This document shows, one piece after another, positions 1-64,000 of a stretch of 64,000 nucleotides of DNA (position 1 is the stretch's first letter; each line of letters opens with the position of its first letter). Both the position numbers and the translations under genes were made by a program. The notes under the pieces were generated by a model that was given only the letters and a program-made list of their open reading frames with translations, ran no database searches and was not told where the DNA came from. This DNA is from Octopus vulgaris (taxonomy: Eukaryota): contig OX597815.1 in the NCBI GenBank assembly GCA_951406725.2, forward strand, positions 174,902,001 through 174,966,000, given 5' to 3'.

Positions 1-126
1 CTGTGCTCCTTGACAGGACAAAGGAAATGCCACTGACCTGAACAACAGGAACACCGTTTCGATCCCAGCTAATGGAGAAAGGGACATGTTTTCTTTTTGT
101 TCGTCTTATTTTTTGCGTTCGTATCA

Positions 127-139
<13 letters not shown>

Positions 140-157
<18 letters not shown>

Positions 158-850
158 AGAAATTAAAAAAGGAAAATACGCACACTTACATGGTTATAAT
201 ATAATTTTTAATGTATCGACCGGTTTCGCAATCGCTATTCATGATATAATGTTTAATTTATATGAATATATATATTTTTTCTTAAGAAGAAATTTGGTTG
301 ATGTTGTTTGTAATGAAATTCACGAGTGAATGATTTTACAAGTTGACAAGTAAAGGGAGGTAATTGGTTGTTATTATTGTTATTGTTGTGTGTAAGATAG
401 ATGACTGTTTAGGTTTTGGGTGGGGAATAAATATGTGTACAGAAAGGAGACAGGTTTAAAAAAAGGGGACCTTGTTTAGTAGGGGATTTATGTACAATGA
501 TGTAATATGTAAAAATATAAAAGTTGGTTATGCATGCATATTAAGACGTGTTTTGTATTTTTCAATGAAAAAAGTTTCTTTATTTAAGCGTTCTAGTTGA
601 GAGATTGTGTCTTTGCACTGGTAGAAAGGGAAGACTGTAAAATTTGGTTTGATGTTACCTGCTCATTTTTCTGTGTTCACAAAGAGGAATTTGTCTGTAT
701 TGCAGGAAACGGATTTGCTCCTTATGCAGAGTGATTATCTTCCTCAAAATTAAACTCGTTTGTCCAATGTACTGATGACTGCAACCCGAGCAGGTTATTA
801 CATAAATTAGGTTCTCAGAGGCACAGGTGAAACTAGTTTTAATTGTGAAC
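140..850 (-). mobile_element. Penelope-like element 3' fragment: GIY-YIG endonuclease plus terminal repeat with hammerhead
   Basis: Minus-strand translation FTCASENLIYVITCSGCSHQYIGQT...LHKEQIR...CEH, then FPFYQ...ETFFIEKYKTRLN; one frameshift. Confidence 0.85.
211..250 (-). ncRNA. Minimal type I hammerhead ribozyme fold with variant core (A3-U8)
   Basis: UAUAUC-AUGAAUA-GC GAUU GC-GAAA CCGG UC^GAUACA: stem I, short stem II, palindromic ACCGGU stem III, GUC cleavage triplet; directly downstream of the PLE endonuclease. Confidence 0.65.
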
Positions 851-859
851 CTCTGTCCT

Positions 860-869
860 TGTATGTATG

Positions 870-900
<31 letters not shown>

Positions 901-1062
901 ATATGTATGTATATATGCGTGTGTCTTTATATATATATATGTATATATATTGGTGTATATATAAATAATATATATATATATACATGTATATATATATATG
1001 TGTATATTTATATATATATGGGTATATGTGTATGCATATTAGTATATATGTATATATATATA
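860..1062. repeat. Compound (TA)/(TG) microsatellite; similar tracts at 1407-1530, 4740-4925, 32730-32760, 35010-35048, 42423-42476 and 59871-59910
   Basis: Direct inspection. Confidence 0.95.
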
Positions 1063-1082
1063 TCAAATGGAAATTGTAGTTA

Positions 1083-1406
1083 AGACACCTGTGCAGGTGA
1101 CATGTAAAAAGCACCGTCCGATCGTGGCAGGTGCCAGTGCTGCCTGACTAGCGTCCGTGTTGGTGACATGTAAAAGTACCAACCGATCGTGGCCGCTTGC
1201 CAGCCTCATCCAGCCCCTGTGCCGGTGGCACGTAAAATACACCCACTACACTCACAGAGTGATTGGCGTTAGGAAGGGCATCAACCTGTAGAAACACTGC
1301 CAAACCAGACTGGAGCCTGGTGCAGCCTCCATGGCTTACCAGACCCCGGTCAAACCGCCCAATCCATGCTAACATGGTAAACGGATGTTAAATGATGATG
1401 ATGATG
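1083..1406 (+). mobile_element. RTE-LINE 3' tail copy (5'-truncated LINE or tail-sharing SINE) ending in (ATG)n
   Basis: Same sequence as the 3'UTR of the RTE LINE at 1536-4730 (GGCGTTAGGAAGGGCATC...CCATGCTA...ATGATGATG); many further copies occur across the window. Confidence 0.8.
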
Positions 1407-1497
1407 TATATATATATATATATGCATGTATATATATATGTATATATGTATATATATGTATATAAATATGTATATATGTATATATATGAATGTATGC

Positions 1498-1530
<33 letters not shown>

Positions 1531-1535
1531 ATGTA

Positions 1536-4500
1536 TATCATCATCATTTAATGTCCGCTTTCCATGCTAGCATGGGTTGGATGATTTTGACTGAGGGCTG
1601 GCGAGCCAGATGGCTGCACCAGGCTCCAATCTTGATCTGGCAGAGTTTCTACAGCTTGATGCCCTTCCTAACGCCAACCATTCCGAAAGTGAAGGGGATG
1701 CTATTTACGTTCCACCAGCACTGGAGCCAGTCAGGCGTCACTGGCAACTACCTCGCTCAAATCGTTTTACATGTGCCAGTGAAGTGACATTGGTAATGAT
1801 CACGCTCGAATGGTTCTCTAGGCACCCTACTAGCACAGGCACAAGTGCCAGTAAGGCGATGTTGGTAATGATCATACTCGAATAGCCGCTCTGTCAACGA
1901 TTACACTCATATGGCGCTCTTTGCACCCCGCTTGCACGGATGCCAGTCATCAAATTTGATTTTGGTTTTGATTTCACTTGCCTCAACAGGTCTTTTCAAG
2001 CAGAGTTTAGTGACCAAGAAGGAAAAGGTACACATAAGCGGGCTGGTTACGCTCCTGGCATAGGCCACAGGTTATGGTCTCATTTGGCTTGCCGGGTCTT
2101 CTCGAGCAAAGCATATTTCCATAAGTCTCGGTCGCTAGTCATTTCCTTGGTGAGGCCTGTTCAAAGGTCGTGCTTCACCACTTCATCCCAGGTCTTCCTG
2201 GATCTACCTCTTTTACAACTTCCCTCAACCGCTAGGGTGTGGCAATTTTTCATGCAGCTATTCTCACCCATTCTTGCCACATGACCATACCAGTGCAGTC
2301 TTCTCTCTTGCACACCACATCTAATGCTTCTTAGGTCCAACTTTTCTCTCAAAGTACTTACACTCTGTCGAGTATGCACACTGACATTACACATCCATCG
2401 GAGTATACTGGCTTCATTCCTTGCGAGCTTATGCATGTCCTCAGCAGTCACGGCCCATGTTTCACTGCCGTGTAGCATGGCTGTTTGTATGCATGCGTCA
2501 TACAGTCTAACTTTTACTCTGAGCGAAAGGCCCTTTGTCACCAGCAGAGGTAAGAGCTCTCTGAAATTTGACACAGCTATTCTTATTCTAGCAGCTACAC
2601 TTTCAGCGCACCATCCTTCGCTACTGACTTGGCCATCTGGATAATGGAAGCTATCAACTACTTCTAGTTTTTCTCCCTGGAATGTGGCAGAAGTTGGTCT
2701 CTGCACATTTTCAGTGTTTATCGCTCCCGAGAATCTGCCACATACAAAAACTATCTTCCCAGTTAGCCTTGCTTTGATATTACTGCACCTCTTATGTGTC
2801 CATAGCTTACACTGGGTATATCTTATAGAGTTTCTACCTATGCCTCTACTACAGATTGAGCAGGGCTATCTACCTGAAGGGATTTGTGGTTTGCCTGCCT
2901 TCCTACTTATTAGGACTTTGGTTTTAGCTAGGTTGATTTTAAGGCCCTTCGATTCTTATCCTTGTTTCCACACTTGAAACTTCTACTCTAGTTCTGATAG
3001 TGACTCAGCAATTAGAGCAAGGTCGTCAGCATAGAGGAGCTCCCAGGGGTATCCTGTCTTGCATTCCTCCGTTATTGCCTGGAGGACTATGATAAATAGG
3101 AAGGGGCTGAGGACTGAACCTCCATGGACCCCAACCTCTACCTTGAATTCTTCAGTGTACTCATTATCTTACTGACAGCATCCCTGTACATGGCTTGCAC
3201 AGCTCTCACGAACCATTCATGTATCCCTAGTTTCCTCATTGACCACCAGATAAGGGATCGGGGGACCCCGTCAAAGGCTTTCTCCGTGTCAATGAAAGCT
3301 AGGTACAGGGGCTTATCTTTGGCTAGGTATTTCTCCTGCAGCTGTCTCACCAGAAATATGGCATCAGTGGTGCTTTTCCCTGGCACGAAACCAAACTGCA
3401 TCTCATCCAAATTGACTCTCTCCCTAATCAGTTGGGCTATGACCCTCTCCATAACCTTCATTACCTGATCCAACAGCTTGATACCTCTGTAATTATTTGT
3501 ATCTTGGGCGTCACCTTTACCTTTGTAGCAGTTGACTAGTATGCTGCTACACCAGTCATTGGGTATAACTCCTTCATGTATCACCTGGTTAACTATACGG
3601 GTGACTAGGCTATAGCCGTCACTACCAGATATTTTGAGCATCTCTGCAGTAATTCCTGATGGGCCTGGGGCTTTCACTGTCTTCATGCTTCTAATTGCCT
3701 TAACTACCAAGGAACTGTCAACTCGGATTGCTGGTCCCTCTGTTGGGTCGACATTCAGCAGACTCTCTTTATCCCATTCATTTTCTTTATTCAGCAACCT
3801 TTCATAGTGGCGTCTCCAAATCGCTCTCTTTGAATCCTCATTTAACGCAAGTGAACCATCATCCATGTGAACACATTTTTCTCCTACCACATCACGATTC
3901 TCTCTCACACACTGTCTTGCAACACGAAATACCTCAAGTCTTTGGTCCTCACGGCGCAGAACATTGGCAAATTTTTTCTTATCTGCTTCCCCTCTGGCTG
4001 AATAAACCTGCCTCCTAGCTTCCCTTCTGGCAGTCTAATACAATTCCCTGCTACTACCGTTCTTCCAAGCCTGTTTCTTTTCTCTAACAGCCCAGTCAAA
4101 AACATTGTTCCACCACCACGTTATTTTGGGTCGAGAGGGGACTTTGCACCAGATCTGGTCAGTGGCCCTCAGCAGGTTGTCCCATAGAAACCTCCAGTTG
4201 TCTTCTACACCATGTGAAGCTATATCCCCTTCTATTTCGTCAAAGGCTTCAAGTAATATGTTTCTAAATCTCTGTCCATTCGCAGGATCTTTAAGCTTCC
4301 AAGTCACCAGCCACAAAGAGAAGGTCCCTGTCATTTGTCAACGAGGTAGTCTGCAAGAGGGTGTCATAGAATCGGTCTTTCTGTCCATCGGGTAGCCCTG
4401 GCTGAGGGGCATAGGCCGAGATAATGGTTGCCTACCCATGATGAAGCACTAATCTAATCTTAAGTATTCTGTTGCATACTCTGACTACCTCAATTACCTT

Positions 4501-4730
4501 ATCCACCCATTTCTCAGCAAGAAGTATACCCACGCCCCTGACTCCATCAGTGTTCCCTGCCCAGAAAATCTTGTGCCTGTTACTTCTTGGATGCAGCACA
4601 TATCGACACATCTCTGTTCAAGCTTCTCAACAATCTCACCAGACCTACCTTTCAGTGTGCCAACCCTGAGGGTGTGGGAGGTATGGGCCTGTGAGACCCT
4701 GGGACGGGGGACAGTAGCTTCATGTACCTG
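1536..4730 (-). mobile_element. Near-complete degenerate RTE-clade LINE (AP endonuclease + RT)
   Basis: TLRVGTLKGRSGEIV (APE start), KAPGPSGITAEMLK, YKGKGDA..NYRGIKLL, QFGFVPGKSTTDAIF, GSVLSP/YADD near 3030-3125, MLHGSETW, RRLHWYGHVARM, GRSRKTW; frameshifts and stops; (ATG)n tail at about 1536. Confidence 0.92.
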
Positions 4731-4929
4731 AATATACCTATATATATATACACACACACACATATATTATATATATATACATATATACACATAGATATAT
4801 ATATATATATACACATATGTACATATACAAATATGTATATATATATATATATATATATTTGTATATATACATATACATACATACATATTCATATGTATAT
4901 AAGCACACACTCATACACACACATATATT

Positions 4930-5295
4930 TTCTTGTACTTGTTTCAGTCATTTGACTGTGGCCATGCTGATGCACCGCCTTCAGTTGAGCAAATCAACCC
5001 CAAGAATTACTCTTTGTATGCCTAGTACTTTTCTATAGTTCTCTTTTGCCAAACTGCTAAGTTAAGGGGATGTAAACATACCAGCATTGGTTGTCAAGCA
5101 ATGTTAGGGGAACAAATACACAAACACAGACACACACATATATGTCTACGACAGACTTCTCTCCGTTTCCGTCTACTAAATCCAATCATAAGGTTTTGGT
5201 CGGCCTGAGACTCTAGTAGAAAACAGTTGTACAAGGTGCTATGCAGTGGGTCTGAACCCTGAACTGTGTGGTTGTTAATCAGGCTACTTACCACA
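4930..5295 (-). mobile_element. tRNA-derived SINE, family A; other copies at about 15490-15845(-), 22270-22560(-), 26423-27305(-) and 37388-37780(+)
   Basis: Shared consensus GTGTGGTAAGTAGC...GGTTCAGTCCC...CACCTTGGGCAAGTGTC...GGATTTGGTAGACGGAAACTG...CAGCATGGCCGCAGTCAAATGACTGAAACAAG with A/B-box-like head. Confidence 0.8.
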
Positions 5296-5399
5296 CACAC
5301 ACACACATATGGTTTGATTTGATTTGATATAGTTTCTGCTCATGAGCTGTTGCCATGCTGGCACACCACCATTTGATGTTGATATATAATTTTACTTCA

Positions 5400-6530
5400 C
5401 TATTGCTTTTTAGAAATTGACACTTGATGCATGAGGGAGTTTGATGCCACTGCCCTCTTCTGCCGAGAAGTTGGCTCATCTGGACCACTTGACCGTAAGA
5501 GGTCCAGTTTCATTTCGAAGCCACCTGCATCCACCCCATGCAGTTCTCTCAGGTCCTTTGGGAGGATATTGAAGAGTTGTGATTCCCTGAAGACCAGGCT
5601 CTTGCAGTATCTTGTCCTATCTCTTGAATGCAAATTTGGAGTCCTTGGCGACCTGTTCTAGTATTTGTGTAACTCTTGATGCCAAAGTTTGAGACAAGCC
5701 CCTCCAGGATCTTCCAGATGTATATTATGGCATATCTTTCTCGCCTACGCCCTAAGGAATAAAATCTTAATCTCTTGAATCTTTCTCTGTAGCTTCGTTG
5801 GATTGCCTCAAGTTCGGCAATTAATCTGACACTGGTTCGTGACCACAGCTGAGAGCAATAGTCAAAGTGTCTTAGAACAAGTGTCCTCCAAAGGACCATC
5901 ATGGTTTCCCAATCTCTTGTTCTAAAAGTTCTAAGAATCCATCAGATCAGCCACCTTCATTTCATTGCCAACTTAGCAATATGCACATGGAAGGATGCAT
6001 CATTACTCATGTAAATGCCCAGTTTTTGCACTGACTGTGCCTCTGGGATTGCACTCCCACCAGTTCCAGTGTATTTATTAGGTATTGCATTTAGCTTTGC
6101 ATGTTGATAGCACAAGGCTTGAAGCTTTTGAGCATTAAACTGCATGCTATTCTTTTCAGCCCACTTGTATATTTCATCCAGCTCACATTGCAGATGCAGT
6201 CTTCGGGGTTCTGTATCACCAGTGAGACTTTTGTATCATCTGCTTAACTTATAATTGTGGCTCTCTGTGTGGCTGAGGGCATGTCTGAGAGGGCCATTAT
6301 GAACAGTAGTAGTCCCAAAACAGTGCCTTGCAGAATACCACTCACTATTTGCATGTCATTGGAGGTGACCCTATTGGCTACTACCACCTGACTTCTATCT
6401 TTCAGAAAGTCATACAGCCAGTCTCCCAATTTTCTGACTATGCCGAGATCATGCAGTTTGTGACATATCATACCATGATCGACTTTATCAAAGGCCTTTG
6501 CATAATTGAGATATATCCCTTCCACATTTG
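5400..6530 (-). mobile_element. CR1-group LINE RT fragment (degenerate)
   Basis: YAKAFDKVDH, SGILQGTVLGLLLF, MQFNAQK, LVLRHFDYCSQLWS, RRRERYAIIYIWKIL. Confidence 0.85.
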
Positions 6531-6879
6531 AGTGGGAAAAGGGACCAATAGAATAAATACCAGGCTTTAAAAAATTAGTACTATGGTTGATTTGTTTGAC
6601 TAAACTTCAGAGGGGGGGATGTCCCAACATGACTGAAACATGTAAAAGAGGACAGATTTATCTGCTTGTCTCTAGTTTCCCTGGACACTAAATGGATTTT
6701 AGAAAAATCTATCCACTCAACTACCTGAGAGATCCCACTTGCATTAGATAAGATGAAATAAATAAAGAAGACATACACCACATTTTCAAAAAATATAGTA
6801 AACCAAACCGGAGTAAATGTGTAGAAATATAATAAATATATTTGACTAAAATTAAATACAGTAAATCTTCATTGAGTGT

Positions 6880-6885
6880 TTTATT
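6880..6885 (-). terminator. Candidate polyadenylation signal (AATAAA) for GATD3
   Basis: TTTATT on + strand about 240 nt past the stop codon; AT-rich context makes chance occurrence plausible. Confidence 0.4.
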
Positions 6886-7123
6886 GGGAACATCTGCCCA
6901 ATTTTACAGCATCTTCATTTCAAAATTTCTCTAAATTCCCAAGTGTGAAATTAATGTTGCCATTGAGGGAGATCTTTCTTTTTTTTAGTTTCATGTTATT
7001 TAATTTTTTAAATAATTGAATTGTTTTTTTTTTTTTACTGTTATCTAATAAGTGAATGAAACTGCAATCAGAAGAAGCAAAACAGCAATATTTGCTGCAC
7101 GCTTGGAAGTAAAAAAAAAGAAG

Positions 7124-7249
7124 TTATTTAACCAGCTTCAGTACTCCTGTTACCATTTCACCAATACCATCAAAAACTTCGTGTACTGCTGTTTCACACA
7201 TGAAGGCTGGAACAGTCACAATGCGGTTATTGACATCAATATGGGCTTC
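7124..7249 (-). CDS. GATD3: GATD3/ES1 exon 7 (terminal)
   Basis: [20 protein letters not shown]...LKLVK, TAA at 7124-7126. Confidence 0.93.
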
Positions 7250-10200
7250 ATAAAAAAACAAATGGTCAAGAAAAATAACAAAAAAATAACAAATAAAACC
7301 ATTTTATCAAAACTGTTTCAATTCCAACCTGCCTTAGACTGTATTATAGAACCAAGGGCAAATCATCATTTTAAAAATTATCTAAATTAAAACTTTACAT
7401 CAAAACTTCAGTTTAATAACAATTATTTGAATAAATTCTTTGATATTTTCAAAATGAATCACCATTAGGGTCATCTATTACCCTGAGAAAGTGTTAGAGA
7501 ACCACTGACGACACTTCTACCTAGGCCAACCTCATCAACTCCTTTCAGTTTTCTGCTTACCTCTGTGAACTGAAAAAAATTTATATTTTCATACAGCCTT
7601 CCAACCTAGGAGCAATACAGGCATTCAACTTACTAGAAATAGCAGACAAATTTTCCACAAATCATTTTAAATACTCAAAAAGACAAGAGAGTAACAAGTG
7701 GAACACATTTTATCATAAGTTTCTTCATTCAGAGCTAACCTGCAACTGAATAATAATTTGCTCTTTTGGAAGGCCAAGGTCTTGAAACCTCCATCATAGT
7801 ATTTCAAACAGATGAAATTTATAAGCCACATAGATTATCTATCTAGAAGGGCAGATACTCAGATAACACTCTAATACAGAGTAGAAGGAACTTTTTAGTC
7901 CAGTCAAACACAATATTTCTAATAAAAATTCGTACTATAAGACACAGACATCAGAGTTGGCCATCTTTTTCTCTGTTGTATATGTTTGATGATGAATGGC
8001 AGCAATGAGTGATAATGATACAAAGTGAAACAAGTGAGATGTAAACACAAACACACAAGTCTTCTTTCAGTTTCCCTTCTATGGCCCGGAGATTATAGTA
8101 AAAGAGGGGACATGCAGTGGGACTGAATCTGAAACCACATGGTTGGAAAGTGAAGTTCTTCACTGCATAGTAATGACTATGCTTATACTGAAAATTAGAA
8201 ATGATGTGTGTTTCATCTTAACATGATTAATTTCTATCCTGATACATGTACTTTTCAGATGTCTACAGTTATTTCAGGAGGCAGAATTTTTCTACCAAAT
8301 AGTCAAAGAATATGGACCATAGGATTTTTTGAGACAAACAAACAACAGACACTAACTAGAGTAATGCCATCATGAGCAACCTGATGAAGGTAATACAAAG
8401 ATATGAATTTCATGTAAATATCTCGTAATATATTGTTAGATATTCATAAACCATGGCATACACTCAACAAATTTGGTGATAAGCCTTAACAAAAGAACAA
8501 CTGCCCGAATGAATATGGCTTTGATGGGATACATTACTTTCATTTCTCTCAATTTTGTGTAGTATTATTCAGCAATTTCTTTTTTTCTAATTGTTCATAC
8601 AACCATTTTCAGCCAAAACCATTTCAATGAGAAAATAAATAGATAAAACTTTAAGAAAAAGGCTACCAGACAGCGATAATTTTCCAATTTCTTAATAATA
8701 CAATAAACAGATTTCTGCAATCCAAAAAAGAAGAAATACATTTCATTTTAGTTTTATGAAAAGAGAACCACTTTTTAAATTGGAAACCAAAGGATATTGT
8801 AACATCTTTGTTGATATGTGTGGCACCCAGTTCCTTAATGTCCTTTGTTGTTCTTGCATATGGCCATCTTTCGTCTTCTTTGTCAGATCCTACTGTCACC
8901 TCACAACCAGGTATCACTTTAGCAGCCAAGACAGGAGCAATGCAGCACAAACTGGTTTAATGAAATAAAAGATTCAAAAGAAATGTATACTGTCAATTAT
9001 CATTGTTATTCTCTTCACAAAAGGAACAACTGTCTTAACTATAACTTTGGTTACAATAATAATAAATTTATTGTATACAATGCTCAGGTGCACCACAACT
9101 CATCAGAAAAAGTAGCCAAAAGTGCATGAACAGTACACAGAATATGCACAGAAAGTGAACAGTGAATAAGTTGTTTAAAGAAAAGTAAAATAAATTGGGG
9201 GTGAAAACCAAATGTAAGGAAGCATGGAAGCTTTGAAGATGTAGCGTCCCAACAGCTGACAACTGATACAGGGAATTTCTTCCATTCTTCAGTGATTCTG
9301 AGTGCAAAAAATTGTTTCCAGAAGTCATGGGTGCTGTATTATGGTGATTGACAAATTCTCATTCACAATTCCTTTATCATAATCTCGCAGATACCTATTT
9401 TTGGCAGGGTTTTACCTTATGAAACATTTAAAAGGAATTTACATACAGTTACAAGGAATGTAATATAAACCAGTCTAAAAACTCAATCTTCAACTATGCA
9501 ACAGCACTAATAATACATAACTAAAATTGTGTTGAGAATATTAGACATTCAAGTACCCTTTTTCTGGTTGTTTATCTCTTCCTCAGAACAAAGAATTATT
9601 TCATCCATTAATGGATATTGTCACTGTTTCACTGTTACTTGTTGTCATGTGATGGAGTATAGGCCAGTTTTCAAAGTCACAAATGAGCTATTGCAGCACA
9701 TTCGTTCTGCTGAATAAGATGTCAGACTCTTGTATGTTCAATACTGTTGTCTATCAAAACAGTCATATAATTACATAGTACAATTATCTCCTTATCACTT
9801 TTGGTCAAATAGAACTCTGATTGAAAGCATTTCAATCATAACCATTCTGTCTATTTTATATAATATCCAATATGTCCTTCTTTGTCAGTAGAATATGATT
9901 TGAGGAAAATTTGGTTGCTATTTCAAGCAGACAAAGAGACCATAGTGAGATGAACATTTGCCAATGAATTTATATAAAGGCAGATAAACGCTTAAGGAGA
10001 GGTAATTAGTACAAAACTCAAAAGATTAGTATTTCTTGCTTAAGATATTGGGTGGTTAGGTAAATTCGTTCATTTTGAGTGGAGGGATTGTTTTCTTTAT
10101 TACTTATACTAGGGCATCCATTAAACGATGTGTAGTTTAATGTTCTATTTTTTCTCATGTATACCCAAAAGTAATTGAAAGTATCAATAACCAGTTTTAC

Positions 10201-13200
10201 ATATATTTACATAAATCTATCTATCTATATATATATATTAATAGTTATCGCCAAGCTAACATGGCAGTCCAGAAAAATAGGACGAATGCTGCCATTGATT
10301 AGCTCCAAGAGGCCATCGCCTCTAGCTAGCTATGTGACACATGAACCTGTGTCCATTATAACCTTCGAACAGAGGGGGTCAGTCGCTTCCCCCTGCCGGG
10401 ACTGGCATCTGTAGACTAGTTTCAGGGTATTTGCCCCTTATCAATGTAGAGCAGCCAAACCAGGCAGGTGTTACTACTGACCGTCTGATTGAAGGATTAT
10501 TTACCTAAATTCAGTGGAATACATCCTGGTTTTCAAAAATAGAAATATTAATATTTCTAAGCCTCTCTAAAAGCTTCATACTAAATATTAAAGATATCAC
10601 TTATCCTCACCAGTGATAATGCAATAAAGAACTCTACATTTGTCCACAAGTAACCTGATGCTGAGTGAGCAAATTGATGGTAATAGAGGAGCACTGAATT
10701 GCAGAGTATGTGCAACCCTTGCAACAAGTTCTTAGACCTTACCCATCAAGTGAAGGTGACAAACGATATGAGTGTACCCCATCAGCTGGGGCTAATTTTC
10801 TGGTGGATTGGCAAAGATCCTCATGGATGAACTTATTCAATCAATTCTTATTGAAATGAATAAGTCAGCCAGAAAATGGAGAGCAAGTCTGTGTAGTTGA
10901 ATTTCCCAACATTGAAGTGCAAAAACCATTTCTGTACAGTTCTTTCAGCACCTTCTCAATACACAGTACAAATGTTTCAAATAGTAGCTTTGGAACCTTG
11001 ATTAAAAGCAAAAAGAAGCAGGTGTGAAAAATGAACTTTTTGGGTGGGTGGGGGTTTACTTGGCACCCCTTTGCCATATGTCTGAAAAGTGGTAAAATTT
11101 ATTCGAATTTCAAAAATGATAAACAAAAGTTGTTGAAGAAGAATAGAGCTACAAAAAAACCCCATAAAACAATAGGATAAAAATATTTGTGATGATTTAA
11201 ATAACATTGAAAAGAAACAAACAAATTCATCTGACAACTAATCTTCACCTTAACCATAAAAATTCGCCTTCACTCTATAAGGTGTAACTACTTAAAGGAA
11301 AGACTGGAGGCAAAAGTAACAGCTTAATTCCAAAAAGTGTAGAAAAAAAAGCAAAATCTAAAACTCCACTCACTGCTAATAATTTATTATTTGAAACAAT
11401 AAAAGCAGAGTTTACTTGGTAATATTGTTACCATTATCATTAGTGTTTTCCAAGGTGGTATGATTTAAGGAGATCTGTATCACAGCATCTTTGTGCATCT
11501 TGATCCCATGTCATCTCATCTTTGAAAGTCCATGCTGATTATTTTATATTTGGTCTTCAGTGATCTAATCCAATCTTATATCACCTATCTAATAATAGAT
11601 CTCTAGGTCTGCAGCTCCATTCCTTTATATTTTGATACCACAATTGACAATAATAATAGCTGACAGTTTTTTTCCCTTTGTTTCTCATGATTACAGAGTC
11701 AATAGGAAATTTATTATTCTTCTCAAACATTGCATAGTTTGTTTTTACTATCAATGTAAAAAAAACAACTTTCAATCAACATTGTTATCATCATCGTTTA
11801 ACATCCGTTTTCCATGCTGGACGGTTTGACAGAGGTCTGGAGAGCCAGCAGTTCCACCAGGCTCCAATCTGATCTGGCAAGGTTTCTACAGTTGGATGAC
11901 ATCGATCACATTCAGATAGTGCTTTTTACATGCCACCAGCATGGGAGCCAGTCAGAGGGGTACTGGCATCAGCCACATTTGGCTGGTCCAAATGATAATT
12001 TGGCCCTGTCTTCTCATGGCATCAAATACGGGATAAAAACATTTGCTATATCAATCTTCCTTTTTGTACATCAAACTAAGTGAAATAGGTGCCGAGAGAA
12101 ACATTGCAGCAAATGATAGCTGAAACACTCATTAAACAAGACTTTTGTTGGCATTCCAATCCTTTCCAAATGTGCTAACTTTTTTGGACTACACTTTTAT
12201 ATTCATTGCATATAGCTTGTCAGCATGTCAAAAGACTTTTTTCAGCTATGGGCAACTAAACTGACATATGTTACCCAGTGCTTTGGTAGTAAATTCTGAA
12301 TATAGTTGTTATTTATGATACCAAACAACCTAAAGGATGAAAGGTAAATATAAATTCCAGCAAGGAATACCATCAATAGTTCAATCCATTTCCATTACCT
12401 CAGGTAAACCAAAAGATATGACTGCCTGCAGCAAGATGGTTTTAATGCTTTGGCTACTTACCCAACAGGTTTCTTGGCTTCATGAAACTCTTTAAGAATT
12501 CGCTCAACATCTGCAATTACCTTCATGTCAGGCCCATCAATTGCAAAAGAAGATCTGAAATGAAATTATTTATCAAACAACATTTTAATCTTTTATTTTT
12601 TTATCCTGGAATGAATTGGCCTACTCTCAAATAAATCTGTGGAACCAGATCTTTTGCCCTGAAGCTCAACATTTTCAGATCTGAGCAAACCACTTCTGAT
12701 GATTTCCTTGGTTGACTACCACCATGGACATCCACTACAAAAAAGTGTTTCCCCTGTAAACACACAGACATCACTAATGCTTTTGATGTACAGTGTAATA
12801 GCCTATGTTTAATTCTGTTTCCATTGTTCTCATGTAAGAGAACTTTCCGTTTCGCGACCGTTGCCAGCACCGCCCCGTTTCGTGTCCGTTGCCAGCCTCG
12901 CCTGGCCCTCGTGCCGGTGGCACATAAAAAGCACCATCCGTTCGTGGCCGTTTGCCAGCTCTGTCTGGCACCAGTGCAGGTGGCACGTAAAAAGCACCCA
13001 CTACACTCACGGAGTGGTTGGCGTTAGGAAGGGCATCCAGCCGTAGAAACACTGCCAGATTTGACTGGGCCTGATGAAGCCTTCTGGCTTCACAGACCCC
13101 AGTAGAATCGTCCAACCCATGCTAGCATGGAAAACGGACGCTAAACGATGATGATGATGATGATGATGATTGTGAAATGATAAAATTAATTCTTCCCTGG

Positions 13201-16200
13201 ATAAGAAGTCAGTAAACTGCAAGTATCATGACCAGGAAGTTCTCAAAAGCTCAGTGAACATAGCACAGAAGATACATTGAGTGTCCAAATGTATGCAAAT
13301 GGTTTTGAATTGTCAACACAGCAACCAGTAGGTAGTTGAATAGTGTATCCACTGAACTGTAAACATTTGCTATCCAGTTTACTTCCCAACCACATGGTTC
13401 CGGGTTCAGTCCCACTGTGGACACTTTGGGCAAGTGTCTTCTACCATAGCCCCAGGCCAACAAAAGCCTTGTGATTGGACTTTGTTGTTTTTGTGTGTGT
13501 GTGTGTCACATCTTGATATCATGCAATAGTTGTAAACAAGCGTTACCATCAAACAAGTCATTTTGTTTGTTTCCAGTGTTTCAAGGAAGTATGTCCAACC
13601 AAGGAGAATAATTACTTTGAGAACAGGTGACAGTTGACAACATGATGATCATCAGGCCATAAAAAATATGGCTTAACAAATTCCATCCAACACATGTAAG
13701 TATGGAACAGTGGATGTTAAAATGATGATAGTGAATTTAGACAAACTGACATTTACAAAAAAGCTTCAGGGATTCAATCTCAATCAAAGTAATGCATCTT
13801 TCATTATCTACCACTCAAGATGACAACACTCCAAATGAGTGTATATGCAGCTACTAGCAGAGCTATCAGTTATTTATAATAAACATAGCGGAATAGCATA
13901 AATAAAAGCCCTACCATATCTCATACTATCTTCATACAGCTACAGATTTTGCAACATGACCCCATCCCACAGTTGTGCATGATAACTTTAATGCAGAACC
14001 TAGTAGTTGCATCATAGATTGAGTAAAGAATACTTACTCATGGATCGCAAGTACTACAGCTTTATTCCTAGGCCGAATTACATTTAATATACACAATTTC
14101 ATTCGCTCAGCTGAACAAGAATCTACCGAAACAATGTTACCCACACGCTATTCAGAGAATTATTAGCTTTCATCTGTTTAATACCAAAAAGTCAGATCTC
14201 TGGCTCTCAAATGTCTCGGACTGTTTAGAAACATATTCTCTACAATTTGTTTCCTAAATGCTCCATTAGTTCCCTCCTGTTTTTAAAGTTACTGCTCGCA
14301 GTATTCCACCAAGATCAACTTTGCCTTTCATTCTTTCAGAGTTCATAAAATAAGTGCCAGTTGTGCATTGGAGTTGGTGTAATCAATTTAACTCCTTCCC
14401 CAAAATTGCTGGCCTTGAGCCAAAATTTGAAACTAATATTACTGCTCACATTAAGGCAGCAAGCTGGCAGAATTGTTAGCACACCAGGCATTTTGTCCAT
14501 CTCTACATTCTGAGTTCAATTTCCACTGAGATCAACTTTGCCTTTCATCCATTCAGGGTCAATAAAATAAGTACCAGCTGAATACTGGGGTTGATGTAAT
14601 TGACTTACCTGCCTCCCTTGAAATTGCTGGCCTTATGCAAACATTTGAAACCAATATTACTGCTCACAGGCATATGAAATTACCCCAATTACCTTTCTAT
14701 GACCTGAGATAGCCATGGATCTCCTCTATAGCAAGATACCTATGTTTGTCCATTTGTCATACCTTAGCTTCATTGTGAAACTAACATGTAGGTAGCTGAG
14801 CACTGCACAGACATGCATACCCTTAACATGCTTCTGAAGAATATTCAGAGTGACACCGAATGTGACAAGGCCAGCCCTTTCAATTCCAGCGACACCTCAA
14901 TTTTGCCAGCAGACTGGACTGGAGCAACATGAAGTAAAGTGTCTTGCTCAAGGACACAATGCACTGGTAGGAATTGAACCCATGACCTTCAGAGCATGAA
15001 TGAGCCAAAGACCCAAACCACTAAGCCACAAACGTACACACACATACAACAGGCTTCATTCAGTTTCCATCTACCAAATTCACTCACAAGGTTTTGGTTG
15101 GTTCAAGGCTATAGTAGAAGACAGTTGCCCAAGGTGCCATGCAGTGGGACAGAACCCAAGACTACATAGTTGGAAACTTCTTAATTATAGAACCACACCT
15201 GCATCTATGAATCTCTATAATAAATAACTTTTAGCAGCAGCAGCAGTTTAATGTCTTGAGGTATACAATAATATTGTTGATGAGAGTCTTCATGCATATG
15301 GTGCGAACAATAGCTCAGGAGAGTCAGTACAGCCAGCAGCTGAAAGCGCCAACAAGGGAGCTGAAACAATTGTTCAGCATGCAAAAGACAGCAGCCAAAT
15401 TTCACTGAAATCCCACTTTAAAGTCTTGATAAAAACGAAGGACACACTCGATAAAGCAGTCCTATGTTCACTTTATTTTTATACTTTATCTTTTTCTCGT
15501 TTCAGTCATTAGATTGCGGCCATGCTGGGGCAATGTCTTGAAGGATTCTTAGTTGAATGAATCAAGCCCTAAACTTATATTTTTTAAGCCTGGTGCTCAT
15601 TCTATTAGTCACTTTTACTGCACCACTAAGTTATGTGGATGTAAACAAACCAACACCAGTTATCAAATTGTGGCACACACAATGGCTTTCTTTCAGTTTC
15701 TATCTACCAAATCCACTCACAAGGCCTTGGTTGGCCCAAAGCTATAGTAGAAGACACTTGCCCAAGGTGCCACGCAGTAAGACTCAACCTGGAACCATGC
15801 AGTTGAGAAGCAAGCTTCTTACCACACAGTCACACCTGTGCCTATCTGGAAAAAAAGATGCTATTGTCATGATTGGAACACCTTTGACTATATGTTCTGC
15901 TCAATCAACTACAGCAATAGTAGTAGCTTCGTCATTGTCATTATTTTAATGTTCAATTTTTCATGCTTGCATGGATCAGATGGAGTTAACTGACGCAGAT
16001 TTTCTATGGTCAGATGCCCTTCCTGTCACCAACCATCACCTGTTTTTAACTAAGGTAATAATTCACTGTAGCTAGACATGTTTCCATGGAGAGCTGGAGA
16101 TGAACAACATTGTTTATAAGCTAAGTGAAATCATAGTTGTAACAGATACTGGTGTTATGCAACTGGCACCTGTGCCAGTGGCATGTAAGAGCACCCATTA

Positions 16201-19200
16201 CACTCTCAGAGTGGTTGGTGTTATGAAGGCCATCCAGCCATAGAAAACCATGCCAAATCCAACTGGAGTCTATGCAGGCCCTCAACTTCCCAGCCCTGTC
16301 AGACCATCCAAGCCATGCCAACATGGATAACAGACATTAAATGATGATGATCGCAGAAGGCTGCCAAAGAGACAAAATTAAATACAAAAAAAAAGTCCTT
16401 TTGTTCAATACTCTAGTGTTTCTGTCACTCATGCATCAACATTCAGGAATAAACACAAGGAAATTTACCAAAATTCAAATAGGAACGGGAAGGACTGGTG
16501 ACTGTTGCAATAGAGTTAACAACAATAATAAGAAACATGCTGGAAAGAAGTGGAAATATGAACATGTGGTAAAACGATATGCTTGAGCAATTTATCTGTA
16601 TTTTTAGATAAAAGAAAGATGTGTTTCTAAAAGAAAGAAAAATTAAGAAGAAAATAAAAATAAAGAGAGTAGACCCAGTAAGACCTGGGATGAGGTGGTG
16701 AAGCAGAACTTTTGAACGTTGGGACTCACAGAGACGATGACAAGTAACTGAGACCTTTGGAGATATGCTGTGCTTGAGAAGACCCAGCAAGCCAAGTGAG
16801 ACCATAACCGTGGTCTGTGCCAGTGCAGCATAACCGGCCCATTTAAGAGTACCCTTCAATCATTGGGCAATAAATTGCACTTACGAAGACCTGTTGAGTC
16901 AAATGAAGTCATTGTGGCCGATGCCAGTACCGCCTGATTGGCATGTAAAAAGCACCATTCGAGCGTGGTCACTGCCAGTATTGCCTGACTGGCTCCCATG
17001 CCAGTGGCACATAAAAAACACCATTGAAGTGTGGTCAACACCAGTACTGCCTGACTGGCTCCCATGCCAGTGGCACATCAGAAGCACCATTCAAGTGTGG
17101 TCAATGCCTGTACTGCCTGACTGGCCCTCATACCAGTGGCACATAAAAAGCACCCACAACACTCTCGGCATGGTTGGCATTAAGAAGGGCATCCAGCTGT
17201 AGAAACTTTACAGATCAAATTGGAGCCTGATGCAGCCTTCTGGCTTGCCAGTCCTCAGTCAAACCGTCCAACTCATGCCAGCATGGAAAACAGACGTTAC
17301 ATGATGATGACGGTGATTAAAAAAAAAAAAAAAAAAGGAAAACAACTTACAAATTTTTGGCAGCTCCAAATCCCCCAGGAAAGATTACTGCATCAAAGGC
17401 ACTTGCTTGCAGTTCAGAAAGAGAAGAGATTTTGCCTCTTGCAATGCGAGCTGATTCTAACAGTACATTCCTGAGGAGAAAAAACGGAAAGGAAAAGAGA
17501 AAATTTTGAAACACAGAGAGCATAAGATGAGAGATTGTGTCACCATATCAAAGGCTTTCTCCAAATTGATGCATGCTAGGTATAGCGGCTAAATAACTTC
17601 TCTTGTAGAAAGATGGCATCTTTGGTACACCTGCCAGACATACAACCAAACTGCATCTCATCTAAGCTAATTGTGCAGTTAATCTTTCTATAGCCTTCAA
17701 AACCTGGTCCAACAATTTGATGCCTTTGTCATTTCCTTTCTCTAAAACAACTTTGTCTTTGTAATGATACTGCTATGCTAGTCACTGGCTAGACACAGAC
17801 ATTTATATTTATTCACACACTAAGATGTTTGTCTCTCAACACAGTCCAACCCATGCTAGCATTGAACATGGACCTTAAATGATGATTATGATGATGATAC
17901 ATACACTGCTTTCTGCTAACTCATACTTATCTACATTTACCTCTGCCTATAAGCCACATTCTAGACTGGCAGGATGATCAGGACAAATTTTTGCACGGTT
18001 CTTTTCAATGGCCTCAATGATAAATGACATTGACTTTCCTGTTGTGGTTAGTGAATTCAATGGACACTGGGCTGCACACTAATGCAAATGAAGATTATGG
18101 CATTGGCCCTAAAAACAAGAAGGGAACAAAGATTCTGGAATTCTATGATGCAAATGACTTGATGATCTGAAATACTACAGGAAATCAACCAGACAACTGA
18201 TCACCTATCGATGTGGTGGACATACAAGCCAGGTTGACCACATTCTCAGTAGAAAACAGATACGACGGGGTACCCAAAAGAAACTGGGACTTTGCAATAC
18301 TATTTTATTCACCTAGTTTTATATGTTTACACTTTTATTGCCTTCAACTTATTCTCCATTTGAAGCAATATACTGGTCCGGATATATTTTCCACTGTTTG
18401 AAACAGAGCTGGAACTCTTGCAAAGTGATGCCTTTTAATGCCTCCGTTGTTTCTTCACCTCTCCCACATCTGCAAAACATATTCATTTAAGGACTATTTC
18501 ATTCAGGGAAACAAAAAAAAAGTTGCAAGGAGCAAGATCAGGTGAATAGGAATCGTGCCATTTTTGGTGGTCAAACACTGTCTGACACTCAAGGTGGTGT
18601 GTGAAAGTGCATTGTCATGTTGAAACCACCACTCTCCATTTTGCCACATGTCAGGACGTTTTCATCTCATCATGTCTTGCAAATGCTTCACAACTGCCAA
18701 GTAGAATGTCTAGTTAGCAGTGTGGACAATTCCTTTTGCATCAATGAAACAAAGCAGCAGCATCTTGACATTGGACTTCACTTGAGACACATTGGGGGGG
18801 GGGGGGCGTGGAGTCATTGAATGCTTCCATTGATTTGATTGCTGCTTCATTTCTGGGTTGTAGCCACAACACCAGCTTTCATCATCAGTGAGAACCTTTG
18901 AAAAACGTTTGGATCAACTTCCAACTGTTTTTGCAATTCACGGCATGCATGACTACTTTTGATCTTCTGTGAGCAAATGAGGTACAAATTTTGCTGCAAC
19001 TCTTTTCATTTGTAATTCTTCACTCATAAGTTGTTGGGAGGAACTCCAAGACACACCAGTCATATCAATAAGTTAGTCATTTGTTTGGCGATGGTCCTCC
19101 AAGATCAGTTCAAGAATTTTCATGAGGTTGGTCTTCAATTGACAAATAACCATTCCTGAAGTGTGAAAACCACTTATAAACTTGTGTTTTTCTCGTAAGC

Positions 19201-22200
19201 TGTTTGAAGCTTCACAACTGTTTTGGCTGCCATTTTCCCCAGCAGTAAAACGAATTTCATGGAAGCACACTGTCTCTTCATTTCAACCACCGCAAAAATT
19301 GACAAACAGGGGAGAAACCCTGCAAAACAAGACACACCATGCAGCAGTAAGAGTTCACTTGACAATGCCAGTTGGTAGATTGATGCCTAAGGGTAGCATC
19401 AAGTGGCTTCTAGCAGCAGAAGCCTGAACTACAACAGGCTTATCCCGCAGACAATGTTTCTGGTTACTTTTATGTACCCCCTCGTTCTTGAAAATGCAAA
19501 GTCTTTCCTAGATGATGAATGTACAACTCAAATGGGTTACTGAGGAGTAATTTCAAATGTAGAGCTCGAAGGACTCAGACATCTTAACTGAAGCTTTTAA
19601 TAAAAAGGAGTTAGTGACGTAGACCAGTCAGAAGTTCCAACAGGACAATCTACGATGGGCTGCAGAGAGCTACAAATTTGTAGGTGACTTCGAGATACTG
19701 AGCCAGACAGAGAAGATGACAAAGGACAGGGATCTCTAGTGATAAGAGATTGTTGACAAGGCCCATCTCATTGGCAAAACTGAGTTCTAGAAGTGCTTTG
19801 TATAGTGCTTACCACCCATGTTTATGGTGACTCTTCTCCCCCTCCCATGCATTAGGCCTACCTCTTCTCCCTGCCTCCTACAAACTTTCTCTTTTTCCCT
19901 CCTCACCCCAAACAATTGTATTACATTTACTGCACTTACAGCTCCCCACCCCAGATCTTCTGCAACTGTGTATTTCCCCTAATTCATGGCTCCTTGCTCA
20001 TTTGCCCTTCAACCCTGCCCATTCCAGTAGTTTACTCCTACCTTCATCCCTTCATTCTACTTCCCATAGAATTTTGCAAACTGATTCTTCAACTCACCTT
20101 GTGCCTTGTGGGATCATCTAAATATCTCAATGCCATTATCTCTTGCAGCCCCTACTGTCCATTTATGTCTTCCTTTTACTTACTAGATGTGAGTAACCAT
20201 GCAGATCCTCTACAAGAACCTGCACTGCTACCCCTTCTCATATTTCAATCCCTCATCCCCTAGCATGAAGCTGACACCCTGCCCCCAGGGCTTGTAGTGG
20301 TGTGTTGTATGACAAACCCAACTGTTAAGTGGTTAGTGTTAAGAAGGACAACCATGTCGAATCAGACATTGGAGCATGATCCAGTCCTTGGACATATCAG
20401 ATCCTATCAAATTGTCCAATCCATGTTGGTATGGAACACAGATGTTAAATTATAATGATGATGAGTCTGTCTACTAGTATAGAATCCTTAGTACTTCAGT
20501 ATAGATTATGATGGAGTGGTCATGTGACCAGCATGGAGACGACTGTATCCCTAAGCAATTTCTGTTTGGTGAGTTAGCCTAAGATAAAAGACCAGTGCAC
20601 AGCCAAAGATTTTGTTATAAGGACTGCATCAAGAATACGCTGAAAAAGAGCAAAATCATGGGAAATGGATGGGAAAATCTTGCTAAGAATCGTTCATGAT
20701 GAAGGTAAACAGTGTATGATAGGAGGAGAGAATTTGAGCAAAAGAACATCAAGCATGAACAACTCAAGAGATGTTGTAAAGGTGTTGATGTGAATTTACC
20801 AGAGTTTATTCACAAAGCCTAATCTAACATACAATGAATGTGGGTGCATCTGTCTAAGTAAGGCAGTTCTTACAAGTCATTAGAGTAACCACATACTCAG
20901 GATTGTTATTAACTACACATTATATGACATTTCTATTTGGAGGTAGTATGGAAAAGAATGTGCATCAGGAAGCAGACTGAAACAGTATATGAAAATTTAG
21001 CGAAAAAATATTGTAACAGTTACAAGAGGCACCCATCATTTCCACATTTCTACAAAATAATGTCTTTCACAGGACTGAAAATCCACATCCATAATACTCA
21101 TGTTTAAGAAAATAATCAAGCACTGGCATTGCTTGAAAGTGAGCTGCAGTCATTATGTGTGTGAGTATGCAGGCTAACACACACACAGAAAAAAATTACT
21201 AACAGATTACAATGTGCTACTATGGTTAGAAACCAAAAAGATATTTACCCCTACCTGTTTGGCTCCATGGGTTCTCCCTTTTGGTGGTTGATAGTGTGCA
21301 TCTGTTCAACATCTGGTGCAAACATGGAAACACAGGCTTGATTACGACTCAAGTGCACCAATACACTGTCATGTAAAAATTGAGGAGAGGATTTGAAAAT
21401 ATATTAATTTTAAACTCGTTTTAAATATCAACAGCATCTCTGAAAAACACGACTCCTCAGGTATGCAAAAGGGTAACAGAAAAACGAAACATTTCTGATG
21501 GTTCTCTACAAAGTATAAAGCAACAGTAATTTCATGTAAAGATTTAAGGATTTAGATATATAAAGGACAGGGAAGTCTGTTGACATTCTAACCCTTCTTA
21601 CATGCATTAGTAATGCAAGTGAAGTGAAATAGTTACAACAAGGACTTGAAAAGGGATTCATATTGCAAATAATACTCTGCAATGCTGGTAACTATCATAA
21701 AAAAAAAAAGAAAACACCCCTCAAAACCAAATCCATTTTTCTATATTCATTTTAATCATGTTTATTGAGTGACATCTACAACATTGAAATGGTATCTGAA
21801 ACAAAGCAAAATTATTAAAAGTATAAAAGTAAAAATATAGCAAACAAATTATTGACAACTGATTGGAAATAACAGTCAAATTTTCTTAACATCTAAGAAA
21901 AAAAATGAAGACCACATTGAATTAGTTTCAGATATACAGAAATACTGGATAACCATGGCAGAAACATCTTTGATCCAAGATATGTTTATTCTAGTAAAAT
22001 GTCTTGTCACTTTTTATGACGTCTTATCTCCTTCATGAGATTCTGTATTCTGAGATCGACCTTCACCATATCTTCTTCTCTTCTACAGCTTCATTCCATC
22101 AACATCATTTGGCACAACATACATTCATTCCAATACACCACATCTGACTCTTTTCTATTGTTTTGCTCTCAGTTCATTTGTGTCCATTATTCATTCACAT

Positions 22201-25200
22201 GAATGTCATGTGTCTGGTGGAGTAAAAGTGTCTCATTTCTTTCCAACCTTTCAACATCTTTTGTCCTTGACCAAACTGTGGCAATGCTGGGGCATTGCCC
22301 TTAAGAAACTTTGAGTGAAACAAACTCAGGAATTATTCTATCAACCCCTTTTGTTAAACCACTAAGTTATGGAACATAAACACAACACAAACACGATGGG
22401 CTTCTTACAGCTTTTGCCTGCCAAATCCACTCACAACACTTTGGTCAACTTGAGACTATAGTAGAAGACGCTTGTCCAAGATGCCACGGAGTGGGAGTGA
22501 ACCTGAAACCACGTGGTTGGGAAGAAAACTTCTTACCACACAGCAATGCCTGCACCTATGTTTATATTTTGCTGTTATGCAATATTGCACATATGCATCC
22601 TACTCTCTGCCCTTAAAAGGCCAATCCCATTACTATTTCAGTAGAGATAATAGCTCCTTGAATGATGTCCACCCACTTCTTACTCAGGCTACTTTGCTTT
22701 TGGAACACCCATCCCTAACTCTTCAACAGATTTAGCTAGTGTTCTCAGCAATTAAAAGTGTATGGTACCACATTCTTTTGCTAACCTGAGTGGCATGTTA
22801 TCTAAGCTAATTCTCTTACTAATTGTACTCTTAATTCATTAATCTTCCTGTTATATTCATTACTCGCTCCATCAATTTCATGCATCCACAGTCACTTCAT
22901 AGAGCATCCATTTTGTCTTGAAATGTAACAATTGATAATGTAGAAAATCGCAGAATTAGCTCCCTTCGCAGGAAAATCAGTGAGTGAGCTCCCTTGATTG
23001 CTATTGATTATCGCGTGCGTATTAGGAAGCTTCTAGAATTTGAGCTACTGGAATGTTCTAGAAAACTCCAGGATTCGGATCTTTTCGGTTTGAACGGCAG
23101 CTTTTTAAAATAATTTCCACGTAACTAAACACTTTTAAACTTCGTATACTGGTAGAATGTGTTTATAAAACATCTTTTTCTCTAGGCTTTATTGAGAAGA
23201 TTCTATAGTTTGTAAGATATTTGTTGTTTTTCTTCAGTGTCTGCAATTTCAACCAATCAATGACGTCTGTTGAGGTGAAAACATTCTGTGCCGTATGAAT
23301 ATGCCCCTCGTTTAAGAAACAGATTGGATTTATTTACATTTGTGAAGAAAAAAAGATACCCTTCCCCCCACCCCTAACCCTAAAACATTGAAATGCAATA
23401 GATCGATACTAGGGTCATAATTATGGGTGACAATTTCATATGACACCGTTATAAAAAACTGCTGTTTAAACCGAAAAGATCCCAAGATTCTCCTTATAAA
23501 AGCAGCTCGCAAACCCAGTGATTTGCTTTTAGCTATTCTTATAGCCAGTCATGTTTCTATTGTCGTATTCTTTTCGTCTCTGTTATTACATCATTATCAT
23601 CATCATTTAATGTCCACTTTCCATAATGGCTGCACCAGGCTCCAATCTGATCTGGCGGAGTTTCTACTGTTGGATGCCCTTCCTAACGCCAACCACTCCG
23701 AGAGAGTAGTGGGTGCTTTTACGTGCCACTAGCACGAGGGCCAGTCAGGTGGTACTGGCAACAGCCACACTCAAATGGTGTTTTTATGTGCCACCTGCAC
23801 AGGAGCCAGTCCAGCAACACTGGCAACGACCTCGCTCGAATGTTGTTTTTCATGTGCCAGTAAGGCGACACAGGTAATGATCATGCTCAGATGGTGCTTT
23901 TCACGTGCCACCAGCACAGGAGCCATACAGCAGCCCTGGCAATGATCACACTCGGATGGTGCTCTCAGCGCTCCACTAGCACAGATGCCAGTCATGCAGT
24001 GCAGTGCAGTCATCGAATTTGATTTCAATTTCACTTGCCTCAACAGGTCTTCACAAGCAGAGTTTAGTGTCCAATGAAGGAAAGGTACGCATAAGTGGGC
24101 TGGTTACACCACTGGCATAGGCCAAGGGTTAAGGTCTCACTTAGCTTGCCAGGTCTTCTCAAGCACAGCATATTTCCAAATTTTTGCTTTTCCTGCAAAG
24201 ACTATCTAACTCTACTATTTACACAACTAATTTTCATACTTTGTAATATTAGATTTAAGTAACTCAACTTTATAATTCAAAGAAAATTAAATATATATTT
24301 TTATGTAGCAATTCGTAGATTTATTTCCTTTCTTCTTTTTGTACAAGAAATTTTGTTACTTTGCCACACACAGCCAGAAATCAAATAGTAACGATCTATA
24401 TCTTTCCAAACTATTTACTGTCCACTACGATAATGATACTGCCATAAGGAACCACTCTCGATTCCCTGGTAAGCTTCAGTAGTGTATAAAATGTTCTACT
24501 TTGGTGAGAGAGGGCATGTGGCTTCATGGCTAAGGTATTTGATTCACAATTGTAAGGTCATGAGTTCAATCTTGGTGGTGTGTTGTGTCCTTGAGCAAGA
24601 TATTTTATTTCATGATATTCCAATTTACTCAGCTGGCAAAAATGAGTTGTACCTGGAATTCAAAGGGCCAACCTTGTCACATTCCATGACACACTGAATC
24701 TCCCAGAGAACTACATTCAGGATATGTGTGTCTGTGGAGTGCTCAGCCACTTGTACATTAATTTCACAAGCAGGCTGTTCAGTTGATCAGATGAACTGGA
24801 ACAATTGTCATCACAACTGAAAGACAGCCAAACCGCATTGTTAAATATTTTCAATGTCTCAGTGATATTTGATGGTCCAGCTCCTTTCTCTACCTTCATG
24901 TCCTTGATTGCCCTTTCAACTATTTCAATTTCAGTAGTTGGTCGTGTTGAGTACATGAGTAGACTCACACACACACACCTCTCTCTTTCTCTCTCTCTCT
25001 CTCTCTTATGCATACTCTTCATATATGCTGCTTTCTTTTCAGTACAGATGAAGGTAAGTGTGTTGCTATCATGCCATAAATACATTTATCATTATCATCA
25101 TCTACTTACGCAGAAGCTTCATGGATTTCACTGCCATCATAAACACCACAACCGGAGAGAACCTAAAAACAAATAAAATTTAAAGTTATATTTTAATATT

Positions 25201-26632
25201 TCAATTAAAAATAGTGTGTATATGTGGTAACATGTGTGAGTGTGTATATGTGCACAATGCAGTGTAGGGTTAGGCTACAAAGTAGAGCATGGTGGAGATT
25301 GATTTCTCCTTTACCTTACTTCTTCATCATCATTGACTTAGCATCTACTTTTCCATGGGCCAGACAATGTTGGGGCAGATTTTGCAATGGGTGAAAGCTT
25401 TTCCTGTTTCCTAATGAGGCAATAATCCCCTAGTCAATCAAACAGCAGCCTTCTCCTAGTTTCGGTCAAAAAAATCCACTCACAAGGTTTCAGTTAGCCA
25501 AGAACTATAGTAGGGGACCATAGCAAGGGGTCATGCCATGGGACTGAACCCTAAACCATGTGGTTGAAAAGCAAACTTCTTAACTACACAGTTATGCCTG
25601 TGCCTATATACAAAGAATTATCTTATCAACATCATTGTTTTAACATCCACTTTTTCTTCCACGCTTGCATGGGTCAAATGGAATTAGTTGAGGTAAATTT
25701 TCTACAGCTAGACATCCTTCCCGTTACCAACCCTAATCTATTTCTAAGCAAGGTAATAATCCCTTAATCAATTGAGCAATGAACAGAAAACAAACAATAT
25801 GGTCTGAGTGAGTCCTTTGTTTAAAAAGGATCTCGAGTGTAAAGAAGCTGCAATATTTTAAGTAAAAAGTTTCTTATTCTTTACTCTACTTGAAGTATTA
25901 GTTTGTCCTATACTTTTACAGGTATAATAACTCATCCTGTACTTTTCCAGGTTTATAAATCTTAAGAATATTACTTTTCATGCTCATATTTTTCTATGTA
26001 ATCCATAATTTTCCAGGCATTGCTGTTATAAGATAATTAATAATGTGTCAATTAATAATTTAGGATCTTACTTTATAAAATTCTGGGTAGGGGGATACAC
26101 TGGCTGCTTTTTTTTGCATGTCAAGTGAGAAGGTAGAAGCTCTTTCATTGATTTGATTGTGTGATGAGATTTTTTTTTACACGTATATGTATAATAAGCA
26201 TATATATCATTGGCAGAAGTTAGAGAGTAAGTCAAAACCTGACAGTATTGGCACTTATCAAACACGAATTTGTCCATTGTCACTCTGTAACTTGCGACTT
26301 CTAAAATAACTTGTAAAATACAAAATTTTGTCATTAAGAGCAAACCCTGTTGTATGTGACACATTGTACCAGTATCAGAAGTTTCAAAGTGTTTCGTTAA
26401 AAAAAAATGAATTAAATAATCTCTCTTTTACTTGTTTCAGTCATTTGACTGCGGCCATGCTGGAGCACCGCCTTTAATCGAGCAACTCGACCCCGGGACT
26501 TATTCTTTTGTAAGCCCAGTACTTATTCTATCGGTCTCTTTTGCCGAACCGCTAAGTAACGGGGACATAAACACACCAGCATTGGTTGTCAAGCAATGCT
26601 AGGGGACAAACACAGATACACAAACACACACA

Positions 26633-26670
<38 letters not shown>

Positions 26671-28179
26671 TTATACAATATAGTGCATATTTATACACAT
26701 AAGGAATCCACTTAGCGTGAATAGTACCCCGGACTTGTCTTCTGTTGTATATGTTTAACCCTAGGTTGGACCTCACCAAAGAAGATCAGACCTTGCAAGT
26801 TCCCCCGACTTGCTAAAAGAAGATCAGAAACCAATTTGGTCCGGGGTACTAGATGGTAAATGTTTTTCATTTCCAAATTTATTCCTGTCGAATTTTATCC
26901 CGTTATTTTTGTGGTTTACAGAACCTAGCTGTTCTCTCTAATGTGTTGAATTTCACGCTAAGTGGATTCCTCATGTGTATAAATATGCACTATATCGTAT
27001 AACTAATATATAGTCTTCTTGACTAATTTTATTTTTTGCACGTTAGACCACTGGAAATGTAAATTTTGATTGAATATTTTAAATTTAATTAAATTCCATT
27101 TCCCTTTGATATGATTAAACATTATATATATATACATATATACGACGGGCTTCTTTCAGTTTCCGTCTACCAAATCCACTCACAAGGCTTTGGTCGGCCC
27201 GAGGCTATAGTAGAAGACACTTGCCCAAGGTGCCACGCAGTGAGACTGAACCCGGAACCATGTGATTGGGAAGCAAGCTACTTACCACACAGCCACTCCT
27301 GCACCTATCTGTACATCAAATTCAATTGATCCAAAACTAATGAACGAAACTTTCAGCCCTTGTGTCACTCTGTTGAGTCAGTTAAATATTAATAACACAC
27401 ACACGTATATATACGCATGTTTTGAGTTCTATTGTTCCTGTTTGCATCGCCAAAACTATAAATGTGTATGTGTGGAGATGAACTTGCCCGATATAGCTTA
27501 ATAAGTGAAACATCATCTGATCCCTATGACCTTACGAGGGTGTTGTTGTCGGTTAATGTTATCGGGAATTGTCTGGTGTAGGACACTTGCATCACTCAAT
27601 TGGGTAAAGGACATTGGACCGTTTGCTTTTCAAGGTGCTTTCATGTGGCTACCCTATTACGGAATTGTGTGTGTGTGTGGTGAAACTAGCCGTGATGGAT
27701 ACTTAACAATATAAAATTCGGATTATATATATATATCAATTAAAAACTTTTTACTGTAAAAGCAGTTCATTTCCACCGTGTCTTGCAAATGTCTATGTAA
27801 TGTCCTAATTTGGTGTCCTTGTGATAAATAAATATAGATATATTTTATATGGGTATTTTAAAGTTACAACTTTCTCATAACCTATCTCTATAAATCTGCG
27901 AAAGAGGAGATAGATCGATAGATAGAAGGATAGATAGATGCACTGAGAATATAGGATGATGTTTGTGCGTTAAATGACCGCAGTTAGTAAATTAATTATT
28001 GAAGTAAAAAAGAAACAGAGAGCGATGATAAGACAGAAAGAAAGAGTTAAAGGCTTAGGATTGATACTTACCACAGCAACTTTGGCCTCGGCCGGGATAT
28101 TTGAACTGAAGGCCCTGCGGAGAATAGCATTCGAACCGGCGTACAGGGTCCGACCAGCGGAAGCTGTAAAAGATAACAT
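7124..28179 (-). CDS. GATD3: Glutamine amidotransferase-like class 1 domain protein 3 / ES1 protein homolog, mitochondrial. 7 coding exons: 28072-28179, 25110-25162, 21255-21365, 17351-17470, 12462-12554, 8798-8951, 7124-7249; 765 nt, 254 aa
   Basis: Exons join in phase: [254 protein letters not shown]. Signature ES1/ElbB motifs [14 protein letters not shown], [26 protein letters not shown] and PAFM are present. Arg/Ser-rich N-terminus resembles a mitochondrial presequence. Confidence 0.96.
7250..8797 (-). other. U12-type (minor spliceosome) intron with AT-AT termini, GATD3 intron 6
   Basis: 5' end ATATCCTTT; branch motif TTTCTTGAC with the A at 7266, 16 nt before the intron end; 3' end ...TTTTTTTAT|GAA; in-frame join KDVT|EAHID. 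Confidence 0.88.
8798..8951 (-). CDS. GATD3: GATD3/ES1 exon 6
   Basis: ACCAG acceptor, [12 protein letters not shown]...WPYA...KDVT, followed by U12-type donor ATATCCTTT. Confidence 0.94.
9055..9335 (-). mobile_element. CR1-like LINE 3' end with (TTA)n tail; second copy at 31587-31827
   Basis: Both copies share ATTGTATACA-TGCTCAGGTGCACCACAACT next to an (AAT)n run; resembles a CR1 C-terminal coding remnant. Confidence 0.65.
10241..10500 (-). ncRNA. Highly structured ~260-nt element with a hammerhead fold (U3-A8 core); probable solo PLE terminal repeat or retrozyme-like unit in GATD3 intron 5
   Basis: UCUACA-UUGAUAA-GGGG CAAAUA CCCU-GAAA CUAG UC^UACAGA, extended stem I (UGCC/GGCA, UGGC/GCCA) and four or more further hairpins. 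Confidence 0.6.
11785..11990 (-). mobile_element. RTE tail copy
   Basis: (CAT)n then TTTAACATCCGTTTTCCATGC...CACCAGGCTCCAATCTGATCTGGCA. Confidence 0.75.
12462..12554 (-). CDS. GATD3: GATD3/ES1 exon 5
   Basis: TTTCAG acceptor, SSFAIDG...[11 protein letters not shown], donor GTAAGT. Confidence 0.96.
12845..13170 (+). mobile_element. RTE tail copy
   Basis: Consensus tail ending in (GAT)n. Confidence 0.8.
14289..14668 (+). mobile_element. Two head-to-tail copies of a short SINE (first one 5'-truncated)
   Basis: Repeated GATCAACTTTGCCTTTCAT...AAAATAAGT-CCAG...AAATTGCTGGCCTT...ATTTGAAAC-AATATT; TTACTGCTC(G/A)CA before, between and after. Confidence 0.7.
16670..17312 (+). mobile_element. RTE LINE 3' end with 66-bp tandem units in the 3'UTR
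   Basis: [11 protein letters not shown] remnant; units start at 16975, 17041 and 17107; (ATG)n tail. Confidence 0.85.
17351..17470 (-). CDS. GATD3: GATD3/ES1 exon 4
   Basis: CTCCTCAG acceptor, [12 protein letters not shown]...[10 protein letters not shown], donor GTAAGT. Confidence 0.97.
18263..19484 (-). mobile_element. Degenerate mariner element with TIRs
   Basis: TIRs CGACGGGGTACCCAAAAGAAAC / GTTACTTTTATGTACCCCCTCG; N-terminus [30 protein letters not shown]; PDLAP.NFF-type remnant near 18520-18545. Confidence 0.8.
20503..20900 (+). mobile_element. RTE (BovB-like) LINE C-terminal fragment
   Basis: WSGHVTSME...FGELA...[10 protein letters not shown]...WENLAKNRS, followed by a C2H2-like remnant. 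Confidence 0.65.
21255..21365 (-). CDS. GATD3: GATD3/ES1 exon 3
   Basis: ACAG acceptor, VLVHLSR...[14 protein letters not shown], donor GTAGG. Confidence 0.95.
23077..23482. mobile_element. MITE with ~30-bp TIRs and 8-bp TSD (Merlin-like)
   Basis: GGATCTTTTCGGTTTGAACGGCAG ... CTGCTGTTTAAACCGAAAAGATCC; flanks CAGGATTC / CAAGATTC; internal CCCTAACCCTAA. Confidence 0.8.
23597..24180 (-). mobile_element. RTE LINE 3'UTR copy
   Basis: Colinear with 1536-2120. Confidence 0.85.
25110..25162 (-). CDS. GATD3: GATD3/ES1 exon 2
   Basis: TTTTTAG acceptor, [17 protein letters not shown], donor GTAAGT. Confidence 0.96.
26423..27305 (-). mobile_element. Well-preserved SINE A split at its internal (TA)n by an insertion
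   Basis: 3' half at 26423-26668 and 5' half at 27125-27305, both close to consensus with CpGs retained. Confidence 0.85.
26669..27120 (+). mobile_element. PLE-like terminal-repeat insertion with inverted duplication and a decayed hammerhead
   Basis: 53-bp inverted repeat 26669-26721 / 26952-27004; 13-bp inverted repeat 26722-26734 / 26839-26851; GAAACCAATTTGGTC^CGGGG. Confidence 0.6.
28072..28179 (-). CDS. GATD3: GATD3/ES1 coding exon 1 (presequence-like)
   Basis: ATG at 28179, 36 codons ending KVAV, donor GTAAGT, phase 0. Confidence 0.9.
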
Positions 28180-28480
28180 AACGAACCCTTCTTCTTGATC
28201 AAACAAACCAAACAAGAAATTTCTCACTACGCCACGAGAGATCGACAACAGTGACGGCGGCTGACGGAGATTAGCGAAAGTTGCCGAAATGATCACACAC
28301 ATACACAACATCATTCATAGACGGAGACGAGACAAAACAAACGTGAAAAAGCCATGAACTCGTTAGGACAATCGATCTTTTTTTTAAAACAAAAACACAG
28401 ACTTTTACAATAGGCAAAGGAGAAACTGAAGGTGGAAATGTAAAGAAAGTAAGAAATTTATTGTGACGTAAACAAAACTA
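28180..28480 (-). promoter_or_regulatory. Probable GATD3 5'UTR/promoter region
   Basis: Non-repetitive and locally CpG-richer sequence just upstream of the ATG; CRE-like TGACGTAA at 28464-28471. Confidence 0.4.
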
Positions 28481-28759
28481 GGACATGAAAAAATCTTTCT
28501 TCCGTGGTGGTCATATAAAACTATTTAATTCCTTCACAAAACATTTATTAGAAATACTTATTTTAAAAGGACAAAGGAAGATACAGGAGAATCGGTAAAT
28601 ACACAATCAAAACAGGTCTTTTCTAAATAAATTTTTGACGTACTCAGAGAAAACAGATAGCATGGACACTAGGGATGGCGAAGGTGAGATGCTGGAACAA
28701 TCAAGTTTCCTTTGCGCATCACCTTATATATGTAGGTATGCATGAACACACACATACAT

Positions 28760-29097
28760 AGTAAAGACCCCCTTCGGTCAAGAATGACCATGGGATTGCA
28801 CCTAGAAAGTTACCCTCAGAGGCACAAGTCCGGAGAAGGTTGTTTATGGAAGACACGCCAATCGCCCGCGTACACCAGTCTCCCCCCACCTCATGTCATC
28901 GATGTTACCCAAAGGAAAGGCAAAGGGGCCGATACAGCTTTGCACCAGTGACGTCGCAATTCATTTCTACAGCTGAAGGAACTGCAACAGCGTATAAATA
29001 AAGTGTCTTGCTCAAAAACACCAACAACAGCCGGGACCGAGAATCGAACTCACTGCCTCGTTATTGTAAGACTGACGCTCTAACCAGGTGCCTTCAC
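28760..29097 (-). mobile_element. tRNA-derived SINE (second family); related copies at about 14735-15030(-) and 24510-24810(+)
   Basis: Head TGGTTAGAGCGTCAG...GAGTTCGATTCTC, then TTGAGCAAGACACTTTATTT. Confidence 0.7.
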
Positions 29098-29559
29098 ATG
29101 ATATATATATATATTTATATATATATATGTATATAATTATAGATGTTACTCCACCGACTTTGTTGCCTCATAATTTCCAGAAAAATGGATACTTTTTAAC
29201 GAAACTTTCTACAAATAATCGCTTAGATCCTGTAGATTGAGTGTATGGAAAGATTTATTGGAAAATATTTTCCCGATGGGTTGGGCAGAGGAGTTTCGGA
29301 AAATTCACACGACCCGACATTTTTTCCCTCTTAACTTTCAGAAAAATGGATATTTTTTAATGAAATTTTATGTGAATACCTTTCAAACAGTGTAGATTAC
29401 GATTACAAAGAAATTTGCAGGCAAAATCTTTTTGGAAGGAGGGGGAGTTTCTGTAAAATCGTGTTTTCGGTCAGATGGCCCACAATTAAAACCTGTGTGA
29501 GAAACATTGTTGGTTAAAAAAAAATTCTTAAGAATTTCAGAGTATAATATGTAATTTAA

Positions 29560-29780
29560 AGGAGATCTGGCTCTTGTTTCTAGCACAGCCCAATACCCTC
29601 CTCGGTTCTTTCTCACCCTCACATCTTGCCGCCTGAATGCCGGTCGCTTCGCGTGTCATATGGAGTTGAACCTGAGGAGCTTGGCCTAGGCAAACATCCC
29701 CTCCATCTTGGAACCATCTGGATTGTCCAAATTTGATGGGAAGAGACCTGACAGCCTCACTCTGTGCCCCTAGTCGCACC
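29560..29780 (+). mobile_element. CRE-like non-LTR fragment (zinc knuckle plus restriction-like endonuclease start)
   Basis: LTSCRLNAGRFACHMELN ... IPSILEPSGLSKFDGKRPDSLTLCP, matching the LEPxGL..DGKRPDGxTL.PW pattern. Confidence 0.65.
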
Positions 29781-30454
29781 TTATTAAATTGTATCTACAA
29801 CCTAACACCACACTGCCCCCACTTCACCCCACCCTTCCCCTACAGGCACCAACCCTCATCCTACCCAACCAGTCACTGACCCCAACCCTGCCACCACAGA
29901 TACACAAGCATTCACACAGGAGCCTCTAATCCCAAGAAAAGAGTCCCATTGTGTTGTATAATGAAGAGCTGGTGAAGGAGTTAAGATCCCTTCATTCAAT
30001 TCAGTTCTCCCTCTTTCTCTCTTCTCCTCTTTCAGGCTCATTTAATATTGTTATTCATTCATTTATCTAATGTCACAGTTTCGCTGACCGAAAACTGTTG
30101 GCTATAGCTCTAGTTAAAAATATTATTATTATTATTATTATTATGATTACTATTATTATTATTATTCTTTCCCACCAGCAACCAGAGTGATTGCTGTTTC
30201 ACGGTGCACCCACCCATCCCACCCCTCCATCTAAACCAGAAGTCTTTATCCTCTCACTTCTATTGGATGTCTTTCCCCTGAACACCTCCAACGGCTTAAA
30301 TGTTTCCCCCATCCCTTCTTAGTGTTTATCTCCTATGGAATGTAGTGATTATGTAGCATATAAAACGATGGTGTGTAATGTATGCAGGTTGAAGGCTATT
30401 TTATGTTTATGAGTTCTGCCTAATGTGAGCTTTCTTTTCATATACATGATGCTG

Positions 30455-32350
30455 CTGTCTCCTAACCCAGCATCTCATGGGCCCACACTTTCCACACCCT
30501 GAGAGTTGGCATAATATTGGCACGTTGAAAAGTTCATCTGGTGAGATTGTTGAGATGATTGAACGGAAACATGTAGATTTATGCTGCATCCAATAAGTAA
30601 GGTGGAAAGGAAGTTCTGCTAAGTTCCTCACAGGCAAAGAACATAGGTATAAGATTTTCTGGGTAGGGAACACTGACGGGGTCAGGTGTGTGGGTATACT
30701 TCTTGTGAATAAATGGGTTGATAAGGTAATCAAGGTAGTCAGAGTCTGTGATAGAACACTTAATCTTAGAGTAGTGCTGCAACATGGATTAGCAACCATT
30801 ATCTTGTCTTATACCCCTCAGCCAGGGATACCTGATGAACAGAAGGACCAATTTTATAACACCCTGCTGCAGACTACCTCGTTGATGGATGACAGGGAGC
30901 TTCTCTCTGTGGCTGGTGACTTCAGTGGGCATGTTGAACAACAGGCAGGGAGCTTCCATGGTGACTGTGGATTTGGTTCCTGCAATGAGAAGGGAACCAC
31001 ACTGCTGGAGTTCTGTGATGCAAATGACCTTATGGTTTGTAATACTAACTTCAGGAAACCTACCAGTCATCTATTCACCCACCGGTCTGACGGACACACT
31101 ATGCAAATTGACTGCGTTCTCACTGGGAAACAAGAAAGATGGCTACTTATAAATGCCAAAACCTTCCCAGGTGAAGACTGCACCCCACAACATAGGTTAG
31201 TAGTTAGTGACTTCAGGATCAGGGCTACATGGATGCCCAGAAGACGAACAGCATGGAAAAGAAGGGTCTGGAAGCTTAAGGATCTTGTGAATGGACAGAG
31301 ATTTAGAGACGTATTATTCGAAGATTTTGTTGTTGAAGTGGAGGATATACCATCACATAATGTGAAAGACAACTGGAGGTTCCTACAGGACAACCTGTTG
31401 AGGGCTACTGACCAGATCTGTGGATGGTGCAAAGACCCCTCTTGACATAAGGTAATGTGATGGTGGAACTATGTAGTTGACAGAACAATTAGGGAAAAGA
31501 AACAGACATGGAAAGACTGGAAGAACGATGGTAGCAGGGAACTGTATCAGATCGCCAGGAGGGAAGCGAGGAGACAGCTTTACTTAAAATAATAATAATA
31601 ATGAAATTATTGTATACAGTGCTCAGGTGCACCACAACTTGTCAGAAAGTGCATATAAAGTACATACAGTAATGTAGAAATGTCTGGAAAGTGAACATGC
31701 TTGTGTGTGTATGGAGGGGAGAAAATCAAGTGTAGTGTTGGCGAATCTCAGGAAGCATGGAAGTCTTGAAGGATGCAGTGCTCCGACAACTAACAACCGA
31801 TGCCGGCAGTTTGTTCCACACTTCAGCCAGAGGGAAATCAGATAAAAAATTTGCCAATGCTCTGTGTCATGAGGACCAAAGACTTGAAGTGTTTTGTGTT
31901 GCAAGACAATGTGTGAGATATAGTTATGTCATAGGAGAGAAATGTGTCCACATAGATGATGGTGCACTTGCATTTAATGAGGTTGCAAAGTAAAAAACTT
32001 GGAGACGCCACTATGAAAGGCTGCTAAATGAAGAGAATGAATGGGAGAAAGAGAGTCTGCCAAATGTCAACCCAACCAGCTATCTGAATTGACAGTACCT
32101 TGGTAGATAGAGCAATTAACGGTATGAAGACAGGGAATGCCCCCGGCCCATCAGAAATCACAGCAGAGATGCTTAAAATATCTGGCTGTGTAGGCAATAT
32201 TCTAGTCACGCATATAGTCAATCAGGTGATACATGAAGGAGTCATACCCAATGACTGGTGTAGCAGTACCATAGTCAACTGCTACAAAGGTAAAGGTGAC
32301 ACATTAGATACAAATAATTACAGAGGTATCAAATTGTTGGATCAGGTAGT
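30455..32350 (+). mobile_element. RTE LINE 5' part (APE plus start of RT), interrupted by a CR1 tail at 31587-31827
   Basis: GVGILLVNKW, AGDFSGHV, LMVCNTNFRK, QIDCVL, QHRLVVSDF; [23 protein letters not shown]; same family as 1536-4730. Confidence 0.9.
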
Positions 32351-32724
32351 GAATGGTGCAGGGAATACCAGCATTACTAGAAATAAGAGTCAAAGAATTC
32401 TTTAGCTACAGAAAGTACATTTTCTATTTACTGACAGGGGAGACAACCTCCCAAAGAGAGAGAAGGGGAAGGAGAAGAGAGCAGAAGAGCATAATTTCAC
32501 AAACAATTCATATTTCACTTCAGCAACAGCTATTTCATTAGCTATAAATATTAATAATTACATAGTTACATAATTATGGTGCATAATTAATTGAAATCTA
32601 ATTTAAAGCAATATTTATCTCAAATAACCAGGAATATTATGATTTGTGTCAGCCAGAAACAATTATGGGCTGAATAAGACAGACAGAAACCAATAGGGGA
32701 ACGAATATGTGTCTGTGTTTTTAC

Positions 32725-32765
<41 letters not shown>

Positions 32766-33339
32766 CGTACTGCGGGCTCCTAACCACCATAACATGACTC
32801 CAACAGTCTAGTCAGCAGTAAGGGAAGCCACAGGTCAGCCCAGCAAGCCAACTTACTTAGAGAGGAAGTAGTAATTATAGAAGTCAGAAGAGTTGACAAT
32901 AACGAACAAAACCATTGAGTATAAGCAAAATAAAAGAACTTTAATTAAAAGGTGAATAAAAATTTATGGAATACATTTTAGTGAGTTCTTTCATTTACCT
33001 CTAAAATGTGTAGAACAGAGTTCTTTTGGTGAGCTCTTCTTTTATTCACCAGCCAAAGGATTTATTTTTTATCTTTTTATGACTGGACTCTGTTGTTACT
33101 TCACATTCATGTTAATCCGGTAACCAACTTCATACTCCGCATTCTTTATGTCACTAACTGATACTGCAAATTCCTACACCAGTTCAAATTGTTCACCTTA
33201 CAGCAAAGATGTCACTGTTCATCTTGACCAACTCACATCAACCACATCACATCGACTGCTTGGGCACCGACTCACTCATCAACTGCTTCACATCATCTAA
33301 TAACAACTGACTGCTCACATTGATTAATGACACCATCTG

Positions 33340-34495
33340 ACACTTGGAATTTGGACTCAAGAAGTGTGGAGTAATCTACCTCAAAAGAGGCTTGGTACAG
33401 TCCTTAGCAGGGATAGAATTACCAATTAGAGACTTGATTAAGCAAATTGAAACAGAAGGATACAAATACCTTAGTATACTAGAGTGTAACAAGATATTGG
33501 AAAAAGAAATGAAAGAGCAATCAAGGATGGAGTATTTCCAAAGACTGAGGTTGGTACTGCACTCAAAATTGATTGGATGGAATAAAATTCAAACAGTTAA
33601 TATGTGGCCGATAGCCTCACTTCAGTATGGAGTGGAAATTATAAAATGGCAAAAGAAAATGGATACTAAGACCAGAAAAATGTTGACAGTACATGGAGCC
33701 TTCCACCCTAAGACTGACACTGATAGTCTATACTTGTCCAGAAGGGTGGGAGAAGTTTGATCAGTTGCCAGAACTGTATGGAAGCAGAGGGAAACAGCCT
33801 AGGGTGGTATATAAAAAATGCCATGGAGCCACTGTTGAAATACATGAAGAAGGCCAGCACCATCAAAACTGAAAATTGTGTAACTAAAGAAAAATTTAAA
33901 CAAGAAATGAACAAAAAAAAGAAAAGGCATGGGAGGAAAAAAAGTGAAGGGTCAGTTTGCAACAGATGTGAATGCCAAGATAGATACAGAGGACTGGTGG
34001 CTATGGATGAGGAGAAGTGACCTGAAGATAGAGACAGAAACACTCATATGCACAGCTCAGGAACAAGCATTAAGGACCAACTATATGAAGTACAGAATAG
34101 GGACTACTGACAGCGACAAATGCAGAATGAGTGGTGAGAGGGGTGAAACAGTGTGGCACATCGTTAGCGAATGCTGAAATTGGCACAACACAAATACAAA
34201 TGATGCCATGATAATGTGGCAAGAATGATCCACTGGGAGTTCTGTGGAAATCACAGCCTACAAACAGCAAAGACATGGTATGAACAAACCCCAGAAGGAG
34301 TCACCAAAAATGAGAACCGCAAAATCTGGTGGGATGTAATGATCCAGTGCGATCACCTGACCAGACAACGAAACAGGACATTGTTGTGGTGAATAAAAAA
34401 GAAAGAACATGTATGATTATCGACATAGCATAACCCGGTGACAACAGGATCAAAGTGAAAGAAGAAGAAAAAATAAACCATGACGATTTAAGATC
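33340..34495 (+). mobile_element. R4/Dong-like RLE LINE fragment (RT C-terminus, CCHC knuckle, REL nuclease)
   Basis: EFGLKKC, YKYLSILE, AQEQALRTNY, KCRMSGERGETVWHIVSEC, HDNVARMIHWEFC, DIVVVNKKERTCMIIDIA. Confidence 0.85.
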
Positions 34496-35006
34496 CTACA
34501 CCACCCTTAAGTATAATAAACACCCACTAAGAACTGTTATGATTCTACACTCATCTGTGCTTGTAATAATATATCTTACAAATATCTTATAAAACCATTT
34601 CCAATGGTACCTTTATCTTATTTATTTTTTAATTCGCTTTTGTTATGAATACCTTGACTTATCCTTATTTCCTATCTTTTATCTCTCTTTTTATATCCAG
34701 TACATATTTTATGGCATTCGCAATGTAGAGTTTTTATCTTAGTTTCTTTCTTTTCTTCATTTTATAAATTCTTTATTGAAATTTTATACAAATATTTTTT
34801 TCCTTTAATTCTGCTTTATTTTATTTTATTTATTCTTTTATCTTATATCATATTATTGTATTTTGTATATCTATATACACCCTTATATATTGGTGTAATC
34901 TCTTTAGATTGTAAAGGAGTTTGTAACTTTTCTCTATAGTAACCATGATATAATACAATACAATATGGTATTTATATTTATATTTTATAATGACATTATA
35001 TACTTC

Positions 35007-35052
<46 letters not shown>

Positions 35053-36110
35053 TATTTTTATACCATAATATATCCTTTCAGATTTTTTTATATACATATT
35101 TTTCCAAGGCCTTTAAGTGTACCTGTTACAAAAATATTTATCGTATTTTTTAGCTCTTAATCTTTGCTTTTGATACAATACAAAATGTATACCCCTACTT
35201 GGATGATATCTGAATTTTATTAGATTCATTGTTGAATAGTTTTATCTAGACCACCTTAACATTATGCTAGAAATAAGCATTATGAGGTTTCTTTTTATAT
35301 AAAAGTACCCGACTCTTATGGCTTAGATTGTTCTATCTATCCTTCTTCTCTTACTGGGTCCTTAAATCCTTTTCTAAATTTTAATAGGTAAGTTTTGCTA
35401 AGTTTAAATGCACATTCCTACCTCCAACCCCACCCCATATTCCTAATTCTCACACTTAGATCTCAATATGACCTCCTTTGTTTTCCATTTTAGGTGCGTT
35501 CTAGTTTATAATCATATGTTAAACCACCCCTGCCCCTCCTCTTTCTGGTTATCACCTTGTCTTAATATCATTATCTTACTAGCATCTTCTGAGACATATT
35601 CTTCTATGTAGGTATGGCTGACTTTATGGTCATAGTGAAAAAAGGGTAAGGAAGAGGATCAGACATTAATTCATTTATCACCACCAACAAAAATGGTTTT
35701 AATTCTAAGGGGATGTAAACTACTTGCTATATTGGGTCTGTTGAATGTGATAAGGAAAAAAATGAATGTAGCTATATCACCATTCCTCTTTATTGACCAC
35801 ACACACACACATTATTTCCTTCTGCCTCTCTAAATTATAGTAGGATTTAAGTATTTTTTTTTTACCTAAATTCATTCTGCTACAATAATAGCAGAAAGAA
35901 GCAATGTATTTTAGTCTCTAGTTCTGATGAAAAATTTGCTAAAAAAACTATGATGGAGTATCCTGTGTGTTGGAAATCTCTGTGGTCGTACACATCCGAG
36001 GAGAGCGGTTTCTTTCAAACCGATGTTATGTTTGCAATGATCAATTAAATGGAACTGCTTGAAACAGCCGTAATGCACTGATGCTGGGACATCCTTGTTA
36101 CTTATTTGTG

Positions 36111-36145
<35 letters not shown>

Positions 36146-36514
36146 AGTTAAATGATGATGATGCATTGTGCTTTTTAATTGCTACAAGAAAGATTTTAAT
36201 AACATTCAGAAGTTAATGATGTTGTAGATTTTGTTTTTATTGTTTCTTAAAATAACAAACAGTGAAATTATTAACAAAAGTGGGAGATACAATGGTGTTG
36301 TGTTTTGTGGGTTTATACAATAACAGATTAATTTTATTTGTTGATATTACACAATTTCATTCATCAGCATTTTGACATCCCTTTCCTTATCCTACCAAGG
36401 TTGGACAGGTTAGGTTTCATACAGTATCCTCTCCATATGTTTAACATATATTTATACACAAAACAAATATAGAAAACAATGCATATGTATACATACATAC
36501 AGATATATATATAC

Positions 36515-37340
36515 CTGCATCAACTTGCTATAAAAGCAGGAAGAGATTTTATCATGTCCTTATTCTTAGTGCAAGTTTTGAAGAGTGTGGTTTGATTTTA
36601 ACAATTATTTTTTCAAAACTATAATAGAAGTGACAAAGGAGCATATTCGGCATATTTTACTTTATGAGTTCAATAAAGGCAGCAATGTAATGGAAAGTAT
36701 GAGAAATATTAATGCAGTATATGGGGATCAGACAATAAGTGAAAGCCAGTGTCAAGGATGGTTCCAGAAATTCTGAGCCAGAAGCTACAGCGTCAAAGAC
36801 GAGCCATGTCCTGGAAGATCTGTAGATCTAGACAAGGATGTCCTGCTAACCCTAGTGGAACAAAATCCCATTGCTGGGATTTGGTCATTCAACCAGTCAT
36901 TCAAGTCAGTGCTAGAAGAAGAAAACCATCTTTGGTTTCAAGACAAAAGGTGTTCTTCCATCAGGATAATGCTTGGCAACATACAGCGAGGATGACATTC
37001 CAAAGTTTGGAGCAGTTTCAATGGGAAACAATGCCCCACCCACCATATTTGCCAGACTTTGCACCATCTGATTATCATTTATTTCACATTCTTCAAAATC
37101 ATTTGAACGGAAAAAATATGAATTCTGCAGATGAGGTCAGAACAGTACTGGAGGAATATTTTTCATCACAGACAAGTGAATTTTGGATGAGGGGCTTTGC
37201 AAATCTACCAGATAGATGGAAGAGCATTGTAGATAATGAAGGAGAGTACATTTTAGATTAAAAAAGAACTTTGTTTATCTTAATTTTGAAAAATAAAAGA
37301 AGTATAAACAACTGCATTATTTATGGGCTGGCCCAATATA
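36515..37340 (+). mobile_element. Internally deleted mariner
   Basis: HIRHILLYEFNKG (HTH), FHQDNAWQH, HPPYLPDFAPSDYHLF, GEYILD*. Confidence 0.9.
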
Positions 37341-37387
37341 TATATATAGGCACATGAGTGGCTGTGTGGCAAGTAGCTTGAAATATA

Positions 37388-37780
37388 AGTGCAGGAGTGG
37401 CTGTGTGGTAAATAGCTTGCTTACCAACCACATGGTTCCGGGTTCAGTCCCACTGTGTGGCACCTTGGGCATGTTTTCCACTATAGCCTTCGGCTGACCA
37501 AAGCCTTGTGAGTGGATTTGGTCGACGGAAACTGAAAGAATCCCATTGTATGTATATATATGTGTGTGTGTGTATGCATGTCTGTGTTTGTTCCCCCAAC
37601 ATCGCTTCACAACCGATGCTGGTGTGTTTACATCCCTGTAACTTAGCGGTTTGGCAAAAGAGACTGATAGAATAAGTACTAGGCTTAAAAAGAACAAGTC
37701 CTGGGGTCGATTTGCTCGACTAAAAGCGGTGCTCCAGCATGGCCGCAGTCAGATGACTGAAACAAGTAAAAGAAAAAGAA
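37388..37780 (+). mobile_element. SINE A, full length
   Basis: GCAGGAGTGGCTGTGTGGTAA...ATGACTGAAACAAGTAAAAG; short duplicate head at 37348-37380. Confidence 0.88.
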
Positions 37781-37948
37781 ATATATATATATATAATAAC
37801 AATAATCCTTGTGTTTGCATAGGTAATTACATCAACAATAAGCCACGCAGAAAAGGCTAAAAGGATCAGTCATAAATTGTTTTTAATTTGGAGGGGGGGT
37901 CTTGCTCAGGTATTTGGTTTTCCTTTTGCATGTTTTTAAAATTCTTCT

Positions 37949-38216
37949 TTAAACACATGTTTCCGGTGTAAAAGCCATTTTGGCACTTTTCACTTTACGC
38001 ATCAAGCTGCCAATATCTCCCATACATGTCCTGCGCTTCGGTGAATATTGAATGTAATCAGTTTCATCAAATTCCCTTTGCCTTTTTGGTGAATGAGATG
38101 AAAATTCTGCGGAACTGAAGGTTGACGATTGCAAAGACATTCCTTTCGCTTCTATTACATTCTTGGATGTGTGGCAGTACATGAGGTTGACAATCTCATT
38201 AAGATTCTTGTTAGAC
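37949..38216 (-). CDS. NMNAT: Putative NMNAT terminal exon of the long isoform (88 aa tail)
   Basis: Strong acceptor TTTCCTCTTCTCAG; phase matches the upstream donor (AA+G=Lys); stop-free non-repetitive ORF with SPKRQR, SPKRR and terminal ETCV*. Confidence 0.75.
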
Positions 38217-38325
38217 CTGAGAAGAGGAAATGAAACTATTAGTTGCAACCTTCTCCTTCACACATAAATCTACTCAACAGTGCTTTAGTAAACAATACAA
38301 ACCAATATAAACAATGTATTACCAG

Positions 38326-38361
<36 letters not shown>

Positions 38362-41300
38362 GTATAGATTGTTTGAAGTAGTGTACAAAATTTTATGCAT
38401 GAAGAAAAAGGAGGTAATCGGGATTTGGCTAAAAGCTATTTATTGATTTGTTTTCATGGGTTTTGAAAGAAGGTATTTTGGGAGTTGTTATTTGAAATGT
38501 TCTTTGTCATTTGGAATCTATATGTGTGTGTGTGTATTCCAGGGTAGTGCACAAGACTTACAAGGTGGGCATGCTCAAAACTTGCACTGAAATCCAAAGA
38601 CAGAGAGAACTCCACCAGCACATCCCGTTTTATCTGGAATCTATAAATTGTTACACCCACCACCCACCATTTTCAACCAGTGCACTCAGCAATGGCCTTT
38701 GTCTCTGTGAGAAACCGTACATGCTGCAGCAGCTAGCTATATCTCCTAACAATAAAAATGAAGTGACATTCTCCAGATCTAATCAAGACTAATTTTAAAT
38801 CATTAACAACTGATATTAATCCCATAAATTTTACCCTCACTATTTTCCTTTACATGTGAACCAAACTGTCTTCTTACAACTACTAACGACACTAAATGCA
38901 AGACATTAATGATTGACACCTTACATAAGATTTTTTTCTGATACTTCCATAATATTTACTTCAACAATCTTCTGTAAACTTCCTTCAAGCTTCCATGTAT
39001 ATTATAAGAGCTAATTTGACACATAAAACAGAAACAGACAAGTGCTAGATAAATCTTTTAAGTCTCATTAGTGGTTTGATTTCTTATCCTAATGCATTTG
39101 GTGCTAATAATGTTTAAAATCCTTTATGGTTTCTAGTTCCAGTAGTTGCTCAGGCATCAGAGAAGATACTCAAGTAAACAGGCAGGCTAAATACTGTGAG
39201 ATATGGTGGTGGCAACAACTTGATACCAGTAATACATAATTAAAGGAAATTAAGTAGAAATTGAAGACTTACTTGAAGGTGTTTATGTTATAGAGTTGGT
39301 GCTGGTAAATATAATCTATGACTGGTTCTTGCAAGAGGAATTTCACACTTTCACCACGCCGCAAAGCTCGGCTGCAATAGAATTTCATAATCACAATCCT
39401 GATCCTTTTTATTAGTGCCCCCACCACCACCACCACCACCACCACCACCAGCACAAGACAGAAAGAAAGAAATGAATAAAGGAAAAGAAAAGACAAAGGG
39501 AAAGGGAAAGACATGCAAAAGAACAATATAGAGGAAAGATGGGAGGATGAGAGAGAGGAGAGGGGGAGATAGGTGAAATAGAGAGAGTGAGAGAGGGGTA
39601 GACTGGAGGGGAGAGAGAGGTAAGAGTAAGATGGATAAGGGATAGAGAGGGAAGAGGAGAGAGACAGATTGACAGATAGATACAAATAGTTGTATCATAG
39701 TATGATGGCTGCAATATAATAAGAGATATCCATCTCCTATCAGTTTTTAGTACTCCTCTTTATGGTATCTGATGCTGAAGAGAAATAACCACTCTGAAAT
39801 ACATGCATCCATTGACCTGGTTCTCCACAAGAAAATACAGTGAATGGATTTCCTACGGGGTTTGTATATGTGAGAAGCATATTTGAACTGGTAACAAGTT
39901 TATATTTACATGCATCATTGCTTAGCATTTCTATTTTATATAACAAACAATATAGCCATCTAGAGGGAAGAGAGAGAGAGAGAAACAGATAGAAGGGGGG
40001 AAAGAAACTGAAAGATAAACTCACCGAATCTTTGTAGAACTGATGTCATTTCGTATCCATTCTGGGACAATAAATATATTTTCCTAGCAAAAAAACAAAA
40101 TCCTGATAACTTGAAGTAGAAAGAACAAATAAATGAATAATGACTGGACACACACACACACACACACAATCCAGCATCCAACCAATGTCAGTATGAAAAT
40201 CACATATAAGTGATTTTGTTTGTCCATTTTTATGCCTGTTTTTCCCTGTTGCCATGGGTTGAGTGTTTTAAGATACATGGCTCAATATGGGTTTCCATAA
40301 CCCAAATCTCATTTACAAGGGATAACTTACATCATGTCTTTGATCAAGCTATTTGTTGACAGGAGAGATGACAACAGCAACATAACTTGAAGCTAAGATA
40401 AACATACACACACACACAAATAGCCTTTAAAGTTCATGCCATTTGTGTTCTGTTTTTCTATGTATGCCATACCTGCAATCAACCCCAAAATTGCATTTAT
40501 GGCTTAAATTGGATTTGACACTTACCTATCTCCAGTCTCCTCCCAACACCTGATGCCTTCATCGTTGTTTACCTCACTGTGAACTCTATGTTATTGTACC
40601 TACCATTTCTGGCTTCCCACGTGTTGATGTGCCAAGACTATATTGAATACTGATAACTAAAATATATAACACCTGAGTAGACACTGATAGTCTATATATT
40701 GTTAATGGAAGATTTGGTTATTATGCTGCAGCTGGCCGTCTATCATAGTAGGGTGAAATCCCAGGATCTGGCCATTCTGACAGCCATAGCAGATAATTCT
40801 TGTCTGTCAACAATATAATTTGGAGTGTTCTCATGCACCACTAGTCCTTATTTAGTTCCTCCCAGGGTAAATGACACAGTATTCTGTGTTCTAACACAAC
40901 CTCCACTTTAATTGTGAGGTCAAGATTACTTTTTTAAGTATTAACACTGCACCCAATGCTATTAATTATATAAACATATAAATCGTTGCTTTTTACGATC
41001 CACTGGCAAGTAAAAAGCATCCACTACACTCTCGGAATGGTTGGCGTTAAGAAGGGCATCAAGCTGTAGAAACCTTACCAGATCAGATTGGAGCCTGGTG
41101 CTCCCTCCTCGCTTGCCAGTCCCTGGTCAAACCATCCAACCTATGCCAGCATGGAAAGCAGATGTTAAACGATGATGATTATGTTAAACTGTTGTATGTC
41201 CAAATTTGGCCAAATGCGTATTTTTCAATATTTATTTTTGCTTACAATAACCAGTTCTTTTGATCAAACTATCATATCTCCAGCTGCTTGAGATGCCAAG

Positions 41301-42226
41301 ATATCAAAAATTGTCAAAGTGTAGTACAATGGTTTTGCTATGGAATGGTGAAACTATTTTTTTGTTTTCTGAAAAAGCAAAGTTTTGGACTTATGACACT
41401 TTTGTATAATAGCAACAATATATAGGTTTATGTATTATCATACAAATAACCTTTGACCATCATCTTTGTCCTTTCTTCTTTTCTATTTATTTCACTTCTC
41501 CCACTGTTTCTCTTCCATAAGGGCTTTTATTACTCATTTTTATCTACCATAAGCAATAAACACCTCAGCTTTCAGCTCAATGGTTTCCCATCATTGACAC
41601 TACATTTTTATTAATGAGATCATAATCTACTAAAGCTATTACTTAAATCTGAGTATGCTGATAACAAAATGAAACCATACCCCTATATCACTAAGGTAAT
41701 TGGTGAATAAGCATTGCTTCTTTATTGATTCCAATCTCCACTCGCATTTTTTTCATTTTTTTTTTCTGTTAACCTAATCTTTGCATTCTCCTCTGCAGCA
41801 GTCTAATTTCACAACTAAAAAGTCATAAGTACTGGAGGACAAAGCACAGAGGACAGTTATGGGACACTGGTAATGTCATATATGATGCATCCAATGTGCT
41901 TCTGAAACAACTGTAGGCTTCAATTATCTTTTCCTTCCTTTTTACTTACAGACTTAGTTATTGCATTATAAGCAACATTTGTAACTTTCAAAGAGGAATT
42001 GTATTGCATCTGTCATGTTACTGGAATTTTTTTTGCTTAATCTTAATATGGAATGAGCCATTAATTAATTAGTTTTATTGATCAATTATCAAGTCATCTG
42101 TGTTTATGTTGGAGACTAATAAACTGTGTTTCACCACAACTATTCAACTAAAATTCTTCAAGGCAGTACCCCAGCATGGCCAGTCTGATGAGTGAAAAAA
42201 GTGAAAGAAAAAAGATAAAAGGTACG

Positions 42227-42266
<40 letters not shown>

Positions 42267-42419
42267 AGATGGGCTTCTTTCAGTTTCTGTTGTCCAAATT
42301 CACTTAGAATACTTCAGTTGGCCAAGAGCTATTGTAGAAAACACTTGTCCAAGATGTTATGGAACTAAACCTGAAGCCATGTGGTTACAAAGTGATCTTC
42401 TTAACCCCACGGCCATGTC

Positions 42420-42478
<59 letters not shown>

Positions 42479-45400
42479 CCTCATCATCTTTCTCATAATC
42501 ATTGCCATTATATCATCTAACATCTATGCTCCATGCTGGCATACACTGGGAATTGATCCAAGGACAGCATAGTGTCCACTGTCAGCTTTGATCTGGTTTC
42601 TATGTTTGGATGGCTTTCTTAGTGCCAACCAGTTCACAGCATAGACTGGGTGCTTTTTCTTTGCTACTGGTGCTAGTGAGGTTGTCATCCAAACACACAT
42701 AGGTGAAACCAGTTATTTGAAGTAAATTAAAAAGATTTAATATACTTAAATTAAATATTACACCTGTTTTTGCCTCTTTAATTTGTCTTCAAGGACTACA
42801 ATAATTCTCTAAAGTTTGCATATTTCACCAATTTGTGCGTGTGTGTGTGTGTGCGTGCATGCGTGTGTAGCAAGTAGCCATTTTTAAATAAGACGCCAAT
42901 TTGTGGTAGCTGGCAATATGACGTAATGTCGTATTGCTGAAGAAATATTATTGTCGTTTTTCCATTGGTTAATATAACTGTTCATATATAAATTCTAAGA
43001 ATTAGTAAAGAATATTTGTATGTAATTTTGATTCTTTAAAGTCAAGTTGAGCAGTTATAAAAACCCTGGATTTTGGGAAAAACTTTAGTGTTTGTTGGAT
43101 GTAACTAAACTCCATGACACTCACTCCTTTGAGACATTGGTGATTTTTCATGCCATGTCCAAGGAAAATCCAACAAGTCTTATTTGAATTGTTGAGATTC
43201 AATATTAGTTAGATTAAAGAATTAGATAGTAAAATATATAGTCATAATTCTCTACGACAAAATTTACCTATCTTTCACCTGTATATAATATAAAATGCTA
43301 TATGTATATAATAAAAATTAATTAAGAAAATGTTTTCTCTTTCTTCACGCTCTTCAAATATATATAAAATGTATTTCTGTAATTATTAAAATGTATTTTC
43401 TTATAGCGGTTAAATGAACACAAAAATCACATTCAACATACATTCTCGCTAATGTTCATTAGCGTTCCAGAAAGTATATTTCTCTATGGCGTTTATATAA
43501 CTGTAGTTTGGACTGCGTATAATGATAACACTTAAGTTATAAGTGACAGTTCTATCATTAAACATCCTTACTTTAAAAGCCAAATAATTTTATCTATTTC
43601 CAAATAGGAAACATAATAAGTAGCGTTGCATTAACTGTAAACAAAACTAACTAGAGAATATACACTATAATAAATAACATAAGAGAAGCATGGTTGCTAA
43701 AATCGCTATACGTGCTTGTTTATGTTTATTTATTTTTTATTTTAGACATTTATATTTTTGATATTTTTTTACAATGGGAGAATTTGAATTTCAGAATGAA
43801 GATCTATGAAACATTATCAGTTTATAGTGTTATCTTTATATATATCAGAAGAAAGAAGGTGCCATGAGTGGTTGTACCAGAACAACATAACATCACCGCT
43901 GCTGCCACCGCCGTCGCCACCACCACCACCACTAACAACACCACTACCAGCAGCAACAACAACAACACTGCCACCACCAACACCATCACCATTAAAAAAC
44001 AAATTCAAGCAAAACATTTACCTGGTATTTGTTTAACATATCATTTTCATAAATGAACTTTCTTGGGTCTGAGTTCTCTCGAGTGATACAAACAAGACCA
44101 TATTTGGAAAGTATTTTCTCCAGCTAAGAAAAGAGAAAAAAAAGAATATGAGAAACTGCAATAAATGAATGTATATTAAAAAAATCAAGTCAATTGCTCC
44201 TACACTCTTTTGGCAATGTGCCAAGAAAACGGGGAGGACTTTTTTCAGCAGACAAATCACACAGGATGAAACATGTGTCCATCACTATGATCCTGAGACT
44301 AAAGTCCAGTTGAAGCAATGGAAGCATGATAACTCACTACCTTCAAAGAAGTTTCGTGTCCAGCCCTCAGCAAGCAGGGCGATACTCAGTCTTTTGGGAC
44401 CAATGCGGAGTAGTGATGATGGATTTTCTGGCAAAAGGCACCCAATTAAGAGAGCATATGCTTCTCTGCTGCAGAAATTGCAGGATGCCATCAAAGCAGA
44501 GAGGCATGGCATGCTGACCAAAGGAGTCTGCCTCCTTGAAGACAATGCACATGTTGTCCAAATGAAAGCACACTCCTGTAGCTATGAAATCTTTCCTCAT
44601 TCCCCTTACTCTCCTGATTCGCACCATCTGACTTCCACCTCTTTCCAACCATAAAGTCTTTTTTAAAGGGGAAATACTTTTTGGATAATGAACTTATTTC
44701 CAAGGCAAAGTCTTGGCTCCAGATGCAACCTGCCAACTTCTACAGACGAAGTCTTCAGTTGCATAAAGTGATGGGAGAAGAATGTCACCATTAGTGGTGG
44801 CCATGTAGAGAAGGACTAATAATTATGTCAAGTTTTGTTTATCCCAGTCCTTGGGAAGTAGGCCAAGGGAAATCTTTAATGAACACCCCTCATATATATA
44901 TATACCTCTCCAACACCACCATCCTTACAGGCACTCATCATCATCCTTATCATATCACCAACTCCTTAACCTGCACATCTAGCAACCTCATTTACTGCAT
45001 CTCCTGCCCTTCTCTGTGCATTGGCCAAATGGGATGCCACTTGGCTGACCAGTTCGTGGAGCACCTCCAAGGCATCAGATTTGGTAATGGCATCCTGGTC
45101 TCACACCATTACTGCTCTACTGGTCATTCACTACAGCACCTGTCTGTGTTCAGATTGTCTTTGCACAGGGGCCATCCAGATTCCTGCCTTCACCGTGAAC
45201 AAGAATTAATCTTCTCTCTTTGCGCCACATGGGCTCAACTCTCCTCTGTTCATCTGATACCTACTTCCTCTTCTTCACTCCTACCCACTTTCTCTCTTTG
45301 TTGATACCCCCTCCGTCCACACCCCACATCCCCATTCCAACACCACACCACCACGATACCACACACACTAGCACCGACCACTTTCCAGCACCCACACTGC

Positions 45401-47440
45401 ACACCATCATCTGCACACACACACACATCATCCACACACGCATGCACACATTCACATGTCAAAGTCGCTAGTTCCTGTCCACTAATACACACTTATATAT
45501 TCTCATATACACACACACATGCACCTTCGTTTTGGGATCACCAATACTTTATCATCTTCCCTTCTTTCTACCTCTCCGGTCAAACCTTTTTTTCTCCCCA
45601 ACCAGTCACCATGCTTGATCACTAAATCCACAAGTTTTTTTTATTCTTTCTGTTTATTTTTCTCTTATTCCTTTCCGCTGAAGGGCGTAGGCTCTAATTG
45701 TAAAAGACCTTCTCACTTTCCCATGAAAACTAATACACCTGCTTGTTGTTCATACACCTGTCTTTGTCGTTTGTTTTTCTGTAAATTTCAACTATATATA
45801 TATATTGCATATGTATGAGGACAGCTGTGTGAAAAAGTGTCACACCCTAATAGTGGAGGGAACCTGTGGAAGAGGTAGACCCAGGAAGACATGGGATGTG
45901 GTGATGAAGCATGACCTTCAAACATTAGGCCTCACCAAGGCAATGACAAGTGACCAAGACCTTTGGCGATATGTTGTGCTTGAGACGACCTGGAAAGCCA
46001 AGTGAGATCATAGTCATGGCCGATGCCAGTGTCTCATAACTGGCTCATTAAAAATCATCCTTCAATCATCAGGCAACATGCTGTGCTTGTGAAGACCTAT
46101 TGAACAGAGTGAAATCATAGTTGTGGCTGATGCCAGTGCCAGTGGTATATAAAAAACACCATTCAAGTGTGCCCAATGCCAGTGCCACCTGACTGGCTCC
46201 CCATGCCAGTAGCATGTAAAAAGCACCTTTTGAGTATGGCTGATGCCAGTGCCACCTGACTGGCACCTGTGCTGGTGGCAGATAAAAGGCACCATTTAAG
46301 TGTGGCCAATGACAGTGCCACCTGACTGGCACCCCATGCCAGTGGCATGTAAAAAACACCTGCTATACTTTCAAAATGGTTGACATTAGGAAGGGCATCT
46401 AGCTGTAGAAACTTTGCCAAATAGGATTGGATCCTAGTGCAGCCTCCCAGGTTGCCAGTCCTCAGTCAAACCCTCCAACCCATGCTGGCATAGAAAGCAG
46501 ACATTAAACAATGAAGATGATGATGATACATCTATATTGTAGAATAAGAAATAGAAAGTCCTTGGTACATTGCAAAAAATTTAACAGAAATGGCTTTTCT
46601 GATAATGTTTTCACTTTAATAATTAGATGATTATAAGATATTAAGTGTAAACACCTAATAACTTATAAACATCTAATTATTAAAATAGAAAAATTATCAG
46701 GAAAGCCATTTCTATTTGCTTTTTCAAATATATAAATATATAGTCTAGTGGTAGTCTGTCTTTGGGAAAGTTCTGAGCGTGTGAATCCTCTCAGCACTCT
46801 CTATATGACCTAGGAGGGTCCTTACTCTCTCCTGCCTCTGCAAAGTAGACTACTGGAACTTTGGCTCCCATAGTTAGACTTGGGATAAATACTGGAGCAG
46901 TTTCCTATTGCCTTTTTGAGGCAGATGAGATATGAAGTTAGAATATAAAGAGCTGGAAGATGTAAAGGATTTCTGCCAATGCACCAGTGATTCTTCCACT
47001 CTCTTACTGCAGAGCCACATGAAATGAAATGTTTTGTTCAAGAACACAACATGCCACCCGGTTCAGGAATTGAAACCATGATCTAGCAATCACAAGTGCA
47101 ACACTCTGATCACTTGTCCTTACCATTTTGCCATGATAACCATGATAAAGCATAATTATCAGTCAACAGAACTTGGGTCATCCAAGAAAATTTTTATTTA
47201 ACAGGGATTATATAAAGCCAAGATGAACTTGAATGAATTATAGTCAGATGATGGCTTGGTTGGCTGAAACATCAAAGTCACTGTCAACAGCATTCTTGTT
47301 AAAGAATAATAATTTGTACTCTAATAATATATTGAGTAGATATATATTTAAAATAATATAAATTAATTAATTTTATGTATTGGCTTATGTTTTTCATTGT
47401 TTGATTTGCCTAATAGTGGTTTTATCTCTAATTTAATATA

Positions 47441-47471
<31 letters not shown>

Positions 47472-50400
47472 GAGGTGCAATGGCCCAGTGGTTAGGGCAG
47501 CGGACTCGCGGTTTCGATTCCCAGACCGGGCGTTGTGAGTGTTTATTGAGCGAAAACACCTAAAAGCTCCACGAGGCTCCGGCAGAGGGTGATGATCCCC
47601 GCTGTACTCTTTCACCACGCTTTCTCCCACTCTTTCTTCTGTTGGCCTGCTCGCTTAGCCAGCGGGGTGGCGTCATTCGAAGGCTAAAACAATGTGAACG
47701 CATTGTGACCAGCGATGTGTAACTACATCTGATGGACTGGTCGGTCACGTGATCACGTGATATATATATATATGAGGACTAAAACTACTGCCGGTTTGCT
47801 ATGCTTGAGACAATACATCCAGTTAAGTAAATATGTGATCCTCCTTGCATATAGGTATGTCCCCTGCATCCCTCTTCAGCTAACCAGCTGCTATCAAACT
47901 GTCCGACCCATGCCAGCATGGAAAATGGACGTTGAATGATAATGATAAAGATGATGACGACGATGATAAATATTTAGCAGAAGCAATAGTGACTCCAGAA
48001 CCAAGAGTTTCATGTATTAGAACTTATCAAGTTTGGTAAGTGCTAACAAATGAAACTCTTGGCCTTGGAGTCACTGTGTAACTTTTGCTAAATAATGATA
48101 ATAATCATATATATATACATACACACACACACACTCATGTTCTGAATTCTATTTTCCCTGTTTATATTGCCAAAGTTGTATATACGAGGGAGAGTCAAAA
48201 ATTATATGCACTCTTGTTTTTTCCAATGTATTTACACAACAGCAGGGGATGAACAAGTATGTCATTTTTCTATAGAGTCTCCTTCTTTTTCGATACACTT
48301 AATCCACAAATCCACAAGCTTGTGTATTCCCTCCGAAAAGAAGGTTTCGGTTAATTATGCAACCATTTATGTATCACTTCCTTCACATTTTCATCCATAG
48401 AAAATCAATGACCTTGTAAATCATCTTTGAGCAGTTCAACGATATGACTGTCAGAAGGGGCAAGAGCTGGGTTGTAGGCAGAGTGCTCCAGCATCTCAAA
48501 ACTCAATTGGTTAATGGTTTCAACAGTCTGGGTGGTAGTGTGTGGGCATGCATTGTCCTGCAATAACAAAACTTTCTTGAACAACAGACTTCAATATTTG
48601 ATGCGAAATGCTGGCTTCAGTTTGTTGGTCAGCAAAGCACTGTATCTTGCTCTGTGGATTGTACACCCCTTTTCCAGCAAGTTTTCCAGTATAGGCCCTT
48701 TTGAGTCCCAAAAAAGGGTTAGTATCACCTTTCCCGCAGAAGACTGAGTCTTGAATTTGTTCGTTGCTGGCAAGCCAGGATGTTTCCACGCCATACTCTA
48801 TCTGTTCATCTCCTGTGACTATTCTGCTCAAGAATTCCTCGCCCTCATTGTTGTAGCGATCAAGTAGACAGCAGACCTCCAGACATTTGTGCTTGTGCTC
48901 TGCAGTAAGCTTTCTTGCACAGATTTTATGGAAGCCAAGCTCATCGTGAATGATTTGATAGGCAGAACCATCATTAATCTGCAGTGAATCTCATTGCCAG
49001 CCCACCATTACCATCTCTTGAGCTTACTGAGAAATTGGATCACTGCTCTTTGTTCTTCTTTGGTGCACATTGCTAGTGGAGCGGCTATGCCTATACTGAA
49101 GCCAGAAAGAAAAATGGTGAGATCAGGCTCAAACTTCAATCACATGACCACAATAATACCAACTATAAGCACACATGCGCAGAAGGCAGTGTGACAATAA
49201 TAAAGATATGTTATGGCGAAAGGGCAGATAATTTTTGACTTCCCTCATATATAAATATGTGTGTGTACGTACACACACACACACATATATATACACACAC
49301 ACACACATACATACACACATATGCACATATACAGGGTGTAGTGAATAAATTGTTGTCTAAATTATGCAAAAATGAAAATAACACTGACATCTCTTTTTAA
49401 CAGATTTACCAAAATTACATTAAAATATCTTGAAAAACTAAAGAGTAAATTTATTCAATAAAATCGCCGTTGGCTTCAACCATTGCCTCCAGATGACTTC
49501 GGAATCTCCTGCAGCTCTTCTGGACAGTCTCCTTGTTTAAGTTGGTGAATGCTGCCATAATCCTTGCCTTCAGTTTATCTTTGGTGTTACAAGGAGTTTT
49601 GTTAGTCACTTGCTCAATTGTGCCCCACACATAATAATAAAGGGGGTTGCAGTCTGAGGAGTCAGGCAGCCAGAAGTTAGAGGTGATATGGTCACAGAAA
49701 TTGTCTGACAACCACGACTGGGTTCTCCTGCTTGAGTGGAATGGTGCAGAGTCCTGTTGCTAGACATAGGGTCTTCCAGCAGCCACCCTCTTGACCCAGG
49801 ATAGTGCTGCCTCCTCCAAGCATTTAATGTAGGCTTTCAAGTTGAGTCTGAGGCCATGTAGGAAGATGAATGGAGGCATAACATCACAATCACTAATGAT
49901 CACCCCAAACACCATGATGCTGACTGGATGTTGATTTTTATCACTCTTGGTACATGTTTTGGGGACATGGCAAGCTAAGTGTTGTTCTCTGTATTCACCA
50001 ACTGATCCTGGCAGAAATTTTTCTTGTCTGAGAAAAACCAAAGCATGTTCAGTTGGAGGAGATACTTGAATTTGTTCTAAAACTTCACAGCACAGTCTTT
50101 CCTCTTGTCCTTGATGGCTTGGGATAAGAATTGGCCCTTTTTCATCTTGTATGAGGAATACCAAATGTTTTTGTGCACTACCTGTCTGATAAGAAACTCA
50201 GACTGTCCCATGTCCCTGGTGATGGACCTGATTGACTTAGAAAGATTGTTGTCAATCATGGCCTGGATATCACCAACAAATTCAGGAGTTCTTTTCTTAT
50301 CAGAATGATCAGAGTTAGTTTTCCGAGCTGCCGTACCTTTGTAATCACCATTAGACTCATCCAACTTGTTCTGAATCCTCTGCACTGTCCTCAGATTGAC

Positions 50401-53400
50401 ACCCAAACACTCTGAAATGTTTGTATTGGAGCTTCTAACACAAATGAAGAAAGGCTGAAGACGCTCGACCTTTATTCTCTCGAAAAACGCCGCTGCCGTG
50501 GTGATCTCATTCTCGCTCACAACATCATAAGCGGAAAGTGTAACCTCTCGAAAGAGCTGTTCTTCACTCCTGCTCCAGAGCATGGGCTGCGCGGTTACTC
50601 CAAAAAGGTCTATCTACAACGATTTCATCTCAATTGAAGGAGAGGGGCTTTCTCCGTCCGGGTTGTGGATCCGTGGAATAAGCTGCCGGACAAGATAGTG
50701 AAGATGCCGACGACCGCTCGGTTCAAAGCTTCTCTTGACCAGAAATGGCCTGAACTCTTTCTATGACCACCCTCCCTGTACATAACTCCCTGTCCCCCTA
50801 CATGACCTTGCTTTTGCTTTTTGAGCCAATAAAAATTGAATTGAATTGAAAATGCCAAGCAGTACAGCATGTCATTTCCAAATTTCTGAATTGCATCATG
50901 GTGCTCTTTTTCTCACAGACGGTGCCCAACTGATCCTACTATACTATGTAATCGACAAAATCAAAAGAAAACAATGCACATGCAAAAAATTAAAAATATA
51001 AAATAGCGAAAATTTAACTATCGCATCCTGTATATATATATGTAATACATATATAATACATACATATATGTAATAAATAAGGTTTGATAGGATCCAGTGT
51101 GTCCAAGGTGTGAAGTGTGTTCCAATGTTGTCCATTGGCACATCAGATCCTATCAAACCATCCAACCCATACCAGCATGGAAAACAGACATTAAATAAGG
51201 ATGATGATACAGCATATCTACATATGTATTACATAAGTAAGGTGAGAGTTGACTATGAATACAATGATGAATTTAGCATCATGTCAGCATGAAAAACAGA
51301 TGTTAACCGATGATGATGACGATGATGATGATGACAATGATGATGTAGGTGTTCAACTGGGCTCAGTTCTTAGTCCACTCCTATTCATCATAGTCCTCCA
51401 GGCCATAACAGATGAGTTCAAAACTGGATGCCCATGAGAACCACTATATGCTGATGACCTTGCTCTTATTGTAGAATATGGTATGTTTACACCCCCGTAA
51501 CCTAGTGGTTCAGCAAATGGAACTGATAGAATAAATACTTAACCCTCTTGAGACCAACCCAGTTGAAACAACCTCTGGCTCTGTCATACAAATGTCTTGT
51601 TTTCATAAGTTCTGAATTAAAATCTTCCACCAAACCTTAGTCACAATTTATGTTCCTAACACTAGCTAAATGATAACTAAGTTATTTTACGAAGTTCTTT
51701 GTTATATTTAAAATTAATTGAAAAAAACAGAGCATCTCAAAAGAAATCTGATAATGAAAGGGTTAAATAAGTACTGGGATCAATTTGTTCAACTAAAATT
51801 CTTCAAGGCAGTGCCCCAGCATGGCCACAGTCTAATGACTGAAACAAGTAAAAGATAAAAGGTGATGTTCTCTTGAAAGTTTTTAAAATCTTTTAAACAT
51901 TCAAACTTTCGAAAAGCAAAAAAAAAAAAAAAGAGAAAGAGAGAGAGAAAAATAGAAATTATATATTTTTCTAAATAATTATTTTTTGATTATGTGACCT
52001 TGTTAGCTTCAGTTGTTTCTGAGATATGCAAGTAAACATTCAAATAAAGAAACATCATAACACAGTAGCACTTAATATTTTGGAAGATGCATAAGTTAGA
52101 GGAGAGAATAATGGTCAAGTAAAGAAATATGAAAGTAAAATAGAATGAATAAAACAAACATCTTCATCTTTCCAAAGTCCTGGTTTTGCAAATGATTCTA
52201 AAAGGTCAGCACCACAGAGTAGCTTGATCTGGGCAGTTGGCTGATTAAAACACAAGTTCTGCAGAGTCATTCGTGTCCCATCAACTTCATCTGAAATACA
52301 AAATTCAACAAAACAATTCTCTTAGATCAGGTGATATATAATATATCAGATGATATATACTATAACAGATGTTAGTTTCTCAATCTATAGAGAAATAACT
52401 AAATTAGACCTGTTTATATATACATAGGTTGCATATAATAGCTTGGATGGTATATATCATCCAAGCTATTATATATATATATAATAGCTCCGATGATATA
52501 TATACCAATTAGCCTTCTAAAATAATAAATATTTATGTTAGAGTCATACAAGACATGTACAGGGATGCGGTCAGTAGGCCATGAGTACAGTAACAAATTT
52601 GGTGTACAAGTAGGGGTTCACCAGGACTCAGTTCTCAGTCCCTTTTTATTCATCATAGTCCTCCAGGCCATAACAGAGCAATTTAAAACTGGTTGTCCCT
52701 AGTGCCGATAACCTCACTCTTAACATAGAATTTGTAATGGAGTCAGAGAAGAAATCCAGGGATGAGAGCAAAACTTGGAATCAAAGAGCCTTAAAGTTAA
52801 TCTAGCAAAGACCAAAGTTGCTGTGAGCAAGAAAGCAGATAAGACCATCTTTCTGTCAGGTAAATGGCTCTGTTCAGTATGTAGGAAAGGTGTTGGAAGG
52901 AATTCCATTCATTGCACCCAGTGCAAGCTATGGACACTTAAGAATGCAGTGAAATCACATGCTGGTTAACAGGGAAAGTTGTATTTGTACATGAACAATA
53001 TGTGACAAGGACACACAGGAATTACATTCTTAAATTCCTAGGAGACTCCATTGAGGTTGTAGATAGTTTCTGATACCTAGGTGACCTAATCAGCAGAGAA
53101 TGAGAATGTTCTGAAAGTATTGTTGCAAGAATAGGAACAGTATGTAAGAAGTTCAGAGTGCTATTATGTCTGTTGGCAACAAAAGGACTCTCTCTCTCTC
53201 AGAGTGGAAGGCTTCGATATGAACTGTTCCATGGTAGTGAGACATGGGCTCTGAATTCAGAAGAAATGCATAGACCAGAGAGAAATGAAGCTGGTCAACA
53301 AATGTGCAAAATCAGTGTGCATATATGATGAAGTGCAAATGTGCCAAGTGAAAAAGTTTGACATTAGAGAAATCAGATGCTAGGGAGAAGACTATGTTGA

Positions 53401-56400
53401 TTTGGACATGTGATATATAAGAAAACAGCTGTATAAAGAAGTGCTGACTGCTTAGATTGGGTGGAATCTGTGGAAGAGGGAAATCCAAGAAGACATGGGA
53501 TGAAGTAATGAGGGCCAATCTCAAGATATTGGGTCTCACAGGGATGACAATGGACTGAGATGTCTTGCACTCTCATGAACTCCCTACCCATGCACCCACA
53601 ACAATTCCTTACTATTCCATTTATATTCACACACTTATACCTTGAGAGTATGCCCTGGCACATCACCACCATCTCTCTCTCTCTCCCTCCCTCTCCCTCT
53701 TTCTCTCTCTTCCTCTGACTGGTATATCCATGTATCTTCTCTACAGCAAGACACCTGTTTCTGTCCCTTTACCAAAGAGTAATCTCTCATCACCTGACAC
53801 AAATCCACGTCCTTCAACACCCCTCTCAGTTGAGCGATCTTTGTCTTGCAAGTTACGTGGTGACCTCACCAGTGCTGACGCATGGACCCAACACACACTA
53901 GCATGGGAGATAAGACATTAAATGATGATGAGGATAATAACAATGATGATGATGACGATGATATGTGTGTATAACAGTTACACTTCTGTACAACATAGTC
54001 TTGTAAATTTCTGCCAATGCTTTGATTGAATCACAACGGGACCGATGTCCAAGCTGATGGTTGCAAGACAATCTTGATAAACCCACCTGTAGCAATTGAT
54101 CATTCTGGTTTTGCATTTTATTTGGATAATTACAAACCTTTTCACAATACATACCCAAATATTGTCTCAACAGCATATCAACTCAGGAATTACAGCTTTC
54201 TTCCACAACATATTGCAAGAGAAAGACCTTTCCTTGGACAGAACATCAGGGTGAACACAGTGCAGCAGGCTATCAGTTGCAAAACTCTCCTGTTATTTGT
54301 CAGAGATGCAAAATCTCCACCAAAGCACACCTGTTCTTGTCTCCAGGTAATTAATGTAATTGTCTTCTTCTATGTTTCACTTTTTCATTTTTTTCTAAAG
54401 CAGATTCATATCCAATGCACCTCCATTTGTTGTATTTGGCCAGCATGAAATAAATTGTGTTGGCCAATCAAGATCTTCTCCAGGAGAATCTGAAGTCAGA
54501 ATCTGCAGAAGAATCGGACTTTTTCTAGAAAACGGTTATTTTTAGTGTTCTCTCTCTAATTGTTTATCTGTAAAGAAACATCATTAGGGCCCAACATAAA
54601 AGAAACTATAATAAACAAATCACTAAGAAACTGTACTTATCATCATCATCATCATCATTAACGTCCATTTCCCATGCTGGTATGAGCTGGACAGTTTGAC
54701 AGAAGCTGGCTAGGCAAGAAGCTGCACCAGGCTTCATTGTCCATTTTGGCATGGTTTCTACAGCTGGATGCCCTTCCTAACACCAACCACTTTATAGAGT
54801 GTACGGGTACTTCTTATATAGCACCAGGAATGACAGGGTTACCAAGTACCTTGCAAGACAAAAAGAGCAAAAGTTCCTCTGTTGGAAATGGGACAGTTGT
54901 CACAGGATGGCTGTGTGGTTAGGCTGTTCCATTCATAACTAGATGGTTTTGGATTCAGTTTTATATGGGGCAAGAATGTTCAGATCTTGCCTCTGGAAGG
55001 CCTGCAGGAGTGACAGTTCCTATTCTTGGATTAGTAGATTTAATCCATAGCTAAGTTTAACATCCCCACCTGGGTGCCTTTACTGGGGTTCTACACTGTT
55101 GCAAGCATTGATGTCCACTATTCAATTTAAGGATAACTTTCTCGTTTCTTTGCACCTTTCAATCTCAGACATCTTCCTCTTCTAAATTGTACCAAAAGGC
55201 AAACAAGACACTTTAACCCCTTGAGTCTAACTTTCTCCTCCACCTGGGCTTTTGAGCAAAAAAAATAAATAGTTGCATAGACAGATCAAAAGCAATGATT
55301 TCAGGTAAACTAATGGATGGAATCACAAAAAAAAATTCAGGTAAATAGCAATAATGAGCCTATTTCACAACTGTTGTGTTTGTTCACCCGAATCACTACT
55401 TTCCTATCATATTCACCAGTCTGATTGGCCAAATCACTCTCATTGCCTGCCTAAGAGTAAACTCTTTGTCTGAAGAATAAACATCATCAATAATTTCCTC
55501 ATCTGTAAAGAATCTAGGCCTTGCTCATTTACCAGATAAAGTGCTGGGTTCATCCCATGCTCATGTAATTGTAAATAAATCTTTCTTTTCATATTTTCGA
55601 TTAAAAATGAAAGTAAACAACAGCTATGGGGTAAACCATTAAAAGTGAGTCACAAACACACTTGACTACAAAACTGCAACAAGATCTGTTGTCTATTTTT
55701 AGTATATCTTCCTTTTCCATGTGTATGTGGTTCATTATAACTCTATTGAGAATCTGGTAGAGATTATGTTTTGGCTATTCTCACTATATCAGGAACACAG
55801 CACAATATAGAGTTAAGATATGACACTCTGAATGTGTATATAATTTAAAGAATTTTAAAAAATTTCTGAATGAGTCCATTTGAGGAATATATCCTGCATC
55901 CCAAGTGCTTGTTTACACATGCATAACCAATTAATGTTGTATTTAGGTGATTTACAATATGTGAAGTGATGGTTTGACTCACAATCATAATGGTGTGGGT
56001 TCAATTCTTGGATCAGATGACACAGTGTGTCCTTGAACAAGGTGCTTAATATAACATTGCTCCAGTCTACTAAGATGACAATGAGTACAAACAATACTGG
56101 TGCAGCTCCCTTCAGCCATGACCTTCTCTATGTGTCACTGGATCATATCATAACAAATTGAGAGAATGCCTGTCTGCTCACAACTATATAGGTACCTACA
56201 ACAATTTGTTATAGCACAGTCTCTTATTACCAAGTCCTACTCATTCAAGCATGACAAATGGTTCTCTCTTGAAGCTGAATTTAAACATCATATAAAATCC
56301 AACATTTTTTATCCATTTCTGGTGTAGAATCTGGTAGTTTTCCTTATAAAGAAATGTTTGAGGCACAGCTGCTCTGTAAATTTTACCTTCGACAACATAA

Positions 56401-59400
56401 CACGTGACAGTGCCATTGGAAATCAGTATTACGTAGATTTTATTCTACATCTATACAAGCTATGCCTGCTTCTAAGTCTCACATCTGCTGTTTATGAAAA
56501 CACCACTAACCCCACCACCACCATGTCCTCATATTCTAACAGTCTGTAATCATTAGTGGTTTTGTAAAGATTACTGGTAGGAAGAAATTAAAGTCTACTG
56601 GCATTATTAATCTGCTGTTCTAAATAAACGTTAGTAAAACAAATTTAAAGTGTTGACAAAAAATTCTGCATAATCTGTAGAAACACTTCTGAAAAAGAAA
56701 AAAAAAGAATTCATTTAAAAGTTATTCCTGTTAAATCCTATTCAGACAGTTCTTACCTTTCGAAACATTTTTTAAAGATATATTAGCATTGCTGTCAACT
56801 GTACGTAGTTTAGAACTATGATGCTCCAAGACATGGAGAGTCTCTGTCCATTTGTCTTGTTCACTTTCCCATGTGTCTAACCTAACATGGATAGAAAGTG
56901 AAGAAAGAAAGAAGAAAAATATGAAAAGACAAAAGACTAAAGAAAGAATAAAAAAAAGAATATAAGAGAGAACAAAAGAATGAAAAAAACAACAAAAAGT
57001 TATTTTGGTAAGTTTGGAATTAATATTGGATCTTTAGTGAAAATGGTAAAACAAAAGACATGCAGGGGTCAGGTGAGGGAAAGGGAAAAGACGTGCACTG
57101 TGGCAGTGCATTGCTGCATTCACCATTTGTCGATATATTCTGGGATTCTTCTGGGCAACCTGTCAAGCAGAATCCCAGTCCTATTCCCACAAGATACCTC
57201 CTTGTCTGCCATGACCATTTGCCATATGGTCAACCAACTACAACCATCAACCCAACCAAACCCTCAGTGAAGAGAACATGGTAAGTAGGGTCTCTAACAC
57301 AGAAAATCAAGCAACAAAACCAAACAGTCTGAGCTGACACTTTCAAATCACACAAGTAACAGGGTGCATCCCAGTTTCTGAGCAGAATTGTTGGTTAGAT
57401 ATGAAATCCACTCAATGGTGACCTATAATCATGTGGAGTCTCCTAGCACCAAAGGAGTTGAAGTAGCTCCTAAAAACCCTGGACAGTGTCCAAGTCTCAT
57501 AACTATAGAGCAGAACAGGGAGGACAAGAGACATAAAGGTCTGAAGTGTTGTTCCTCTGCAACAGATATTGGTGGTGCCAAACAGCCTTGTCCAATGAGT
57601 CCACAACTGCACCAGCTCATCTAAGGGGTTTTAGGACTTCAGATTTGCAGTTGATGCCTCTATGAATCTTGCTGCCAGAATAAGTGTGCCAGATACTGTT
57701 TTGATTGTTCTATTTAGATTTCAGCTTCTTTATTCTATTTTGCCAAGGCCTAAATCAAGTAGGTTTGTGATGACATAAACAGCAATCCCTCTGACTTGCC
57801 AAATATGACCAACAACAGAAGTGGATGACAACACAGTGATGTACAAGTTCATACAAGCAGTGTAACCGGATGAGGACCATGAATGGTGAGACTAAATAGT
57901 TCTAAGACATATATGTATGGACTTTTGCTGCACTGCTCAGGATTAGCAGGTGTGTATTGTTGGCATTGTCATCATCATCATCGTCAACATTGCTTAATGT
58001 CTGTGTTCCATATTGGTACGGACAGGACAATTCAATGGGAAACAAATCAGAGGATTGCCCCAAGCTCCGATGTCTGCTTTAGCATAGCTTCTACATCAAC
58101 CCCTCTACAGAATGTACTGTGTTTTTTTCCACAACAGTGGCTCTAGTGAGGTCACCAGGTGACTTGCCAGACAAGAGCCCTCAATTGAGTGGAGGTGTAG
58201 TATTGAGGGAAGTAGCTTTATGCCAGATATTGAGAGGTAAAAGTAGGATAACGGGACAAGTACAGATGTCTTGCTGCAGAGGAGACGAATGGCTTCCCCA
58301 GCTGGCAAGAGGGCAAAGAGACAGTGAGGGTATAACCCCAAGGTACAAGGTGAACAGAATAGAGATTCAAGGTCAGAAAGAGTGGGAAAGTGAGTTTGCG
58401 AGAGTGTGAGAAGAAAGAGAAAAAAGGGTTGGAGATGAGGTAAACATGGTCTCAGTGAACGGATGGGGGTAGAGAAAAAAATAGAAAATCCAAATGAAAT
58501 TTCTTATACTGATACCTGACCCAGTCCATTGATTCTAATGCTAACTGAACCATTTCACAGCGATGAGTAGCTTTCTCCAACCCCTGAAAGAGAAATTTTA
58601 CAGTAATTAGGCAGAAGCTTTTATCCCTTTAGTGTTTAAACCGGCCATATCCGGCCAAAATATTCTACCTATTTTATGTTCAAACTAGTCAGATATAGTC
58701 ATTCATAGCTATCTTATTGTGCCATTTTAAAAATAAACAATCACATCATTGAAATCTCAAAGCCATGAAATGATGCAGGATTAATTTTACATGGTGTGAA
58801 TACATAAGCTTTACATTTGACAGAATAATCTGAATGCTAAAGGGTTATATAAGTGGGTGATTGGGTGTGCATACGTTTTATACCATCATCATCATCATCA
58901 TCACCACCACTGCTATCATCATCATCATTGCCACCACCACCACCACCACCACCACCATCATCATCGTCATCATCATTTAATGTTCACTCTGCTATGTTTA
59001 CTTGGTCAGACAAAATTCCTCGAGGCAGATTTTTCCACTGCCACACGTCCTTCCTGTCACCAATCCTTGCCTGCTGTTTTCAAGAAAAGTAATAGTTTCC
59101 AGAGTCCTTTGAATACAAACAGCACAAAGGTTGCGCATGACTTCACAGAGGATTACAAATGAATGACATCCACCTGTGTTTGATGGAGACATTCATTTAC
59201 AACAAGGACATAATCTCAAGACAATGGGACACACACACACACACAAAAAGGATTTTTTCAGTTTCTGTCTACCAAATCTACTTGCAAGGCTTTTGTTGTT
59301 AGGTTGGCACAGGGATATAATAAAAAAACGCCCAAAATGGACAGTAGAATTGAACCTGAAACCACATGGGTAGGAATCAAATTTCTCAACTGCATCGTCA

Positions 59401-59868
59401 TGCCTGTGCATAGCTATGTCTTATCTCTCTCGATATAAACGGCAGTTTGTCTGTCTGTGTGTCTGTCAGGTTGTACCCTCACCCTGACCACAGCTTTCAA
59501 CCGATTCTGATGAAACTTGACACACACATAGCCCAATGTCATAATTCAAAACTAACGCAGCAAAAATTTTGAACATTCATGGTGCATTTTAGAAAAACAA
59601 GTAAAGAGTCGATATCCTCCATCATCATCACTACAAGAACTGGAGACTGTTTTAGCTGAAGAATAGACAAAAATTCCTTTGGAAACAATTCAAACTTTGT
59701 ACAAGTCCATACCTCGTAGAATTCAAGCTATATTAAAATTAGCGGGAAGCTTTATGAAAATAAACAAAAGACGAAGACAGGTGGAATACAAACAAACAAA
59801 ATTAAAACAAATATATTAAAATTAATTTGTTTGAAATTTTAAGATGTTTCCATTATTTTGTCCAAACC

Positions 59869-59913
<45 letters not shown>

Positions 59914-62218
59914 TGGCATGTAAAAAGCACCCATTACACTCTTGGAGTGGTTTGGCATTAGGAAAGGCATTCAGCTCTAGAAAGCATGCCAAATAAGATT
60001 GGAACTTGTGCGGCTCCCTGGCTTACCAGTTTTCAGTCAAACCCTTCAACCCATACCACCACCGAAGGCAGACACTAAATAATGATGATGATGATGATGA
60101 TATATATATATCATCATATGAGTGAGTACACAAACAAGAGAAAGAAGCACTTGCCCAAGGAGCTGGCTTCCATGCCGGTGGCACGTAAAATGCACCATCC
60201 GAACAGGGCCAATGCCAGTGCCATCTGACTGGACCCTATGCCGGTGGCACGTAAAATGCACCATCCTAACATGGTCAATGCCAGTGCCACCTGACTGGAC
60301 CCTATGTCGGTGGCACGTAAAATGCACCATCCAAACATGGTCAATGCCAGTGCCACCTGACTGGACCCCATGCTGGTGGAATGTAAAAAGCACCCACTAC
60401 ACTCTTGGAGTGGTTGGTGTTAGGAAGAGCATCCAGCTGTAGAAACATTGCTAGATCAAATTGGAGCCTGGTGTGGCCTCCTGGCTTGCCAGTCCTCAAT
60501 CAAACTGTCCAACCCATGCCAGCATGAAAAGCAAACGCTAAACGATGATGATGATGATAGCTGTTACCACCAGTCTACAGCCATTTTTTCTTCAAACTAC
60601 GTGCAGTTTTCTCCTCATAGCAACAACGGTAGCTTCAGGATTTACCATCATTTCACTTACTACATAGTTGTGCTTTATTAACATCATGCCATCTGCTTTC
60701 CAACAGATTTCTTCTGTTTTCAAGATTCTAACTCAGGATTTCATTTTCCTTCATCTGATTGGATTGTTTGAAAACAACGTCAAGAGAACCTTGTGGAACT
60801 ACTATACAGCTTAGCAACGAGCACACAGTCATCATTGTGTCTGTGTGTTTGCTACATGTGAACTGTTTTGTTACAAGCTCCATTCTTCACTATTTTTTTC
60901 CTCTTAATCAGGTACAATTCAGTTTTTCTCACCGAAGAGAGTCACATCACTCTGCCCTACTATCATGGCTATCCTAAGATGTGGCTTGCTCAGCTGGAAT
61001 CATACTTCGTATCCAATAACATTCAGTTGGCTCAGCAGAAATTGCACATAATATTGAGTGGAATTCCTTCGCCACTAGTTCTCACCATCAGAGACCTGAT
61101 CACAGACATGCCACCCAATGCCTCCTATGACAGCATAAAGGCAGAAGTCCTCCAAGAGCCACTTTCACACCCTCTTGGAGGACAAACACTGGGGAGATAG
61201 AACGCCAACAAAGTTTTTATGCAGAATTCGTGAGTTGGTCAACAGCTCAACTGAAGAAAATTTGTTCATGAAATAATTGTTTTTCTCTTGATTGCCATCT
61301 AACGTCCAGTCCATCTTAGCGCCAATGAAGGAGGTCATCTCACTTGAACAGATAGCTACGTCTGTGGACAAGATCCTGGAGTTCTCTAGGTCTCCCTTCT
61401 CTGCTGACAAGGGTGTAGCTATCACTTCATCTAAAAGTACCCGGGATTCTTCATCAACCAATGTAGCAGCCCATGCAGAAACCCTGAAGGCAATTAAGGA
61501 CTTGGTGCAACAGGTTTTGCAGTTGTGTTGTGTGCATACTCTCATTTTCCTGACTGCATTCCAGGAATTGTTCTTCTTGCCAGCGCACCATCACTTCGTC
61601 CAACATGCAGTGTTAGTACCATCAACAATTTGAGGATAAGGCAGAGCAGTGTGTGGCTCGAATCTTACATTAAATTGATGGGCTAAAAACTTGATAAATT
61701 TTAAACAACCAAGACTGCAGAATTGTTGCACACAAAGTTTACTGACTGAAACACAGTTGAAATGTTAGCGAAGCACAACAAAAGCTGAGGCTTTGAGGGT
61801 CACTGGGGAAGCTCACCTGACTCCTTTAGCTATGAATCTCATGCCTTTGGCGCCCAAGCTATTTTCTGCAAAAGCTTGGGGTAGTCTTATACAGCAAGTA
61901 TAGCTCAAAACCCACTTTTTAAATGGAAATCCTGGGGGGTTGTCTCATACACCCAGTTGTATTATACACCAATATATATGGTATACAGTTTGCAAATTCA
62001 TTCCAATGCTTGTTGGAAATTAAGAAGTGAAAATAAAAGCAAAATAAAAACAGTTAAGAGGCCCTCGTAATATATTAAAAAAAATAGATGTTGAATTTTG
62101 GCAATGGTAAAAAAAAATAGCACACTGACCTTTTTGGAATAAAAGTCTGAGACGGGAGACATTATTCCACCAACAACTTGATATCTTCCTGTTTTGTTTA
62201 GAGAATCTCGAGCTAGTT
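37949..62218 (-). CDS. NMNAT: Nicotinamide/nicotinate mononucleotide adenylyltransferase, 5'-partial. Exons 62130-62218, 58516-58583, 56757-56881, 52160-52290, 44022-44123, 40025-40083, 39273-39371, 37949-38216; the first coding exon (GxFxPxTxxH motif) is not in the window
   Basis: In-phase join: (E)[73 protein letters not shown].../...[104 protein letters not shown]. These are hallmark eukaryotic NMNAT motifs (SPVxDxYxKK, [14 protein letters not shown], ISSTxIR). All introns are GT-AG. Confidence 0.95.
39269..39371 (-). CDS. NMNAT: NMNAT exon ending at a stop codon (39269-39271) if unspliced, or at a donor after 39273 if spliced
   Basis: TTGCAG acceptor, [33 protein letters not shown]; sequence TTC AA|GTAAGT. 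Confidence 0.93.
40025..40083 (-). CDS. NMNAT: NMNAT exon
   Basis: GCTAG acceptor, [19 protein letters not shown], donor GTGAGT. Confidence 0.95.
44022..44123 (-). CDS. NMNAT: NMNAT exon
   Basis: TTCTTAG acceptor, [15 protein letters not shown]...YQ, donor GTAAAT. Confidence 0.95.
44190..44894 (+). mobile_element. Mariner fragment next to an NMNAT acceptor
   Basis: [31 protein letters not shown]; right TIR-like ...AATGAACACCCCTCATA. Confidence 0.85.
44905..45800 (+). mobile_element. Penelope-like 3' fragment (GIY-YIG plus terminal repeat)
   Basis: [41 protein letters not shown]; decayed hammerhead-like CTGAAGGGCGTAGGCTC near 45678. Confidence 0.75.
45806..46527 (+). mobile_element. RTE LINE 3' end with tandem 3'UTR units
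   Basis: [22 protein letters not shown] plus tail. Confidence 0.88.
47110..47440 (+). mobile_element. PLE 3' end remnant with hammerhead fold at 47240-47285
   Basis: ATAGT-CAGATGA-T-GGC TTGGTTG GCT-GAAAC ATCAAA GTC^ACTGT; one core change (U4A); upstream sequence resembles a GIY-YIG C-terminus. Confidence 0.55.
47470..47760 (+). mobile_element. tRNA-derived SINE (third family), CpG-rich and probably young
   Basis: A box TGGCCCAGTGG, B box GTTTCGATTCCC, tail CACGTGATCACGTGAT. Confidence 0.8.
48185..49247 (-). mobile_element. Mariner with both TIRs and TA TSD
   Basis: TA-CGAGGGAGAGTCAAAAATTAT ... ATAATTTTTGACTTCCCTCA-TA; [32 protein letters not shown]. Confidence 0.9.
49332..51030 (-). mobile_element. 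Tc1/mariner-superfamily element (maT/DD37D-like), degenerate, with nested CR1 fragment
   Basis: TA-CAGGGTG...CATCCTG-TA ends; [51 protein letters not shown]. Confidence 0.82.
50445..50850 (+). mobile_element. CR1 LINE 3' end nested in the DNA transposon
   Basis: [21 protein letters not shown]...[14 protein letters not shown]...FKASLD; AATAAA and (ATTGA)n tail. Confidence 0.85.
51543..51762. mobile_element. piggyBac-type MITE inserted in a SINE
   Basis: TTAA-CCCT...AGGG-TTAA. Confidence 0.75.
52160..52290 (-). CDS. NMNAT: NMNAT exon
   Basis: TTTCAG acceptor, ...[23 protein letters not shown], donor GTTTGT. Confidence 0.93.
52530..53570 (+). mobile_element. RTE LINE RT fragment; a separate short RT piece lies at 51345-51480
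   Basis: [57 protein letters not shown]. Confidence 0.85.
56757..56881 (-). CDS. NMNAT: NMNAT exon
   Basis: GTTAG acceptor, [21 protein letters not shown]..., donor GTAAGA. Confidence 0.93.
57360..57690 (-). mobile_element. RTE-type LINE fragment
   Basis: [21 protein letters not shown] motif. Confidence 0.6.
58516..58583 (-). CDS. NMNAT: NMNAT exon
   Basis: TTTCAG acceptor, [22 protein letters not shown], donor GTATCA. Confidence 0.94.
58625..58844. mobile_element. piggyBac-type MITE with TTAT target duplication
   Basis: TTAT-CCCTTTAG...CTAAAGGG-TTAT. Confidence 0.75.
58881..58976. repeat. (CAT)n/(CAC)n trinucleotide microsatellite; similar tracts at 39420-39450 and 43890-43990
   Basis: Direct inspection. 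Confidence 0.95.
60172..60557 (+). mobile_element. RTE tail copy with three 66-bp tandem units
   Basis: Unit starts at 60173, 60239, 60305 and 60371. Confidence 0.85.
60900..61660 (+). mobile_element. Gypsy LTR-retrotransposon gag remnant
   Basis: [19 protein letters not shown]...[28 protein letters not shown]...[18 protein letters not shown] knuckle. Confidence 0.75.
62130..62218 (-). CDS. NMNAT: NMNAT exon (first in window)
   Basis: TTTTAG acceptor, LARDSL...[10 protein letters not shown], donor GTCAGT. Confidence 0.95.
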
Positions 62219-63349
62219 CTAAAAGTGAGAGACAAAAGTGGATTAATGTGGTGAATCTGAACATTCAGAGGTACACACACGTATGTGTGTAAGTGCTTCA
62301 ATTATTATTATGGTTATTATACTATTAATTCAAAAGTTTTAAATTCACATCCACTGCAACACATATTCTGATGCAAGCTACACTCGAGTTTTGAAAAATT
62401 ACCCACAAGAGATCAGAACCAAAGTATTTTCTGAACCTGAATAGGAAATCTGGTCTTAATGATGATGTTTTGACAATGTGTGTGTGTGTGGTGGCAGGGT
62501 GGGGGTATAAAGCAGTCACAAGAAATCCCCAGAGATTGTGTGGCCCAGTATTTGTAGTGACATTGAAGGGTTTTAGTTGTTTATGATTAGAGAAAGTAGA
62601 CTATAAAATTATATCATCTCTGTAATGTTGAAGGGTTCTAGTTGTTATAGAAGAATGTTTTTGAGAATGTTTGCTTATGGAGGTGTTAATTTCTGGTGTG
62701 TTGGCTGTATGTGTGTGAGCATCATCTAGGTATGTGTATAATTAGAAGTATCAATTAATGGGTCCTTAAAAGTGTACAAGACTTGACTGAACCCTGACAA
62801 ATTTTGAAAAATTCATGTTTAAAATTGCCTTTACATCTCAGTATTTGATAAGCAAAACAAAAAACATAATTCCAGAGACAAAACTGAGAAGACCTGTCAA
62901 AACTTAGTGATTGGTTCATTGTTGCTGTGTATGGAACATAAGAAATGAGTGCAACAAGTGGTAAGATATGAGATATGTTGTACCTTATGAAAGCAGGGGA
63001 AAAAAAAAAGTAAAATGATGATAAAGAGAAAGACAGAATCTCTCCTCCATCTCTATGGAAAACAGATGTTAAATGATGATTAAATCAGTTTATTTAAATG
63101 TTACAATTTCATAATTTTTTCCCTTGGATATTTCCTGTAAGTATCCAATCCTTAATAAAATATCGCAGAATACCCAAACAAACATTTTCATATTTTATTC
63201 ACTGCCTTTTGGCCATCATCACAAATTTCTTTACATTCTAGTTTTTTTGTTTTCCATTAAAAAATTTTTTTTTATATTTAATATATATTTTGTCATTCAT
63301 TTTACGTCTGTTTTCCCACACAGAGACAGGTTAGAATGATATGGCATTG

Positions 63350-64000
63350 TTTTATGGATGTCTGTGTACAAACAGCGATGCTACATGGCAGTGAAATGTG
63401 CTGTGACCACCAAGGACATGTGTAGGCTTGCAAGAAATCAAGCTAGTATGCTCCACTAGATATGTAATGTCAGCGTGCATGCACAACAGAGTGTAAGCAT
63501 CTTGAGAGAAAAGTTGGGCATAAGACACATCAGATGTGGTGTACAAAAGAAACAATTGCACTGGTATGACAAAGTGATGAACTCTAACAGTGGAGGGAAC
63601 CTGTGAAAGAGGTAGACCCAGGAAGACATGGGACAAAGTGGTGAAGCATGATCTTTGACTATTGGGCCTCACAGAGGCAATGACAGGTGACCAAGACCAT
63701 TGGCGATATGCTGTGCTTGAGCAGAAGACCCAGCAAGTCAAATGAGATCATAGCCATGGCCAATGCCAGTGTTGTGTAACTGGTACATAAAAAATACCCT
63801 TGAACTTTGGCCAATATGCCATGCATGAGAAGACCTGTCAAGTCAAGTGAAATCATAGTCATAGCCTATGCCAGTTTCACATAACTGGCACCTGTGCCAG
63901 TGACATGTAAAAAGTACAGTTCAGTTGTTGGGCTTCAGAGAGGCTGTGACAGGTGATTGAGACCTTTGGTGATATACCGTGCTTGAGAAGACCTGTCAAG
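63350..64000 (+). mobile_element. RTE LINE 3' fragment running off the window
   Basis: [43 protein letters not shown]. Confidence 0.85.

Follow-up and report, generated by a model that had tools for sequence, protein, structure and literature searches.

The window, that is, the whole 64-kb stretch of DNA analysed here, contains the 3' part of a Penelope-like element (PLE) on the minus strand. The first piece of its GIY-YIG endonuclease lies at 673–861, is 78% identical over 63 amino acids to the protein P0001 and has GIY-YIG-like motifs, a CxxC and two conserved histidines; the second piece, which follows a frameshift and reaches the ORF end, lies at 531–671, has one in-frame stop and is 62% identical over 47 amino acids to the P0001 C-terminus. 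The Pfam GIY-YIG match (E=0.005) is under the curated cut-off, and the profile match starts at 873, near which the copy is 5'-truncated. An earlier reading of this DNA (the sequence-only reading) had called the domain well preserved, a description that the frameshift near 672 and the in-frame stop do not bear out. The 3' untranslated end, part of the pseudo-LTR, extends over 160–530 on the same strand; it is multi-copy by the contig cover of 165–480, its limit at 160 is estimated from the start of a (TA)n tract, and it ends in a U-rich tract that, by eye, is similar in several relatives. The (TA)n tract (127–157) borders the element's 3' side, and a (TA)n/(TG)n tract (862–1065) borders the truncated 5' side.

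Neptune/Nematis EN+ PLEs are defined by a C-terminal GIY-YIG domain with a CCHH motif and by a CX2-5CxxC linker, and Neptune elements show a microsatellite insertion bias (PMC8557442). P0001 is a protein with a reverse transcriptase (RT), a CX4CxxC linker and a GIY-YIG domain; aligned to it, the window element shows the CCHH motif as CxxC plus two histidines, and is truncated before the linker. The element thus appears to be a Neptune-type PLE, a clade name assigned by motif only, in a tree without named Neptune or Nematis references. The best-scoring named proteins come from Argonauta, bivalves and bacterial bins, and two Argonauta proteins group in the window's clade in a quick tree, so the element family is probably one of octopods. 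Several animal-type PLE contigs (L092–L097, P0028 and P0030) lie inside bacterial genome bins and are most likely host contamination.

No second copy of the element family was found in the 64-kb window. What is left of another PLE GIY-YIG domain, a distant one, lies at 44903–45127 (plus strand), with no hammerhead match after it, and broken ORFs of a non-LTR reverse transcriptase, which by eye we take to be RTE-like, lie at 2161–4337 on the minus strand.

A minimal hammerhead motif with an A3-U8 core

Inspection of the minus strand revealed a minimal type I hammerhead motif at 248–212, on the sense strand of the element and in its 3' end, with A3-U8 as the core pair. The sequence-only reading had located the motif right after the GIY-YIG domain; the actual spacing is 288 nt past the ORF end, with 71–312 nt in relatives. 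In order along the minus strand, the 5' strand of stem I (248–243, pairing with 217–212; family variants at 247 and 248) leads into core positions 3–9 (242–236), which read A3 (242), U4, G5, A6, A7, U8 (237) and A9 (236). Stem II follows at 235–228, its two G-C pairs joining 235–234 with 229–228 around a 4-nt loop (233–230); no listed variant affects 235, 234, 229 or 228, and loop positions 230, 231 and 233 vary. The segment 227–219 comprises G12 to A15.1 (GAAA, 227–224), the palindromic stem III (224–219, with CCGG at 223–220) and U16.1 (219), and 218–212 comprises C17 (218) and the 3' strand of stem I (217–212). By analogy with known hammerheads, the cut is predicted between 218 and 217.

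U4, G5, A6, A9, G12, A13, A14, A15.1-U16.1 and H17 are thus all present, in order, around a three-way junction, as are the palindromic stem III and G10.1-C11.1, and an extra unpaired base between 9 and 10.1 is absent from the window motif and from relatives such as L013, L015 and L021. Five of six pairs are available in stem I, two in stem II and six, intermolecularly, in stem III. The literal CUGANGA, with C3 and G8, is absent, A3 and U8 being found in the window copy and in the family, and a Watson-Crick pair, A-U, can form between positions 3 and 8. Every segment of the A3-U8 hammerhead that the sequence-only reading had proposed is therefore found on the minus strand at 248–212. This copy has an A-C mismatch in stem I (247/213) and does not fold as a hammerhead on its own.

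The relaxed search that the sequence-only reading had proposed, run with a descriptor that put no constraint on positions 3 and 8, gave two matches in 64 kb (both strands searched), of which only the 248–212 motif has a palindromic 4-nt stem III. The combination of a Watson-Crick 3-8 match with such a stem III occurred in 0 of 30 Markov shuffles, and the only NUGANNA heptamer on the minus strand of 100–530 is the motif's own. Rfam gave no hammerhead match in the first 3 kb of the window; this blank is uninformative, because Rfam also missed 15 related loci carrying such motifs.

An alternative register with C243 as C3 was rejected on inspection, as it needs insertions and loses A9. A splice-donor-like hexamer at 189–184 (minus strand), 29 nt after the cut site, was likewise discarded, being absent in 26 of 26 relatives. 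With the family majority letter at 230, 238–227 (minus strand) is a perfect tandem of a 6-mer, and U8 might stem from slippage; the argument is weak, since the fold dictates most of the repeat.

A3-U8 as the state of the element family

To tabulate positions 3 and 8 across copies, as the sequence-only reading had suggested, we used 2,457 contigs aligned on 165–480 at 80% likeness and with a 3% threshold, taken from four runs of four studies, one run each, under four organism labels (253, 756, 602 and 846 contigs per run). Parts of 165–845 were found in 20 of 24 listed runs, under four organism labels. Contigs lose rare variants, their depth is no copy number, and no single contig spans 165–480; depth is highest at 187–230, and the summed depth was 6,251–141,491 at 233 and 3,140–56,598 at 247. 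Among the best 40 of 42 variant rows in the four runs, there was no other letter at 242 or 237, and none within 219–229 or 234–246. As far as contigs allow, the family consensus is therefore not C3-G8 and the window copy is no outlier, which upholds the earlier proposal of a natural A3-U8 family rather than one decayed copy. That A3-U8 is a natural family trait we regard as very probable.

Variation elsewhere in and near the motif is compatible with the fold. A base that pairs in stem I occupies 213 in 91–99% of depth, and the mismatch of the window copy at this position is therefore private decay. A G-U wobble variant is found at 247 in 10–21% of depth, and the outermost stem I pair is altered at 248 in 34–81%. 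Loop II varies at 230 (63–87%), 231 (7–10%) and 233 (1–4%), the 231 variant giving a GAAA loop if linked to the 230 variant, and the CpG at 218/217 varies by up to 6%. At the flanking sites 334/337, other letters reach 17–78%, and these intermediate shares imply that the family has two subfamilies or more. A subfamily divergent at 248–267 is represented, among the loose ends listed (283 further ones exist), by consensus sequences of the runs X8 and X5 that cover 236–265; both have A3 and U8, and in X5 A6 is also changed to G. None of the private changes of the window copy falls in the core, which is not significant (p about 0.08). The window copy is itself unlikely to be active.

Hammerheads in related elements and covariation of the 3-8 pair

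Searching with an alignment of 40 related proteins yielded 79 loci from metagenomes and 6 from genome bins, and 49 of these 85 matches reach the ORF end. Within 450 nt downstream of the ORF end, a descriptor that did not require 3-8 pairing found a hammerhead in 27 of the 49 loci, at 71–312 nt (24 C3-G8, 3 U3-A8 and no A3-U8). The set includes near-duplicate loci (L033/L040, L044/L077 and L042/L046). Shuffled controls gave one descriptor match in 900; scored in this way, the window motif at 288 nt reaches 10. Among the 22 loci missed, four have <80 nt downstream and four have C3-G8 motifs further out; by eye, C-G was seen in L027 and L059, U-A in L028, L037 and L043, U-G in L025 and C-U in L047, and no motif was seen in the remaining seven. 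The window motif is thus a homologue of the C3-G8 or U3-A8 hammerheads of its relatives, with the same place, strand and build.

The 3-8 pair was kept in all 24 rows (CG 21, UA 2, AU 1) of an alignment of the window with 23 relatives, from which L022, L025, L047 and three near duplicates had been left out. CCGG is the commonest stem III in this alignment, in which the counts for stems I and III are partly circular, as the descriptor demanded both. A C3-U8 mismatch core (L047:1531) and a U3-G8 wobble core (L025:1929) also follow related PLE ORFs; L047 may have decayed or may preserve an intermediate, and both cores count against a working A3-U8 hammerhead. PLE minimal hammerheads occur in both pseudo-LTRs of a full element (PMC4209133), and in the relative L013 two such hammerheads lie at 58 and 3757; the window copy itself is 5'-truncated.

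U3-A8 cores (L022, L028, L037, L043, L054 and L095) fall on several separate branches of the quick tree, which suggests that U3-A8 arose repeatedly in PLE relatives. In this tree, which omits L046 and in which L039 and L040 are probably represented by the wrong ORF, the window lies beside P0001 in an 11-row clade known as proteins only. Support is weak for the group (88) that includes this clade; every member of the group with DNA has C3-G8, which suggests that A3-U8 was probably derived from C3-G8.

Covariance models were built from 26 relatives, with the window excluded. In model R1, which lacks stem II, the motif came third (E=0.22), and model R2, a three-way-junction model that includes stem II and was made after the outcome of R1 was known, placed it first in 64 kb with a rough E of about 0.008, the next matches having E=0.022 and 0.035. 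The site with E=0.022 (39768–39812, plus strand) is a C3-G8 core look-alike; its stems are weak, and no PLE remnant lies close to it. The site with E=0.035 (10407–10451, minus strand) has a U3-A8 core, a 4-bp stem II, a palindromic stem III and two inner stem I mismatches; no PLE protein remnant was detected near it, and it is possibly a decayed solo tail.

Predicted folding and a proposed mode of action

In hammerhead catalysis, the general acid is held in place by the C3-G8 pair. Folded alone, the window copy formed no hammerhead (z = -0.26) and was engaged in a competing hairpin. When three majority letters of the family were introduced, the predicted best two-strand fold was a hammerhead dimer, with a gap of 0.0 kcal/mol as against 8.7 kcal/mol for the window copy and 1.4–18.0 kcal/mol for ten relatives; these letters come from separate positions, and their joint occurrence is assumed. 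Of the four Watson-Crick 3-8 pairs placed in the A3-U8 family context, only A-U left position 3 mostly unpaired (0.90, versus 0.28, 0.31 and 0.01). In-silico 3-8 swaps favoured A-U in the A3-U8 family by about 1 kcal/mol, which is within model error. Non-native 3-8 pairs fold better in many of the relatives, and the folding argument for A-U is weak, because the native pair of many relatives is not the best-folding one.

We propose that in tandem or full-length transcripts two motifs would pair with each other through their palindromic stems III, each supplying a strand to the other's stem I, and that A3-U8 would place nucleotide 8 as C3-G8 would. The RNA would then be cut after C17 (218), slowly and perhaps aided by the element's own protein, as in an anole PLE, and A3-U8 would be kept by selection through rounds of retrotransposition. 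A3-U8 would also keep the core out of competing pairs and so might make up for weaker catalysis, a step of this proposal that is weak. That the window holds the 3' hammerhead of a 5'-truncated, decayed Neptune-type PLE copy, from a family with A3-U8 that works as proposed, is the reading we favour, with reasonable rather than high confidence. The motif of the A3-U8 family is, to the same degree, predicted to be a working ribozyme. We advance only tentatively, and with some doubt, the further proposal that this is the first natural multi-copy A3-U8 hammerhead family, working as a minimal dimer that has no loop-loop contacts, in which the pair was chosen against core mispairing.

Alternative explanations

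One alternative is a motif that is shared by the whole family and does not cut: both changes would have been fixed in a master copy whose hammerhead was unneeded for transposition, the fold being kept for protein binding, for dimerisation or for nothing. PLE hammerhead cleavage is dispensable in vitro (PMC11167929), Naiad PLEs spread without canonical hammerheads (PMC8557442), mutational scanning gave an A3-U8-type swap a low score (PMC9901934), L047 has a C3-U8 core, and one old burst may be common to all four organisms. What speaks against such a relic is where the changes fell, the two of them hitting the partners of one pair with the other core bases intact. The sequence-only reading had argued that random decay would rarely produce this pairing; by our arithmetic, pairing itself is restored in 3 of 9 cases once both positions change, so that this part of the argument carries little. 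Its strength lies elsewhere: of the 11 fixed positions in the core, both changes struck exactly the two that pair with each other, which has a chance of 1 in 55, or about 1 in 165 with pairing. Moreover, the subfamilies that differ at their flanks (334/337) have no listed variant at 3 or 8, and the variation in stem I and loop II is solely compatible with the fold. We consider a non-cutting relic unlikely, though deserving of serious attention.

It is far less probable that the active family is C3-G8 (or U3-A8), with the A3-U8 copies as one subfamily or as outliers and the canonical copies too divergent to align. Depth does fall about 2- to 11-fold from 198–208 to 253–263, the 283 loose ends and two variant rows lie beyond those listed, no contig joins 165 to 480, and the 10 nearest proteins are known as protein only. 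However, 559 contigs with <90% likeness did align, the clipping points among those listed are at 247 and 268 rather than within 236–242, the divergent subfamily's own letters are A3 and U8, and 5' truncation itself predicts a depth gradient that is high at the 3' side. A chance look-alike in an AT-rich 3' end is scarcely credible. It would fit the blank Rfam result, the lack of a stable fold in the window copy, the weak R1 score and the two unrelated window sites that model R2 scored at E 0.02–0.04, but it would leave the agreement in place, strand and build with the hammerheads of related elements to coincidence, against shuffled controls of 1/900 and 0/30 and with relatives that Rfam misses too; positional homology thus largely refutes it.

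Implications

What is described here is a family-wide A3-U8 form of a hammerhead already known from PLEs, the minimal one, and neither a new ribozyme class nor a new kind of element. The natural 3-8 pairs known previously were C-G and U-A. In the weakest hammerheads, those free of tertiary contacts, published mutagenesis of this pair is context-dependent, and a family-wide A-U is nature's own test of whether every Watson-Crick combination suffices there. A compensatory swap by double transversion, held across subfamilies, is also indirect evidence for selection on the catalytic geometry of PLE hammerheads, and it bears on their role, one of them being dispensable in vitro. Standard CUGANGA searches miss the A3-U8 version. 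In descriptors used to search for ribozymes, positions 3 and 8 are better left as a free pair. If the more tentative proposal of a first natural, active A3-U8 family is true, descriptors fixed on C3-G8 or U3-A8 miss whole families of PLE hammerheads, some of them in elements scored as hammerhead-free.

Comparison with published hammerheads

No case of a natural A3-U8 hammerhead was found in the open full-text literature, with figures beyond the reach of the search, and nothing on A3-U8 in the available portions of PMC3884650, PMC2920678, PMC10085705, PMC6257768, PMC2837043, PMC13282606, PMC11014351 and bioRxiv 10.64898/2026.07.22.740005. A search of supplements for A3-U8 also gave 0 matches and is uninformative, as a canonical control motif gave 0 as well. 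Viral contigs contained 12 A3-U8 pattern matches, whose stems I all looked unconvincing on inspection, and neither a match to the family motif nor a PLE relative.

The closest published counterparts are the minimal hammerheads of metazoan PLE pseudo-LTRs (Cervera and De la Pena 2014, PMC4209133), which, like that of the window, are of type I, lie downstream of an ORF for RT and GIY-YIG, have G10.1-C11.1, a palindromic stem III and a dimer architecture, and occur mostly in truncated copies. PLE minimal hammerheads are thought to cut as dimers; in a Schistosoma example the monomer was inactive and the dimer weakly active (PMC4209133), and dimer cutting of minimal PLE hammerheads is also described in PMC6765202. 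The window motif differs from those of PMC4209133 in its 3-8 pair, A3 being found in none of the 56 representatives of their Fig. S3 (53 C3 and 3 U3). It further differs in having no extra base between 9 and 10.1, a 2-bp stem II and a 4-nt palindrome, traits that are common to several of its relatives; the extra base is also missing in two rows of Fig. S3 and hence is not universal.

Natural covariation of the 3-8 pair at the level of a family has a precedent in U3-A8, which is present in the Cercyon PLE hammerheads of Schistosoma mansoni (about 1,300 matches; PMC4209133) and in the natural hammerheads of Perreault et al. 2011 (PMC3088659), and which, like A3-U8, is missed by the CUGANGA descriptor. 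Covarying 3-8 pairs have been shown to be active in vitro, according to PMC3088659. U3-A8 is two transitions away from C3-G8 and keeps the pyrimidine-purine order, whereas A3-U8 is two transversions away from either C3-G8 or U3-A8 and places a purine at position 3. Work by Przybilski and Hammann in 2007 is said to have found all four pairs active, with a preference for pyrimidine-purine in one ribozyme.

In an all-pairs scan of one type III hammerhead, the G-C swap alone gave rescue at 3-8, with low activity in every other double mutant of the region (PMC9901934), an outcome that is context-dependent, because the low class also covers the natural U3-A8; no per-mutant values were found in the two supplements of this paper that were searched. 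In the PLE Poseidon of Anolis carolinensis (PAc, PMC11167929), whose hammerhead is, like that of the window, a PLE hammerhead, the 3-8 pair has been tested, with a G3-C8 swap giving partial rescue, and cleavage needs protein; mutating the hammerhead left in vitro insertion unaffected, and RNA ends at the cut site were not observed. PAc belongs to another PLE clade and has a natural C3-G8, unlike the A3-U8 of the window. The Neptune/Nematis EN+ PLEs (PMC8557442) resemble the window element itself in the C-terminal GIY-YIG with CCHH and in the microsatellite flanks, and their CX2-5CxxC linker recurs in P0001, the nearest full protein, whereas the window copy breaks off short of it.
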